Assembly (NCBI GenBank): GCA_965116905.1
Contig: OZ220732.1
Span: 448,001 to 512,000 of the forward strand
Length of the DNA stretch: 64,000 nucleotides
Direction of reading: 5' to 3'
Source: Longimicrobiales bacterium
GTDB lineage: Bacteria; Gemmatimonadota; Gemmatimonadetes; Longimicrobiales; Gaopeijiaceae
A program made the position numbers and the translations under genes. The notes under the pieces were generated by a model that ran no database searches, had not been told where the DNA came from, and worked only from the letters and a program-made list of their open reading frames with translations. Every line of letters begins with the position of its first letter. Position 1 is the first letter of the stretch. This document shows positions 1 to 64,000 of this stretch, one piece after another.

Positions 1-457
1 CGCGCTCGTGGAGCTGGTCGTCGATTCGTGGGACCGCGCCCGATCGGCGGATCCCGGGAGTGAAGCGACCGAGTGGGTCGTGACCGTCGACCTGTCGGGT
101 CCGTCCCCCGTCTGGCGCAAGCTGCGCGAACGGGACGAACTGGAGGCCTTGGAACAGGAGTGCGCGGACTGCATCGGCGCGATGTCGGTGCGGATCCGGG
201 CCGGAGGGACGCACGCGGTGGTACGGCTTGCGGACCACGTCGACCGGCAGGACGCGCTGGGCGCCTCGCTCCGCCTGTGCCATCGGGTGGCGGCGGGCGA
301 CGACCGCCTGGGCCTCACGGAGGCCGACCTCGCCGGCTTCGACCGGGAGCGCCACGGGTCTCTCGAGGCGTACCTGCAGCGGGTGCTCGACGGAGCGGAC
401 GCCGAGATCATGGCGAGGATGCTCACCGGCACCGCCGCCGGCGGGGGTGCGCCATGA
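1..457 (+). CDS. C-terminal part of a probable YhaO/SbcD-like DNA repair metallophosphoesterase (cut by the window edge)
   Basis: Open frame from the window edge. Its TGA overlaps the ATG of the YhaN-like ATPase (ATGA, 454-457), the usual yhaO-yhaN arrangement. Catalytic motifs are outside the window, so the call rests on context. Confidence 0.6.
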   Translation, partial: ALVELVVDSWDRARSADPGSEATEWVVTVDLSGPSPVWRKLRERDELEALEQECADCIGAMSVRIRAGGTHAVVRLADHVDRQDALGASLRLCHRVAAGDDRLGLTEADLAGFDRERHGSLEAYLQRVLDGADAEIMARMLTGTAAGGGAP

Positions 458-2949
458 GATTCGAGTCGATCGAGGCCGTACGCTATGGCTGCCTGGCGAA
501 CCTCTCCACCGGCGATGACCCGCTCCCCAACATTGTGGTCGTGCTCGGCCCCAATGAGAGCGGAAAGTCAACTTTATTTGACTTAATGTCAACTTTAGTT
601 TACGGATTTCGCCCTGCCACCCGCGCCAGGCACCCATTTACTCCGTGGGCCGGGGGAGATCCCGAGGGCCGGGCCCGGATCCGTCTCGACCGCGGCGGCG
701 ACGACTCCGTGATCGAGATCCACCGGCGCCTCCGGTCGCAGGCGTGGGGCAGACTGCACACCGGCGAACGGGTGGACGATATCCGCAACCAGCCCCTGCC
801 CGCCGCGAGTCACGTAACCCGGGTGGTGTTCCGGCAGGTGTACGCCCTTACCCTCGCCGAGCTCGCAGGTCTCGAGGGCGAGAGCTGGGACCTGGTGCAG
901 GATCGGCTGGTGGGTGCGATGGCCGCGCCGGATCTGGCCTCCGCACGGGCCGTGGCGGCAGACCTGGAGGACGAGGCGAAACGGCTGTGGCGCCCCGACC
1001 GGCGCGGCCGCCCCCGCGTGCGCGTGCTGGCGGGCGAGCTGACCGCGTTGAACGAACGCAAGCGCGAGGCGCTCTACCGGGACCGATTGGTGCGCGAGAA
1101 GGTGGCGGAGAGGGCCGAAGCCGAGGCCGGGCTTCAGGCGCTGCGCGCGGAGAGATCCCGCGAGCAGGAGCGTCACGGCGCCATCGAGCACCGCCTCAAC
1201 CGGCTGCTGCCCGTGCGGCGGACGCTGACGCGGATCGAGGAACTTCGTGCCGAAGCGGGAGGCGGCGGCCATGTGGAAGCGCTTCCGAACGATCCCGCCG
1301 CGAGGCTGGACGAGCTGCGCGAGGAAGCGCGGGCCGCGAAGGACCGGGTGGCCGTGCTCGAAGGGAGGTTGGGCGAAACGGCCGCCGCCGGGGCGGAAGG
1401 CGAGCGCCTCGACGCGCGTTGCGAGGAGCACGCCGAATCGCTGTTCGCGGAGCCACTCGACGATGTGGGCCGCGAGGCGCTCGCCGCGGTCTCCATGGAG
1501 GCGCTCCGCGATGCCGTGCGGACGTACACGGCCGCGTGCGAGGAGCGCCGCGTCGCGGAGGAGGGTCTCCTGCGCGGCGGGCACGCCGGTCTACCGGGGG
1601 CGCTGAAGCCCGGCAGGGGCCGCCTGGCCGCCGGGGTTCTGCTGATCCTGGCGGGGGTCGCCATCGCAGCCCTGACGACGCCGCAGGTCGGCGTCCAGCT
1701 CCCACTCGGCAATGCCGTCGCGCTCCGCGTAGGCGCCGTCGCCGCGATCGCGGGATTCATCCTCATGATTCTGTGGTGGGATGCGAATCGACGGGCGCGG
1801 CGGTACAGCAAGGCCTCCAGCGCCGAAAAGGGGCGCCTGTCCGGAGAGGTGGCGCAGCTCCGGGAGGCCGAGGAGGCCGCGCGCGCCGACGCCGTGAGCC
1901 CGCTTGCCGGGCTGCCCGTCCGCAACGCCATTCTCGCGGCTCCCGACATGGATCTTCCGGCCCGGATCGAGCGCATGCTGGAGCTGCTGGCCACGCGGGA
2001 CGAGCGCACCGACGCCGCGCGCCGCGACCTGGAGCGAGTGGAGGACGACCTGGCGGCCGCCCGGCGGGACCACGAGGCGGCGGCCGGCAGCCTGCGCGCA
2101 CTCGAGGCGAGGCTGGCGGAACTCGGCGGCGGCGACGCAGAGCGGGGGGCGGCGCTGGCGGGCGCGCGGACGGACGCCGCCCGGAGGGCCGACCAGATGC
2201 AGGCCGAGCTGGAACGGGAGTGGCCCGAACTGGACCGGATCGTGGCCGATATCCGCCAGGCGGACGCCGCCGGCACGGCCTGGGAGTCGCTGGCCGGGTC
2301 CCTGCGTGACGCGTCCGGGCGGCTCGACGCGCTCGCCACAGAGGGCGAGGAGCTGCGCAGCACGATCGCGACGCTCGACACCGAGATCCGCCACTTGCAG
2401 GAGGGTGAGACTCCCGACCGCGTCGAGGGGCGCATCGAGGCGGTCAAGGAGCAGATCCGCGAGGCGAAGGAGGCCCGGGACCGGTCGTTCGTGCTCGCGA
2501 GAATCGTCCGCGAGGCCGATCGCCGCTTCCGGGACGAGCACCAGCCCGACCTCCTGCGCCGGGCCGCGGACCACCTCCGGCACATCACGGCCGGCCGTTA
2601 CGAGCACATCGAGATGGGCGAGACGGGTGACGATTCCTTCCAGCTGACCGGCCCCGCCGCGCCGACGCCCAGGAAGGTGGGCCCGGCGCTCTCCCAGGGT
2701 ACCCGGGAGCAGGTGTACCTGGCGCTGCGGCTGGCGATCATCGATCACCTCGACGCCGGCGAAGAGCGCCTCCCGCTCTTCATGGACGAGACCCTGGTCA
2801 ACTGGGACGCCTGGCGTCGCGACCGCGCCTTCGGACTCCTGGAGCGCATGGCCGAACGGCGCCAGGTGTTCGTCTTCACCTGCCACCCGGCCATGGCCGC
2901 CGAACTGGAAGACCGGGGCGGCCGGATCGTCACGCTGGGAGACCCGTAG
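454..2949 (+). CDS. yhaN: YhaN/SbcE-like SMC/Rad50-type ATPase (AAA_27) with coiled coil and two internal TM helices
   Basis: Walker A GPNESGKST, long coiled coil, hydrophobic hairpin (LAAGVLLILAGVAIAAL...AIAGFILMILWW), signature LSQGTREQVYLALRLA, Walker B LPLFMDE, H-loop FTCH. True start is ATG at 454. Confidence 0.85.
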   Translation: MRFESIEAVRYGCLANLSTGDDPLPNIVVVLGPNESGKSTLFDLMSTLVYGFRPATRARHPFTPWAGGDPEGRARIRLDRGGDDSVIEIHRRLRSQAWGRLHTGERVDDIRNQPLPAASHVTRVVFRQVYALTLAELAGLEGESWDLVQDRLVGAMAAPDLASARAVAADLEDEAKRLWRPDRRGRPRVRVLAGELTALNERKREALYRDRLVREKVAERAEAEAGLQALRAERSREQERHGAIEHRLNRLLPVRRTLTRIEELRAEAGGGGHVEALPNDPAARLDELREEARAAKDRVAVLEGRLGETAAAGAEGERLDARCEEHAESLFAEPLDDVGREALAAVSMEALRDAVRTYTAACEERRVAEEGLLRGGHAGLPGALKPGRGRLAAGVLLILAGVAIAALTTPQVGVQLPLGNAVALRVGAVAAIAGFILMILWWDANRRARRYSKASSAEKGRLSGEVAQLREAEEAARADAVSPLAGLPVRNAILAAPDMDLPARIERMLELLATRDERTDAARRDLERVEDDLAAARRDHEAAAGSLRALEARLAELGGGDAERGAALAGARTDAARRADQMQAELEREWPELDRIVADIRQADAAGTAWESLAGSLRDASGRLDALATEGEELRSTIATLDTEIRHLQEGETPDRVEGRIEAVKEQIREAKEARDRSFVLARIVREADRRFRDEHQPDLLRRAADHLRHITAGRYEHIEMGETGDDSFQLTGPAAPTPRKVGPALSQGTREQVYLALRLAIIDHLDAGEERLPLFMDETLVNWDAWRRDRAFGLLERMAERRQVFVFTCHPAMAAELEDRGGRIVTLGDP
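565..597. promoter_or_regulatory. AT-rich intragenic inverted/direct repeat, putative protein-binding site
   Basis: AAGTCAA-CTTTAT-TTGACTT palindrome, TTGAC-N5-GTCAA, and GTCAACTTTA at 567 and 588. Three TTA codons in a GC-rich gene. Confidence 0.35.
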
Positions 2950-2958
2950 CCCCCCTCG

Positions 2959-3044
2959 GCCGGCGCGGCGCCGGGAGACCGGCGGCCCCACGAAGCCGGC
3001 GCGGCCCCGGAAGACCGGCGGCCCCACCCGGTTGGCGCGGCACC
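2959..3044. repeat. 36-bp tandem repeat (about 2.4 copies), intergenic
   Basis: gccggcgcggcgccgggagaccggcggccccacgaa / gccggcgcggccccggaagaccggcggccccacccg / gttggcgcggcacc. Confidence 0.8.
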
Positions 3045-3066
3045 GCCCGCCGGGGTATGGTGCCGC

Positions 3067-4491
3067 ATGAAATCTCCGATGCGCGTGCTGCTCATCCTCG
3101 GCCTCCTCGAAGTGGCGGCGCTGGCGGCCTTCGGATGGCTGACGGGCGCCGCGCTGCCCCTGCCCCGCCTCCTTTTTCCCGCGGCCGCCCTGCTCTGTTA
3201 CGGCGCGGCCGGGGTCGCCGCGACCAGACGGCCGCTCTCCATCCCCCTCATCTGGGGTATCGGGACGCTTGCCCGGCTGGTCCTTCTGCCCCTGGCGCCG
3301 GAGCTGTCCGACGACATCCACCGCTATCTCTGGGACGGCCATGTGCTCGGCGAGGGCCTCAACCCCTACGGACACGAGCCCGCGCACGAGGCCTACGCGC
3401 CGATCCGCACGCCCTGGCACGACAGGATCAACCACCCCGGGATCCCGACCATCTATCCGCCCCTGGCGCAACTTCTGTTCGGAGCGGTCGGGGCGCTCGG
3501 CGGCACGATCCTGAGCGCCAAGCTGGCGTGGCTGTGCCTCGATCTCGGGTGCGGGTTCCTGCTGTCCCGGATCGCCAGCCGCACGGGCCGCAACCCGGGT
3601 GCCGTCCTGGTGTGGTACCTGTGGTCGCCGCTGCTGATCGTGGAGACGGCCTGGAGCGCGCACTTCGATGCGGCCGGGCTCTTCATCCTGGCGGCGCTCA
3701 TCTGGGTCGCTTCCGGCCGCAGGAATCGCCCGGGCGGGACAAGTCGCGGGCGCCGCGCGAGCCACCGGCGCACGCGCTCCGTCCGGGCCGCCACGCTCGG
3801 GTCGCTGCTCGGCCTGGCCGCGCTGACCAAGCTCGCTCCCGCCGCCGCCCTGCCACCCCTCGTCCGCCGCCACGGCCCCGCCGTGGCCCTCGCCTTCGCC
3901 GCGGTCTGCGCCGTCCTCTACCTGCCCTTCGCCGGCGTCGGCCTCGGGGCCCTGACCCAGGGGCTGCGCACCTATGCCGAGCACTGGACGGCCAACCAGG
4001 GCGCCTTCACGCTCATCGCGCAGCTCTTCCTCGACCCCTTCCACGCCCGCGCCGCGGCCGCCGTTCCCGTGCTGGCGGTCATCGCGTATGCGACGTGGCG
4101 GCGCTTCGCCGTCGAGCGCGCGCTCCTGTGGATCATGGGGGCCGGGCTGCTCTTCACACCCACGTTCCACCCGTGGTATGCACTCTGGGTGCTTCCGATG
4201 GCCGCGCTCCGCGGGAGTGCGCCGTTCCTCCTGCTGAGCGGCCTCGCGTTTCTCGGCTACTGGGGGCTGGCGGCGTACCAGCTGACCGGCGTCTGGCCGG
4301 AGCCCGCGTGGACCCGCGTGGTCATGTGGGTTCCGGTGTGGGCCCTGCTCCTGGCGTCCGCCGCAGGCCTGATCGGCGGTGCCCGGGGCCGTGGCGCCAT
4401 GGGTTCGCGGGACTCACAAATGTCTCTTTTGGCCGGCGTTGAGCCCCAACGCCAGGTATCCCGAGGCGAAGAGCGCGACGAAGGGCAGTGA
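3067..4491 (+). CDS. GT-C fold membrane glycosyltransferase (GT87/DUF2029-like)
   Basis: Polytopic membrane protein with LSDDIHRYLWDG, NHPGIPTIYPPLAQ, WSPLLIVE..HFD and PTFHPWY motifs. Confidence 0.75.
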   Translation: MKSPMRVLLILGLLEVAALAAFGWLTGAALPLPRLLFPAAALLCYGAAGVAATRRPLSIPLIWGIGTLARLVLLPLAPELSDDIHRYLWDGHVLGEGLNPYGHEPAHEAYAPIRTPWHDRINHPGIPTIYPPLAQLLFGAVGALGGTILSAKLAWLCLDLGCGFLLSRIASRTGRNPGAVLVWYLWSPLLIVETAWSAHFDAAGLFILAALIWVASGRRNRPGGTSRGRRASHRRTRSVRAATLGSLLGLAALTKLAPAAALPPLVRRHGPAVALAFAAVCAVLYLPFAGVGLGALTQGLRTYAEHWTANQGAFTLIAQLFLDPFHARAAAAVPVLAVIAYATWRRFAVERALLWIMGAGLLFTPTFHPWYALWVLPMAALRGSAPFLLLSGLAFLGYWGLAAYQLTGVWPEPAWTRVVMWVPVWALLLASAAGLIGGARGRGAMGSRDSQMSLLAGVEPQRQVSRGEERDEGQ

Positions 4492-5931
4492 CGCCCAGTA
4501 CCCCTGTGCGATCGCGACGGTGCCCGACAGGACCATCAGCGACCCCGCGGCGACCGCGAGCGCCTGTCCGCTGAACGCGCCCCGGGACCCCTCGTAGCTG
4601 GAACGGCGCGCGGCTCCAGCCTTCGGCGTCCGCTCGAACGGGTCGCGGAACCGGCCAAGCCCACGCACGACCGCCCGGCTGAGGAGTACGGACATGCCGG
4701 CACCGAGCGTGAGCGTGCCCGCCGCGCCCCTGATCGCGTGTCCCCAGCGTCGGCCGCGCTTCCGTGCCGCGGTCAGGTAGAAGAGCACGAACGGGCCCGT
4801 GGCACTGCCGAACACGGCCAGATCGAGCCACCAGAGACGGTCGGCGCCCAGCGCGCTCCGGGCGATCGCGGAGGGGACGATGAGCAGCGCGAGGACGAAG
4901 GTGAGCGGATGCGCCAGGTGGCCGCTCAGGTGCAGGAGGGCCTCGAGCTTCACGCCGGGGCGGAACCGGCCTCGGAGCAGTCCCGGGAGCACCTTGCGCG
5001 CGGTCTGGACGCCACCCTGGGCCCACCGCCGCTGCTGCACCAGAAGCGACGCCGCGGTGCCGGGAAGCTCGGCCGGGACGCCGATGTCGTCGCGGAGCAC
5101 GAACCGCCACCCCGCCATCTGTGCCCGGTAGCTGATGTCGAGGTCTTCGGTGAGGGTGTCGTGTTGCCAGCCGCCCGCGTCCACCAGCGCCTGCTTGCGC
5201 CACAGCCCCGCCGTGCCGTTGAAGTTGAAGAAGCGGCCGCCGAGGTAGCGTCCCCGCTGCTCGACGAGGAAGTGGCCGTCCAGGAGCAGGGCCTGGGCCC
5301 GGGTCAGCCACGAGTCGCGCTCGTTGATGTGGTCCCAGCGGGCCTGCACCATGCCGACGCCGGGGTCCCGCATCGTGGGAAGCAACGACTCCAGCAGGCA
5401 CGGCGCGGGCACGAAATCGGCGTCCAGGATAAGGATGAAGTCCCCTGTGGCTTCCTCCAGGCCGGCCGCCAGCGCGCCCGCCTTGTACCCCGTCCGCACG
5501 GAACGGTGGATGACGCCGACCTCTACGCCCCGGCGACGCCACTTGCGGGCGCATCGCCTGGCCAGGGCCGTGGTTTCGTCCGTGGAGTCGTCGAGCACCT
5601 GGATCTGCAGAAGCCCGGCCGGATGCCTCAGCCGGCACGCCGCGTCGATCAGGCGCTCCACGACGTGCTTTTCGTTGAAGACGGGCAGCTGCACGGTCAC
5701 CCTGGCCGCCGCCACAGGAGCCGCCGCCGCGGGAGAATACGTATTTTGTGTAAAATACATATTATGTGCGCCGACCCCGTCCACACCGACCCCGTCCACG
5801 CCGACGCCGTCCTCCCCACTCCTTGTCCGCGACTGGAACAGGAGCACCATGCGGTGCGCGGCGAAGGGGAGGAGAAGCGCCAGGACGCCTGCGTACAGTG
5901 ACACCGCGACGACACTGAGCAGATCGATCAT
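4414..5931 (-). CDS. Processive family 2 glycosyltransferase (cellulose/mannan synthase-like)
   Basis: VTVQLPVFNE, VLDDSTD, GYKAGAL, ILDADF, TLTEDLD, QQRRWAQG (D,D,D,QxxRW) and C-terminal TM helices. Confidence 0.9.
   Translation of the reverse strand: MIDLLSVVAVSLYAGVLALLLPFAAHRMVLLFQSRTRSGEDGVGVDGVGVDGVGAHNMYFTQNTYSPAAAAPVAAARVTVQLPVFNEKHVVERLIDAACRLRHPAGLLQIQVLDDSTDETTALARRCARKWRRRGVEVGVIHRSVRTGYKAGALAAGLEEATGDFILILDADFVPAPCLLESLLPTMRDPGVGMVQARWDHINERDSWLTRAQALLLDGHFLVEQRGRYLGGRFFNFNGTAGLWRKQALVDAGGWQHDTLTEDLDISYRAQMAGWRFVLRDDIGVPAELPGTAASLLVQQRRWAQGGVQTARKVLPGLLRGRFRPGVKLEALLHLSGHLAHPLTFVLALLIVPSAIARSALGADRLWWLDLAVFGSATGPFVLFYLTAARKRGRRWGHAIRGAAGTLTLGAGMSVLLSRAVVRGLGRFRDPFERTPKAGAARRSSYEGSRGAFSGQALAVAAGSLMVLSGTVAIAQGYWASLPFVALFASGYLALGLNAGQKRHL
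5736..5815. repeat. AT-rich palindrome plus 15-bp tandem triplication, in frame within the GT2 linker
   Basis: AATACGTATTTT-GTGT-AAAATACATATT (5736-5763, one mismatch) next to three copies of ccgaccccgtccac(a/g) (5771-5815, third copy imperfect), encoding (DGVGV)n-AHNMYFTQNTY. Confidence 0.8.
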
Positions 5932-6128
5932 TCAGGCGGGTCCGTGGGATTCGGTTCGAAGCCCCGGCACTGCAACACCGGGAGCGGAGGGTACTTGCGG
6001 AAGGTATCGTCGTGGCGGTGGCGCCCACAGAGGTAGAAGCGCGAGCCGCGGCCCGAAACGATCCGCCGCATCCAGGCGCACCCGAGGCAGAGGCCGACGC
6101 GGTCCGGGTCAGTCGTCCCCGAGGTCAT
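5928..6128 (-). CDS. Small four-cysteine hypothetical protein (possible Zn or Fe binding)
   Basis: GLCLGC...FYLC...FRKYPPLPVLQCRGF. ATGA overlap with the GT2 start. Confidence 0.65.
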   Translation of the reverse strand: MTSGTTDPDRVGLCLGCAWMRRIVSGRGSRFYLCGRHRHDDTFRKYPPLPVLQCRGFEPNPTDPPE

Positions 6129-6900
6129 CCGATTCCCGGATTCCGATGTAGCCCCGATGCCTGCCGCGGTCGCCGCGCCGATGGGAGAAGTAGCGGCCAT
6201 CGCCGCACAGGGTGCACTCGCCGCTCACCGTGACGTTTGCGGCCCGTACCCCGGCCGCGAGGGTCCGGCGCCGGATCACCGACCTGAGATCGATCGCCGC
6301 GGGAACGTCGGGCGCCGCTTCGCCCAGGGCGCGGAAGACCTCCGGGCCGACCTCGTAGCAGCGCCCGCAAATGGCCGGACCGAGATGGACCAGGAGGTCC
6401 CCGCGGTGGCTCTCGAAGGCCTCCGACAGCGTGTCCAGCCCCGCTTCCACCACGCCCGCCGCGGTGCCCCGCCAGCCTGCATGCAGGAGGGCCACGGTCC
6501 GGCGGGTAGGATCCACGATGAACACCGGCACGCAGTCGGCCAGGGTGACGGTCAGGAGCACCCCGGACGCACCGGTCGCGTGGCCGTCACCCTCGCCGGT
6601 CAAGCACACGCCGCGCGGCAGCCGGCCATGTACCTGGATCAACCGACCATGCACCTGCCGGCTCCTCACGACCGCGCGCCAGTCCGCCGCCAGGGCCAGG
6701 TCGACGCTGTCGGGCGTCTCGCTCGGCGACGAGTGCCCAGCCGTCGCCGCGCGCATGCCGGCGGTGTCGGCGGTGCGCGTCCGCCTGGTCGTCCCGGCGA
6801 GCAACCTCGGGAACCGCCTCTCCCACGGCGCCACCGGGGTCACCGGGATCACCGGGGTCACTCCGAACGATCGCAAGGTCGTGGAGTCGTATCTGTTCAT
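6109..6900 (-). CDS. pgeF: YfiH/PgeF-family protein (purine nucleoside phosphorylase / polyphenol oxidase-like)
   Basis: QVHG, ADCVPV, LHAGWRG, GPAICGRCYEVG, CTLC..YFSHRR. Confidence 0.9.
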   Translation of the reverse strand: MNRYDSTTLRSFGVTPVIPVTPVAPWERRFPRLLAGTTRRTRTADTAGMRAATAGHSSPSETPDSVDLALAADWRAVVRSRQVHGRLIQVHGRLPRGVCLTGEGDGHATGASGVLLTVTLADCVPVFIVDPTRRTVALLHAGWRGTAAGVVEAGLDTLSEAFESHRGDLLVHLGPAICGRCYEVGPEVFRALGEAAPDVPAAIDLRSVIRRRTLAAGVRAANVTVSGECTLCGDGRYFSHRRGDRGRHRGYIGIRESDDLGDD

Positions 6901-7069
6901 GGGCGTTGAACGTTACGAGATTGGCCGGCCGGATTCCAGCCGTTCGGACCGGGCTGTCGGGGCGGGCATTGGCTCGTCTGACGGGTCCCCCAAAAAAGGG
7001 GATGCCGGGTCGCAAGGTCCCCCGGCTATATTTGTCTCTACCGCCAAACCCGATGAGAGGAGGCGAGGA

Positions 7070-8107
7070 ATGACCGCACGGCGCACCCCAACCAGGACGC
7101 CCAGGACGCGAATGCGACTCGCGGTGGCTGCTCTGGCCGTGGTCTGTGCCTGCGGAGACTCGGCAACCGAGCTGCCGCCGGATGGGCCCGATCTCATCGT
7201 CTCCGTACCCGACGTTCCGCCCAGCGTAGCCTACGGACGCTCATTCTCTCTGGAGGTCACGGTGCTCAACCGGGGAACGACGACGGCGGGCAGGACGCAG
7301 GTGTTTTTCCTGCACTCCGCCGATCAGGCCATCACCACTGCAGATGCTGTCGTAGGCTCGGAGTTCACCGACACGCTTGCGGTTGATGGGGAGGACGATG
7401 TCAGGATCAGGGTGGAGCCCCCCCGCGACGAACTCGGGACATTGTACTACGGGGCATGCGTCGATCCGCTGCCCGACGAGATCGATACGGAAAACAACTG
7501 CTCCGTTGCGGCGGGAGTCGAGGTCTTCCTGCCGCCCCCGCTCGGCGAGGTTGTCGACAGAACCCACGAGTCGCTGACGAGCAGGATTGCCAGCGGGGGG
7601 GGCCAGACGAGCTTCCAGGTCTACCGCAGGCGCTCCGAAGCAGGGGATTTCAGTCGTGTTCGGGATCTCTCGGCGTCGGGTGAGGAGACGAGCTACGCCG
7701 ACATGGGTCTGGAACCCAACACGGTGTACTACTACAAGGCGGTCGCCTGCAATGGATCGATCTGCTCGGATGAATCGGACGAGTGGGGCGGCCTTACCGA
7801 GGTCGTCGGGCCGGTTGACATTCCCGCAGTGCCCACAATACGGGGAGAAAAGGTCAACATCGCATTCGGCACCGACAAGGCGCGTGTGCATTGGGACGCC
7901 GTGCCCTGGGCAACGTACTACAGGGTGTACCAGGACAACGACCTGGACGCCGAGGTGTCCGCCCCGGCCCTGAGCTACTACGACAACCATCCGAACACGT
8001 CGCTGGGGGCGTACCAGACCACCACGTACAAGGTGCAGGCGTGCAACAAGGCCGGGTGCTCCGAGTCCTCGGAGACGGTCGTGATCACGGTTCCGCCACC
8101 GGGGTAA
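7070..8107 (+). CDS. Lipoprotein with a CARDB-like Ig domain and two fibronectin type III domains
   Basis: SD (ggaggcgagg) before ATG 7070, lipobox-like VCAC, PDLIV..VLNRG..ACVDP..E.DTENN (CARDB-like), GLEPNTVYYYKAVACN and YKVQACN (FN3). Confidence 0.75.
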   Translation: MTARRTPTRTPRTRMRLAVAALAVVCACGDSATELPPDGPDLIVSVPDVPPSVAYGRSFSLEVTVLNRGTTTAGRTQVFFLHSADQAITTADAVVGSEFTDTLAVDGEDDVRIRVEPPRDELGTLYYGACVDPLPDEIDTENNCSVAAGVEVFLPPPLGEVVDRTHESLTSRIASGGGQTSFQVYRRRSEAGDFSRVRDLSASGEETSYADMGLEPNTVYYYKAVACNGSICSDESDEWGGLTEVVGPVDIPAVPTIRGEKVNIAFGTDKARVHWDAVPWATYYRVYQDNDLDAEVSAPALSYYDNHPNTSLGAYQTTTYKVQACNKAGCSESSETVVITVPPPG

Positions 8108-8130
8108 AAACAACTACCTTAGTGGCAATC

Positions 8131-11001
8131 ATGAGCAGCACCCATTTCGACGCCCAGAACGCGGCCTACGTTCAGGCGCTCTACGAGGATTTCACCCGGA
8201 ACCCCGATGCGGTGCATCCGGAGTGGCGGGAGTTCTTCGAGCGCGGTCACAAGGCTCTCGTGGAGGACGGGCTCCTGACGGTGGAGGGCGACTCCAACGG
8301 GGCTCCGGCGCCCGCGAGCACCCCCGCGGAGCGCGTCGCGCCGCTCGCCCCGGTGGCCGCAGCCGTGGTCCCCCCGCCCACCGCTCGCGAGCCCGTGATC
8401 CCGACCCGGCCCGACGCGCGCCTTCTTTCGCTGGTTGCGCGGGCCGCGAATCTGTTGCAGGCGTTTCGCGAGCACGGCCACCAGGCAGCGCGCATCGACC
8501 CGCTCGGGAGCGAGCCCCCCGGCCACCCGCAACTCGATCCGGCCTACTTCGGCACCACCATGGAAGAGCTGGCCGAAATCCCCACCTCGGTGCTCTTCCA
8601 CGACGGCGACGATACCCCCCTGGCCTCCACACTGGACCGCCTCAAGGCCACCTACAGCGGCGCGCTCGGCTACGAGTTCGAGCACCTGGAGGATCCCGGC
8701 AAGGTCGCCTGGCTGTGGGAGCAGGTGGAGCGCGGGACGCACTTCGCCGGCTACACGGACGAGGATCGCCTGCACACGCTGGACCGGCTTACCCGGGTGG
8801 AGGGGCTGGAGCAGTTCCTCCACCGCGCCTACCTCGGGCAGAAGCGCTTCTCGATCGAGGGTACCGACATGATCGTGCCCATGCTCGACGAGGCGATCGA
8901 GATTGCGGCCGCCGACGGCGCCACCGAGGTCGTGGTCGGCATGGCCCACCGCGGCCGGCTCAACGTCCTCGCCCACATCCTCGGCGTTTCGTACGATGAG
9001 ATCCTGGGCGAGTTCGAGGGCCGGGCCACCCCCGGGAGCGCGCTGTGGGTCCCCGACCCCGGTACCGGCGACGTCAAGTACCATCACGGCGCCACGGCCG
9101 ACTACACGCTCCGCTCCGGCGACTCGATCCGGATCACGCTCGCGCCCAACCCGAGCCATCTCGAGTACGTCAATCCGGTCATTCTCGGCATGGCGCGCAC
9201 GCAACAGTACCCGGACGACAACGGCACCGACCGGGACACCTCAAGGGTCGTGCCGGTGCTGATCCACGGAGACGCGGCCTTCGCCGCCGAGGGCGTCGTG
9301 GCCGAGACCCTGAATCTGGCCCGTCTGCGCGGCTACGAGGTGGGGGGGAGCATCCACATCATCGCCAACAACCAGGTCGGCTTCACCACCAACCCGAGCG
9401 ACGGCCGCTCCACCCGTTACGCCAGCGACCTGGCCAAGGGCTACGATATCCCGGTCATCCACGCGAACGGGGACGCGCCCGAAGAGTGTCTCGCCGCCAT
9501 CCGGCTGGCCATGGCGTACCGCAAGAGGTTCCACGACGACGCTCTGATCGATCTCGTCGGGTACCGCCGGCACGGCCACAACGAAGCCGACGAGCCGGGC
9601 TACACGCAGCCGACGCTATACACGGCGATCGCCGACCACCCCACGCCGCGCGCGCGCTGGGTGCAGTCCCTGATGGAGCGGGGGCTGGTGACCGGCGACG
9701 AGGTCGCGCAGGGAGCCAGGACGCTGTCCGACGAGCTGCGCCAGGCCCAGGACCTTCGGCGGGAGGCTCCGGACGAAGAGGTCATGCTCCCCTGGACGCA
9801 TCCCGACTTCGGGGCCGTGATGCAGGACTTCGATCCCTACACGCAAGTGCCGTTCGAGCAGCTCGAGGCGATCAACGGAGCGCTGCTGACGGTCCCGGAG
9901 GGCTTCAATATTCATCCCAAGCTCAAGCGGCAGCTCGATCGGCGCGGGAAGGGGTTCGGTCCCGACTTCGCGCTCGAGTGGGCGCACGCCGAGGCGCTTG
10001 CCATCGGCACGCTCCTGCAGGACGGGATTCCGGTGCGGCTCTCGGGCCAGGACTGCGAGCGCGGCACGTTCAGCCATCGGCACCTCGTGCTCAACGATGC
10101 GGCAACGGGCGCGAAGCACACCCCCCTGGCTCAGGTCGCGGATACGCGGCTCGAGGTCTACAACTCGCCCCTCACCGAGGCGGCGGTGATCGGCTTCGAG
10201 TACGGCGTCGCCGTCGCCGCCGACCGCGACCTGGTGCTGTGGGAGGCGCAGTTCGGCGACTTCGTCAACGTGGCCCAGGTCATGATCGACCAGTTTCTGT
10301 CCGCGGGATGGTCCAAGTGGGGGCAACGTTCGCGACTGACCCTTCTGCTGCCGCACGGCTACGAGGGCCAGGGACCCGAACATTCGAGCGCCCGTCTGGA
10401 GCGATTCCTCCAGCTCTGCGCCGAGGACAACATGCGCGTGGTCTACCCGACCACGCCCGCCCAGTACTTCCACCTGCTTCGCGTGCAGGCGTTCAGCGAA
10501 CCGGAGCGGCCGCTCATCGTCATGTCGCCGAAGAGCCTCCTGCGCAACCCGATGGCCACGTCGCCGGTCAGCGAACTGGTCGAGGGTGGTTTCGAACGCG
10601 TGATCGACGACCCCGGGCTCCAGGACTGGGAGGACGCCGAGCGGATCCGCCGCCTCATCCTGTGCAGCGGCAAGGTGTACTACGATCTGGCCGGGTCCGA
10701 TGCTCGCGCGGCCGCCGACACCACCGCCATTGCGCGGGTCGAGGCCCTCTACCCGTTCCCGGATGACGAAATCCGCGCGCTGGACGCCCGCTATCCCAAC
10801 ATCGAGGAGGTGGTCTGGGTCCAGGAGGAACCCATGAACATGGGCGCCCTGACCTACATGCTGCCCCGCCTGGGCGACGCAATGCCCGGTTCGGTCGCGA
10901 TCAGGCACGTCTCCCGGCCCGAGAGGGCCAGTCCGGCCGAGGGAGACGCTGGCGACCACCAGGCCGAACAGAGGCGCATCGTGGAAGAGGCGCTCGCCTG
11001 A
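8131..11001 (+). CDS. sucA: 2-oxoglutarate dehydrogenase E1 component
   Basis: GQKRFSIEG, GMAHRGRLNVL, GDVKYH, NPSHLE, HGDAAF, NNQVGFTT, RRHGHNE, LWEAQFGDF, LPHGYEGQGPEHSSARLERFLQL. Confidence 0.97.
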   Translation: MSSTHFDAQNAAYVQALYEDFTRNPDAVHPEWREFFERGHKALVEDGLLTVEGDSNGAPAPASTPAERVAPLAPVAAAVVPPPTAREPVIPTRPDARLLSLVARAANLLQAFREHGHQAARIDPLGSEPPGHPQLDPAYFGTTMEELAEIPTSVLFHDGDDTPLASTLDRLKATYSGALGYEFEHLEDPGKVAWLWEQVERGTHFAGYTDEDRLHTLDRLTRVEGLEQFLHRAYLGQKRFSIEGTDMIVPMLDEAIEIAAADGATEVVVGMAHRGRLNVLAHILGVSYDEILGEFEGRATPGSALWVPDPGTGDVKYHHGATADYTLRSGDSIRITLAPNPSHLEYVNPVILGMARTQQYPDDNGTDRDTSRVVPVLIHGDAAFAAEGVVAETLNLARLRGYEVGGSIHIIANNQVGFTTNPSDGRSTRYASDLAKGYDIPVIHANGDAPEECLAAIRLAMAYRKRFHDDALIDLVGYRRHGHNEADEPGYTQPTLYTAIADHPTPRARWVQSLMERGLVTGDEVAQGARTLSDELRQAQDLRREAPDEEVMLPWTHPDFGAVMQDFDPYTQVPFEQLEAINGALLTVPEGFNIHPKLKRQLDRRGKGFGPDFALEWAHAEALAIGTLLQDGIPVRLSGQDCERGTFSHRHLVLNDAATGAKHTPLAQVADTRLEVYNSPLTEAAVIGFEYGVAVAADRDLVLWEAQFGDFVNVAQVMIDQFLSAGWSKWGQRSRLTLLLPHGYEGQGPEHSSARLERFLQLCAEDNMRVVYPTTPAQYFHLLRVQAFSEPERPLIVMSPKSLLRNPMATSPVSELVEGGFERVIDDPGLQDWEDAERIRRLILCSGKVYYDLAGSDARAAADTTAIARVEALYPFPDDEIRALDARYPNIEEVVWVQEEPMNMGALTYMLPRLGDAMPGSVAIRHVSRPERASPAEGDAGDHQAEQRRIVEEALA

Positions 11002-11025
11002 CAACCCGCGCACCCGCGCGCGGGG

Positions 11026-12342
11026 TCAGCCTTTTTCGGGCACCGCGATCCCGTACTGCAGCAGCGTGGCCCTCAGCGTCGGGCGGCCGAGGCGCACACG
11101 GCTGTCATCGAGCAGGAACGAGAAGACGTAGCCGGCGCCGAGCATCAGGATCCCGATCAGGAAGCAGTACATGACGGCCCGGTCCGGGTAGGTGTCCTTC
11201 AGGTATCCCACGTACATGGGTCCGATGATCCCCGCCGCGGACCACGCGGTGAGCACCGTACCGTAGATCTTCGACATGTTCCGGGAGCCGAAGACGTCGA
11301 CGATGAACGACGGCATCGTCGCGAAACCGCCCCCGAAGCAGAGCAGCACGTAGCAGACGAGGATCGAGAAGATCCAGGGGTTGGAATTCGTCATCAGGAT
11401 GCCGAACACCACCATCTGGCTGGAGAGCAGGATCCTGAACACCGCGACGCGTCCGAGGCGGTCGGACAGCAGTCCCCAGAAGATGCGGCCCACTCCGTTG
11501 CACAGCGAGCTGACCGCGATGAGCGTGGCCCCGTACTCGGCAAGGGTCGCGGGATCGATCGAGGGGTCGGCCAGCCCCCAGACCTCCTGAAGCAGCTCGG
11601 ACTGGAAGCTGATGACGGAAATGCCCGCGGCGATGTTGAAGAAAAAGACCGTCCACATGATCGCGAACTGGCTGGTGCGCAGGTACGGAGCCGTGGCCTC
11701 GGCCTTCGGTGGCGGCGCCCGCGGCGAGGTCGGCCGCCGCTCCGCCACGGGCTCGGGCGGATCGCTCAGCACCAAGCTGCTCGGAATCAGGATGCACGCG
11801 AAGACGATCCCCAGCCATAGGAAGACGACCTGCAGGTCCCCCTGGGCCTGAACGACGAGCAGCGGAGCGAGACCCTTGCTGAGCAGGAAGGCCCCGACAC
11901 CGAAGCCCATCACCACGATGCCGGTGACCAGCCCCTTACGGTCGGGGTACCACTTGGCCACCGTCGCCACCGGCGTGACGTACCCCATCCCGATTCCCGC
12001 CCCGCCGATCACGCCGTAGCCGAGGTAGAACAGCCAGATCGCATCCAGGGACAGGGCCAGGCTCGCGACCAGGTAGCCGGCCGAAAAAAGGCAGCTGCCC
12101 GTTACGGCCAGGAACCGGGGGCCGACCCGGGGCAAGGCCTGCCCCGCCAGCGCCGCCGAAACGCCCAGCGTGAAGATGGTGATGCTGAATGCGGCGGCCG
12201 TCTGGCTGAAGGTCCAGCCCACGTCCCGCACGAGCATGGTCTGGAAGAAGCTCCAGGCGTACACGGTCCCCAGGCAGACCTGCAGCAGGGTGCAGAAGAC
12301 GGCGATGACGCTCCTGGGCACCCGCGTGGCTGGGGTGGACAC
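11026..12342 (-). CDS. OFA-family (YhjX / monocarboxylate transporter-like) MFS transporter
   Basis: GTVYAWSFF, GYVTPVATVAKWYPDRKGLVTG, NGVGRIFWGLLSDRLGR, about 12 TM helices. Probable GTG start at 12342, 1 bp after the upstream stop. Confidence 0.9.
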   Translation of the reverse strand: MSTPATRVPRSVIAVFCTLLQVCLGTVYAWSFFQTMLVRDVGWTFSQTAAAFSITIFTLGVSAALAGQALPRVGPRFLAVTGSCLFSAGYLVASLALSLDAIWLFYLGYGVIGGAGIGMGYVTPVATVAKWYPDRKGLVTGIVVMGFGVGAFLLSKGLAPLLVVQAQGDLQVVFLWLGIVFACILIPSSLVLSDPPEPVAERRPTSPRAPPPKAEATAPYLRTSQFAIMWTVFFFNIAAGISVISFQSELLQEVWGLADPSIDPATLAEYGATLIAVSSLCNGVGRIFWGLLSDRLGRVAVFRILLSSQMVVFGILMTNSNPWIFSILVCYVLLCFGGGFATMPSFIVDVFGSRNMSKIYGTVLTAWSAAGIIGPMYVGYLKDTYPDRAVMYCFLIGILMLGAGYVFSFLLDDSRVRLGRPTLRATLLQYGIAVPEKG

Positions 12343-12343
12343 G

Positions 12344-13120
12344 CTAGTCGCCGCCCCCGGACCCCGTTCCCTCGTCCTTCGCAAAGGCGAGGTCGTCCGC
12401 GACATACTGCATCATGCGCGCCATGTCGCCGATCTCGTCGTCGCGGACCAGGACATCGCCGTGGGTGGTCCCGTCGCTCTCCTTGTCCCGGGCCAGCGTC
12501 ACGACGTACTCCAGCAGCTCGGTCAAGGGCCTGGACGCGAGGTTGACCAGCCAGATCGACGCGAGGACCCCGGTGACGAGGATGATGCAGAGGAGGTAGA
12601 CCTGCTGGCCCACCGCGCGCTGGATCTTGAGGCCCAGACGCTCCAGGTCCATGCCCACGTGCACCGTGCCCGCCACGCCGGACAGAATCGGACTCCCAAC
12701 CTCGACGAAATCGCCCAGTCCGGGCAGGCTGCGCTCGACGGCTTCGGTGGCCGACGGATCGCTGGCCAGGATCTCCTCGGGGATGCCGGGAATGAAGGTG
12801 TGGGCCAGGAATTCCCCGGTGTCGCTGGTGATGTAGATGTAGCGGATGCTCTCGATCTGGACGAACTGGTCGATCAGCGACTGGAGCGTGGCCAGGTTGC
12901 GATTGAGCAGGATGTCCACGCTGGAGTCCGCAATGTTCTTCGCAATGCTCTCGCTGTTGCTCACGTATTCGTCCCGCAACTCGCGGGAGACCGACGAAAT
13001 CGACAGGATCGAGATCGCCAGCACCACGATCCCGAAGAGGGCGAAGAAACCGAAACGCGTTTTGCGGAAGAGTTTTCGAACCTTGAGGACTTCTTCACCC
13101 TTCTGGATCATGGCAGTCAT
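12344..13120 (-). CDS. Membrane sensor: TM - extracytoplasmic domain - TM - HAMP, with no output domain
   Basis: TM1 FGFFALFGIVVLAISIL, TM2 VYLLCIILVTGVLASIWLV, HAMP SRPLTELLEYV...RDDEIGDMARMM, then a stop. Confidence 0.8.
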   Translation of the reverse strand: MTAMIQKGEEVLKVRKLFRKTRFGFFALFGIVVLAISILSISSVSRELRDEYVSNSESIAKNIADSSVDILLNRNLATLQSLIDQFVQIESIRYIYITSDTGEFLAHTFIPGIPEEILASDPSATEAVERSLPGLGDFVEVGSPILSGVAGTVHVGMDLERLGLKIQRAVGQQVYLLCIILVTGVLASIWLVNLASRPLTELLEYVVTLARDKESDGTTHGDVLVRDDEIGDMARMMQYVADDLAFAKDEGTGSGGGD

Positions 13121-14484
13121 GAGACGGGGAACCTGCCCTCCCAGTCCTCGAGCGGAACGAAACGCTCGCCCTCCGGGACCGTGTAGTAGACTCGTTGCAG
13201 CCCCTGGCGGCGGTCGGGACCGTAGCGCACCCGCTCGCCGACCCCGAGATCGTAGTCTCGCACGGCGAAGACGGCCTCCTCGATCCCGGATCGCTGCGGG
13301 TTGTCGCCCATGCGCCGGATGATCTCGGTGATCAGCTTCGCGTTCACGAATCCCTCCAGGCTCACGAAGCTCTGGGGGAACGTGGTATACGGTTCACCGG
13401 GCGTGATCCGCTCCACGTCGTCCGGAGGAGGCGGATCGTAGCGCGCCATCAGTTCGTGGTACTCGCGGACCGCGGGGAGCGACGTGTCCTCGTAGCTCGG
13501 GACCACCTGCGAGTTGACCAGGAAGCGCGTGTGCGCATCGGCATCCGCGCGACCCTCGCGCATCAACGCGAGTAGATTCTCGCTGCCCACGAACGACACG
13601 TTGGCAACCGGTATGTGGAGCCCCAGATCCTCGGCGTCCCGGGCGAAGGCCGCGCAGGCCTGATAGGCGCCGATGCAGATCACGGCATCCGGGGAACGCG
13701 CCTGCAGGATCTCCACCTGTCCCCGCATGCTCGCCCCGAACTGCGTACCGCGCATGTAGGTCGCCTCGCCGGCCATGGTCTCGCCGTGCCTGGCCAGTGC
13801 CTCGCGCACCCCGGCCCAGCCGCTGCGCCCGTAGGCGTCGTTCTGGTAGAAGACCGCTACCCGGCGGCGCCCGATGCTCAGGAAGTTGTCGACCAGCCCG
13901 GCCGTCTCCTGGCGGTAGGAGGCGCGAAGGTTGAACGCGAACTCGCCATACGGGGGTTCGCGCTGCGGCTCCGCCCCGGTGAAGGGGAAGAAGAGATACA
14001 CCTGCTGGTCGCGGAACTTCTTCAGCACGGGGAGCGCCCGGGTGACCGTCGGCGTGCCCACGTAGTTGAAGAGCAGAAAGACGGACTCGTCCTGGATGAG
14101 CTCGATCGTGTTGGCGACGCAGGGGTCGGGCTGGTATCCGTCATCCAGCAGCTTCATCACGATCCGGCGGCCGTTGACCCCGCCGTTCTCGTTGACGTGG
14201 TTGAAGTACGCCATGGCGCCGCGGTACAGCTCGGTGCCGAGTCCCCGCGAAGGACCCGAGAACGCGGCGGACACGCCAAGGACGATCTCGTCGTCCTGAA
14301 CGGTCGCACCCACACGGCCCCGCGGCCCCGGATACGAATGGACGCCGGACGCCCCGAGCCTTCCGGCCCACGGTGCCGCCATCAGCGCCCCGAGTCCCGA
14401 GCGAACAAGTGACCGGCGGGTCATCGTGCCTGACCGTTTTTGTCGCCCCTCGCCCTCTCCTCCGCCGCCAATGCGAGTCGTCAC
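13117..14484 (-). CDS. Periplasmic solute-binding protein, LivJ/Peripla_BP_6 type, with Tat signal
   Basis: MTRRSLV twin-arginine signal (alternative start 14424), LGVSAAFSGP, NGGVNGRRI, DDGYQP, VGTPT, FYQNDAYG. ATGA overlap with the HAMP gene. Confidence 0.88.
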   Translation of the reverse strand: MTTRIGGGGEGEGRQKRSGTMTRRSLVRSGLGALMAAPWAGRLGASGVHSYPGPRGRVGATVQDDEIVLGVSAAFSGPSRGLGTELYRGAMAYFNHVNENGGVNGRRIVMKLLDDGYQPDPCVANTIELIQDESVFLLFNYVGTPTVTRALPVLKKFRDQQVYLFFPFTGAEPQREPPYGEFAFNLRASYRQETAGLVDNFLSIGRRRVAVFYQNDAYGRSGWAGVREALARHGETMAGEATYMRGTQFGASMRGQVEILQARSPDAVICIGAYQACAAFARDAEDLGLHIPVANVSFVGSENLLALMREGRADADAHTRFLVNSQVVPSYEDTSLPAVREYHELMARYDPPPPDDVERITPGEPYTTFPQSFVSLEGFVNAKLITEIIRRMGDNPQRSGIEEAVFAVRDYDLGVGERVRYGPDRRQGLQRVYYTVPEGERFVPLEDWEGRFPVS

Positions 14485-14633
14485 CTCAGAGTCCTCTCTT
14501 TCCTGGGAACAAGCTCGTCTCGCAGCTGGTTACAGGCGCAACAGGGCGCCCACGTTACAAAAACGTAAGCCATCCACCGCGCCCCGATCAACGCGTCGGC
14601 TTCCGATCGCCGCCGGACCAAAGTGGTGCTGTC

Positions 14634-14683
14634 CGCCGCTTATCGCCGCTTATCGCCGGTTTTCGCCGCTCAACGCCGCCGAA
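14634..14683. repeat. 10-bp tandem repeat, five imperfect copies across the peptidase stop codon
   Basis: cgccgcttat cgccgcttat cgccggtttt cgccgctcaa cgccgccgaa. Confidence 0.6.
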
Positions 14684-16049
14684 TCTGGCCGGTTGGGAAG
14701 GAGACGACGCTTTCGTTGCCGTCCCGCCCGACCGCCGCGACCCCGAACAGGTAGTTGTCGATCACGAGTCCCTCGAGCGTGTGGCTGGTCACATCGCCGA
14801 CCCAGCGGGAGTGCTGCCACCGGGGCGCGGTGGTGTCGCGCCAATAAACCTTGTATCCAGCCAGACGCGGGTCGTCGACCGCCTCCCACTCCAGTGTGGT
14901 GGACGGCCTGACGGCCCCGCCGATCAGCACGCCGGTCGGGGCCGGCGGCGCCCAGGCGAGGCGTGCCAGCACCGCCGCGTTGACCGCGGTCATTCGTGCC
15001 GCGTAGTCGAAGTTGACGCCCTCGATCACGTCGCCGTACTCGATGCCGTTCTCGGTGCGGATGTCCTGGTGCTGACGGGTGTAGTTCTCGTGCGTCTCCA
15101 TGATCCGCACCGCCGCGAAGCCCTCGTCGTTGAAGGGGCGGTGGTGGCCGCCGCGCCCGAAGCGGTCGAGGCGGTAGATCATGATGGGGTCCAGGTTGGG
15201 GATGTAGGCGTCCGCCGTGGCGGCGACGTAGCGCGCCAGTTGCCGCGAGGGTCCGTCCACCTCGCCGCCGAAGACCCGATAGCGCCGCCGTTCCGCCTCC
15301 GTGTCGGTCACCGGCGTGGGCTCCGAGAAGACGCGGAAGGTGTTGTTCTCGATCACACCGTCAACGCCCTCGATGTTGCCGATCATGTCGTTGTTGAGGA
15401 CGCCGATGATCTCCCAGCCCTCTTCCCGCGCGACCGCGGCCATGTGACGCCCGCCCCAGAGCCCCTGCTCCTCGCCGGACAGTCCGGCCAGGATCACCGA
15501 GTTGCCGAACTCCTGGTCGGCGAGGAGTCTCGCGGCTTCGATCGCTCCCGCCATTCCGGATGCGTTGTCGTTGGCCCCGGGGGCGTCGGTTTCGGCGTCG
15601 TTGCCACTCGATGCGCGCGAATCGATGTCCCCCGACATGATGACGTAGTGGTTCGGGTTGACGGTCCCGCGCTTGATTGCCAGGACATTCACGATCCAGG
15701 TGTCGCCGGGGATGCGCGGGCTGAAGTCGGCGGTGACCAGATTGCGCTGATACACCACGTCGTAGCACCCGCCGCACGCCTCCGAGATGCGCTCGAACTC
15801 TGCTTTGATCCAGCGGCGGGCCGCCCCGATCCCCCGCGTCGCCGACAGCGTGTCGGAGAACGTGTTGCGGGTGCCGAACCCCGCGAGCATGCGGATGTCC
15901 GCCTCGACCCGTTCGGGAGACGCCGCCTCCACGATGTCGTAGATGCGGGGATCCAGCTGAGGAGGCACCTGCGCCGTCAGGCCGGCCGGAGCAAGCGTGG
16001 CCACGACCGCGATCCACATGAAGGCGCCAGGGCTCGTTCCGAAGTCCAT
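14670..16049 (-). CDS. Secreted M28 family metallopeptidase with C-terminal FN3-like domain
   Basis: Signal peptide, SGDIDSR, APGANDNASG, SGEEQGLWG, LNNDMIG, GRGGHHRPF. Confidence 0.9.
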   Translation of the reverse strand: MDFGTSPGAFMWIAVVATLAPAGLTAQVPPQLDPRIYDIVEAASPERVEADIRMLAGFGTRNTFSDTLSATRGIGAARRWIKAEFERISEACGGCYDVVYQRNLVTADFSPRIPGDTWIVNVLAIKRGTVNPNHYVIMSGDIDSRASSGNDAETDAPGANDNASGMAGAIEAARLLADQEFGNSVILAGLSGEEQGLWGGRHMAAVAREEGWEIIGVLNNDMIGNIEGVDGVIENNTFRVFSEPTPVTDTEAERRRYRVFGGEVDGPSRQLARYVAATADAYIPNLDPIMIYRLDRFGRGGHHRPFNDEGFAAVRIMETHENYTRQHQDIRTENGIEYGDVIEGVNFDYAARMTAVNAAVLARLAWAPPAPTGVLIGGAVRPSTTLEWEAVDDPRLAGYKVYWRDTTAPRWQHSRWVGDVTSHTLEGLVIDNYLFGVAAVGRDGNESVVSFPTGQIRRR

Positions 16050-16107
16050 TCTGTCAAGCCTCCCGGTCTTGGAGGTGGATGAAATGCCGCTCGAACGGGG
16101 GTCGAAC

Positions 16108-17106
16108 CTAGCCCCCGCCCCGCCCCTCCGCACCCCACACGATCACGATCTTCCCGAAGTTCTGGTTGGCTTCCATGCGGCGGTGCGCGTCCGCCACCCG
16201 GGACGCGGGGAAGACGCGGTCTATCGCAGGCGCAAGGGTACCGTCCTGGAAGCCGGGGAGCACCGATGCGGTGAAGTCGCGGGCCAGGTCGGCCTTCTCC
16301 CCCACCCCCCTCGCCCGCAGCACCGTCCCGAAGAGGCGCGCGCGTCGCGCCATCAGGGACCTCAGGTCGATCTCCGCGCGGCTCCCACCCGGCACGCCGA
16401 CCACCACGTGCCGCGCTCCCACCGCGATCGCGGCCTGGTTCCTCGCAAGATAGGGCGCCCCCACGAGATCGAGGATCACGTCCGCCCCCCTGCCGCCCGT
16501 CGCGGCCATCACGGCCTCGTCCCACGCGTCCCCACCGTTCAGGCCCAGCCCGAGACCCAGTTCGGCGGCCCGTTCCAGCTTGGACGGCGTGCGCGACGTC
16601 CCGATCGTCTGCGCGCCCGCGCGCCGCGCCAGCTGCACCGCGGCGGTCCCGACACCGCTCCCCACCGCGTGGACCAGCAGGGTCTCCCGCCGCTTGAGCC
16701 CGGCCTGCCGAAAGACCGCGTCCCATGCGGTCATGTAGACTTCGGGAATCGCCCCGGCGACCGTCATGTCCATCCCGGCCGGCACCTGCACGGCCACCCG
16801 TTCGTCCACCACGACGCGCTCGGCGTAGCCCCCACCCGCCACGATGCCCATGACGCGGTCGCCCGGCACCCATCGCGTCACGGCGGCTCCCACGCGCTCC
16901 ACCACCCCCGCGAACTCGAGCCCCGGCACTTCGGATGCCCCCGGCGGCGGCGGATACAGCCCACGGCGCTGGAGCACGTCCGCCCGGTTCACGCCGGACG
17001 CCCTCACCCCGACCAGCACTTCGCGGCCCGACGGCTCGGGGTCCGGCAGGGACTCCAGGCGCAGGACGTCCGCTTCGCCGAATTCGGGAATCACGACGGC
17101 ACGCAT
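16108..17106 (-). CDS. NAD(P)H-quinone oxidoreductase, PIG3/zeta-crystallin (MDR) family
   Basis: GVNRADVLQRRGLYPPPPG, PGLEFAG, GGGYAE, HAVGSGVGTAAVQ, GKIVI. Confidence 0.93.
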   Translation of the reverse strand: MRAVVIPEFGEADVLRLESLPDPEPSGREVLVGVRASGVNRADVLQRRGLYPPPPGASEVPGLEFAGVVERVGAAVTRWVPGDRVMGIVAGGGYAERVVVDERVAVQVPAGMDMTVAGAIPEVYMTAWDAVFRQAGLKRRETLLVHAVGSGVGTAAVQLARRAGAQTIGTSRTPSKLERAAELGLGLGLNGGDAWDEAVMAATGGRGADVILDLVGAPYLARNQAAIAVGARHVVVGVPGGSRAEIDLRSLMARRARLFGTVLRARGVGEKADLARDFTASVLPGFQDGTLAPAIDRVFPASRVADAHRRMEANQNFGKIVIVWGAEGRGGG

Positions 17107-17175
17107 GGCAGGTAATGTACACGGGTGTGCGCATATGCGTGTGCGCCCGCCTCCGAGCGGTTAGAATAGTCCGCC

Positions 17176-17955
17176 ATGGAACTTCCCTTCGACCTCGACC
17201 GCCCGGTCACGTTCTTCGACCTCGAGACCACCGGACTGAGCCTGTCCCGCGACCGAATCGTCGAACTGGCGATCATCCGGGTGTCACCACAGGGCGACGT
17301 CTTCGAGAAGGTGCGGCGCTACAACCCCGAGATGCCGATCCCCGCCGAGGCCGCCGCGGTCCACGGGATCACCGACGACATCGTGGCCGACGAGCACCCC
17401 TTCCGCGCGACGGCGAAGTCGCTGGCCCGGCTGCTGGAGCCGTGCGATCTGGCGGGCTTCAACATCCGGCGCTTCGACCTGCCGATCCTCCTCGCCGAGT
17501 TTCGGCGCGCCGGGGTGCCCTTCGAGGTCAGGGACCGGCGCCTGATCGACATGAAGATCATCTTCCACCGCGAGGAGCCGCGCGACCTGTCGGCGGCGGC
17601 GCGCTTCTACCTGGCCCGCGACCACGAGGACGCGCACACCGCGCTGGGCGACATCCGCACGACGGCCGCCGTCCTGACCGCGCAGCTGCAGAAGTACGGC
17701 CACCTCCCCCGCAACATGGACGGGCTGCACGCCTATTGCGACGAGAGGGATCCCTTTCTCACCGAATTCGACCGCTGGTTCTCCGATACCGCGGACGGCC
17801 TGACCTTCAAGCGGGGCAAGCACAAGGGCTCGCTGCTCGACGAGGTCGCCCGGTCGGCCCCCGACTACCTCGAGTGGATGATGGGCGCCGACGACATGCC
17901 GGCCGAGGTGCTGGAGGCGGTCGGACAGGCGCTCGCGAGGACCCGCGGGCCGTGA
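17176..17955 (+). CDS. DEDDh 3'-5' exonuclease (Pol III epsilon-like) with C-terminal DUF3820-like domain
   Basis: FDLETTG, AGFNIRRFD, AHTALGD, FKRGKHKG...PDYLEWM. Confidence 0.9.
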   Translation: MELPFDLDRPVTFFDLETTGLSLSRDRIVELAIIRVSPQGDVFEKVRRYNPEMPIPAEAAAVHGITDDIVADEHPFRATAKSLARLLEPCDLAGFNIRRFDLPILLAEFRRAGVPFEVRDRRLIDMKIIFHREEPRDLSAAARFYLARDHEDAHTALGDIRTTAAVLTAQLQKYGHLPRNMDGLHAYCDERDPFLTEFDRWFSDTADGLTFKRGKHKGSLLDEVARSAPDYLEWMMGADDMPAEVLEAVGQALARTRGP

Positions 17956-20900
17956 TGGCCACATCCCCCACAGCCGAACCCCCTTCCCCAGGAGCAGGCC
18001 AGACCATGACCGCGCTGAAACCGCCCACCCGCCGCCACCTCCCGGCCCTGCTCGGTCTCGCCGGGTTGGCCCTGGCCACGCCCCTGACGACGCCTCTGGC
18101 ATCGCCCTTGGCGACGCCGCTGACAGCGCCTCTGGCGATGCTCCTGGCCACGCCCCTGACCGCCCAGCAGGCCATCACCGAAGCCGAGTTGGCCGCCTTC
18201 CAGCCGCGGCACGTCGGGCCGGCGGTCACCGGCGGGCGCATTCACGACGTCGAGGCGCTTCCGTACGACCCCTCGACCATCTACGTCGCGACCGCTTCGG
18301 GCGGGCTGTGGAAGAGCGTCAACCGGGGGATCACCTGGACCAACCTCTGGGAGCACATGCCGGTCAGCACCTTTGGCGACCTGGCCATCGCGCCCTCCAA
18401 CCCCGACATCCTCTACGCCGGGACGGGCGAGCAGCAGAACCGGCAGAGCACGTCGTGGGGCAACGGCGTCTACCGCTCCGACGACGCGGGCGCCACCTGG
18501 CGTCACCTGGGCCTCGAAGGGACACACCACACCGGCCGCGTGCAGGTCCACCCCACCGATCCCGACATCGTGTACGTGGCCGCGCTGGGCAACCTGTGGC
18601 GCTCCGCCCCCGACCGAGGCGTGTACCGCTCGCGCGACGGCGGAGGCACGTGGGACAGGGTGCTGTACGTCGACGACCACACCGGTGCGATCGACCTGGC
18701 CATGGACCCGTCCGACCCCGACGTGCTCTACGCTGCCATGTACCAGCGCCAGCGCCGCACCTGGGGCTTCAACGGCGGCGGTCCCGGGAGCGGCCTGTAC
18801 AAGACCACCGACGGCGGCGACAGCTGGCGCGAGCTCACCGACGGGCTGCCCGGCGGCGACAAGGGCCGCATCGGGATCGCCGTCGCGCCCACCAATCCCC
18901 GGATACTTAACATTCTTGTTCAGCATTCCACGGAATCGGGAGGCTACCGCAGCGAGGACGGCGGCGAGAGCTGGGAGAAGGTGAGCGACCAGAATATCCG
19001 GCCGATGTACTACTCCCACGTCTTCATCGACCCCACCGACGAGGACCGCGTCTACACGCTGGCCACCTCTTCGCATCGCAGCGAGGACGGCGGACGCACC
19101 TTCGTCGAGATCGCCGAGCGCCCGACCTACGACGTGGGCGTGCACGCGGACCACCACACGATGTGGATCAATCCGGCCGACCCCGACCACTTCTACCTCG
19201 CGGGCGACGCCGGGCTGCACGAGACCTACGACCGGGGCGTGACCTTCCGGCGCATCAACAACCTCCCGATCGGACAGTTCTACGGGATCACCGTCGACAA
19301 CCGGGACCCGTACTGGATCTACGGCGGCATGCAGGACAACCACTCCTGGATGGGCCCGTCCGCGACACGGTCCTGGGAGGGTATCGTGGACGACGAGTGG
19401 CGCCAGAGCGGCTTCGGCGACGGCATGTACCAGCAGGCCGACCCGGACGGGCGCACGATCTACATCAACACGCAGAACGGGGGCTGGACTCGTTTTGACA
19501 ACAGGACGGGCGATATGATGAGCCTGCGCCTGACCGCGCCGGAAGGCGAGGAGCCGTATCGCTGGGACTGGGTGAGCCCGAGTCTGATTTCCCGGCACGA
19601 CCCGAACACGGTCTACCTGGGCGGCAACCGGCTGTTCATATCGCGCGACCGCGGCGACAGTTTCACCCGCACCGGGGACCTCACGCGGGGCCAGGACCGC
19701 GACGAGCTGGAGATCATGGGCGTGCGCGGCGCCGACATCACGCTCTCCCGCAACGACGGCACCTCGTCGTACGGCGAGATCATCACGATCTCCGAGTCGC
19801 CCCACGACCCGGCGGTGCTCTGGGTCGGCACCGACGACGGCAACGTGCAGGTCTCCGTGGACGGTGCCCGCACGTGGAACGAGGTCTCCGGCAATGCGCC
19901 CGGCCTCCCGGACGGCACCTACGTCAGCCGCGTGCTCGCCTCGGGGCAGGCGCCCGGCACCGCATACGCCACCTTCGACGCGCACAGGGACGGCGACTTC
20001 CGCCCGTTCGTCTACCGCACCGAGGACTACGGCGCCACCTGGACCCCGCTGCACGGCGGGCTGCCGTCGGGCGACGACGACTTCCCGGCGGGCTCCATCA
20101 ACGTGATCGTCGAACATCCCGACAACGCGGACGTGCTCTTCATCGGCACCGAGCACCACGTCTTCGCCAGCACGGACCGGGGCACGTCGTGGGCGAGGTT
20201 CACGACGCTGCCCACCACGGCCTACGACGACATGGTCATCCACCCGCGCGAGAAGGACCTCGTGCTGGGGACGCACGGCCGCTCGATCATCATTATCGAC
20301 GACGTGGGGCCGCTCGCCCGGTACGGCGCCACTGCGGCCGACGCTGTCGCGCTGTACGACACGGGCCCCGGCCGGATCATGAACTACTGGAAGGACACCT
20401 CGTACCGGGCGCAGTCGGTCTTCATGGGCGCCAACCCCGTGGACGGCACGGTGATCACCTACCGTCTCGGACCGGGTTCGGGGCCCGCCCGGCTCACGGT
20501 GCGCAACGCCGCCGGCGAGGTGGTTCGCAGCATGGCCGTCCCGTCCGGGCCGGGCCTGCACCGGGTCGACTGGGACCTGCGCCACGGCCTGCCGAGCGAA
20601 GGGGACGACGCGGAGTGGTCCGCCCACGATCCCGCGGTGGTGCCCCGCCCGCTCGGCCAGCGCGGCCCGTTCGTCTCACCGGGCGTCTACACGGTGGAGC
20701 TGTCGGCGCGTGGCGAGATGCGTACCGGCAACGTGTCCGTCGGCGGCGACCCCGACCTGCCCCTCACGGTCGAGGACTACCGCGAGCGCGAAGCCTTCCT
20801 GCTCGAAATCCTGGAGCTGGGCGAGCAACTCGAAGACGCCGGAGACGCCGCATCCGACCACCGCCGCGACCTCATGCAGCTGTACGGCGCCATCAACGGC

Positions 20901-21008
20901 GGCGGCGTGCGCCAGGGCACGCTGCATCCCCCCACGGCCACCCAGCGCGAACAGCTGGAACGCATCAAGCGTGCGCTGCGGCGGCAGGGGCTGGTGGCCG
21001 ACGCGTGA
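17955..21008 (+). CDS. Secreted VPS10/sortilin-BNR repeat beta-propeller protein (glycosyl hydrolase-like)
   Basis: GPAVTGGRI and repeated Asp-boxes (SDDAGATW, SRDGGGTW, TTDGGDSW, SEDGGESW), GGMQDN, GTHGRS. Start 17955 or 18006. Confidence 0.85.
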   Translation: MATSPTAEPPSPGAGQTMTALKPPTRRHLPALLGLAGLALATPLTTPLASPLATPLTAPLAMLLATPLTAQQAITEAELAAFQPRHVGPAVTGGRIHDVEALPYDPSTIYVATASGGLWKSVNRGITWTNLWEHMPVSTFGDLAIAPSNPDILYAGTGEQQNRQSTSWGNGVYRSDDAGATWRHLGLEGTHHTGRVQVHPTDPDIVYVAALGNLWRSAPDRGVYRSRDGGGTWDRVLYVDDHTGAIDLAMDPSDPDVLYAAMYQRQRRTWGFNGGGPGSGLYKTTDGGDSWRELTDGLPGGDKGRIGIAVAPTNPRILNILVQHSTESGGYRSEDGGESWEKVSDQNIRPMYYSHVFIDPTDEDRVYTLATSSHRSEDGGRTFVEIAERPTYDVGVHADHHTMWINPADPDHFYLAGDAGLHETYDRGVTFRRINNLPIGQFYGITVDNRDPYWIYGGMQDNHSWMGPSATRSWEGIVDDEWRQSGFGDGMYQQADPDGRTIYINTQNGGWTRFDNRTGDMMSLRLTAPEGEEPYRWDWVSPSLISRHDPNTVYLGGNRLFISRDRGDSFTRTGDLTRGQDRDELEIMGVRGADITLSRNDGTSSYGEIITISESPHDPAVLWVGTDDGNVQVSVDGARTWNEVSGNAPGLPDGTYVSRVLASGQAPGTAYATFDAHRDGDFRPFVYRTEDYGATWTPLHGGLPSGDDDFPAGSINVIVEHPDNADVLFIGTEHHVFASTDRGTSWARFTTLPTTAYDDMVIHPREKDLVLGTHGRSIIIIDDVGPLARYGATAADAVALYDTGPGRIMNYWKDTSYRAQSVFMGANPVDGTVITYRLGPGSGPARLTVRNAAGEVVRSMAVPSGPGLHRVDWDLRHGLPSEGDDAEWSAHDPAVVPRPLGQRGPFVSPGVYTVELSARGEMRTGNVSVGGDPDLPLTVEDYREREAFLLEILELGEQLEDAGDAASDHRRDLMQLYGAINGGGVRQGTLHPPTATQREQLERIKRALRRQGLVADA
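18072..18155 (+). repeat. 12-bp tandem repeat x7 in the signal-peptide region
   Basis: Encodes LATP-LTTP-LASP-LATP-LTAP-LAML-LATP. Confidence 0.75.
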
Positions 21009-21460
21009 CCTTCCTCCGCTTCCTCGTCCTTGTCGTCCTGCTCAACGTCGTCCGCTACCTCGTCGCGGGCGTCATCGAGCAGGCGCTCGTGCTGCCGCAC
21101 CTCTTCGGAGCCATGGCGGAGAGCCCGGAGTACTTCAGAACCGAATTCGCGACGTGGGACTGGATCACTTCCTACACCTACAACTTCGTGATGTGGGGCG
21201 TCGCGGCGTGGGTCTTCCACCTGCTCAGACCGGTTCTGAAGGGCGGAGACGTGGTGGCGAGCCTCAAGTCGTTCGGGCTCATGTGGCTGATGTTCGCCGC
21301 GGTCAGCGCCATCTACATGAACCACTACAGCCACCCGCGGGACTTCTACCTCTGGAACATCCTGGACGCGGTGATCGCGTTTGCGACGGTCGCGGTCGCC
21401 AACGGCCTGCTATACCGGCGCGTGATGGCCCCGCCAGCCCGCCGTTCAGGCGCCGTCTAG
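21005..21460 (+). CDS. Hypothetical four-TM membrane protein
   Basis: GTGA overlap with the upstream gene, four hydrophobic segments, GC3-rich codon use. Confidence 0.7.
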   Translation: MTFLRFLVLVVLLNVVRYLVAGVIEQALVLPHLFGAMAESPEYFRTEFATWDWITSYTYNFVMWGVAAWVFHLLRPVLKGGDVVASLKSFGLMWLMFAAVSAIYMNHYSHPRDFYLWNILDAVIAFATVAVANGLLYRRVMAPPARRSGAV

Positions 21461-22818
21461 CGGAACCACCACCACCCGCCGCCGCCGCTGAAGCGGTTGT
21501 TGACGACGTTGTTGTAGATCGAGCCGAACTGGAACGAGAAGCCGAGCTGGAGGGAGTAGTTGAAGTCCTGGGAACGCTGCTGGAGGTTCAGGAGCGCCTC
21601 GGCGTCGGTCGCGCCCTCCGCCGACAGGTAGATCTGGTCGTTGACCCAGGAGATGTTGCCCTCGGCGTTGATGCTGACTCCCCGGGCGATCCGGAAGTCG
21701 ATGTCGCCCCCCAGCCTCACGTTGTAGAGGCCGATGTCGTGGAGGAAGTGGGACCCGGTCATGCTGATGGACGCGTCGCCCCACGGCTGCCTCTGCGAGA
21801 GTTCGAATTCGAGAGACTGCTCCCAGCGGGTCTCAACCGTCTGCAGGAATTGCGTCTGCTCGATGTAGCGCCGGTAGGCGGGCCCGATCTTGTAGAACAG
21901 CGTCAGCGCCCGCCGGGTCGCCTCTTCGTAGGGGAAGAAGCTGTATTCGAGCGCCGGAGTGATCTCGGCCCGGAAGGCCTGGTTGAAGCGTACGATGCGT
22001 CGCATCTCGCCCTGGACCCCGACCGACCAGTGGTCGGCAAGCGAATACGCGATGAGATGGCTGAATCCCCAATCGGTCCTGGAATCGCTGAACGTCGACT
22101 CGTCGGCAAGGTCGATTTCCCGCTGGTTGTAATTCACATTCCCCCGGAAGTTCATCTTCCAGGTGGGGGTCACCCGCGAGGCGCTGAAGTTGCCGTCGAT
22201 CCGCTGGGTGCGCCGCGTCTGCTCGCCCTGGAGCTCTGTCCGTCCCCCCAGCCGGAAGACCCAGAAGTCCCAGGGATCGTCGACCTCCTCCTGCGCGACG
22301 ACGCGCTCCCCAGGATCGGGGCCCTGCCCGTTCAGCAGCACGCTGCTGACTTCCTGAAAGGCCGCGATGTCGTCGAAGAACCCGTTGACCGTGGCGAAGT
22401 GAAGCAGCCCCACGCCGATCGTGCGGGCGATTTCGTCCAGCGTTTCCCGGTCGGTGTTCGTGGGCGGCGCCTGATAGGTCAGTTGACGCTCGTATCCGAA
22501 GTCTCCCGACCCGATGTAATCCAGCCGGTACTCGCGCCCTCCCGCGCCCGTGGTCTGGCTCGTCATGATGACGTGGACGTCCGAGTCGTCCGGGAGGCGC
22601 ACCCAGTTCACCCACGGCAGTTCGGTGCGGAAGTAGTTCTGGTTGCAGTTGCGGCTCGCGCAGTCCAGGAAGACGCTGATCCACTCGCCGTCCTGCCCGG
22701 CCTCTTCCTGTCCGGCGGCGGGCATCGCCAGCAGCGCCAGGGCAAGCACAGGCCCGAACAACGCGCAGGAAGCCGCCGAACCGCGCAGGAGCCGCGGCGC
22801 TTCAGTCCGGTTCAGCAC
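21457..22818 (-). CDS. Exported protein, probable outer-membrane beta-barrel with an N-terminal globular domain
   Basis: Signal peptide, VFLDC...C N-domain, amphipathic strands in the C-terminal half ending YSLQLGFSFQFGSIYNNVVNNRF. Confidence 0.65.
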   Translation of the reverse strand: MLNRTEAPRLLRGSAASCALFGPVLALALLAMPAAGQEEAGQDGEWISVFLDCASRNCNQNYFRTELPWVNWVRLPDDSDVHVIMTSQTTGAGGREYRLDYIGSGDFGYERQLTYQAPPTNTDRETLDEIARTIGVGLLHFATVNGFFDDIAAFQEVSSVLLNGQGPDPGERVVAQEEVDDPWDFWVFRLGGRTELQGEQTRRTQRIDGNFSASRVTPTWKMNFRGNVNYNQREIDLADESTFSDSRTDWGFSHLIAYSLADHWSVGVQGEMRRIVRFNQAFRAEITPALEYSFFPYEEATRRALTLFYKIGPAYRRYIEQTQFLQTVETRWEQSLEFELSQRQPWGDASISMTGSHFLHDIGLYNVRLGGDIDFRIARGVSINAEGNISWVNDQIYLSAEGATDAEALLNLQQRSQDFNYSLQLGFSFQFGSIYNNVVNNRFSGGGGWWWFR

Positions 22819-22846
22819 TCAGGAAGCCGATCAGGCCATGCAGGCA

Positions 22847-23242
22847 TCAGCGGCGCCACGTGGTGACGACGATCGCCCCGGCGACATGGTTGGTGCCGAA
22901 GCGCGTCGTCGCGTCGGACGCGCTCATGTAGCGAATTTCCTCCACCTCGTGGGGTGCCAGCCTCCTCAGCTCTTCGACCTCGCCACGAAGCTGGCCGTCC
23001 ACGTAGACCCGGGGCGTGTGCCGCTGCTGGTTCCGAAGCGACGCCACGCTGCGTGCCAGAAGCCACCGGGGACGCAGTGCCCGGACGGCCTCGAAAGTGG
23101 TATTGTGCGGGACTGCCATCAACTCGTCGGCTGTAATCAGGTTTCTGGAACGGCCGGCACCGCTTGATTCTCCAGACGACGCGCAGCCCGTCGACAGCAG
23201 TACCGCCACCAAAAGCAGGGGCGAATGGGTTCGCGTCAGCAT
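22847..23242 (-). CDS. Lipoprotein consisting of a stand-alone TonB-receptor plug-like domain
   Basis: Lipobox STGC. ITADEL, VYVDG and DATTRFGT..AGAIVVTT align with the SusC plug in this window (IYVDG, AATTLYGT..SGVIQIFT). Confidence 0.75.
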   Translation of the reverse strand: MLTRTHSPLLLVAVLLSTGCASSGESSGAGRSRNLITADELMAVPHNTTFEAVRALRPRWLLARSVASLRNQQRHTPRVYVDGQLRGEVEELRRLAPHEVEEIRYMSASDATTRFGTNHVAGAIVVTTWRR

Positions 23243-23313
23243 CGTACACCTCCGTCTTGCCTTCCGTTCCCGGCCGGCGATTGCGGAATACCGGCCGAAT
23301 CCGTTTCTTCAAG

Positions 23314-23365
23314 TTGACGCCCGCAGTCCCAGTATTGACACCCGCAGTCCCCGTAGCTGTTGACG
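23314..23365. promoter_or_regulatory. Direct repeats in a divergent promoter region
   Basis: ttgac(g/a)cccgcagtccc at 23314 and 23335 (21-bp period), third TTGAC at 23360. Confidence 0.5.
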
Positions 23366-23399
23366 AAACGAGTCCCCAAGGTAGAAGGAAGGGACCGCA

Positions 23400-23834
23400 T
23401 TGAGAAAGCCCAACACTGCACTGGCTGCCGTCGTGGCGGTTGCGTTCACGGTATCGGGTTGCATGTCCGTGCAGCGGGCGCCCGTCCCCGGACCCGAGGT
23501 GCGCAACGGCCTCGATATCCGCGGTGTGATCCTCGGCGAATGCCCGCCGGAGGCGACCGGGTGCGAGTTGTTCGAGTATTCCGAGGTGCACGATGTGCGG
23601 TGGACGGAAACGAGCCTGGTGATTACCGGCGTCGTCCACGCACCCGGCGAAGATGATCACGGACAGATCACCACGGTCGCCTTCCCCCTGGCGGAGGTCA
23701 GCGAGGTGCTGGTCAGCGACATGGACGGCACCCGTGCCTCGATCATCGTCGCGGGCATTCTCATGAGCGCATCCGTCATCATCTCGCTCCTGGTGACCGG
23801 CAAGTCGAAGGACGGCGTGCCGATCGGAACGTAA
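23400..23834 (+). CDS. Hypothetical lipoprotein with a C-terminal TM helix
   Basis: SD aggaaggg, TTG start, lipobox VSGC, hydrophobic C-terminus. Confidence 0.7.
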   Translation: MRKPNTALAAVVAVAFTVSGCMSVQRAPVPGPEVRNGLDIRGVILGECPPEATGCELFEYSEVHDVRWTETSLVITGVVHAPGEDDHGQITTVAFPLAEVSEVLVSDMDGTRASIIVAGILMSASVIISLLVTGKSKDGVPIGT

Positions 23835-23872
23835 GGCGCCCCCGCCAACCTGCCGGCCGGCGGGGGCGCCTT
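23833..23872. terminator. Hairpin between convergent genes, probable bidirectional terminator
   Basis: Perfect 14-bp stem aaggcgcccccgcc ... ggcgggggcgcctt. Confidence 0.75.
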
Positions 23873-23896
23873 GTCCCTCTGTTGCTGTCCGGCTCC

Positions 23897-25228
23897 CTAC
23901 GTACACACCGAGGAGTTCTGAATCTCCGGATTGAGGGTGCATTCGATCTCTGGAACCGGCATGCACGACACGCGCGGTTCGGCGCCCGGACCGATAAGGG
24001 TCCCGCCCTGCAGGAACGGATGCTGCCATCGGTCGAGATCGAAGAGGCGACGCCCCTCGATCCACAGCGTCAGGTAGCGTTCCCGGTCCAGGATCGACCA
24101 GGCGTCGTCCTGGGCGTTCGGAAACTCCAGCGCTCCGGCCGCAGCCGGCTGTTCGATCGGATCCGCGCCGTAGAATGCGCGCACCTCGTTGACCTTGGCC
24201 GTAAAGGTCGCAAGGTCGCCGCCAACCAACGCGGCCTCGGCCTCGATGAGGCGCATCTCCGTGCCGGTGACGATCGGGACGTCGCTCCCGGATTCATTGT
24301 ACTTGTCCTGCCTGTAGTGCGCGGTCAGTCCGTCCGCGCCCTGGTGCGCGCCGCTGCCCTGCCCGGTGCACACGCCCGTCGGCGTCACGCCCTTCGACGG
24401 ATCAGTCGGGTCGTTCCAGGCACCGCAGATCGTGTACGGCGCCCGAGGGTCGCCGTCGAACACACGTTGCGCCGGCGTTGCCCAGACACCCACCTCCGCA
24501 CGTCCCCACGACTCGTTCCACACTCCGTTGCTGTTGGCGGTGAGGTGGTAGATGGCGCTGTGCATGAAGTTGGTGGGCACCATGGACGCCGACTGCACAG
24601 CCGCCGACCAGTTGCCGAGCCCCACGTTCGCCTGGGCGATTCCGCCATGTGCGGCGGTCACGTAGTCGCTCGCACCCGCCGCCGTGCCGATGGTGACCGC
24701 CTGGTTCAGCGCGACAATGGCGCTGTCGAAGGCGGCCGTACGCGGTTGCAGCGGGCCCTTGTCATAGACGAGGTCACAGAAGTTCTCGCCCAGCATCCGG
24801 TGCGCCAGTCCCATCAGCAGGAAGACCCGCGCGGAGCCGTCGAAGCTGTTGGCTTCCCCACCAAGCACGTCCTGGAGCCGCTCCCAGGCCCCTCCCGCGG
24901 CCCAGGCCGCCTCGTGGGCCTGTTCCCAGTGCCCCTCCGAATTCTCGTTGTCGAAGACGCCCCTCCGGTACTGTCCGGTCGAGAAGTAGCTTCCCGTGCC
25001 GGCCAGGTCGTCGGTGAGACGGGCGATATCGAAGGCGTAGAAGTCGCCGATGTCGTTGAACTCGGCCGAAACCCCGGAAACCAGGATCGGCATGAGCTCC
25101 CGCGTGGTGAGGTCCTCGTCCAGGATCCTCCCCGGGTTCAGGACCTCGAGTTCGCAACCCGCCAGACCCACGCCGCACAGCAGGACGGCGACGCTGCCGA
25201 TGCCAGCTTTTCGCGTTCGTTTCGTCAT
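23897..25228 (-). CDS. susD: RagB/SusD-family outer-membrane lipoprotein
   Basis: Lipobox LAGC, EMRLIEAEA, ERYLTLWIEGRRLFDLDR, CMPVPEIE..LNP. Directly downstream of SusC. Confidence 0.88.
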   Translation of the reverse strand: MTKRTRKAGIGSVAVLLCGVGLAGCELEVLNPGRILDEDLTTRELMPILVSGVSAEFNDIGDFYAFDIARLTDDLAGTGSYFSTGQYRRGVFDNENSEGHWEQAHEAAWAAGGAWERLQDVLGGEANSFDGSARVFLLMGLAHRMLGENFCDLVYDKGPLQPRTAAFDSAIVALNQAVTIGTAAGASDYVTAAHGGIAQANVGLGNWSAAVQSASMVPTNFMHSAIYHLTANSNGVWNESWGRAEVGVWATPAQRVFDGDPRAPYTICGAWNDPTDPSKGVTPTGVCTGQGSGAHQGADGLTAHYRQDKYNESGSDVPIVTGTEMRLIEAEAALVGGDLATFTAKVNEVRAFYGADPIEQPAAAGALEFPNAQDDAWSILDRERYLTLWIEGRRLFDLDRWQHPFLQGGTLIGPGAEPRVSCMPVPEIECTLNPEIQNSSVCT

Positions 25229-25244
25229 CGTATTCGTCCCCCCC

Positions 25245-28172
25245 TCAGAAGTTCACGGAGAGGTTCAGGATGAAGATCCTCGGCGGCGCCATGTTGTAGT
25301 ACTCGTTGGGCGTCGAGTCCCCGAACCCGTTGTCGTTGGCCTCGGGATCCAGACCGCGGTAGTTGGTCCAGGTCATCAGGTTCTTGCCGGCGACTCCGAT
25401 CTGGGCGCTGCGGGCGCCCGGCACCATGCCGTCCGGCAGACGGTAGGTTATGGATGCCGAGCGGATCTTGAAGAAGTCCGCCAGATCGGTCCACATGCCC
25501 TGGTCCGAGTACGGCCCGATGCAGCGGGCAATGTCCGAGGCCGGCAGGCCCATCTGCGCCACCCGCGACGAACCCGACCCGCGAAGCGAGTAATACATGT
25601 CCTGGATCGCGGGGCATCCGTCGCCCGGCCACACGCGCCTGCGCACGTTCTGGTACGCGATCCCGATGGGCCTGACCATGCCGTACTGGCCCTCGCCGAC
25701 CAGGTCGATCGTCAAAGAGCGCCACAGGGTCAGGCGGGTGTTGAGACCCACCGTCTCGGTGGGGAACAGGTTGCCGATGTTCCCCTTCTCGTAGTCGGGA
25801 AGCTCCCCGATCGCATCCGGATTCGTCAGGGTGTCGTCCCAGCGTATCCATAGCGGAAAGCCCAGTTGGCGCGAGGTTCCCAGATCCTCCAGGGGACCGA
25901 GATCGGTGATTTCGCTGTCGTTGGTGGTGAAGTTCACACCGATGTCCCACTCAAGGTTGTCGGTCCGGACGGGTACGAAGTTGATCATGGTCTCCGTACC
26001 CCAGTTCTTGACCTCACCGAGATTGCGCCAGGTGCATTCCTCCGTCCCTCCGGAGGGTGCCTCCTGAACGCAGATCAGTGCATCCCGCGTGGTCTGGTCG
26101 AACGCCGTGAACTCGACGATCAGCCGACCGTTCAGGAAAGACGCGTCGGCCCCGTACTCCAGTTCCGTAGACACTTCGGGGCCCAGATCGGAGTTGCCAA
26201 GGTTGGCGATGATGACGGCGGGCACCTGCTCGTCGGCGGATGTCGCCTCGTAGGTGCGTTTGGCGTCGAATGCACCGGGCGCCTTGCCGGACTGGCCCCA
26301 TGCCGCACGCAACTTGAAGGTTTCGGTCCAGTCGAAGGGGAAGAACTCCTCGTCCGAGACGGTGTAGGCGGCTTGAAGCTTGGGATAGGCGGCGAGACCG
26401 AAGCCCTCGCCGAACGTGCTGAAGCCGTCCCACCGGATTCCACCGGTCAGGAAGAGCTTGTCGTTCAGCCCCAGAACCTCCTGCAGGAAGAAACCACCAC
26501 TTCGTTCAATGATTCGGTTCTCGAAAACCCTGGGATTGTTGCCATCGCCCAGAACCTGCTCGCCCGGTCCGGCAAACAGTTCGTCGAAGCCGTTCATCGT
26601 GTAGTTGAACTCTTCGTATACCTGGCCTCCCCAGGAGAAGTCCGAAGTGACGTTGTTCAACGGACTGTAGGAGAAGGTCCCGCTGTAGTCGAAGGTCAGA
26701 TTGCGATCGAACTGCTGATCGATCTCCCGGTCGCCGGTCGCCTCCTCGTAGAAGCCCCATCCCTTGAAGTCGATGAAGTCCGACGAAGTGTAGTCGATCC
26801 CCACGTTCATCCGGTGCGAGAACATGCTGTTCGGTGCCCATCCAACCGACAGGCTGGTCACATACTGGTCGAGATGGGTCAGAATCTCGTTCTCCAGTAC
26901 CAGCGAGTCGTCGTTGCCCGGGGTGTACCCACGGTCCCCGCGCAGCACGTTCAGGTAGAGACCCGATGCGTTGTTGCCGTTGGGGATCCAGGTGATGTTC
27001 CGGCGCGCATAGCTGCTGTTCAGCTGTACGTTGAACCCTTCGGCCGGCTGGAAGGTGATGTTGGCGCGAACGTTGTAGTTGTCCGCCCCCTGCGGATCCA
27101 CCACGCCCTGCCGGTCGCCGTACTGGCCCGACACGAAGTAGGTCGCGTTCTGTCCACCGCCCCGCACGCTCAGGTTGTACACCTGGTGGCGGGCGTTGCG
27201 GAACCAGCTTCCGCTTTCCGGACAGCCGGGCTCGTCGACCCCCATCTCACCCGTCTGGTGGTTGAGGATACCCGGATCACGGCAGGTGTTGAGGAACAGC
27301 CCTGACGGGTTCACGTCAACGCCGGGGCCCTGGTGGGGCATCACGCTGAGACCCTGCTCGACTGAGGCCGTCCACGCCGGAGCTCCCGCCACCCCGCGCT
27401 TGGTGAAGATCTGGATCACGCCACTGGACGCTTCGGTACCGTACAGCGTCGTCGCGGCGGGCCCCTTGATCACCTCCATGCGCTCGATGTCGGCCGGGTT
27501 GATCATGTCGAAGGCCGAAGGCGTCTGCGCGCCCTCGTCGTCCGAGCCGATCGGGTTGTTCTCGAGACGGACCCCGTCGACGTAGATGAGCGGGTTGTTG
27601 CCCTGCTGCAGGGAGTTGTTGCCGCGCAGCCGGATCTGGCTGGCCGCGCCGACCTGCCCGCTGTGGTCGTTCACCTGTATGCCGGTGGTGCGTCCCTGCA
27701 ACACGTCGCCGAAGTCGGTAACCGCCGTGTACTGGATGTCCTCGGCGACGACCTGGCTGATGCTGTTGCCGACCTCGCGCCTGCGGGCCTGCCCTGCCGT
27801 TCCGGTCACGACAACGCCCTCGAGGGCAATGGCGTCCTGGCGGATGTTGAAGTCCGCCGTCGCCGCCCCTCCTGCGGGCACCGTCACCGTCAGTTCCGTG
27901 CTGCCGTAGCCGATAAGGTCGACTCGCACGGTCTGCTCGCCGGCAGGGACGTTCACGAGCAGGTAGCGACCCACGTTGTTGGTCAGCATCCCCAGCGTCG
28001 TCCCGGCGATGGAGATCTGGGCGCCCGCCAGCGGCGCCTGGCTGACCGCGTCTCTGACGCTCCCTGTCACCGTCCCGTTCTGCGCGGCCAGTTGGGCGCT
28101 GCCGACGGTGAGAAAAAGCGAGGCTCCGAGCACGACCATGTGCACGGAGCCTTTCGGTGGAAGAAGCCGCAT
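25245..28172 (-). CDS. susC: SusC/RagA-family TonB-dependent transporter
   Basis: SD aaggaggg, N-terminal carboxypeptidase-regulatory-like domain, plug (PLIYVDG, DIERMEVIKGPAATTLYG), YRGLDPE, C-terminal Phe. Confidence 0.93.
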   Translation of the reverse strand: MRLLPPKGSVHMVVLGASLFLTVGSAQLAAQNGTVTGSVRDAVSQAPLAGAQISIAGTTLGMLTNNVGRYLLVNVPAGEQTVRVDLIGYGSTELTVTVPAGGAATADFNIRQDAIALEGVVVTGTAGQARRREVGNSISQVVAEDIQYTAVTDFGDVLQGRTTGIQVNDHSGQVGAASQIRLRGNNSLQQGNNPLIYVDGVRLENNPIGSDDEGAQTPSAFDMINPADIERMEVIKGPAATTLYGTEASSGVIQIFTKRGVAGAPAWTASVEQGLSVMPHQGPGVDVNPSGLFLNTCRDPGILNHQTGEMGVDEPGCPESGSWFRNARHQVYNLSVRGGGQNATYFVSGQYGDRQGVVDPQGADNYNVRANITFQPAEGFNVQLNSSYARRNITWIPNGNNASGLYLNVLRGDRGYTPGNDDSLVLENEILTHLDQYVTSLSVGWAPNSMFSHRMNVGIDYTSSDFIDFKGWGFYEEATGDREIDQQFDRNLTFDYSGTFSYSPLNNVTSDFSWGGQVYEEFNYTMNGFDELFAGPGEQVLGDGNNPRVFENRIIERSGGFFLQEVLGLNDKLFLTGGIRWDGFSTFGEGFGLAAYPKLQAAYTVSDEEFFPFDWTETFKLRAAWGQSGKAPGAFDAKRTYEATSADEQVPAVIIANLGNSDLGPEVSTELEYGADASFLNGRLIVEFTAFDQTTRDALICVQEAPSGGTEECTWRNLGEVKNWGTETMINFVPVRTDNLEWDIGVNFTTNDSEITDLGPLEDLGTSRQLGFPLWIRWDDTLTNPDAIGELPDYEKGNIGNLFPTETVGLNTRLTLWRSLTIDLVGEGQYGMVRPIGIAYQNVRRRVWPGDGCPAIQDMYYSLRGSGSSRVAQMGLPASDIARCIGPYSDQGMWTDLADFFKIRSASITYRLPDGMVPGARSAQIGVAGKNLMTWTNYRGLDPEANDNGFGDSTPNEYYNMAPPRIFILNLSVNF

Positions 28173-28299
28173 GGGCCCTCCTTTCTGATGCGGGGACACA
28201 CTGGTGGCGTGCCTCCCTGGAATACCTCAACTGCCATCATGGGGCGCGCCTCGGCCAGGCGCAAGCAGGAATCGCGGCCGTGGGACGGGCCAGGAGCCC

Positions 28300-29115
28300 T
28301 CAGCGGCGGGACCGCGGGGCCACCGAACAGTCGGTAAGGGTGCTGCACGTCACCGTGAGGCGCGTCCTGTCCGCCTCGGGCACCGACAGGATCGAGACCG
28401 CCGCGACCGCCTCCCGCACGTCGACCTCGAGCGGAGGGCGGAACGTGATGTGCACGCGCCAACCCCGTCGGCCACCCGCTTCGTAGCTCTCCAGCTCGGC
28501 ATCGCCGATCCACGGCACGGCGAGCAGCTCGCGGCGCAGCACCGAGACATCGGCCTGGGTGCGCGGCCCGGTCCCGAGCCCCAGGGTCAGCGTCTCGTCC
28601 GAGAAGGGGTAGTTCTCGCGCCAGCGGTTCAAGGCTTCGTTCACCTCGCGCCATCCCGCCCCCGATTCGAGCAGGTGGCGCGCGTAGTCGTGCAGGAGGA
28701 ATTCGTTGTGCTTGACGTCGGCCCGCAGCGCGTCCTCGAAGTGTGTCACGAAGCCCGGCTGGTCCCCCTGCATGATCGACTGCACGCCCTTGAGGAAATC
28801 CGTGTCCGGGTCTTCCGGATTGACTTCGGAGAGGACTTCGGTCATCTCCGCCCACTCCTCGCTGTCCCAGTCGACGGGATCGCCGGTGCGGGCCAGGTAG
28901 AGCTCGCGCAACCCCACGACCGTCCCCACGCCGTAAATGACGAACAGGATCCGGTACCCCTGGAATACGGCGCGTACACGGGCCAGGGCGGACGGCCGAG
29001 GGGTGGCGCCGCGCGGGCGTGCCGACCTGGCGGGTTGTCCGCGCGCCGCTCCCGCACGCCCCCGTGATCCGCGAGCGCGCGGGCGTGCCGACCTGGCGGG
29101 CTTCCTCCGGGCCAT
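28300..29115 (-). CDS. Hypothetical membrane-anchored protein with TPR-like helices
   Basis: Arg-rich N-terminus with a duplicated 24-bp unit, one TM helix, helical-repeat-like segment. Lies 3 bp downstream of the membrane-protein gene. Confidence 0.6.
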   Translation of the reverse strand: MARRKPARSARPRARGSRGRAGAARGQPARSARPRGATPRPSALARVRAVFQGYRILFVIYGVGTVVGLRELYLARTGDPVDWDSEEWAEMTEVLSEVNPEDPDTDFLKGVQSIMQGDQPGFVTHFEDALRADVKHNEFLLHDYARHLLESGAGWREVNEALNRWRENYPFSDETLTLGLGTGPRTQADVSVLRRELLAVPWIGDAELESYEAGGRRGWRVHITFRPPLEVDVREAVAAVSILSVPEADRTRLTVTCSTLTDCSVAPRSRR

Positions 29116-29118
29116 TCG

Positions 29119-30201
29119 CTACAACCCTCCCTGCACCTGCTTGTCGCGCACCTTCCAGATGAAGGAGTCGACATAGTAGTGCAGGAGCGCGTAGGCGTAC
29201 AGCATCATCTGCGACCACAGCTCGTAGCCCCCGGCGTAGTCGAGCGCCGGAATGTTGAACTGCGGAATCGCAGGATACGGGGCGAAGTTGACGACCCCGA
29301 AGCCGAACTCGTCCAGGGGACGGTTGATCAGCAGCTGGAAAGCGACCGCATAGGCGCCGCCCAGGACCAGGAACCACCGCAGCCGTCCCGTACCGACCAG
29401 GCGGCTCCAGAATCCGGGCCGCGAGGCGCCGGTGGCCTGGGACCGCTGCATGAAGGCGTACACCATCACGATGTACTGCACCCCGTGCATGACCCGGTGG
29501 GCCACCGCGTACAGGAGGATCGAGTTGGTGTGCCACGCCACGAAGTACCAGAGGAAGTAGCTCGCCCCGATAAACCCGTACTTGACGGGGTTGATGGGCT
29601 GCCCGGCAGCGACGGTTTTGCGCAGGTGCAGCAGGTAGAGGACGACGTAGCCGAAGGTGACGATCCAGCTGAGCGTCAGGAGCGTGTCCACGAACCCCAC
29701 GGAAAGGGGGATCTGCATCCGGTGCAGTTCGCGGATCCACAGGCCCCGGAACATGGGCGCCTGCAGGAACATGTTCCCGTAAAGGATCCAGTGGAGCGCG
29801 AGGTCGTACTTGCGGGTGCTCTCCAGTCCCGTCCGCGCCTTGAAGTCGTAGACGCGGCTGAATCCGTGCTGCTGCATGATGCTGTGCTGGTGGTCCCACG
29901 CCGACACCAGCAGAAGCAGCGTAATGGGCGCCCAGATCAGGCCCGCCGCGGTCAGGGAGAAGATGGCGATCGGGCCCACGATCAGCCGCGCCTTGAAGCG
30001 CTGCCACACCTCGGGCATGCCGTAGCTGCGCACCCAGGTGGCGTAGTGATGGGGCGTCGTCACCCACAGGTTGATCGACGCGACCGCCACGTACGGAAGC
30101 CACGCCTGGAAGCCGAGCGCGAGCGCGACCGCCGCGAATGGCAGCCCCAGAAACCACACCGCGTCGGCACGGGGACTCAGGATATAGCCCGTCCTGAACA
30201 T
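29119..30201 (-). CDS. Polytopic membrane protein with histidine motifs (putative metalloenzyme)
   Basis: About 8 TM helices, PHHYATW, WDHQHSIMQQHGF, HRVMHGVQY, LHYYVDSFIW. Confidence 0.7.
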   Translation of the reverse strand: MFRTGYILSPRADAVWFLGLPFAAVALALGFQAWLPYVAVASINLWVTTPHHYATWVRSYGMPEVWQRFKARLIVGPIAIFSLTAAGLIWAPITLLLLVSAWDHQHSIMQQHGFSRVYDFKARTGLESTRKYDLALHWILYGNMFLQAPMFRGLWIRELHRMQIPLSVGFVDTLLTLSWIVTFGYVVLYLLHLRKTVAAGQPINPVKYGFIGASYFLWYFVAWHTNSILLYAVAHRVMHGVQYIVMVYAFMQRSQATGASRPGFWSRLVGTGRLRWFLVLGGAYAVAFQLLINRPLDEFGFGVVNFAPYPAIPQFNIPALDYAGGYELWSQMMLYAYALLHYYVDSFIWKVRDKQVQGGL

Positions 30202-30283
30202 GCGTTGACGGTATGCGCGGACGGGGTGGGGAGCAATGCGCGATGCGGCGCCTGGGGGCTGCCGGACCTATGCGCGCCTGAGC

Positions 30284-31441
30284 CTAGAGGGGCTCGATCT
30301 CGGCGAGAATGTCCCGGCCCGCCACGGCGCGGACTCCCGCCGCCATCGGATAGGTGTCGCGTCCGACATGAACGATGTCGAGGCTGGTCAGGCCGAGGAA
30401 CTCCATGGCCGACCGCATCGACCGTGTGACTCGCGGGGCGTCGGTCCGCTTGAACTCGTAGCCGCGTCGCTGCCGTCCCCGCACGACAAGCAGGTCCAGT
30501 TCCGCACCGCCGTGCACCGACCAGAAATGGCACTCTTCGGGGCGCGCCTTCAACTGCCGCACGACCTGCTCCAGAGCGAAGCCCTCCCAGCTCGCTCCGA
30601 CTTTCGGATGTCTTCGAAGGTCCTGCGCTGTCTCCAGGCCCAGGAGCGCGTGCAGCAATCCCGTGTCCGCTATGTAGACCTTGCTGGACTTGACGATGCG
30701 CTTCCCGGGATTCTCCCGCCACGGGCGCAGTTGGCGAACGACGTATGCCCCGGTCATGATGTCCAGGTACCGGCGCACCGTGGTTTGTGCCAGCCCGAAG
30801 GCACGCGCCAACTCGGACCCGTTCCATGTCTGGCCATGGTAGTGGGCCAGCATCGTCCAGAAGTCGTGCAGGAGCCTGGACGGCAGGGTGATCCCGAGGC
30901 CGGGCAGGTCCCGTTCGACGAACGATCGAATGAAATCGCGCCGCCACTCATGGCTCGCCGCTTCGTCCGGAGCGAGCCAGGAGCGGGGAAAGCCCCCCCG
31001 AAGCCATAGCCTGTCCCATCTGTCGGACCCGACTTCGGCCAGGTCGAAGCCTCCCAGTTCGTGATATCCCAGTCGGCCGGCCAGGGACTCCGATCCCTGC
31101 CGCAGCAGCGCCGGCGACGCGCTGCCGAGGACGAGGAACCGAGCCGGCAGCGGTGTGCGGTCGGCGAGCACCCTCAGTACCGGAAAGAGGTCGGGCCGGT
31201 GTTGCACCTCATCGATGACCACAAGACCCCGGAGGGGATCGAGGGTGAGTGTCGGCTCATCGAGGCGTGCGAGGTCCCGCGGGTCCTCCAGGTCGAAGTG
31301 AGCTGCGGCACCCATTTCGGTGGCCAGCGCCCGTGCAAGCGTGGTCTTCCCCACTTGTCGAGCACCGAGGAGCGCGACGACGGGGTTGTTGCCCAGCTTT
31401 CGGCGCAATTCGGCCAAATGGGAGGGTCGGGATATCAACAT
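30284..31441 (-). CDS. AAA+ ATPase with DUF4143 (AAA_14 + winged helix + PD-(D/E)xK-like C-terminus)
   Basis: GARQVGKTT, VVIDEVQ, LGSAS, SESLAGR, RGGFP, KVYIADTG, ELDLL...GYEFK. Confidence 0.92.
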   Translation of the reverse strand: MLISRPSHLAELRRKLGNNPVVALLGARQVGKTTLARALATEMGAAAHFDLEDPRDLARLDEPTLTLDPLRGLVVIDEVQHRPDLFPVLRVLADRTPLPARFLVLGSASPALLRQGSESLAGRLGYHELGGFDLAEVGSDRWDRLWLRGGFPRSWLAPDEAASHEWRRDFIRSFVERDLPGLGITLPSRLLHDFWTMLAHYHGQTWNGSELARAFGLAQTTVRRYLDIMTGAYVVRQLRPWRENPGKRIVKSSKVYIADTGLLHALLGLETAQDLRRHPKVGASWEGFALEQVVRQLKARPEECHFWSVHGGAELDLLVVRGRQRRGYEFKRTDAPRVTRSMRSAMEFLGLTSLDIVHVGRDTYPMAAGVRAVAGRDILAEIEPL

Positions 31442-31444
31442 GTA

Positions 31445-31475
31445 TGAAAAATGAGTATTAAACACTCATATTTCA
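31445..31475. promoter_or_regulatory. Palindromic operator-like site at the start of the AAA-DUF4143 gene
   Basis: TGAAAAATGAGT-N7-ACTCATATTTCA (11/12 inverted repeat), very AT-rich. Confidence 0.6.
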
Positions 31476-31579
31476 AGGACTTGCCCACCGACCACGGAAG
31501 CGGCAGACTCCGATGGACCCTGCGGGCGCCTGCCGGCGGTGTCCCAGGCAAACACGAACCAGGATTCCGGAGCCCCCCC

Positions 31580-31972
31580 ATGCTCTTCGCAGCTCACTCG
31601 GGCCTGCGCTACCTCGTGCTGGTGGCTGGCCTCTTCGTCGTACTCTACGCGCTCGTCGGGTTCTTCGGAAAACGCGAGTACTCGGCCGCAATGGCCAGAT
31701 TGGCCACGGTCTTCACCGGACTGCTGCACCTGCAGATACTGACGGGCGTGGCCACGCTCTTTTCACGACCGTTCTACACGCAGATGATCGGTCACTTCTT
31801 CCTGATGCTCCTGGCAGCGGGCGTGGCACAGTTCACCACCAGCGTGACGAAGCGCCGCCCGCCCGAGCAGAGGAGCTACGGACCCCACCTTGTGGGGGGG
31901 CTTGCGGCGCTGGCCCTCGTGGCCGCGGGCGTCATGGCGATCGGCCGGGGGTTGCTGCAGAGCACGATGTAG
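31580..31972 (+). CDS. Small four-TM membrane protein with several histidines
   Basis: MLFAAHSGLRYLVL, LHLQILTG, GHFFLMLLA. Confidence 0.7.
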   Translation: MLFAAHSGLRYLVLVAGLFVVLYALVGFFGKREYSAAMARLATVFTGLLHLQILTGVATLFSRPFYTQMIGHFFLMLLAAGVAQFTTSVTKRRPPEQRSYGPHLVGGLAALALVAAGVMAIGRGLLQSTM

Positions 31973-31974
31973 AA

Positions 31975-32001
31975 GAGGGCCCCCCGCGAAGGAGGGGCTC
32001 C
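31975..32001. terminator. GC hairpin, terminator/REP-like, copy 1
   Basis: gagggccccccgcgaaggaggggctcc between convergent genes. Confidence 0.6.
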
Positions 32002-32048
32002 GGCCGGCTCGGGCAACGCCGCGGAGAGGAAGGGCGATCCGCCTGACG

Positions 32049-32411
32049 CTAACGCAGGGTGACGACAATCGCCCCGTTGAAGAAGCCCGTTCCAAAGCGT
32101 GTCGTGGCATCCGCCGGGGTCATGAAGGTGACCCGTGCGATCGACCGGATCGGAATCTGGACAAGCCGATCCCGATCGCTGCGCTGACCGTTGACGACCA
32201 CCGTAGCGGATCCGTTGCGCGCCCGGAGCCACTGTGGGCGCAGGAGCAGGAGGGCATCCATCGCGTGAGTGGCGGAAGTCGCCTCCAGTTCGGCCGGTGT
32301 GATGTCGCCCCTGCTTCTCGGACCGGGTGTACCCTCGCCTGTCGAAGCGCACGCGTAGCTCGTCAAGGCCACCATGGCCGCAAGCGCAAGCCACGCGGCG
32401 TTCTGCTTCAT
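32049..32411 (-). CDS. Lipoprotein consisting of a stand-alone TonB-receptor plug-like domain (paralog of 22847-23242)
   Basis: SD ggag, lipobox-like SYAC, RSRGDITPAEL, LRPQWLRAR, VVVNG, DATTRFGTG..NGAIVVT. Confidence 0.75.
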   Translation of the reverse strand: MKQNAAWLALAAMVALTSYACASTGEGTPGPRSRGDITPAELEATSATHAMDALLLLRPQWLRARNGSATVVVNGQRSDRDRLVQIPIRSIARVTFMTPADATTRFGTGFFNGAIVVTLR

Positions 32412-32500
32412 CCGTCTCCGTCTTCTGTTCAATCCCCGTTCTCTCCTGGTGCCGCGCTGGCAGCGATCATGAGTGGTTGGACAATTCGAGGGGGACACAA

Positions 32501-32530
32501 GGAGGGCCCCCCGCGAAGGAGGGGCCCTCC
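32501..32530. terminator. GC hairpin, terminator/REP-like, copy 2, downstream of susD
   Basis: ggagggccccccgcgaaggaggggccctcc, 24 nt identical to copy 1. Confidence 0.65.
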
Positions 32531-32560
32531 ATGTCCCGGAAACCGGCTAGCGCGTCAGCG

Positions 32561-33859
32561 TCAGCCCGTGGGCCCGTTGATATTCGGGTTCGTGTCGACT
32601 TCACCGCGCGCGATGGGGAAGCACAGGTCCTGCTGGACCAGGTGCGAGCCCTCGTTCTGGCTCCCTGACGGCTGCTCCAGCGAATGCAAATCGCCGGGCG
32701 TGTTGTCGCGGTTCCAGCGGAAGAAGTCGCCGAGGCGGCGTCCCTCCAGCCACAGAACCACGCCGCGCTCGAACTTGAGCGCCGTCCACGCTTCGGCGGT
32801 GTTGGTCGCCATCGCCGGCTCCACGCCTGCGGCCATGCGCAGGGCGTTGATCTTGCCCATGGCGCCTTCCCAGTCACCGTTTACCAGCATGCCCTCGGCC
32901 TCGATCAGGCGCATTTCGGTGCCTTTTGAGAGCGGGATGTCCGTTCCCGAATCCGCGTACTTCGTCTGCGGCCACCAGGGCACCTGGCCACAGCACTGGA
33001 CCGCGGCGTCGCCAGTCTCGTCGGTCACCCGGTACGGGACGCGCGGGTCACCGTCCGGGTTGTTCTCGCTCATGCTGTAGTCCTCGTACTTCGTGTATCT
33101 CTGGGTGTGAGCCTTGTACGGCTCCGCCTGGCTTGCGAACTGGATCCGGTTGCGGGTCGCGTTGCCCTCGGTGGCGAAGTACGGCATGTGGAAGACGAAG
33201 TTGTCGGGCACGCCGGCCGCGTCGGCCATTGCCCCGGACCAGTCGCCCATGAACGCCTTGACGGCCGCCCGCCCCGCAACCGCCGCCATCGCCACGTCGC
33301 CCGATCCAAGCGAGGCCGCCTGGTCGAAGCGGGCGATCGCGCGGTCGTAGTACACGCTGCGCGCGCCCGCACCCCCGCCGTCGATCACCGAGACGCAGAA
33401 GTTCTCGCCGAGAAGGCGGTGCGCGTACCCGGTCCACAGGTACGCCTCGGCCAGAGTCGCCTGGTCCTCGGCGCCCGTCTCCATGATCTTGGCGATCCCG
33501 TCGTCACCCCACCAGCGGGCGCGCTGGGAGAGGTTCCAGTGGGTGCCGACCGTCTCGTAGTCGAGTTCCCCGTTTTGCCATTCGACGGTGATCCCGAAGC
33601 TTCCCGTCGAGCCCGACGGATGGATCTCGCGCGTGACCGCCGCCCCGGTGTAGCCGACATAGTTCTGGGCTTCCGCGGCGGCACGGCCGATCCCGCTTAC
33701 GATCGCTTCCTGGGCTTCCGTCTCGAAAAGGAAGACCTCCTGAACGCGGCCCGGGTTGACGACCGTGGTATCACAGGCCGCCAGCAGCCCGAGCAACGCG
33801 GCGGAGAGGAGAGCACCCCGTCGCATGCCGCATGACGTATTCATCGAAATGTATTTCAT
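32561..33859 (-). CDS. susD: RagB/SusD-family outer-membrane lipoprotein
   Basis: Lipobox LAAC, EMRLIEAE, ERGVVLWLEGRRLGD, CFPIARGEVDTNPN. Follows SusC. Confidence 0.88.
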   Translation of the reverse strand: MKYISMNTSCGMRRGALLSAALLGLLAACDTTVVNPGRVQEVFLFETEAQEAIVSGIGRAAAEAQNYVGYTGAAVTREIHPSGSTGSFGITVEWQNGELDYETVGTHWNLSQRARWWGDDGIAKIMETGAEDQATLAEAYLWTGYAHRLLGENFCVSVIDGGGAGARSVYYDRAIARFDQAASLGSGDVAMAAVAGRAAVKAFMGDWSGAMADAAGVPDNFVFHMPYFATEGNATRNRIQFASQAEPYKAHTQRYTKYEDYSMSENNPDGDPRVPYRVTDETGDAAVQCCGQVPWWPQTKYADSGTDIPLSKGTEMRLIEAEGMLVNGDWEGAMGKINALRMAAGVEPAMATNTAEAWTALKFERGVVLWLEGRRLGDFFRWNRDNTPGDLHSLEQPSGSQNEGSHLVQQDLCFPIARGEVDTNPNINGPTG

Positions 33860-33875
33860 TCGTCTCTCCCCTCCT

Positions 33876-36800
33876 CTAGAAGACGAGCTGCATGGAGAAC
33901 GTGTAGAACGCCGGCGGCGGAACGTGCTCGGTCATGCTGCGCACCCGCGTGTTGTAGCCGACGTTGCCGCCGACCTCCGGATCCAGCGTCCGCATGAGCG
34001 GATCCACCCACCGGAAGAAGTTCCGGCCCGACAGCGTGACCGTGGCGCGAGACGCCCCGACCATGCTGGCCCACGCGTCCGGCAACGGCGCCTGCGCGCT
34101 GATCTCGCGGATCTTGAAGAAGTCCGCGGGCTGCACGGCGAAGTCCGACTGGTAGAACTTCAGGTCGCAACGCGCGCGCTCCTCGGCGGTCAGGGCCGCG
34201 TACCCCTGGGTCTCCCAGGTATTGTAGGCCTCGAAGCATCCGGCCCACCGCACCGACCGGCGCGTGGCCGCGGCCTGCGGCCCGTTGTACATGAAGGCCC
34301 CGCCCTGGTACTCGGCCCGCGCGGTCAGCACGATTCCCGCGGGAAGCCCGAAGGTCGTGCCGAAGCCCGCGATGGTCGTCGCCTGGTTGGGTCCGTGGAC
34401 GCACTGCTCATCGGTGCGGTCCAGGATGATCGGGTCGGCGCGTTCATCAGGATTGGTCACGCAGTCGGACCGGATGACCGGGGCCGGATAGCCCTCCGTC
34501 ACCCAGCCGAAGCCGCCGATCGAGAACTCTGGCGATCCACCCAGCGAAATGATCTCGGAGTCGGTCTTGGAAAGGGTGCCGTTGATGTCCCAGGTCCAGG
34601 TGTCATTCCGGATGATGCTGTAGTTCAAGCCGAGCTCGAGGCCGTTGTTGACGAGTTCGCCGACGTTGGAAAGCTGGGAACTCGTAAAGCCCAGCGACGG
34701 AACCTGGCGCACGCTGAAGAGCGCGTCCTGGGTCGTCTGGGCGAAGTAGGTGAAGTCGAGGCCGAGCCTGTCGTCGACGAACGAACCCTCGAAACCAAGC
34801 TCGAGCTCGGAGGTCGTCTCGGGACCGATCGTCGCGTTGCCCACATTGCTGGGCAGGAAGGCCGGCACCCCGCCCCAACCGGCGGCGGCGAAGGTTCGGA
34901 CCGCGTCGAAGGCGCCCGGCGCGCGTCCCGCCTGACCCCAGGCGGCCCGCAACTTCATGCTCCCCCAGCCGGCGTCCCAGAAGTCCTCGTCCGAGATCAC
35001 GTAGGAACCCGAGACTTTCGGGTACGCCTGGAGCCCGAAATCGGCACCGAAGGCCGAGTTGCCGTCGACCCGGAGGCCGACCGTGATGAAGTACTTGTTG
35101 GAGATGTCGAAGACGTTCTGCACGAACAGGCCGGCGTTCACGATCCGGGTGCGGTCCTCGAAGCCCAGGGTGTTCCCGGCGTTGTCCACGTCGGGATCAC
35201 CGGGGCCGGGGAAGTTGTCCCCGTATGCCGTCGTCCGCTCGCTCCGCGTCGTGACGCTCTGCCCACCGAAGGACAGGGCCGACCGGATTCCCATGGGAAG
35301 GCTGAAGTCCAAAGAGCCCACGTAGTCCGCCGTAAGCGTGTTGAACTCGAAGCGCGACGTGGCGAGGATCCCCGTGGGCGCCCGGATGAAGCCGAAGGGC
35401 CGCAGGTTGCGGTTGTCCTGCTGGGCCAGGTCGTACCCGACGCTGAAGCGGTTGCTGAAGTTCGCCAGCGGCGAATACGTGGCCGTCAGCCCCGTGATCA
35501 GGTGATCGATCTGGGTGGTGATCTCCTGGTTCAGGAAGGGGTTGATGGCGTTGAACGACTCGTCGTTGAGGTAGTTCCGGTCGCGCCGGAAGGTGTTCAG
35601 CGTCATCCCGTGCGCGTTGTTCCCGCCCGCGGTGTGCGCCAGCTGGTCGTTCGTGTACGACGTGTTCCACTGGAGCTGCAGGGATTCCATGGGATTGAAC
35701 GTGAAGTTCCCCCGGAGGATGACCTTTTTCTCGTTGTCGTTGGGCAGGACGCCGTCGTCGTTCTCGTAGGACGCCGACACGAAGTACCTCACGGTCTCGG
35801 CGCCGCCGCCGACGTTCAGCGCGTACTTCTGCTGGTGCGCGCCCATGTCGCTGAAGAGCCCGCTGTCGCAGGGCTGGTCCTGCACGACGATCGCGTCGTC
35901 GCACATCGGCTTGTGGCCGCGCAGCCAGGGGTTGATGAAGAGGAAGTCCGACCGGCCGCCCGAAAGCGAGGTCGGGTTCTCTGACGGCGGCCGCAGCGAC
36001 GGATCGGGACCAAAGGTCAGGTTGCGGGACAGGCCCTGTTCGAGCTGACCGGTCCAGGTTGCATCGCCGACGGACCCGCGCCTGGTGAAGATCTGGATCA
36101 CCCCCGCCGAGGCCTCGGTGCCGTACAGCGTCGTCGCGGCCGCGCCCTTGATCACCTCCACCCGCTCGATGTCCTGCGGGTTGATGCTGTTGAGCGGGCT
36201 GGAGACGTCGTTGTTGCTGCGGCCGGAGTACCCGATCGGCGGCACGTTCTTGGCGAACCCCTCGCTTCGGACCCGCACCCCGTCGATGTAGATGAGGGGC
36301 TGGTTGGACTGGGTCATCGAGACGTTGCCACGCAACCGGATCATGGCGCCGCCGCCGGAGCTTGCCGAACTCTGCGTGATCGACATGCCCGGGACGCGCG
36401 CCTGAAGCAGCGCGTCGACGTTGACGGGGGGCCCGACGACCTCCTGCTGCACGTCGAGCTGCGAGATCGAGTTGCCGACCTCACGGCGGCGCGCGGCCCC
36501 CGCTGTCCCGGTCACCACGATCTCGTCGAGACCCAGCGCCTGGGCTGCGATGGCGAAGTCGTGCTGTGTGGTCGCACCCGCGTTGATGGTGATCGTCGCC
36601 TCCGCCGACGCGAACCCGATGCGCTCGGCGCGAATCGTGTACTCGCCTGCCGGCACGTTGAGGATGACGAAGCGGCCGTTGTCACGGGAGAGCGTTCCCA
36701 GTCCGGTGCCATCCAGGTACACCTGGACGGATCCCACCGGCCGGCCGCTCGTCCCGTCGGTGACCGTGCCCGTAACCGCCCCATCCTGCGCCTGCGCGGC

Positions 36801-36896
36801 GCCCGGGACGGCGAGCGCGAGCGCGAGGATGACGACCCCCGCCGCGCCGACTCCGCCCATGCGGGAACGGAGTGCATCGAACAATCGGTTTGTCAT
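33876..36896 (-). CDS. susC: SusC/RagA-family TonB-dependent transporter
   Basis: SD aaggag before ATG 36896, LDEIVVTG, PLIYIDG, DIERVEVIKGAAATTLYG, LDPE, C-terminal Phe. Confidence 0.93.
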   Translation of the reverse strand: MTNRLFDALRSRMGGVGAAGVVILALALAVPGAAQAQDGAVTGTVTDGTSGRPVGSVQVYLDGTGLGTLSRDNGRFVILNVPAGEYTIRAERIGFASAEATITINAGATTQHDFAIAAQALGLDEIVVTGTAGAARRREVGNSISQLDVQQEVVGPPVNVDALLQARVPGMSITQSSASSGGGAMIRLRGNVSMTQSNQPLIYIDGVRVRSEGFAKNVPPIGYSGRSNNDVSSPLNSINPQDIERVEVIKGAAATTLYGTEASAGVIQIFTRRGSVGDATWTGQLEQGLSRNLTFGPDPSLRPPSENPTSLSGGRSDFLFINPWLRGHKPMCDDAIVVQDQPCDSGLFSDMGAHQQKYALNVGGGAETVRYFVSASYENDDGVLPNDNEKKVILRGNFTFNPMESLQLQWNTSYTNDQLAHTAGGNNAHGMTLNTFRRDRNYLNDESFNAINPFLNQEITTQIDHLITGLTATYSPLANFSNRFSVGYDLAQQDNRNLRPFGFIRAPTGILATSRFEFNTLTADYVGSLDFSLPMGIRSALSFGGQSVTTRSERTTAYGDNFPGPGDPDVDNAGNTLGFEDRTRIVNAGLFVQNVFDISNKYFITVGLRVDGNSAFGADFGLQAYPKVSGSYVISDEDFWDAGWGSMKLRAAWGQAGRAPGAFDAVRTFAAAGWGGVPAFLPSNVGNATIGPETTSELELGFEGSFVDDRLGLDFTYFAQTTQDALFSVRQVPSLGFTSSQLSNVGELVNNGLELGLNYSIIRNDTWTWDINGTLSKTDSEIISLGGSPEFSIGGFGWVTEGYPAPVIRSDCVTNPDERADPIILDRTDEQCVHGPNQATTIAGFGTTFGLPAGIVLTARAEYQGGAFMYNGPQAAATRRSVRWAGCFEAYNTWETQGYAALTAEERARCDLKFYQSDFAVQPADFFKIREISAQAPLPDAWASMVGASRATVTLSGRNFFRWVDPLMRTLDPEVGGNVGYNTRVRSMTEHVPPPAFYTFSMQLVF

Positions 36897-37003
36897 GCTT
36901 CTACTCCTTGCCAAACCTGTTTGCAGCCGGCCCGGCACCGGGGCGCTCCCGGTCCGCCCGTCCCGCAGTGCACACCTGCGGAACGATCCGACTGGCGATG
37001 AAC

Positions 37004-37032
37004 ATACTACATGTCAATTTGCGCCGTGCCAA
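37004..37032 (-). promoter_or_regulatory. Candidate sigma70 promoter for the second susCD locus
   Basis: TTGGCA-N17-TAGTAT on the minus strand, about 110 bp upstream of the susC start. Confidence 0.5.
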
Positions 37033-37075
37033 TGGCGGGACGCCGATTGGCCGGAGGCATGGGCCGCCGACGCAA

Positions 37076-37492
37076 TCAGCGGCCCTGAACATTGATGGAA
37101 ACTGTGGCGCTCGCCACCCCCTCGACGGCGTCTTCCACCCGAGCCGTGACCGTGAACAGCCCCGGCATCTCGTAAACGTGCTGCATGGATCCGGACGCGG
37201 TCTGGGCGCCCACCGTGCCAAGGGAGTCCACCGCGCCGTCGCCCCAGGTGAAGATGATGCCGCTCAGGCTGCGGCCGCTGACGTTGTAGAGCACGGACAG
37301 CTGGTCGCCGACCAGCCCCGTTTCGGGCCCGATCAGTTCCACCGACAGGGGCGTCCCGATCTCGTCGTCGGTGATGCAGCCCGCCGCGACGGCAAACAGG
37401 CACGCCAGGAGGGCGAAACACCACCGGCGCGAAGCCGATGCGGCGGACGTGGACGCCGCGAGGGCGCGCGGGCGTGACGCGTTTCCTGTCAT
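37076..37492 (-). CDS. PKD-domain lipoprotein
   Basis: Lipobox AAGC, FTWGDG and HVYEMPGLFTVT PKD signature. Confidence 0.75.
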   Translation of the reverse strand: MTGNASRPRALAASTSAASASRRWCFALLACLFAVAAGCITDDEIGTPLSVELIGPETGLVGDQLSVLYNVSGRSLSGIIFTWGDGAVDSLGTVGAQTASGSMQHVYEMPGLFTVTARVEDAVEGVASATVSINVQGR

Positions 37493-37497
37493 AGTCG

Positions 37498-38019
37498 CTA
37501 GAACGAAATCCGGATGACCACTGCGATGTCCTCTTCGGGAGGTATCGGCGGGCGGGCTTCACCCCGGCGCGAACCCCGGAACTGGTCCCACGCGATCGCT
37601 CCCACCACAGCACCGAGAATCCCGGCGACAGCGTAGGTCCTGCCGCGCGACAGCGATCGGACCTCGACGTCGGCCAGCCCCTGGGCGGGGATCCGAAGCC
37701 GCTGGCTGTACGAGTCGACCCGAATCCCCTCCGCGACCGTGACGAGCGGCACCTCGAGCAGCAGGGCGCCGGCGTCGGCCTCGACAACGGTTCCCTCCAT
37801 GACCCGGTCGCCGCCCAGCAGATACTCGTCGAACTCCTCGTACTGGGCTTGCGTCAACAGTGTGCGCACGCGGTCGCCCGGGGTGACGTCGGCCAGGGTC
37901 ACGGGAGAGTACGTGTGGCAGGCGCTGGCCAGGACGGTGGCACACAACGCGGCGGCAGCCGTCGTGACGCGGTGGTGCGCGCGCTCGGCGGACAGGGCGT
38001 GGGGGCGGGTTCCGGTCAT
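37498..38019 (-). CDS. Hypothetical lipoprotein with a C-terminal TM helix
   Basis: Lipobox-like ASAC-HTYSPV, small beta domain, TM YAVAGILGAVVGAIAW. Confidence 0.7.
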   Translation of the reverse strand: MTGTRPHALSAERAHHRVTTAAAALCATVLASACHTYSPVTLADVTPGDRVRTLLTQAQYEEFDEYLLGGDRVMEGTVVEADAGALLLEVPLVTVAEGIRVDSYSQRLRIPAQGLADVEVRSLSRGRTYAVAGILGAVVGAIAWDQFRGSRRGEARPPIPPEEDIAVVIRISF

Positions 38020-38024
38020 GACGG

Positions 38025-40404
38025 TTAATAACGTAACACGGCTTCTACCTGGCGAATCACGTCCTGGATTTCGGCGTCGCCGGGGGCGAACTCGAGTGCG
38101 GTGTAGAGCGACGGAAGCGCCTCCGCCACACGGCCGGTGTTGGCCAGGGACACGCCCAGGTAGAAGTGGGCGCGCGAGAGTCCGGCGTCGTTGCGGACCG
38201 CGGCGCGGTAGGCCGTGATCGCGCCCTCGAAGTCGCCGCGCCGGAACCGGACGTTGCCCAGGTTGAGGTGTGCCAGAGCCTCGGTGGGCCGGACCCGGAC
38301 GGCCTCTTCGTACATGGCGGCCGCGTCGTCCTCGCGGCCGAGCGTCTCGAGGGCCAGGCCCACGTTCACGAGCGCGACAGGGTCTCCGGGTCCATGGCGT
38401 AGCGCTTCCAGATACACCTGCACGGCCTGCGCCATGTCCCCCGCCGCCGCGAGCCCCGCCCCCAGCGCGACCAGCACCTCGGGCGCCGTGGGGCGCACCT
38501 CCTGCGCGCGCTGGAGAAACGGCAGCGCCGCCGCGGGGCCCTCCACCCTGTCCACCGCGGCCGCCCACTGCATCAGCGCCGCCGCCCACCTCGCCCGGAG
38601 CGCCCCCTGGTCCGGGGCCCCGCGCGTCACGGCGTCCAGGAGCGCGCGCACGTCGGGGTCATCGCCCCGGGTGGCGTGCAGGGCGGCGGCGGCCGCCGCG
38701 CGCACGTCCTCGTCGTCGTCGCGGACAAGGGTGGCCAGGGCGCGCCCCGGGGCGTCATCGAGCCCGGCCGCGCGGCCGTCGCCCGGCGCGGCCTGCTCCG
38801 GTCCCGTTCCGGCGCGGGTCGCCCGTCCCCGCGTGGCGTCCCCGCACCCACGTGTCGATGGCCATCAGCTTGGCGATGCCGTGCCGCGGTCCCCGCGCGG
38901 CGGCCGTGGCCAGGGCGCGGTCAAGGTCGCCGGGTGAGGCGGTGGGCGCGGTCGCGGCGACCAGGGCCGCCACCTCGGGGCGGTGCGGCGCGGTCTCGCC
39001 CCACCACGCGGCTGCCTGCACGGCCAGTTCGGCGGGTGATCGGTCGCTGTGACATCCCGCGCACGCCGACTGCAGCCCGGCCTCCTCGTCGAAGCCCGGG
39101 CGCGGAATCGAGATCGTATGGTCCGCTCTTGCATACGGTATAGCCGGTGACAGTTCAGGATGCTGGACGTAAGGCATGTGGCACGATGTGCAGGCCGCCC
39201 CGGGAGAGCCCGCCGGATGGAAGGTGTGCGCCTCGGGATCCGCGACCTTGCTGGCGTGGCACGCCGTGCACTGGCCGTCGTCGAACCTGCCTTCGAGCGC
39301 GTTGCCGAAGACATCGCGGTAGCCCTGACCGTGCGGGTCGTGGCAGTCGACGCAGGTCATCGAGCCGAAGAGGTAGCACGCGCTGGAGCGATGGGTCTGC
39401 TGGTAGCCGAAGGTGGCGATCCGGCCATCGGGCAGGTAGGGCGAGTCCCCGATGAGCGGGAGGCCGAGGCTGTATTCGCGGGGACCGGCGGTCGGGGCGT
39501 CGCCCGTGTCGGCACCCGAATCGTCGCCGAGCGCGCGCTTGAGGGCGTGGCAGTCGAAGCACACGCGCAGCGACGCGTCCGGGTCCAGCGTGGCGAGCGT
39601 TGCGGGGAGCGCGCCGGGCTCGGCCGCCGGGGCTTCGCGGGGCGGTTGCCGTGCCCGCGACGGGTCGGCGGCTACTGCACGCGCCTCCTCGACGTGCGCG
39701 AGGGCCGGGCCGTGACAGGATTCGCAGTTGATCGCGAGCGATGTCGCGCGGGTCTCGTAGCGCGCGAGGTCGGCCCGGTACCGCACTTCGACCTGGCTGC
39801 CGTGACAGTTCTGGCAGTTCGCGAACCGGCGGTTGGTCCCCAGGATTCGCACCGGCGGCCAGTCGCCGCACTCCGTCAGGCGCATCGATTCGGTTATGGG
39901 AAGCCACCCGGCGTCGGCCCGCAGCCGCGCACGATCCGCACCCGGGACCCAGAATCCACCCACGAATGCGGTATTGCAGAACCACGTGTCGCCGTCTTCC
40001 GAATAATCGAAGGGAACAAACCGCTCGGTGCCGTCAGGGAACAGCGACGCGAAGCCCTGCGTCCCGCCTCCCACCATGTGTCCGGCCCCGATCACCCCCG
40101 TCACCTCGAGCTCCATGGGCGGACGCCCGTTGCGCTCCACGACGAAGACGTACCGGCCGTCGTCCCGCACCACCGGGGACACGACGGCGTCGGCAAACCG
40201 GATCGGCGGGCCACCGAAGGGGGCGATGACGGTGCCCGGGCCGGGTGGGCCGCCGGCCTGACCGTGCGTCGACTCCGCCCACGCGTCGTACTGCTCCTGG
40301 TGACACGTCCGGCAGGCTTCGGAACCCGCGATCCCCTGAGGCGTCTGGGGCGTGGCGCCGGCCGCGAGGATCAGTCCCACCGTGCCGAGGGTAGCCGTGT
40401 TCAA
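38025..40404 (-). CDS. Octaheme c-type cytochrome with HEAT/TPR C-terminus, split by a frameshift near 38760-38850
   Basis: Eight CxxCH motifs (CRTCH, CQNCH, CESCH, CFDCH, CVDCH, CTACH, CTSCH, CAGCH) in ORF 38755-40404. HEAT-like DDDEDVRAAAAAAL and TPRs continue in an adjacent frame to 38025. Confidence 0.8.
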
Positions 40405-40574
40405 GCCTCCGAACCTCTCTGGTGTTGCTTCCCGGACCCGTCGCGGCCATTCGGTCGCTCGCGAAACCCCGGGGCACGACACTCGAAGTTGACGTTGCCG
40501 GATCGGATCGGCGAAAATCCCTCCGCCAATCTTTATACGTCACAAAGGCGCCCGTTTCAAACGGCTCACCACCC

Positions 40575-41755
40575 ATGACACCAGATTCCAGCACCGAGAA
40601 CCCTGGCGACCTGGCCTTCGTGATGGGCGGCGGGGGCGCCAGAGCCGCCTACCAGGCCGGTGTCGTGAAGTATCTCTCCCGGCGCTTTCCGGAGTTGTCG
40701 GTGCCGATCCTGACCGGGGTCAGCGCCGGAGCCATCAACGCGGCCCACCTGGCGGCCCACCACGGCACGTTTGCCCAGTGCGCCGAAGAACTCACGCACC
40801 TCTGGTCGAACCTGGGGGTGGACAAGGTCTTCAGAACGGACCTCAGGTCGCTGCGCAAACACGTAGTCCGCTGGGGCCGACAGCTTCTGTCCGGTGGTGC
40901 CGGGGGCGAGCCCAGGGTTCGAGGTCTCCTGGACACGCAGCCGCTTCGCGAGTATCTGACCGACACGATGCACGCGATCGACGGGGAACTGACGGGAATC
41001 CACTACAATCTGGAGACGGGCAGGCTGAAGGCGGCCGCGCTCAGCACGACCAACTACTCCACGGGTCAGTCCATTCTGTGGGTCCAGGGTCACGGGGTGA
41101 AGGAGTGGGAGCGCCCCAACCGCCGTTCGCGGATCACGACTCTGTCGGTGGAACACGTCATGGCCTCGTCGGCGCTCCCATCGTGTTCCCCGCGGTTCGG
41201 ATCGGCCAGCACTGGTACGGAGACGGCGGGATCCGGCTTGCCGCACCGCTGTCTCCGGCTCTTCACCTGGGTGCCAGGCGCATCCTGGCGATCAGCACCA
41301 GGCGCGCCCGCACGTTCGACGAGGCGGACGAGCCATCGGTCAGCGGCTACCCCCCACCGGTCCAGGTCGCGGGAACGCTGATGAACTCCGTCTTCCTGGA
41401 CCTGCTCGACGAGGACGGCCTGCGCCTGGACCGCTTCAACCAGCTGCTGAGCCGGCTGGAACCGGAGTCCCGAATGGGCATGCGAATCGTGCGGCGCGTG
41501 ACGATCCGGCCGTCGGTGGACCTGGGCAAGCTCGCCAACAAGTACGAGCCACAGCTGCCCCGCGCCTTCCGGTTCATGACCCGGGGACTTGGTACGAGGG
41601 ACACCAAGGCCCCAGACTTCCTCAGTCTGATCATGTTCCAGCCGGACTACCTGGCCGAACTGATCCGCGTCGGAGAGGCCGATGCGGAGGCGCGCGAGGC
41701 CGAACTGGTGGCGCTGCTGGAACCCGAATGCGAGGTGCATCATGACGACCGGTAA
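40575..41755 (+). pseudogene. Patatin-like phospholipase with a 1-bp frameshift (true lesion or sequencing error)
   Basis: GGGGARAAY and GVSAG in one frame, ...IVFPAV..YGDGG in another. One more C in the run at 41177-41179 restores MASSALPIVFP. Confidence 0.8.
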
Positions 41756-43673
41756 GGAAGGCGCCCGGGAACTCAGCAACGCGCAGGAGTCCCGCGATGT
41801 TGCCGAGAGCGCTCGCGAAGCCGGATGGGAGAAGCGCAGCTTCATGCGGGAGCTCTTCGGAGGCCGGCTCTCGCTGGACCTCGTCCATCCGCACCCCGCC
41901 CAGGACCCCGACGAGGCGGCGCGGGCGGCCCCGTTTCTGGAGCGGATACGGAGCTTCACGGAGGAACACGTGGACGGCGACGCCTTCGACCGCGAGGGCT
42001 GGGTCCCGGAAGCGGTCCTGAAGGGCCTCGCCGATCTGGGTGCCTTCGGGATCAAGGTGCCCCGCGAATACGGCGGCCTCGGACTGTCCCAGACGTCCTA
42101 TAACCGGGCGCTGGCCATCGTGTCCAGCCGCTGCGCCTCGACGGCCGCGTTCCTGTCGGCGCACCAGTCCATCGGCGTCCCCACGCCCCTGGTCCTCTTC
42201 GGCACCGAGGAGCAGAAGCGGGAATACCTGCCCAGGGCCGCAGGCGGCGAGCTCTCGGCCTTCGCACTGACCGAGACCATGGTCGGCTCGGATCCCGCCA
42301 ACATGTCCACGTTCGCGGAACCGTCGGAAGACGGGTCCCACTACATCCTCAACGGCGAGAAGCTGTGGACGACCAACGGTCCCCGCGCCGATCTGCTCGT
42401 CGTCATGGCACGCACGCCGCCGCGGCCCGGTGTCAAGGGGAAACGCCCGATCAGCGCCTTCATCGTGGAAACGGCGTGGCCCGGCGTGGAAGTCGGCCCG
42501 ATCTGCCGGTTCATGGGACTCAAGGGGATTTCCAACGGCGTGCTCCGGTTCCGAAACGTCAAGGTTCCCCGCGAAAACCTGCTTTGGGGAGAGGGGCTGG
42601 GACTCAAGCTCGCGCTGATCACGCTGAACACCGGCAGGCTGGCACTGCCGGCGTTCTGCACCGCCGCGGGCAAGTGCGTCCTGGCCGCGTGCCGGAAGTG
42701 GGCGGCCGAGCGCGTGCAGTGGGGCGCGCCCATCGGCAAGCACGACGCCGTGGCGCAGAAGCTGGGCAGGATCGCGGCGGAGACCTACGCCATGGAGGCG
42801 GTCGTGGAACTCGCGTCGGCCATGTCCGGCCTCGGGACCCTCGACATGCGGCTCGAGGCGGCGATGGCCAAGCTGTGGCACAGCGAGAAGGCGTGGAGCC
42901 TCATCGACGACGCCGTGCAGATTCGCGGCGGCCGCGGCTACGAGTCCGCCGATTCCCTGCGGCAGCGCGGCGAGGACCCGATTCCGGTCGAGCGCGCCAT
43001 GCGTGATGCGCGGATCAACCTCATCTTCGAGGGATCGAGCGAGATCATGCGCCTGTTCATCGCCCGCGAAGCCGTGGACGACCATCTGACCGTGGCGGGA
43101 GCCGTGATCGACCCGAAGGTCCCGGCCGGCAAACGCGCGGCGGCGTTCCTGAAGGCCGCGGCACACTACACCGTATGGTATCCGGGGCGCTGGCTGGGAT
43201 GGGGCCGTTGGCCGCGCTACGGCGCCTTCGGCAGTCTGGCCGGGCACATGCGCTACGCCGACCGCAAATCAAGGAAACTCGCACGCACACTCTTCCACGC
43301 GATCGTACGGCATGGACCCCGACTGGAACGGCGACAGGCAGTCCTTGGGCGCCTCGTGGACAACGGCGGCGACCTGCTCGCCATGATCGCCTGCTGCGTA
43401 CGGGCCATGAAGCTCGTGAAGGAGAACCCCGCCGACCGGACGCCGTTCGAACTGGCCGACGCCGCGTGCAGGCTCGCCCGGCGCCGGATCGACGCCCGGT
43501 TCAGAGCCGTCTTCCGGAACGACGACACCGCGGTCTACAAGGTGGCGCGCGGAGCGATGGCCGACCGCTACGAGTGGCTGGAAGCGGGCATCGTCCTGAC
43601 GCCGCCGGCCGAGCCGGCTGAACGTGAGGAACCACTCCCGGACGCCCAGCCGAAGAGCGCAGTGCCTGCCTGA
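41742..43673 (+). CDS. Acyl-CoA dehydrogenase (long, ACAD9/VLCAD-like)
   Basis: VPREYGGLG, AFALTE..GSD, LNGEKLWTTNG, QIRGGRGYE, RDARINLIFEGSSEIMR, C-terminal extension. Confidence 0.95.
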   Translation: MTTGKEGARELSNAQESRDVAESAREAGWEKRSFMRELFGGRLSLDLVHPHPAQDPDEAARAAPFLERIRSFTEEHVDGDAFDREGWVPEAVLKGLADLGAFGIKVPREYGGLGLSQTSYNRALAIVSSRCASTAAFLSAHQSIGVPTPLVLFGTEEQKREYLPRAAGGELSAFALTETMVGSDPANMSTFAEPSEDGSHYILNGEKLWTTNGPRADLLVVMARTPPRPGVKGKRPISAFIVETAWPGVEVGPICRFMGLKGISNGVLRFRNVKVPRENLLWGEGLGLKLALITLNTGRLALPAFCTAAGKCVLAACRKWAAERVQWGAPIGKHDAVAQKLGRIAAETYAMEAVVELASAMSGLGTLDMRLEAAMAKLWHSEKAWSLIDDAVQIRGGRGYESADSLRQRGEDPIPVERAMRDARINLIFEGSSEIMRLFIAREAVDDHLTVAGAVIDPKVPAGKRAAAFLKAAAHYTVWYPGRWLGWGRWPRYGAFGSLAGHMRYADRKSRKLARTLFHAIVRHGPRLERRQAVLGRLVDNGGDLLAMIACCVRAMKLVKENPADRTPFELADAACRLARRRIDARFRAVFRNDDTAVYKVARGAMADRYEWLEAGIVLTPPAEPAEREEPLPDAQPKSAVPA

Positions 43674-44557
43674 TGGCCCGACCGTTCCTGCTGCTGGTGC
43701 TCCTGTGGACCCTGGCGCTGGTCCTGCTCGGGAGCATCGTGCACGCGACGGAATCCAGTCTCGCGTGCCCCGACTGGCCCACCTGCTTCGGCACGATGAT
43801 GCCCGAAATGACGGGCGGCGTGTTCTGGGAGCACCTGCACCGTCTCTGGGCCGGCGCCCTGCTGGTGCTGTTTCCGGTCGCGGTGGTGCTCACGCGGCGC
43901 TCCCACCCCGAGCGCAGGGAGCTCTTCCGCCTGGGCCTTGCGGGCATCGCACTGCTCTTCTTTCAGGCCCTGCTGGGCGGCCTCACGGTGATCTATCGGT
44001 TGCCGGACGCGATCTCCACGTCCCATCTCGCGATGGCGCTCATCTTCCTGGCGCTCGTGACGGTGATGCTGGTGCGAACCGCGCCGCGGGTCCCCGACCG
44101 GCAGGCCATGCCGCGCGCCGAACGACGCCTGGCGTGGCGGCTCGGGTGCTGGATCACCGGCCTCGTGTTCGTGCAGTCGCTGGTGGGAGCGGTGGTTCGC
44201 CACACCGACGCCGGGATGGCGTGTCCCGACGTTCCCCTGTGCCTGGGAAGGGTGATTCCACCGCTGGAGTATCCATCCGTGCAGCTGCACTTCGCGCACC
44301 GGGTGCTGGGGGTGGGTCTGGTGATCGCCGTGGTGGTGTTCGCGCGAACGATCCTGACGCGGAGCCGGGACACCTTCTCCAGACGACTGGCGGCCGCCGC
44401 CGCCATCGGGGTCGTCGCACAGATGCTGCTGGGCTTTCTGTCCGTGGCATTCCAGCTCGGCGTGCCGTGGGTTTCGGCCCACAGCGTGCTCGCCGCGACC
44501 CTGCTGACGCTGGGCGTGGCGATGGCCGCCCACGGCCGGGAGCAGGCAGCTGGATGA
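43673..44557 (+). CDS. ctaA: Heme A synthase, COX15/CtaA family
   Basis: ACPDWPTC, WEHLHR, QALLGGLTV, ACPDVPLC, HFAHR, about 8 TM helices. Confidence 0.9.
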   Translation: MARPFLLLVLLWTLALVLLGSIVHATESSLACPDWPTCFGTMMPEMTGGVFWEHLHRLWAGALLVLFPVAVVLTRRSHPERRELFRLGLAGIALLFFQALLGGLTVIYRLPDAISTSHLAMALIFLALVTVMLVRTAPRVPDRQAMPRAERRLAWRLGCWITGLVFVQSLVGAVVRHTDAGMACPDVPLCLGRVIPPLEYPSVQLHFAHRVLGVGLVIAVVVFARTILTRSRDTFSRRLAAAAAIGVVAQMLLGFLSVAFQLGVPWVSAHSVLAATLLTLGVAMAAHGREQAAG

Positions 44558-44567
44558 ACAGCGCTGC

Positions 44568-44999
44568 ATGAACAGCCAGGTCCTCGGGGACGGTCTTGCC
44601 CATCTGAACGCCGGTCTCAACCTGACCAGCGCGATGCTGCTCGTCGCGGGCCTGATCTACATTCGCCGCAAGGAAATCCGAAAGCATCGGAGATGCATGC
44701 TGGGAGCGGTCGCCGCGGCGGCTCTTTTCCTCGTCTTCTACCTCCTGCGCGTCGCGCTCACGGGCACGCACGCCTTCCCCGGCCCGGACTCGGTGCGCCG
44801 CGTCTACCTGGTCATCCTGTTCAGCCACATGATCCTGGCGGCCGTGGTGGTGCCGCTGGCCATCCGCCTTCTGTACCTGGCCCGACACAGGAGATTCAAG
44901 GCACACCGGCGTCTGGCCCGGTGGACCTATCCGGCGTGGCTCTATACCTCGCTGACCGGCCTGTTCGTCTACTTCATGCTCTACCACGCGTACGCGTAG
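44568..44999 (+). CDS. DUF420 (YozB/CtaM-like) membrane protein
   Basis: HLNAGLN, HRRCM, ILFSHMILA, HRRLARWTYPAWLY. Adjacent to ctaA. Confidence 0.88.
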   Translation: MNSQVLGDGLAHLNAGLNLTSAMLLVAGLIYIRRKEIRKHRRCMLGAVAAAALFLVFYLLRVALTGTHAFPGPDSVRRVYLVILFSHMILAAVVVPLAIRLLYLARHRRFKAHRRLARWTYPAWLYTSLTGLFVYFMLYHAYA

Positions 45000-45639
45000 C
45001 GGCACTACCACGCGTACGCGCAGCGGCTTCGGCCTCCTGGTCCGCCAGGGTCCATCGGCAGCACCGGTCACCCCGGGTCTCGCAACTGCTCTTGGTGACC
45101 TGCAGGTCGTTTCCCACACCCCGAATCAGGGCACGTTGACAGAATCCGGTCAGTATCTGACAGGCGGCGCCGCTGGAATCGAGCTGCACGAGCGGCGAAG
45201 CCGATACTTCCAGCGTGAACGGGCCGGATACGAAGCCGCCGAGACGGCGGCCAAAGAGCTTCGAGAACGCGCGGACCACCGAGCGCTTGGCACGAAACAA
45301 CCTCACGCGACGCGGAAGCAGGCGCGCGTGCGCCGTCCCCACCGAATCCGCCAGAAGAGATCCCATCTCGAAGAACACCTTGCCGGCGTCGGCTCGCTTG
45401 TTGACCAGACGCAGGAACCCGTCGAGTTCCTCCAGGGTCAGCTTCCTGCCCTCCCGGACGTATTCCTCGTGAAGCTGGATCTGCCTTTCGACAACCACAC
45501 TCAGCCCGAGCCTGCGGGGCATGGTCCGGGAAAACACCTCGTCATCGATCCAGTCCGAGGGACGGTCGACCGAACGGATCGCTTCGAGCAACGCGAGGGC
45601 CACCTTCGCGGCTATCGACGGCTTTTCGGCTTTTGTCAA
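44974..45639 (-). CDS. V4R-domain protein
   Basis: C-terminal ACQILTGF...SSCETRGDRCCRW cysteine pattern. Confidence 0.65.
   Translation of the reverse strand: MTKAEKPSIAAKVALALLEAIRSVDRPSDWIDDEVFSRTMPRRLGLSVVVERQIQLHEEYVREGRKLTLEELDGFLRLVNKRADAGKVFFEMGSLLADSVGTAHARLLPRRVRLFRAKRSVVRAFSKLFGRRLGGFVSGPFTLEVSASPLVQLDSSGAACQILTGFCQRALIRGVGNDLQVTKSSCETRGDRCCRWTLADQEAEAAARTRGSAATRTRGRA
44981..45028. repeat. 24-bp tandem duplication at a convergent gene junction
   Basis: ctaccacgcgtacgcgtagcggca / ctaccacgcgtacgcgcagcggct. Confidence 0.8.
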
Positions 45640-45803
45640 TCGGTCGGTCCTGTTGCGTGCAAGCGAGTCGGCGCCGTCGCGGCCATCGTTCGAATGTCGT
45701 CAGAGAGCGGTGCACTGGCAAACCGCCGAGTTTGCCGAGCGCGAGGCCGCCATCCTAGTTTCCGCGCCGGATCGACTCCACGACACGACTACGCAGGCCA
45801 CCC

Positions 45804-46922
45804 TTGAAGCGATACGCCGCCTTCGACCCTCCGGAATACCGGGACTGGGCACCCGATGCCGCCCTGACGCGCGAGTATCGCCACCGGATTGAGAAAGACC
45901 CTGAACGGGCCGCCGCGGTTGGCGATCTGGGCACCGCCGCGCTTCTGCGTCTGTATCGCGAACTCCTCGTTACGCGACTGCAGGACATCGGGCTCAAGCG
46001 GTGGGTGCGCCAGGGCGTGATCAGCAAGGCATGGCTCGGCGTCGGCGAGGAGGCGGTCACGGTGGGATGCGTGGCGGCGCTGGACCGCGACCGCGACGTG
46101 GTCATCCCGATGATCCGCAACGCGGGCGCCGGACACATGATGGGCCTGCCGCTCCAGCACGGCTTTACGAGCTACCTGGCCACGGCGGACAGCCCTAGTG
46201 GAGGGCGGGACTTCCACTACGGCGACATCGCCAGGGGGGTCATCCAGCCCGTGAGCCACATGGGCACGAGCGTTCCCGTCGCCACGGGCGCCGCGCTCGC
46301 CTTCAAGACCCGGGGCGAGTCGCGCGTCGCACTCACGTGGACCGGTGACGGCGCGACCCGTACCGCCGCCTGCCACGAGGGACTGGTCGTGGCCGCCCGC
46401 CTGCGGGTCCCCGCGATCGTGGTCGTCCAGAACAACCAGGTGGCTCTGGGAACCCGCCTCGACCAGCACGGCGCCGGCCGCATGGAGGACATTCCGCGCG
46501 CACACGGTATCCGGGCGCTCAACTGTGACGGGAACAACGTGCTGGACGTCTACGCGGCCACGGCGGTCGCGCGTCGACTGTGCCTGGAAGGGGAGGGGCC
46601 CGTCGTCCTCGTCGCCGAGACCTTCCGCATGGGTGGCCATGCGACCCACGACGAGCGCGAGGCGAGGGAAACCTTCTCGGCCGAGCTGTTCCGGCATTGG
46701 GGGCGCCGCGACCCCGTCGGACTCTACGAAGCCTACCTGCTCGAAGAGGGTGTCACGGCGGAAGCCCTCGCAGAAGTCGAGGCGGACGCCACCGCGGCGG
46801 TCGAAGCGGCCGCGGAACGCGCTCTGAAGTCGCGCGCAGAGACGCCTGAACCACGACACGCGCTCTTCGAGGGTGTCTCACAAGGCGGCGTCCTGCACGG
46901 CCTCGCCCACCGGCTGGACTGA
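45804..46922 (+). CDS. TPP-dependent 2-oxoacid dehydrogenase E1 alpha subunit
   Basis: GEEA, GDGA...VQNNQ TPP motif, DGNNVLDV, TFRMGGHATHD, DPV. Confidence 0.9.
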   Translation: MKRYAAFDPPEYRDWAPDAALTREYRHRIEKDPERAAAVGDLGTAALLRLYRELLVTRLQDIGLKRWVRQGVISKAWLGVGEEAVTVGCVAALDRDRDVVIPMIRNAGAGHMMGLPLQHGFTSYLATADSPSGGRDFHYGDIARGVIQPVSHMGTSVPVATGAALAFKTRGESRVALTWTGDGATRTAACHEGLVVAARLRVPAIVVVQNNQVALGTRLDQHGAGRMEDIPRAHGIRALNCDGNNVLDVYAATAVARRLCLEGEGPVVLVAETFRMGGHATHDEREARETFSAELFRHWGRRDPVGLYEAYLLEEGVTAEALAEVEADATAAVEAAAERALKSRAETPEPRHALFEGVSQGGVLHGLAHRLD

Positions 46923-46986
46923 ATGACCACCCCGGGCGGGACGTCAGGGTCGGCGTTGTCCATGCCCGACTGCTACATTTGAACCC

Positions 46987-47637
46987 ATGTTCGAGAATCT
47001 TCGCCGGGCCTTCAGAGAGGCCGTTGACAACTTCAACCGCGAGTTGGAACGGGACGCCGTGCCGGAGGCCGTGGACGGGCTCATCCGTGGAATGCAAAAG
47101 GAGGCCGTCGCTACCAGGGCCGGCCTCGAAGGGCTCAAGGAACAGCTGGCGAGGGCGCGCAAGCGGGCCGAAGCGGAAGCGCGGGAGGCGCAGGTGTGCC
47201 GGCGGCGCGAAGAAATGGCCCGCAAGATCGGAGACGCCGGTACGGCCGAGGTCGCGGCGGAGTTTGCGGAAAAGCACGCCGCCCGCGAACGCGTGCTGAA
47301 CGACAAGGCGACGGCCATCGAGGCCGAGATCCGCCTTTACGAAACCGAGTACGCCGAAATGCTGGCCCAGATCAAGAAGGCGCGGGCCAATCGGAGCGCC
47401 ATGGCCGCGCAGTCGGGCAGGACGAAGGCGCGCGACTCGGTTCGCGGGGCGGACGACCTGTTCGGAGAACTGGACCGCATGGCGGAGAAGATCGGAGACA
47501 CTGAGGCCGGCGCCGAAGCGGGCGGCTCGCTCTTCGACGACGCGGGCGAGTTTGACCGGGAACTCGATCGGTCGCGCAGGGAAGAGGCGATCGATTCGCG
47601 TCTTGACGAGTTGAAGCGCCGTATGGGAAGAGAGTAG
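46987..47637 (+). CDS. pspA: PspA/IM30-family coiled-coil protein
   Basis: Amphipathic N-terminus MFENLRRAF, long coiled coil, FGELDRMAEKI, RLDELKRRMG tail. Confidence 0.75.
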   Translation: MFENLRRAFREAVDNFNRELERDAVPEAVDGLIRGMQKEAVATRAGLEGLKEQLARARKRAEAEAREAQVCRRREEMARKIGDAGTAEVAAEFAEKHAARERVLNDKATAIEAEIRLYETEYAEMLAQIKKARANRSAMAAQSGRTKARDSVRGADDLFGELDRMAEKIGDTEAGAEAGGSLFDDAGEFDRELDRSRREEAIDSRLDELKRRMGRE

Positions 47638-47646
47638 ATTGGTGCC

Positions 47647-47925
47647 ATGGAAAACTGGATCGGTGTAGGCATCTGGATCGTGATGGGCGCGGCCATCGGT
47701 CTCGCCATGAAGCTGGTGGTGAAGCGTCCCGATACGACCGCGGGGCACACGCGCCTCCTCTGTCTGCTCGGCTCCTTCGCCGCCGTCATCGGGGGCATGC
47801 TGGGCGTGGGCATTCTCGAGTTCGACGACCCGGTCGCGCTCAGCATCGGCGGAATGGCCGGCGCGGTCGGCTTTGCCGCGCTCATGACCTGGGTCTATCG
47901 ATGGGGGATCAGGGGCCTCACCTGA
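47647..47925 (+). CDS. Small GlsB/YeaQ/YmgE-like stress membrane protein
   Basis: Three TM helices, WIVMGAAIGLA, LLGSFAAVIGGMLG. Confidence 0.65.
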   Translation: MENWIGVGIWIVMGAAIGLAMKLVVKRPDTTAGHTRLLCLLGSFAAVIGGMLGVGILEFDDPVALSIGGMAGAVGFAALMTWVYRWGIRGLT

Positions 47926-47942
47926 AGAGCGGAAGACAACCC

Positions 47943-49322
47943 TTGGCCAGCGCGACCACCGACCCCATCGACTTTGCGGCGCGGCAGCGCGCAAGGTTCT
48001 ACCGGGAACTCGACGAGCTTCTGCGCATTCCATCCGTTTCTGCGAAGTCGGAGCACGATGCCGACACGGCTCATGCCGCCGACTGGGTACGGAAGCAACT
48101 GGTACACGCCGGACTGGATGCCGAGGTCATCGCCACCCCGGGTCATCCGGTGGTGGTTGGAGAGTGGCGCGGCGCCGGACCACGGGCCCCGACGGTCCTC
48201 ATCTACGGCCACTACGACGTGCAGCCGCCGGAGCCCCTGGAGTTGTGGGATACGCCGCCTTTCGAGCCCGACATCCGCGACGGACGCATCTACGCCCGGG
48301 GTTCCGCGGACGACAAGGGACAGCTTTTTCTGCATATCAAGGCGCTCGAGGCCCACCTCGCCACACGGGGCCGCTTGCCGGTGAACGTCGTCGTTTTGGC
48401 TGAGGGGGAAGAGGAGGTGGGATCGCCCAACCTCGTTCCGTTCGTCAGGGAACACAGCGGTCGTCTCGCGGCCGACACCGTCGTCATCTCCGATTCGGCC
48501 ATGTTCGCCCCCGGGATTCCGTCGCTCCTCTTCTCGCTCCGAGGACTCGCCTACTTCGAGATCCATGCGACAGGACCTTCTTCGGACCTGCACTCGGGTG
48601 CGTACGGCGGGGCCGTCGTCAACCCGGCCAACGCGCTGGCCCGACTCATCGGAGAGCTGCACGACGACACCGGACGGATCACGATTCCCGGCTTCTACGA
48701 CGACGTGCGCACCCCGCCGCAGGAGACCCTGGACGGGATCCGCGGCCTTCCGTTCGACGCCGACGGCTACGCCCGCGAGGTCGGCACGATACCCGCCGGC
48801 GGGGAGCATGCGTTCTCGCCCCTCGAGCGTCTTTGGATCCGGCCGTCCTGCGACGTCAACGGCATGTGGTCGGGGTACACGGGTGAAGGCGCCAAGACCG
48901 TTCTGCCGGCCAGGGCGGCCGCCAAGATCAGCTTCCGGCTGGTTCCCGATCAGTCTCCGGAACGGGTCAAGGTGCTGCTGGAGGAACACCTGGCGCGCGT
49001 GGCGCCTCCCGGCGTGGACGTCACGGTGGTCGAACTGCACGGCGGTCGGCCATGGCTGGCCCGGCTGGAGGGGCCGCTGTTCACCGTGGCGGCCGATGCG
49101 CTGGAGCGCTCATTCGGCACGCGTCCGGTGCTCACGGGCGAAGGCGGCAGCATCCCCATCGTCGTCGAACTCGAGGAAATCCTCGGGGCCAACTCCCTGC
49201 TCCTCGGATTCGCGCTCCCCGGGGCGAACATGCACGCCCCCAACGAATGGTTCGCGACGGACTGCTTCGAAAAGGGAATCGACACCCTGATCCACCTCTA
49301 CGACGAGCTGGCGCGGGTCTAG
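47943..49322 (+). CDS. M20 family dipeptidase (Dug1/DapE-like)
   Basis: YGHYDVQP, ARGSADDKG, EGEEEVGS, DLHSG, GGSIP, HAPNE. Confidence 0.93.
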   Translation: MASATTDPIDFAARQRARFYRELDELLRIPSVSAKSEHDADTAHAADWVRKQLVHAGLDAEVIATPGHPVVVGEWRGAGPRAPTVLIYGHYDVQPPEPLELWDTPPFEPDIRDGRIYARGSADDKGQLFLHIKALEAHLATRGRLPVNVVVLAEGEEEVGSPNLVPFVREHSGRLAADTVVISDSAMFAPGIPSLLFSLRGLAYFEIHATGPSSDLHSGAYGGAVVNPANALARLIGELHDDTGRITIPGFYDDVRTPPQETLDGIRGLPFDADGYAREVGTIPAGGEHAFSPLERLWIRPSCDVNGMWSGYTGEGAKTVLPARAAAKISFRLVPDQSPERVKVLLEEHLARVAPPGVDVTVVELHGGRPWLARLEGPLFTVAADALERSFGTRPVLTGEGGSIPIVVELEEILGANSLLLGFALPGANMHAPNEWFATDCFEKGIDTLIHLYDELARV

Positions 49323-49367
49323 GTAGTCTGTGGATGAAGCCGCTCGAGCACCCAGAGCGGCAGCGAA

Positions 49368-50867
<1,500 letters not shown>

Positions 50868-50947
50868 TGATCGCAGACCGCGATGGGATGATTCGGACCG
50901 AAGACGTTTGACTATCTTCAAGGAATGTAAGCGAAGGAGACACCGCG

Positions 50948-53326
50948 ATGCGTCCGACGGATACAACCACAGGGGCAGCCACCCGCAGTCGCCCTCCGTA
51001 CCTCTGGGCCGCGGCGGCGGCGGCGGGCGTGGGGCTGCTCTACGCCCTGACCCTGGCCCCCACCACGGCATTCTGGGACACCAGCGAATACATCGCTACC
51101 GCTCACATCCTCGGAATCCCCCACCCCCCGGGGAATCCGCTGTTCGTGGTCCTGGCCCGCACCTGGGAGATCATTCTCAGTCCCCTGGGGCTGTCCACCG
51201 CCGTAAGCGTCAACCTCTTCTCCGCCCTGATGGGCGCGCTGTCTCACGGTTTGTGGTTCCTGGTCGTGCACCACGTGCTCCGCCATTTCTCCGACAGCCA
51301 CCGTTTCAGGCTCGTCGGGGCGGCGGCAGCGGTCCTGGTGAGCGCGACGGCCTTCACCGTCTGGAACCAGTCCAACGTCAACGAGAAGGTCTACACCGTC
51401 TCGCTGTTCACGATTGCGCTCCTTTCGTGGCTTGCCTTCCGATGGAGAGAGCGGATCGGGCGGCGTGGAAACGACAATATTCTCGTGCTGATCGTGTTCC
51501 TCCTGGCGCTCTCGGTCGGCAATCACCTGATGGCGTTTCTGGCGGCCCCGGCGCTGCTGGTCTTCGTGCTCGCGATCCGACCGCGCGTCTTCGCCAATCC
51601 ACGGCTGTACCCGGTCGGGATCGCGGCCGTCGTCGCGGGTCTCAGTATTCACCTGTTCCTTCCCGTGCGTTCGGGGCTCGGCCCCGTGATCAACGAAGCC
51701 CAGCCGACCTGCGAGAATGTGGGCCAGGCCCTGGCCAGCATCGTCACCTACGGCAACGCCGGGTGCGAGGACCTGTCCGAAGCGCTCCAGCGGGAACAGT
51801 ACGACAAGCCTCCGCTGATCCCGCGTCAGGCGCACTTCGCGTCACAGATTCAGAACTGGCTCCAGTACTTCGACTGGCAGTGGGCGCGAGGCCTTTCCCC
51901 CAACGATGTGCTCTTCGGCAACAGCAGACTTGCGCTGACGGCGCTCTTCATCGGGCTGGGGGTGTTCGGTCTGGCCGAGCACTATCGGCGCGACCGCGCC
52001 AGCTGGCTGTACATGATCACGCTCTTCGGGGTGCTCTCGGCGGGACTCGTCCTCTATTTGAACTTCAAGTACGGGTACTCGATGCCCAACCTCGAGGCCG
52101 ATGACCTCCAGCGGGCGATGGACCGCATGGGCGTGCTGACGCCGGACCAGGTGAAGGAGGTGCGCGAACGCGACTACTTCTTCGTGGTCGGCTTCTCCGT
52201 CTGGGGGCTCATTGCGGGCATCGGCATCGTCTCGCTGTGGGACCGGCTGACCCGAAAATCGGGAAGGTCCCCCGGTCGAACCGCGCCCGTGCTGGCGCTG
52301 GCCGCCATTCCGCTGGTGCTGAACTTCGGCTGGGCAAGCCGGGACGGAGACTACGCCGCCCGCGACTGGGCCTACAACCTCCTCATGAGCGTCGAGCCCT
52401 ATGCGCTCCTCTTCACGAACGGCGACAACGACACCTTTCCGCTCTGGTACCTGCAGGAGGTGGAGGGCATCCGGCGCGACGTTACCGTGGCGGTCACCTC
52501 GTACCTGAACACCGACTGGTATGTGAAGCAGTTGCGCGACCTGACGCGTCCCTGCACCCCGGAGCAGGATCCCGACGCGGACCCCACCCGAATCGTGTGC
52601 CAGCGTCCGTACACGGCGGGGAACACGGGCGCCATGTACACGCACGATGCGGCCGAAGCGGACGCTGCCGGCAAGGTGCCCATTCTCGTGGACGAGCCAT
52701 TGCAGGCACCGACGCGCGCGATCTTCCGCGAGGATCTGGACGACGCCACCATCGACCAGGTGGTGCGCAGCTACGTTCCGATCAACGAGCCCCGTGACGT
52801 GAACCTGGGTGCGGTAACCGCGAGGATGGCGGCGGGACAGTACCTCTACCCCTGGCACCAGTTCGCGCTCGCAGCGATCGCGAACTCCCTCGGGGACCGG
52901 CCGGTCTACTTTGCGTCGAGCGGCAGCGCCGCCCAGACATTCGGTCTGCGTCCGCAGGTCATCCGGCAGGGCCTGGCCTTCCGCCTGTGGCCCGGAGATC
53001 CCGCCGAGCTGTTATCGCGGGGGGTCGCGGCCAGCCTGGGTACCTCGCCGTACTCGGGCGTGATCGGACCGTGGGTGGACATTCCGCGCACGCGGCTGCT
53101 GGCCGACAGCGTGTTCGTTCATCGATCCGGGATCCCGGACAACTGGGACCACTGGCCGGATCGTTCGACTCGCGGAATCCCCAACTACTACGCGTGGGTC
53201 TATCGCGCGCTCCGTCAGGACGCCGTCCTCCGCGACGACATCGACGACATGGCGGTGCTGCAGGATCGCGTCGAGGCGTGGACGCGCCTTGGGGCCGTCC
53301 CGGTGCCCGGCGACGCTGCCAACTAG
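50948..53326 (+). CDS. DUF2723 / TMEM260-like GT-C membrane glycosyltransferase
   Basis: TLAPTTAFWDTSEYI, LGIPHPPGNPL, RERDYFF, FTNGDNDTFPLWYLQEVEG. Confidence 0.88.
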   Translation: MRPTDTTTGAATRSRPPYLWAAAAAAGVGLLYALTLAPTTAFWDTSEYIATAHILGIPHPPGNPLFVVLARTWEIILSPLGLSTAVSVNLFSALMGALSHGLWFLVVHHVLRHFSDSHRFRLVGAAAAVLVSATAFTVWNQSNVNEKVYTVSLFTIALLSWLAFRWRERIGRRGNDNILVLIVFLLALSVGNHLMAFLAAPALLVFVLAIRPRVFANPRLYPVGIAAVVAGLSIHLFLPVRSGLGPVINEAQPTCENVGQALASIVTYGNAGCEDLSEALQREQYDKPPLIPRQAHFASQIQNWLQYFDWQWARGLSPNDVLFGNSRLALTALFIGLGVFGLAEHYRRDRASWLYMITLFGVLSAGLVLYLNFKYGYSMPNLEADDLQRAMDRMGVLTPDQVKEVRERDYFFVVGFSVWGLIAGIGIVSLWDRLTRKSGRSPGRTAPVLALAAIPLVLNFGWASRDGDYAARDWAYNLLMSVEPYALLFTNGDNDTFPLWYLQEVEGIRRDVTVAVTSYLNTDWYVKQLRDLTRPCTPEQDPDADPTRIVCQRPYTAGNTGAMYTHDAAEADAAGKVPILVDEPLQAPTRAIFREDLDDATIDQVVRSYVPINEPRDVNLGAVTARMAAGQYLYPWHQFALAAIANSLGDRPVYFASSGSAAQTFGLRPQVIRQGLAFRLWPGDPAELLSRGVAASLGTSPYSGVIGPWVDIPRTRLLADSVFVHRSGIPDNWDHWPDRSTRGIPNYYAWVYRALRQDAVLRDDIDDMAVLQDRVEAWTRLGAVPVPGDAAN

Positions 53327-54804
53327 TCGACCTGCAGCCAGATCGTACCCAGGCCCGATCTGTCGCGGCGCAGCCGGCGCCCCTCGGGGACGTCTTCGAC
53401 CCTGTAGAGCAGATCGAAGCATTCCGGGAATGCCGAAGCGACTCCGTGGGTGGTCCTGACCAGGAGCAGCGGGATCCGCCGCGACAGGCGCACCAGTTCC
53501 ACAAGGGCTCTGTGCACGTCCTCGCGGCCGAGTCGGTCGAGACCGGCGGGCAAGACCACTGACTGCAACGTTACGCCGGCATCCACGGCCAGTTCCGCCA
53601 GCGCGATCCTCACCGCCAGTTCGAGGGCGGCGAACTCCTTGCCGCCCCGGCGTCCCCCGTCGGCCCAGTCGGCGAAGAGCGCAGGAAAAACCCCCGCCAA
53701 ACGCCCTCCGGTCAACGACAGGACCTTGCCGTGGATGCGCGCGCGGACGCTCTCACGCGTCGCGCTCACGATTCTCGCGCGCGTATCCTCCATCTCGGCG
53801 CTCCCGCCTTGGCCACCGAGCCGGGCTTCCAGGGCCACGAACTCGTCCAGGCGCCCGAGCGCGGCCTCCAGTTCCAACCCGCGAATCTTCCGGCGCTCCA
53901 GTTCCTCGGACAGCTCGTTGACGGCGCTGTCCAGCTCCATCGCCCTGGTCTCGATCGCCCTGAGATCGTCGGGCTTGCGCTCGAGCTGGTCCCTGCGCCT
54001 GCGCCACCAGCGTCCGTCCTGCACGACGGCCTCCCACTCCTCGCGGCGCGCCTTCCGCACGGCTTCGGCGCGATCCTTCAGCGGCTGCCCACAGCTCCCG
54101 CACGCAGCCGCGTCCCCTTCTTCGTCGAGGCGTCTGAGGCGCTGCCGCAGTTCGAGTTCACGATCCCGGTACAGAAGCAGCCGCGTCTCGGCGTCCTGGC
54201 GCTCGCGCACCCACGCCATCATCCCCGCTTCCACGTCCCCATGCACCTCCGCGGCCTCCCCGCGAGCCTCCCGCAACTGCGCTTCGAGGGCTTCCGTGCC
54301 TTCCCCGGACTGGCGCAGACGCGCCACATCGTCCTTTGCCTCGCGGATCATGCGGCGCACGAACCCGTCCAGCGCCCCGCCGTCCCGCGAGCCGCCCCGC
54401 GGGCCGCCGCTCCCCTCCGGCGCGAGCATGCGCCCCAATTCACGCACCTGGCGGGTCGTCTCGGGACCCTGGCCAAGCGTGCCCGCGGCCGACAGCCACG
54501 TCGTCACGGGTCCGCCCCCGAACCAGACGGCCGCGTACTCCTCCCGGGACAGGGCGTGCGCGGTCAGGGTCGGTGCCAGAACCTCCTCGAAGGCCCGGCC
54601 GCCCACTTCCATCGTGCCGTCGCCGGTGCGTACCAGGACCCGGGGGCCACCCGGCCGGCCCGGCCTCGCAAACCCCTCGCGCAGCGAAGACATGAACTCT
54701 CCCCACAGCGAACCGCCATCGGCGACGAATGCGACCAGGCCACGCGCGTCCTGAAGGTCGAGCACCTGACCCCGCAGGCCCGCCTGCAGCACATCGATCT
54801 TCAT
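53323..54804 (-). CDS. Degenerate SbcC/Rad50-like coiled-coil protein
   Basis: Zinc hook CGSCGQPL inside a coiled coil. No Walker A, eroded signature and Walker B (RRGGKE, SVVLPAGLDRL, TTH). ATGA-coupled to the sbcD-like gene. Confidence 0.65.
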   Translation of the reverse strand: MKIDVLQAGLRGQVLDLQDARGLVAFVADGGSLWGEFMSSLREGFARPGRPGGPRVLVRTGDGTMEVGGRAFEEVLAPTLTAHALSREEYAAVWFGGGPVTTWLSAAGTLGQGPETTRQVRELGRMLAPEGSGGPRGGSRDGGALDGFVRRMIREAKDDVARLRQSGEGTEALEAQLREARGEAAEVHGDVEAGMMAWVRERQDAETRLLLYRDRELELRQRLRRLDEEGDAAACGSCGQPLKDRAEAVRKARREEWEAVVQDGRWWRRRRDQLERKPDDLRAIETRAMELDSAVNELSEELERRKIRGLELEAALGRLDEFVALEARLGGQGGSAEMEDTRARIVSATRESVRARIHGKVLSLTGGRLAGVFPALFADWADGGRRGGKEFAALELAVRIALAELAVDAGVTLQSVVLPAGLDRLGREDVHRALVELVRLSRRIPLLLVRTTHGVASAFPECFDLLYRVEDVPEGRRLRRDRSGLGTIWLQVD

Positions 54805-55907
54805 GCCTGCGCCCCCCCTGCCAACGGGACCGCGCCCGGCGCGGGAGCGGCCATCCCGGGCACGTCGGCAACGGTCTCGCCGTGACCACGACGCGCGTCC
54901 ATCCCGCCCTTCCCGTGCGAGGTGCCCTGACCGGGCAGCGCGTCGATCCTCAGCTCGGCCACCCGGCGCCGTACCCTCGCGAGCACCTCGCGGTCGAGAA
55001 CGGCGAGGTCGTCTGCCGAAAGGCCCCGCACGGGAATCCGCAACAGCTTCCCGTCGATCCCCCCGGGGACTCCGCCCAGCGCCTCGCTCAGGCGCCGCGT
55101 CACGGTTGCAGTCCCGCCACCTGTCGCTTCCACCGGGGCCAGACTCACGGCGGCACGCGCCTCCACCGGCCAGAAGGTCACCTCGGCGCCCGGCCCCCGG
55201 CCACCGCCCGGCCCCCGGCCACCGCCCGACCGCGACTCGTCCTCCGCGAGCCGCGCGGTGATGAACCCCTTGGCTGTCGCGGCCTCGGCCCACGGATCGG
55301 CACCCACCCGCTCGAGGGAGCCGGCGTACCAGGCTCGCTCGGTGACCTCGGTATGGGTGTGATCGGAACCCAGCGCGACGTAGTCCCATCCGCCCAGGGG
55401 AATGGGCACGGCGTGGGACCTTCCCGAAGCCAGCGCGGCATGCATGACGAGTACGTTGCACCGGGCAGTCGGATCCGGGGACACATCGACGGCACGCGAC
55501 CCCATCACCGTGCGGTGTGGCACCAGGGTGACGCTGACCTTGCCGTCACGCAGGCTGAGGCGACGTACCGCAGTGGACGCGACCTCGACCGCCTCCATGG
55601 CCCCGACCACCGTGAGCGGCCCGTCCCGGTCTGCATCCAACGGTGTGTCCCGCGCCCCTGCCACGACCGCCACAACCACCCCGGGGAGCCGCTTGCGCAG
55701 GGTGCGCACCGCCCGTCCGAAGGTCGCGATGGGCGTGGCCGTTACATCGGGATGGTCGAAGACATCACCCGACACGACCACCAGCTCCACGCCGATCTCC
55801 GCGATCCGCGCCAGCGCCGCCTCGAAGATCCGCAGCACGTCGCGGGCCCGGCCGGCTCCGCCACCGGCGTACCCCAAATGCAGATCCGAAATATGCGCCA
55901 GTTTCAT
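54801..55907 (-). CDS. sbcD: SbcD/Mre11-like metallophosphoesterase with degenerate motifs
   Basis: HISDLHLG and SGDVFD intact. GNHD appears as GARD, GHxH as GSDH. YAGSLE present. Confidence 0.75.
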   Translation of the reverse strand: MKLAHISDLHLGYAGGGAGRARDVLRIFEAALARIAEIGVELVVVSGDVFDHPDVTATPIATFGRAVRTLRKRLPGVVVAVVAGARDTPLDADRDGPLTVVGAMEAVEVASTAVRRLSLRDGKVSVTLVPHRTVMGSRAVDVSPDPTARCNVLVMHAALASGRSHAVPIPLGGWDYVALGSDHTHTEVTERAWYAGSLERVGADPWAEAATAKGFITARLAEDESRSGGGRGPGGGRGPGAEVTFWPVEARAAVSLAPVEATGGGTATVTRRLSEALGGVPGGIDGKLLRIPVRGLSADDLAVLDREVLARVRRRVAELRIDALPGQGTSHGKGGMDARRGHGETVADVPGMAAPAPGAVPLAGGAQA

Positions 55908-57277
55908 TCCGGACCCGCCCGTGGGCCGCCCTCGGCCCCATCCTCGGCCCCGGCCTCGGCCTGGACCGGCAGTGGCGACGGCTTCATGCCCGGCAAGGGT
56001 CCCGGCGGCTCGGCCGACGCACTGAAACACCATAGTTCGTCCCTGCGCGGAGCCAGCCGAGGAGGCCCCCGAGAGCCTTCCACGAACCCCGTGTAGCGGA
56101 AGACCTCCATTCCCGCTGCAAACCCGGCATCCGCGAGCGAGTCGGGCAGACGCCCGCGCGGACCCCGGATCCAGACGCGTTCGATCTCAGCGTCGCGCAA
56201 CGAACGCAGGAGGTCCCCCAGCGGCTGGGAGCGAGCCAGTGACTCACCCAGGGCCCCCCACTCGGCCACGTACGTGAGGCCCGGAGCCTCGGGAACAAGA
56301 GAAGATGCCATGCGATCATCGTCCCACCCGAATCCCCGGGACGCCAGAGCCCGAATGGCCGCATCCGGCTCATACATCGTCCAGGCCCGCCCGTCCGGCT
56401 GCTCGGACCAGCTGCCCGCACCAACAAAGAACACAGGATCGTCCTCGCCCAGCGAGCTCTCGACCGCCCTTCGCCAATCCCCCGCAGGCGGCCGATCGAC
56501 CGCAAGGTCGCGCCCGTCCTCGAACAGCGCATGAATCGTTGTTTTCGGAACCAGGGTGTGCCACGCCTCCAATCGGAGTTCGGGACGGTCGGGGCTGTGC
56601 AGCACCAGGCGCCGCCGCGGCACCCGGTCGAAAATCCAGCCCTGGAAGCGCGCGCCCGCCGCGGCCAGCACCGTGGCCCCGAGGAAAGCCGTGACCGCCA
56701 GCACCGGGCGGCCCAGAAAGGTGCCGGCCAGAACGGATCCGAGCACCAGACCCGTGACGCCGCCGAGCCCGATCTGCCGCCTGCCGTTCGGCTCGAGCAC
56801 CGCGGCAAAACCGCTGAGCCGGCCGAGAACCCCTCCCGCGAAGTACGCCGGAAGCGCGGCGGTCAGCGCGAGTCCGGCCCCCTGGGCCATGGCCACGCCC
56901 TCGAACCCCGCCATCGCCTCCCATACTGCCGTGAAACCCGCGCCAACGAGCAGGGCCACGAGAAAGCCCACCCATCCGCGAGCCGCCGCGGGGACGGTTT
57001 CCTCGCTTTGGCTGCCGTTGCCCACCCATAGCCCGGCCACCAGGGAGATGGCCGCGATTCCAAGCAGCACCGCCATGGCCCGCAGCAGACCCTGCGTTCC
57101 GTCGAGCACGGCCCCCGCCCCGGCCGCGTACAAGGGGTCGGCCGCGCCGGCTCCCAGTCCCCTGACCAGCCACTGGGCGTCGTAGAGAAGCACGGCCGCG
57201 CCCGTCGCGATCGCGATCGCGAGAGACGTTCCCACGAACAACGCCGGTATCCAGAGCATACGGCGCGCCCGGGTCAT
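55904..57277 (-). CDS. Membrane protein with a C-terminal degenerate spermidine synthase/methyltransferase-like domain
   Basis: About 6-7 TM helices, then VFFVGAGS and YEPDAAIRALASRGFG, resembling SAM-binding motifs I and II. Confidence 0.5.
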   Translation of the reverse strand: MTRARRMLWIPALFVGTSLAIAIATGAAVLLYDAQWLVRGLGAGAADPLYAAGAGAVLDGTQGLLRAMAVLLGIAAISLVAGLWVGNGSQSEETVPAAARGWVGFLVALLVGAGFTAVWEAMAGFEGVAMAQGAGLALTAALPAYFAGGVLGRLSGFAAVLEPNGRRQIGLGGVTGLVLGSVLAGTFLGRPVLAVTAFLGATVLAAAGARFQGWIFDRVPRRRLVLHSPDRPELRLEAWHTLVPKTTIHALFEDGRDLAVDRPPAGDWRRAVESSLGEDDPVFFVGAGSWSEQPDGRAWTMYEPDAAIRALASRGFGWDDDRMASSLVPEAPGLTYVAEWGALGESLARSQPLGDLLRSLRDAEIERVWIRGPRGRLPDSLADAGFAAGMEVFRYTGFVEGSRGPPRLAPRRDELWCFSASAEPPGPLPGMKPSPLPVQAEAGAEDGAEGGPRAGPE

Positions 57278-57831
57278 GGCTCCTCCGAGGATGGTGGGAC
57301 TCCGTCGCCGTGCCGGGAGCCGTGGGGGTCTCCGGCCGTTGTCAGGTTTTCGTACCGGCCACGGATGAAGACGAGGGGATCGCCCCCTGCCGCCTCTCCG
57401 TCGTTCACCTCGCCGACGAGGATCACGTGATCCCCGGCCTCGAAGGTGCGATAGAGGCCGCAGGTCATCCAGGCCACGGCGCCTTCCAGAACGGGACCGC
57501 CCCCACCCCTGACGGAGAAGGTGACATTCCGGAAGCGGTCCCTGCGCTTCTCCTCGGCGAACCGGACCGCCATCGAGGCCGCGCCGGCACCGAGGATGTT
57601 CACCGTAAACGAGCCGTGCGCGAGGATAGCGCCCAGGGAGGACGACTTCTCCGACACGCACACCAGCACAAGCGGAGGATCCAGCGAGACCGAGGTGACC
57701 GAGTTCGCCGTCAGCCCGACGGGCGCGCCGTCGCGGCCGATTGCCGTGACGATGGTCACGCCCGTGGGATAGTGTCCCATGATCTTGCGGAACCGGGCCT
57801 GCCCCAGCGGCATCGAGGGTTCACGACTCAT
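57274..57831 (-). CDS. Flavin reductase (HpaC-like) family protein
   Basis: FRKIMGHYPTGVTIVT, SVSLDPPLVLVC, AGDHVILVGEV. Confidence 0.92.
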   Translation of the reverse strand: MSREPSMPLGQARFRKIMGHYPTGVTIVTAIGRDGAPVGLTANSVTSVSLDPPLVLVCVSEKSSSLGAILAHGSFTVNILGAGAASMAVRFAEEKRRDRFRNVTFSVRGGGGPVLEGAVAWMTCGLYRTFEAGDHVILVGEVNDGEAAGGDPLVFIRGRYENLTTAGDPHGSRHGDGVPPSSEEP

Positions 57832-57844
57832 CGGCGTCCCTCCA

Positions 57845-58774
57845 TTACAGTTCCGCGAGTATCGTCCGGTAGCTGCGGTGCCGTTCCGGTTGGATGTTCC
57901 CATCCGCCACCGCCGCCAGCACCGAGCAGCCGGGCTCGTGCACGTGCGTGCAGTCCTTGAAATGACACGTTCCAAGGAAGGGACGGAAGTCCGCAAAGCA
58001 ACCATCGAGCTCGGCGGGCGCCACGCCACCCAGTCCAACGTCGGAAAACCCCGGCGTGTCGGCGACGTGCCCGCCGTCGGCCAGCGCGATCAGCCGGCTG
58101 GACACCGTGGTGTGCTTGCCGATCCTGGAGCGCCGGCCGACCCGGCGGGTCCGAAGGTCGAGCGATGGCTCCACCGCGTTGAGCAGGGACGACTTCCCCA
58201 CCCCCGACGGCCCCGCCAGGGCCGACGACCCTGCATGGATCACCGCACGGAATGCCTCCATGCCCATGCCCGTCACCGCCGACGTGGCCAGCACGGCGTA
58301 CCCCGCCGCGCGATACGCACGCCCCAACCCGGCCTCGATCGCGCGGCTCCCCGGCAGGTCCACCTTGTTGAGCACCAGGCGCACGTCCATGCCTCCCGAC
58401 TCGCCCATCACCAGCATGCGGTCGATCACTTCGCGGCTGGGTCGAGGGTCCGCAACCGACGCCACCACCAGAAGCGTGTCCAGGTTGGCCGCCACCACCT
58501 TCGCGGCCCGGCCCGAAGAGGTCCACCGCGACAGGAACGTCCTCCGCTCCCGCACGGCCTCGATCACGAAAGCGCCTCCCGCCCCCGCCGCGACCTCCAC
58601 ATGATCCCCGATCACGACCTTGCCGGGAACGGGACCGGACCACTTGAGGCGCCCCCTGAGCGAAGCCTCCACGATGCCCTCTGCGGTCTGCACGCGGTAC
58701 ACGCCGCCGACCGCCTCGATCACCTGACCCGCGACCGCGCCCCGTACCGCGGCGCGCCGGGCATTCACGCCCAC
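57845..58774 (-). CDS. rsgA: Ribosome small subunit-dependent GTPase A
   Basis: Circularly permuted GTPase: NKVD, GPSGVGKS, GKHTT, DTPG, then CHFKDCTHVHEPGC zinc finger. Confidence 0.95.
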   Translation of the reverse strand: MGVNARRAAVRGAVAGQVIEAVGGVYRVQTAEGIVEASLRGRLKWSGPVPGKVVIGDHVEVAAGAGGAFVIEAVRERRTFLSRWTSSGRAAKVVAANLDTLLVVASVADPRPSREVIDRMLVMGESGGMDVRLVLNKVDLPGSRAIEAGLGRAYRAAGYAVLATSAVTGMGMEAFRAVIHAGSSALAGPSGVGKSSLLNAVEPSLDLRTRRVGRRSRIGKHTTVSSRLIALADGGHVADTPGFSDVGLGGVAPAELDGCFADFRPFLGTCHFKDCTHVHEPGCSVLAAVADGNIQPERHRSYRTILAEL

Positions 58775-58806
58775 GCCCCCGGTCCCTCCAGGGGCATGCT
58801 TCGCGG

Positions 58807-59700
58807 TCAGGCCGCGAAGGACTTCAGGGCCTTGCCCTTGTCGCCTTCGCGAAGGCGCCGCAACGCCCGGTCCCGAAGCTGCCGGATCCGCTCCCTGGTC
58901 ACGCCAAGCAGGTTGCCGATCTCTTCCAGCGTGTGCTCCCGCTCGCCCTCCAGGCCGAAGTACAGCCTGAGCACCCGGGCGTCCCGCGGCTCGAGCGTCC
59001 CCAGGGCGTTGGTGACCGCCTCGGTCAGAAGCCGGTTCTCCACCTCGAGCTCCGGCTCGGCCGCCTCTTCGGTGATGAAGCGCTCCACCAGCTGGGAGTC
59101 TTCGCTGTCGCCGATCGGAGCATCCAGCCGGATTTCCGCCGCGTTGAGGGTCTGCAGCGACTCGACGAGCTGCGGGGTCAGGAACGTCGCCTTGCCCAGC
59201 TCCTCACTGGTCGGATCACGCCCCAGCTCCTGCTTGAGCCGCTCCTTCTCACGGAAGATCCGCGCCAGGTCCGACGCCCGGTTGAGCGGCACCCGCACCG
59301 GACGGCCGTGGTTGGCCAGCGAAGCCAGAATGGCCTGCCGGATCCACCACACCGCGTACGAGATGAACTTCACGCCCTGCTCGGGATCGAACTTCCGCGC
59401 CGCAGTCACCAGACCGACGTTCCCCTCCTGGATGAGATCCGTCAGGGAGACGCCCCGGTTCTGGTACTTCTTGGCGACGCTGATCACGAAACGAAGGTTC
59501 GCCTTGGCCAGCGCCTGGATCGCCTCTTCGTCGCCCTTCTGGGCGCGCGCACCCAGTATCTTTTCCATTTCGGGCGTGATCAGCTCGTGGCGGCTTACGT
59601 CCCGCAGGTACTGGTCCAGTGCGGTCTGCTCGTCCAGGCTGGCGTCGAACCCCGTGAGGGGATTGACCCGTCCCTTCTTCCGCCGAGTTTTCGTGGCCAT
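58807..59700 (-). CDS. Sigma70-family factor (RpoD/RpoS-like, lacks region 1.1)
   Basis: LDQYLRD, ANLRFVISVAKKY, DLIQEGNVGL, FISYAVWWIRQAI, TLEEIG..TRERIRQ. Confidence 0.93.
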   Translation of the reverse strand: MATKTRRKKGRVNPLTGFDASLDEQTALDQYLRDVSRHELITPEMEKILGARAQKGDEEAIQALAKANLRFVISVAKKYQNRGVSLTDLIQEGNVGLVTAARKFDPEQGVKFISYAVWWIRQAILASLANHGRPVRVPLNRASDLARIFREKERLKQELGRDPTSEELGKATFLTPQLVESLQTLNAAEIRLDAPIGDSEDSQLVERFITEEAAEPELEVENRLLTEAVTNALGTLEPRDARVLRLYFGLEGEREHTLEEIGNLLGVTRERIRQLRDRALRRLREGDKGKALKSFAA

Positions 59701-59784
59701 GGTTTCGTCCCGTTTCTTCCGTAGCGAGCCGGCTTGCCGAGTCCGGCGTGCGCGCGGCATGTACAGCCTTTAATCGTAGGGCTG

Positions 59785-61176
59785 TTATTTCTCTGTGTCA
59801 ATTACTGCTTCGTGTGCGTCGGCAGGACGCCCTGCAGTCGCGCTCCGTACTGTATCTACGTTCGTCGTGCATATCCGTTCCCCGGCGCCCGCCGGGGCCA
59901 TCGCAAGCCTCTCCAGCAGCCAGTCCGGATCCACCTCGCGCCGTTCGAAGGTGAACAGGCGAAGCACTCGTGCGGTACGGTAGAGTTCCCGTCCAAGTTT
60001 CGGCAGATCCATGAGACCGGTGATGCCCTCCCTTCCCAGGCGCACCACGCCACCCGGCCTGTCCACCAGCACATCCAGCTGGAACATGGCCTTCTTGACC
60101 GGGAAATCGAGGATCACTTCGCCCGGCTCCAATTCCAGCTCCACTGCAATCCCGTCTTCCAGGCGCCGCTTCTCGGCCGTGTCTCCGCTGACCCACTCCG
60201 GCACCGCACTTCCTTCGAGTTGCCAGGCGGGGATTTCCGTTGCCCGCTTGGGCAGGCGCCTCTCGCGCAACGCCGGCAGCCACCGGTCGGCCAGACGCGA
60301 CGCCACCGGATCGCGGCTCGCTGCGGCTCTGCGGCGGAGGTCGTAAAGCAGCTCCTCGTCGGTGGGGCCGATCAGCTCCTCCGGGGACAGGAGCCCCGCC
60401 TCGACCGCAGTCTCCACAATGCGCTTGTAGAGCCCGGTGCCCGCCCGTACCGCGTGGTGCCAATAGACCGTGCGGAACATCTGGTACTTCGAAAAGAGGA
60501 GCGACTCGAGGGTGCTGAGCGACTTCATCCCGACGCCGACCTCCCACTCCCCCGTGGCGGGATCCCGCAGCAGCATGAGCCCCTGCAGCAGCCGCTCCAC
60601 GTCCACCTCGCCGTACGGCACGCCACAGAAGCGCGCATCGCGGCGCAGGTATTCCATCTTGTCCAGGTCGAGGCTGCCGCTCACCAGGCCCCGCAGCGCG
60701 TTGTCGCCCTCCCCCTTGATGATCCGGTGAATCTCGTCGGCGGCTCCCGGGCCGAGCGGCGCCATCGCGGCCTGAAGCTCGGCCGATTCGAAGAAGCGCG
60801 CGCTCATCTCTTCGTGGTCCCCCACGATTCTCTCGGGTTCGAGCTCCTCGAGGGCGTGGGAGAAGGCGTAGTGCCCTATGTCGTGAAGAAGGGCGGCGCA
60901 GGGGATGAGGTCAGCTCCCCGCCACACGTCTGCGGGGACATCGGCGCCGTCCCGGAGGATGCGGAGCGCCCGCACGGCGAGGTGATAGACCCCCAGCGCG
61001 TGATCGAAGCGCGTGTGGGTTGCGCCTGGGTAGACCAGGTGCGCGAGGCCGAGCTGGCGTATGTAGCGGAGCCGCTGAAACGCCGCCGTGTCGACGATCG
61101 CGACGGCGACCGGGTCGAGCGCGATCGTGTTCCAGATCGGGTCACGAATGATGCGGGAACGCCCATGCCTGAACAT
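59785..61176 (-). CDS. HD-domain phosphohydrolase (SAMHD1/dNTP triphosphohydrolase-like)
   Basis: RDPIW, FQRLRYIRQLG, HTRFDHALG, LLHDIGH..FSH, DLDKMEYL.RD, VYWHH. Confidence 0.9.
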   Translation of the reverse strand: MFRHGRSRIIRDPIWNTIALDPVAVAIVDTAAFQRLRYIRQLGLAHLVYPGATHTRFDHALGVYHLAVRALRILRDGADVPADVWRGADLIPCAALLHDIGHYAFSHALEELEPERIVGDHEEMSARFFESAELQAAMAPLGPGAADEIHRIIKGEGDNALRGLVSGSLDLDKMEYLRRDARFCGVPYGEVDVERLLQGLMLLRDPATGEWEVGVGMKSLSTLESLLFSKYQMFRTVYWHHAVRAGTGLYKRIVETAVEAGLLSPEELIGPTDEELLYDLRRRAAASRDPVASRLADRWLPALRERRLPKRATEIPAWQLEGSAVPEWVSGDTAEKRRLEDGIAVELELEPGEVILDFPVKKAMFQLDVLVDRPGGVVRLGREGITGLMDLPKLGRELYRTARVLRLFTFERREVDPDWLLERLAMAPAGAGERICTTNVDTVRSATAGRPADAHEAVIDTEK

Positions 61177-61318
61177 GGAGGGCGACATTAGCGTGTTGGA
61201 TGGGCGCTTGCAATGCCTGTACGGGACTTTTTTCGCCGGCTACCGGGTCCGCGTCGGCGCGCGGGCCGTCGGTCGAGCGCGTTGACCGTGACCGAATAAA
61301 TGGCGAAGTTGGGGGGCC

Positions 61319-62407
61319 ATGACGACCTCCGGACTCCGCGAACGGGTGCGCTCGAGTGCCGAAGATCGGCCCGGCGTCTACCGCTGGCTCGGCAGGCGCG
61401 GCAGGATCCTCTACGTCGGCAAGTCCGTCCGTGTGCGGTCGCGCCTCCTGTCGTATTTTCGCGAGGACGCGGGCAAGACGGCGCGCATGGTGGCCGAGGC
61501 CGAGGCGGTAAGCTGGGACTACACGCCCAACGAATTCGCCGCCCTGTTCCGCGAAATGCGGTTGATCCGGGTCTGGCAGCCCGAGTACAACGTGCAGCAC
61601 AAGCGCGACCGCCGGTACGGCTTCATCAAGGTGACGCGCGAGCCCGCGCCACGACTGATACCGGTGTCGCGCGTGCACGGCGACGGCGCCCGCTACTACG
61701 GCCCATTCGGCCAGACCGGCTGGCTCGCGCGGGCCGTCCATGACCTTTCGCTGGCGACCGGCCTGCGGGACTGTCCCGCCGACACCCCCATCCACTTCGG
61801 CGACCAGTTCGAGATGTTCGGCGGAAGAAGGGTGCCACGCTGCATCCGCGTGGAAACGGGCACCTGCCCCGGCCCCTGCGCCGGCCGCTGCACGACCGCC
61901 GAGTACGAACGGGGTCTCCGCCTGGCGCGGGCGTTCCTGGAGGCCCGGAGCCGGGCGCCGCTCCAGGAGCTGGAGCGGTCCGTCAAGGAGGCGGCTGAGC
62001 ACCTCCGGTTCGAGTACGCAGCCACCATGCGGGACCGCATGGCCACACTGGAGAAGCTGTGGAACCATCTTTCCGGCTTCCGCGGCCGGATCGAACACCT
62101 CAACCTGGTCTACCCGGTCTCGGGATTCCGGGGCGAAGACCGGATCTACCTGATTCGGCGCGGCCGCCTGCACGGCGAGATACCGTGGCCGAAGAGCGAC
62201 GAGGCCCGCGGGCAGGCCGACACTGTCGTGAAGGAGGCGTTCCGTCCCGTCGCGGCGGATCGAAACGGCGCGCTCGAGGCCGACGCGGCGGCGGAGGTGC
62301 TCATGACGGTGGCGTGGTTCAACAAGCGGCCCAGGGAACGGCGCCGGGCGGTGGCGCCCGAGAGGTGGCTGGCCGGGGGGGTCCTCCGACGGGCTGTCCA
62401 CCGGTAG
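61319..62407 (+). CDS. GIY-YIG endonuclease with UVR domain (UvrC N-terminal / Cho-like)
   Basis: PGVY...ILYVGKS..RSRLLSYF, PEYN, YYGPF, Cys cluster CPGPCAGRC, LRFEYAA.MRD. Lacks the UvrC C-terminal domains. Confidence 0.88.
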   Translation: MTTSGLRERVRSSAEDRPGVYRWLGRRGRILYVGKSVRVRSRLLSYFREDAGKTARMVAEAEAVSWDYTPNEFAALFREMRLIRVWQPEYNVQHKRDRRYGFIKVTREPAPRLIPVSRVHGDGARYYGPFGQTGWLARAVHDLSLATGLRDCPADTPIHFGDQFEMFGGRRVPRCIRVETGTCPGPCAGRCTTAEYERGLRLARAFLEARSRAPLQELERSVKEAAEHLRFEYAATMRDRMATLEKLWNHLSGFRGRIEHLNLVYPVSGFRGEDRIYLIRRGRLHGEIPWPKSDEARGQADTVVKEAFRPVAADRNGALEADAAAEVLMTVAWFNKRPRERRRAVAPERWLAGGVLRRAVHR

Positions 62408-62470
62408 GCGTCGTCTCGGGATAACGCCCGGAGCATGGAGATCTCGTTGGCAAACGTTCGGGGGTCCAAG

Positions 62471-63307
62471 TCAGCCCCAGCGCCCACATCCTGATGGTCC
62501 GAGTGGCGGCACAGCGGCGCAAGCCGCCAACACTGGCCCCGCGCCCTCGACACCCGCCCCGACGGCCACCACGGCCAGCGCAAGGGCCGCCAACGTGACG
62601 AGGGGGTGGGCGTGCAGGCTGTCCACCAAACGGGCGATCACGCTGGCGTCCGTTTCCCTTGGCCGCCTGACCACGTAAACGAGATTCCGGGATATGTCCG
62701 CGTCCGCGCGGTCAAGTATCGGCGTGTAGTCCCGGTAGTAAAGGCCGGTCGGGCCGTCCGTCACTTGTGTTTCGTATGACCCCAGGGTAACGAGGTCCGG
62801 CCAGTCGCCGCCCATACGTCGGGCGTCAGCTATCGCCGCCTTCACGTTCCGCGCGCACAGTGAGAACCCGCGCGAAACAGCCGCCGTGTACACGCGGCGC
62901 CAGTTGCCGTCCACCGTGATAGGGTCCTTGCTCCAGTCCTTGTCTACCGTCATATCCACGCCCGCCAGTTCAGCTATTTCCGCTTCCGGGCTAAACGCGG
63001 TGGCGAGCAGCGGGAACACGGCCAGCACTGGCCCCACGCCCTCGACACCCGCCAGGATGGCCAGCACTGCCAGCGCAAGTGCCGCCAGTGTGACGAGGGG
63101 GTGGGCGTGCAGGCGTCCCGCCCGGGACCGTTCCGACCTCAACAGCCGGGCGATCCCCCTCGCTTCCGTTTCCGTCCCGACGGTTGGGTACACCGGCCTT
63201 CCGATCATCACGTCAAAGTCGAGGTCCATGTACCCCGGGGCGTCCGAGTAGCCCGGGCGCACGGCCCCCGTCCGCATGGGCCGCATGTCACGATGGGACA
63301 GACGCAT
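62471..63307 (-). CDS. Orphan modular hypothetical protein with a duplicated hydrophobic module
   Basis: SD gagagga before ATG 63307. LHAHPLVTLAALALAV..AGVEG.GPVLA occurs twice. Codon use looks atypical for the window. Confidence 0.55.
   Translation of the reverse strand: MRLSHRDMRPMRTGAVRPGYSDAPGYMDLDFDVMIGRPVYPTVGTETEARGIARLLRSERSRAGRLHAHPLVTLAALALAVLAILAGVEGVGPVLAVFPLLATAFSPEAEIAELAGVDMTVDKDWSKDPITVDGNWRRVYTAAVSRGFSLCARNVKAAIADARRMGGDWPDLVTLGSYETQVTDGPTGLYYRDYTPILDRADADISRNLVYVVRRPRETDASVIARLVDSLHAHPLVTLAALALAVVAVGAGVEGAGPVLAACAAVPPLGPSGCGRWG
62526..62619. repeat. 94-bp direct repeat, copy A
   Basis: 84/94 identical to 63021-63114 by manual alignment. Confidence 0.9.
63021..63114. repeat. 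94-bp direct repeat, copy B
   Basis: 84/94 identical to 62526-62619 by manual alignment. Confidence 0.9.
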
Positions 63308-63505
63308 CAGGCGCGTTCCTCTCACGCTGAATTGTGATGGAGGGCGGCATATCCGCCCTCATCGGCGACGCACATTGGGGATCAATGCACCGACACGCAA
63401 GCTTTGCGGTATAGATTCGGGTCATTTTGCAACCACCATACGATCACATGGTGATATTACCGCGATAATAGACTGGTGAATGGCGGGGTCCTAGTCGGCA
63501 GGACC

Positions 63506-64000
63506 CTACTTCCTGACCGACCACCTCATGGGCGGAATCACCTCGCCCCTGGCGCTCGATTCGATCAGGATCCCCAGCCGGCGCAGGCGCGTCTCCTCGC
63601 GCTTCGCGCTCACGACCCACCACGTCACCTGTTTGCGGTACGAGGGCCGGGCGTTCCGGAAGTAGTCCCACGCATCCGGCTCGGCCCTGAGCCGCTGCTC
63701 GTACTCGGGCGGCAGGTCGACCGTCTTCTGCTCGTACGACGCCCGCTTCTCCTTCTCGGGATCGCGCGCCCGGAACGCGGCCAGACCCGCCTCGGCGACG
63801 AGCCCCTCCGCCATCAGGTGCTCCATGCGGCCCAGGTTGCGGGCGCTCCAGTGGCTCCCCTTGCGGCGCGGCGTGAAGCGAATCTTGTAGCTCTGTTCGT
63901 CGTGGGCCTTCCGAATCCCGTCGATCCAGCCGAAGCACAGCGCCTCGTCCACGGATTCGGGCCAGGTGATGCTGGCCAGGCCGGTCGCCTTCTTGTAGTA
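63506..64000 (-). CDS. YdeI/OmpD-associated family protein (5' end outside the window)
   Basis: ITWPESVDEALCFGWIDG, RFTPRRKGSHWS, SYRKQ..WWVVSAKREETR.RRL. Confidence 0.92.
   Translation of the reverse strand, partial: YYKKATGLASITWPESVDEALCFGWIDGIRKAHDEQSYKIRFTPRRKGSHWSARNLGRMEHLMAEGLVAEAGLAAFRARDPEKEKRASYEQKTVDLPPEYEQRLRAEPDAWDYFRNARPSYRKQVTWWVVSAKREETRLRRLGILIESSARGEVIPPMRWSVRK

What the first reader, a model, noticed from the sequence alone, without database searches (positions are those of the whole stretch)
11026..14484. Solute-binding protein + output-less HAMP sensor + MFS transporter: candidate SBP-gated secondary transport system
Seen: three tightly coupled genes (ATGA overlap, then a 1-bp gap) encoding a Tat-exported LivJ-type SBP, a TM-periplasmic-TM-HAMP protein that stops right after the HAMP, and an OFA/monocarboxylate MFS carrier. 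No ABC ATPase, ABC permease, kinase or response regulator is nearby. Known: SBPs normally serve ABC, TRAP or TTT transporters or sensor kinases, and HAMP domains normally relay to an enzymatic output. Inference: the liganded SBP docks on the membrane protein and the HAMP acts directly on the MFS carrier. Also seen: the MFS frame is open back to 12405, so removing one G from a run at about 12354-12365 would fuse sensor-HAMP and MFS into one protein.
Basis: partly seen in the sequence, partly recalled or inferred. Interest (0 to 1): 0.8.

Follow-up and report, generated by a model that had tools for sequence, protein, structure and literature searches.

The report
Binding-protein receptor paired with MFS carrier
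Three tightly packed genes, for a periplasmic binding protein, a membrane receptor with no signalling output and a lactate-transporter-like carrier, are kept or lost together across many uncultured bacteria, and they likely form an undescribed system in which an outside ligand controls or feeds a simple secondary transporter.

Summary
The genes encode a Peripla_BP_6 binding protein (SBP), a TM–sCache_3–TM–degenerate-HAMP protein that stops after the HAMP, and an SfMCT-family MFS carrier.

The short receptor is not a local truncation. Output-less forms make one conserved group, related to kinase, chemoreceptor, phosphatase and cyclase sensors, and are under purifying selection. In 110 of 111 evaluable loci the MFS follows directly; the one exception is rearranged but keeps all three genes. 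In 301 sampled genomes of the phylum, the same 45 carry receptor and carrier, always adjacent. Five output-bearing relatives have no such MFS nearby.

The one-base fusion idea is refuted: the stop is conserved, the frames vary between homologs, and four runs show no indel.

Direct contact between receptor and carrier is inferred, not shown. That the HAMP itself is the contact is unproven, since the periplasmic domain is the most constrained part.

I found no paper on this unit. The closest precedents are Af1503-like output-less receptors, TRAP/TTT transporters and GlnH–GlnX. This scan noted the same cassette at least six times before on other DNA.

The parts
13117..14484 (-). Class I periplasmic binding protein (Peripla_BP_6, LivJ-like fold); the real start may be ATG 14424
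   Evidence: Pfam; model pLDDT 91.6; best PDB matches 4KV7 and 3LOP
14404..14424 (-). Twin-arginine signal motif MTRRSLV
   Evidence: Sequence. A loose RR pattern was found in 41 of 52 cassette SBPs; the divergent clade mostly has ordinary signal peptides
13117..13120 (-). ATGA stop/start overlap between SBP and receptor
12344..13120 (-). Output-less receptor, 258 aa: short cytoplasmic helix, TM1, sCache_3, TM2, divergent HAMP, variable tail
12998..13054 (-). TM1 (residues 23-41) with a Phe-rich face conserved in the output-less clade
12620..12982 (-). Periplasmic single Cache domain (sCache_3_2, residues 47-167), CitA/WalK-like fold
   Evidence: dN/dS 0.08 for residues 44-173
12545..12601 (-). 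TM2 (residues 174-192)
12398..12538 (-). Divergent HAMP (residues 195-241) with invariant R226, D228, E229, G231, A234, R235; no output domain follows
11026..12342 (-). MFS carrier of the SfMCT (L-lactate transporter)/OFA group; GTG start one base after the receptor stop, frame open back to 12405
11161..11187 (-). MFS residues 386-394 (PDRAVMYCF, loop before TM12 and its start); R388, V390 and C393 are conserved only in cassette carriers; candidate partner surface (inferred)
12354..12358 (-). G5 run proposed as the frameshift site; no indel in independent data

Best explanation
The three genes form one conserved unit that likely works as a binding-protein-controlled secondary transporter: the periplasmic binding protein likely captures a small organic acid and docks on the Cache domain of the output-less receptor, which likely contacts the MFS carrier in the membrane and switches or tunes its transport. 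Shown: the domains, the gene order, the joint presence and absence, purifying selection on the receptor, and intact carboxylate-binding residues in the carrier. Inferred from known families: SBP-on-Cache docking (the SBP-sensor pair also exists where the sensor has a kinase). Inferred only: receptor-carrier contact, its site (transmembrane helices and periplasmic rim are at least as plausible as the HAMP), and the cargo (a monocarboxylate).
For: Synteny: MFS directly downstream in 110 of 111 evaluable short-receptor loci, SBP directly upstream in 113 of 114; the exception L076 is rearranged and keeps all three genes. Joint presence: the same 45 of 301 genomes hold receptor and carrier, all 47 pairs adjacent. 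G017 and G407, single-contig genomes 97-99% complete, lack all three genes. Output and carrier do not occur together: 5 of 5 output-bearing loci have no such MFS, while 4 of 4 with upstream sequence keep the SBP. Short receptors are one side of a 100-support branch and cassette carriers one side of a 95-support branch next to stand-alone sisters. Cassette-only carrier residues cluster at the periplasmic end of TM12 and in a C-terminal extension. The carrier keeps equivalents of SfMCT Y119, N276, R280, F335, K377 and D378 (roles from PMC6573034). No shared flanking regulator gene was found among 89 loci clustered.
Against: There is no direct evidence of contact, and inter-protein co-variation on 58 paired rows gave no clear signal. 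The HAMP is less constrained than the Cache domain, and its connector looks nearly neutral (dN/dS 0.86). A 72%-identical SBP paralog nested in the cassette clade sits between two TonB-dependent receptor genes with no receptor or carrier, so this SBP type can persist alone. Stand-alone sister carriers (49-54% identity) occur in genomes without the receptor, so this carrier group can presumably work alone. No clean receptor-MFS fusion was found in this family. Most genomes counted are kin from two families, and the loci are redundant (57 distinct at 93% identity). The gene context of the deepest short forms (P0134, P0143, P0153) could not be checked.
Confidence: 0.45

Rival explanations
1. TRAP-like hand-over: the receptor is only a membrane scaffold, like DctQ, that holds the SBP over the carrier, and the SBP delivers its ligand into the MFS for high-affinity uptake. 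The HAMP serves only for dimerisation.
For: The strongest constraint is on the periplasmic and TM parts. Cassette-only changes lie at the carrier's periplasmic rim, with R388 at the SfMCT Y383 position by ungapped reading. An SBP paralog lies between TonB-dependent receptor genes, which suggests an uptake role.
Against: The same SBP clade sits beside kinase sensors that have no carrier, which points to sensing. The second HAMP helix motif is invariant in 58 of 58 rows.
Confidence: 0.2
2. Sensing complex with output in trans: SBP and receptor signal to a separate cytoplasmic protein encoded elsewhere, as proposed for GlnH-GlnX-PknG, and the MFS is a co-sensor or a co-expressed carrier.
For: There is precedent for an SBP plus a receptor without classical output domains acting on a separate kinase (PMC9769921). 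HAMP helices are kept under purifying selection. SfMCT's proton-site His250 aligns to Phe246, and H250F inactivates SfMCT.
Against: No fourth gene travels with the unit, although it occurs in distant groups, whereas glnX-glnH-pknG are clustered. Phe246 is also present in 5 of 5 stand-alone sister carriers, so it does not mark a dead carrier.
Confidence: 0.17
3. Co-located but independent: the carrier works alone, and the SBP-receptor pair is the remnant of an SBP-kinase system that stays in the operon for another reason, for example ligand buffering or anchoring the SBP.
For: The receptor is related to output-bearing sensors. Sister carriers exist without partners. G011 has its carrier gene in two pieces.
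Against: dN/dS is 0.08-0.27 over all structured parts of the receptor. Linkage holds down to about 50% identity and through a rearrangement. No genome among 301 has one gene without the other.
Confidence: 0.15
4. Sequencing error or programmed frameshift: receptor and carrier are really one fused protein.
For: The MFS frame is open to 12405 and overlaps the receptor's end. One frame-scrambled database protein, P0274, holds fragments of both.
Against: The receptor ORF closes with a stop before the carrier in every closed cassette locus. All three relative frames occur among homologs. No indel appears at 12340-12410 in four runs, and two listed contigs span the G run without gaps.
Confidence: 0.02

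Closest known systems
Af1503-like output-less HAMP receptors (Archaeoglobus fulgidus Af1505-Af1502 operon; PMC4834066, passages read)
   Same: A membrane receptor whose only cytosolic domain is a HAMP, in a translationally coupled operon with a solute carrier; the authors note enrichment of transport genes near such receptors.
   Different: That family is archaeal, is coupled to a STAC protein and an SLC41/MgtE carrier, and no SBP is mentioned in the passages read. Here the receptor is bacterial with an sCache_3 domain, there is no fourth conserved gene, and it comes with a Peripla_BP_6 SBP and an MFS.
SBP-stimulated receptors: LuxP-LuxQ, TorT-TorS, HptA-HptS, AioX-AioS, BasB-BasT (review PMC8050422, passages read)
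   Same: An SBP gene beside a receptor with a Cache-type periplasmic domain; BasB is also Peripla_BP_6, and AioS has an sCache-like domain.
   Different: All listed receptors have a kinase or chemoreceptor output; this one has none and is linked to a carrier instead.
TRAP and TTT transporters (TRAP: abstract of PMC9352664 in the listing; TTT recalled)
   Same: Three components: a binding protein, a small membrane protein and a large secondary carrier, without an ATPase.
   Different: Different families throughout: a class I LivJ-type SBP rather than DctP/TctC, a Cache-HAMP protein rather than DctQ/TctB, and an MFS rather than DctM/TctA (family names recalled).
SfMCT (6G9X/6HCL; PMC6573034, passages read) and OxlT (8HPJ; PMC10070484, passages read)
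   Same: Same carrier group: above the SfMCT cut-off, with the TM4 Tyr and the TM8 Asn/Arg carboxylate site kept.
   Different: SfMCT H250 and Y383 read as Phe246 and Arg388, and OxlT Lys355 as Trp367. SfMCT was assayed by expressing the carrier itself; here the gene always lies with an SBP and a receptor.
GlnH-GlnX-PknG (PMC9769921, passages read)
   Same: An SBP plus a membrane receptor lacking classical output domains, thought to act on a separate protein by contact.
   Different: GlnX has four-helix-bundle sensors and no HAMP, and its target is a kinase, not a carrier.
YpdA/YpdB-YhjX (PMC5552118, passages read) and Rv1410-LprG (listing only)
   Same: A sensor controlling an MFS carrier, and an MFS working with a periplasmic partner protein.
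   Different: YhjX control is transcriptional through a kinase and a regulator. LprG is a lipid-carrying lipoprotein of an exporter, with no receptor.

Membership tests
SBP-stimulated sensor kinase / chemoreceptor | SBP gene beside a receptor with a periplasmic ligand-binding domain | tested here: met
SBP-stimulated sensor kinase / chemoreceptor | Cytoplasmic output domain (kinase, MCP, cyclase, phosphatase) | tested here: not met
   Stop at 12344; median 25 residues after R-x-D-E-x-G in 116 loci; no Pfam output hit
SBP-stimulated sensor kinase / chemoreceptor | Ligand-dependent binding of the SBP to the receptor | not testable with these tools
   Needs a binding assay
TRAP/TTT transporter | DctP/TAXI/TctC binding protein | tested here: not met
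   The SBP is Peripla_BP_6
TRAP/TTT transporter | DctM/TctA carrier and DctQ/TctB small subunit | tested here: not met
   The carrier is MFS_1; the small protein is sCache_3 plus HAMP
TRAP/TTT transporter | Transport requires the binding protein | not testable with these tools
   Needs a transport assay
LivJ-type ABC importer | LivHM permease and LivFG ATPase with the SBP | tested here: not met
   None among the window ORFs scanned; the genome's LivHM-type cluster at C1:77-82 kb has another Peripla_BP_6 gene close by at C1:71.4-72.5 kb
Af1503-like receptor | HAMP as the sole cytosolic domain | tested here: met
   Custom HAMP profile scores 42 of 42 short forms; the Pfam HAMP model does not hit
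Af1503-like receptor | Genomically coupled STAC protein | tested here: inconclusive
   No room for a gene between the three ORFs here; ORFs under 120 aa were not clustered and no STAC profile was run
Af1503-like receptor | Sequence homology to the archaeal family | not tested
   No Af1503 sequence was compared
SfMCT L-lactate MFS (NF049980) | Score above the curated cut-off | tested here: met
   332.1 against 320 bits
SfMCT L-lactate MFS (NF049980) | Carboxylate site Y119, N276, R280, F335 | tested here: met
   Y121, N282, R286 in 57 of 57 and F340 in 55 of 57 cassette rows
SfMCT L-lactate MFS (NF049980) | Proton-site pair H250-Y383 | tested here: not met
   F246 (56 of 57) and R388 (51 of 57), by ungapped reading; the acidic D257 and D378 equivalents are kept
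OxlT oxalate:formate antiporter | Second basic residue Lys355 in TM11; score above cut-off | tested here: not met
   Trp367; 165 against 335 bits and 182 against 375 bits

The most novel reading that the evidence does not exclude
A new class of binding-protein-dependent secondary transporter in which a sensor module has swapped its enzymatic output for an MFS carrier, so that a liganded periplasmic binding protein gates or loads a rocker-switch transporter directly through a Cache-HAMP subunit.
Probability: 0.55. Interest if true: 0.87.

Novelty: new variant of a known kind. Interest (0 to 1): 0.72.

Why it matters
Binding proteins are known to serve ABC, TRAP and TTT transporters and receptors with an enzymatic output; I found no report of one controlling an MFS carrier through a receptor subunit. 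If the coupling is direct, it adds a class of transporter and shows a transporter acting as the output of a Cache-HAMP sensor. It would also give a three-gene, bacterial test case for the open question of what output-less HAMP receptors such as Af1503 do. The unit is common in a sponge-associated Gemmatimonadota lineage, so its ligand may be a metabolite exchanged with the host (inference).

Tried and rejected

Inter-protein mutual information on 58 paired rows: flat top scores, including pairs on opposite sides of the membrane; uninformative.

Searches for fused forms: longer receptor homologs gave kinases and two frame-scrambled SBP-receptor read-throughs (P0121, P0122). Longer MFS homologs gave 3 proteins, none with Cache or HAMP. 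Both searches scored only 7996 candidates, so they are weak. Among 157 library proteins only the scrambled P0274 matched the MFS.

Frameshift fusion rejected. Service of the genome's LivHM-type ABC cluster judged unlikely.

Promoter scan: 0 sites, and terminator-like sites at chance level. Plasmid search: only one weak chemoreceptor hit. Viral contig pattern scan: 0. A further phylum sample of 301 genomes gave no match and had no positive control; largely repeated the sample.

The fold search did not identify the SBP ligand: best solved relatives are about 30% identical and uncharacterised by title. A metatranscriptome run holds contigs over the region, but contigs do not show transcription. 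The careful MFS tree did not finish; the quick tree was used.

Literature searches that found no description of the unit. The library lacks most subscription papers, including the original STAC paper, which I saw only as a citation.
Full report
OBSERVATION. The three minus-strand ORFs are as described. The first (14484-13117) is a Peripla_BP_6 protein (133 bits). Its model is a confident class I binding-protein fold (pLDDT 91.6), closest to the uncharacterised 4KV7 and 3LOP. A twin-arginine stretch begins at the ATG at 14424. The second (13120-12344, 258 aa) has two hydrophobic segments around an sCache_3_2 domain, and its model matches WalK and CitA sensor regions (pLDDT 71.6). Pfam's HAMP model does not hit it. 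A profile from the HAMP segments of 60 output-bearing relatives scores 42 of 42 short forms, so it is a divergent HAMP. The third is an MFS carrier above the NCBIfam cut-off for the SfMCT L-lactate transporter family and below those for oxalate/formate antiporters. The ATGA overlap and the one-base gap to GTG 12342 are real. Pfam scans of 60 window ORFs showed no ABC, kinase or regulator gene. The neighbours are a 2-oxoglutarate dehydrogenase E1 gene (convergent), an M28 peptidase and a quinone-oxidoreductase-like gene.

THE SHORT RECEPTOR IS A FAMILY, NOT AN ACCIDENT. A length-limited search (141-452 aa) gave 729 hits, and the 120 listed are all 238-285 aa. An unrestricted profile search gave 2265 hits. 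Of the 104 listed proteins of 340 aa or more I scanned 33 of the top-ranked ones: 18 carry kinase domains, 6 PP2C, 4 MCP, 1 cyclase, 1 STAS, 2 only PAS or GAF, and 1 none. The module is therefore a general sensor input. In a FastTree of 42 short and 60 output-bearing N-terminal modules, the short forms are one side of a 100-support branch, with a kinase as nearest neighbour (midpoint root, so the direction of loss is inferred). Among the window and 14 close relatives, dN/dS is 0.08 for the periplasmic part, 0.18 and 0.14 for the two TM regions, 0.27 and 0.19 for the HAMP helices, and 0.86 for the connector; the carrier core is 0.08-0.09 (approximate counting method).

SYNTENY. I examined 122 loci: 43 of 45 from genomes (two weak chemoreceptor hits left out) and 79 from metagenomes (the best 80 of 261 candidates were kept). 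Of 111 with a closed short ORF and downstream sequence, 110 have the MFS next; of 114 with upstream sequence, 113 have the SBP just before. The exception, L076, has the receptor divergent from an MFS-SBP pair, so all three genes stay together. Identity to the window falls to 45-52% in a second clade (L106-L129). The loci are redundant: 57 remain at 93% identity among 88 with both genes complete. No flanking gene was shared by more than 7 of 89 loci clustered.

JOINT PRESENCE AND ABSENCE. To avoid the bias of fetching by one gene, both genes were searched in the same 301 genomes of the phylum. The same 45 genomes hit, with 47 copies each, all adjacent by the listed coordinates. G442 has three full trios (two score identically and may be assembly duplicates). 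G017 and G407 (single contigs) lack all three genes; G024 (370 contigs) lacks receptor and carrier. These genomes come from two families and are not independent. Outside the phylum the trio occurs in L039 (Binatia) and G154. Source labels on short homologs include Acidobacteriota and Alphaproteobacteria, with context unchecked.

OUTPUT-BEARING RELATIVES. Five loci where the module continues into a long sensor protein (L043, L137-L140) have no related MFS; the four with upstream sequence have the same kind of SBP directly before it. The SBP-sensor pair thus exists with either an enzymatic output or a carrier, never both in my sample. The window's own genome holds a distant SBP paralog between a receiver-PP2C gene and a HAMP-kinase gene.

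THE CARRIER. Cassette carriers form one side of a 95-support branch beside five sister carriers treated as stand-alone (quick tree; four checked in genomes, P0280 without context). They keep the equivalents of SfMCT Y119, N276, R280, F335, K377 and D378, which PMC6573034 (passages) ties to carboxylate binding and the proton site. They lack OxlT's Lys355 (PMC10070484, passages), so a monocarboxylate is the likely cargo. SfMCT's H250 reads as Phe here, a change that inactivates SfMCT, but the sisters share it, so it marks the subfamily and not a dead carrier. Energy coupling is open. Twelve columns are conserved only in cassette carriers; R388, V390 and C393 lie at the periplasmic end of TM12, and T426 and L427 in a C-terminal extension. 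On the receptor side, TM1 is relatively more conserved in short forms than in output-bearing forms (0.76 against 0.79 for the Cache core, compared with 0.45 against 0.60). These patterns fit a partner surface but are weak evidence.

FRAMESHIFT IDEA. Deleting one base would join the frames, but the receptor stop is kept in all closed cassette loci and all three relative frames occur. Four runs show no indel at 12340-12410, with gap-free contigs over the G run in X3 and X5. The best-matching runs that name a habitat are sponge metagenomes.

MECHANISM. Most likely the SBP binds a small acid, docks on the Cache domain as in other SBP-receptor pairs (PMC8050422, passages), and the receptor acts on the carrier by direct contact, either gating it (0.45) or serving as a scaffold for hand-over (0.2). 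Signalling in trans (0.17), as proposed for GlnH-GlnX-PknG (PMC9769921, passages), is less likely because no fourth gene travels with the unit. Mere co-location (0.15) is opposed by selection and linkage. Against a simple picture, a 72%-identical SBP paralog from inside the cassette clade lies alone between two TonB-dependent receptor genes.

WHAT IS KNOWN. The unit fails the defining features of TRAP/TTT, ABC and kinase/chemoreceptor systems. It resembles Af1503-like output-less HAMP receptors, whose neighbourhoods are enriched in transport genes (PMC4834066, passages), but homology was not tested. Eight searches found no description of the trio; subscription papers and supplements were not covered. 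Earlier notes of this scan report the same cassette in other genomes, and separate Cache-HAMP-MFS fusion proteins. I did not test the latter and do not count them as support.

VERDICT. A real, conserved and apparently undescribed three-gene module; mechanism inferred. Interest 0.72; new variant of a known kind, and categorically new if direct coupling is shown.

Noticed in passing
L046:4497-13262 (G000:C1 about 134.5-143.3 kb): A 72%-identical paralog of the SBP, nested in the cassette clade, lies between two TonB-dependent receptor genes and downstream of a class I/II aminotransferase gene with a twin-arginine-like N-terminus, with no receptor or carrier beside it. G024 keeps such a paralog while lacking the cassette.
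   Followed up: partly
L047:6489-11160 (G000:C1 about 2730.5-2735.2 kb): Receiver-PP2C gene, distant SBP paralog (37%) and HAMP-histidine kinase in a row: a signalling use of the same SBP family in this genome.
   Followed up: partly
L046:14089-15357: A gene with reductive-dehalogenase-like and 4Fe-4S Pfam hits near the SBP paralog.
   Followed up: no
P0278, P0279: Cassette-type MFS carriers continuing in frame into a signal-peptide-bearing amidase, in two separate clusters (P0278 lies inside the cassette clade); either a real fusion or a lost stop. L076 also has an amidase-like gene right after the receptor.
   Followed up: partly
G442:C3: Three copies of the whole trio in one genome, two with identical scores 90 kb apart.
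   Followed up: no
G011:C2:67404-68792 (L021) and L022: The carrier gene is in two frames in G011, and the SBP frame in L022 contains a stop; assembly errors or decay were not distinguished.
   Followed up: no
window 23897-28199 and 32561-36938: Two SusC/SusD-like pairs (TonB-dependent receptor plus SusD) on the minus strand.
   Followed up: no
window 38755-40482 (-): Multiheme cytochrome c gene (CXXCH families, weak MtrC/MtrF-like hit).
   Followed up: no
ESM Atlas listing for the receptor: Other clusters of 218-277 aa with sCache_4, GAPES3 or SMP_2 sensor domains, several with a HAMP, suggest that short output-less sensors are a wider class.
   Followed up: no
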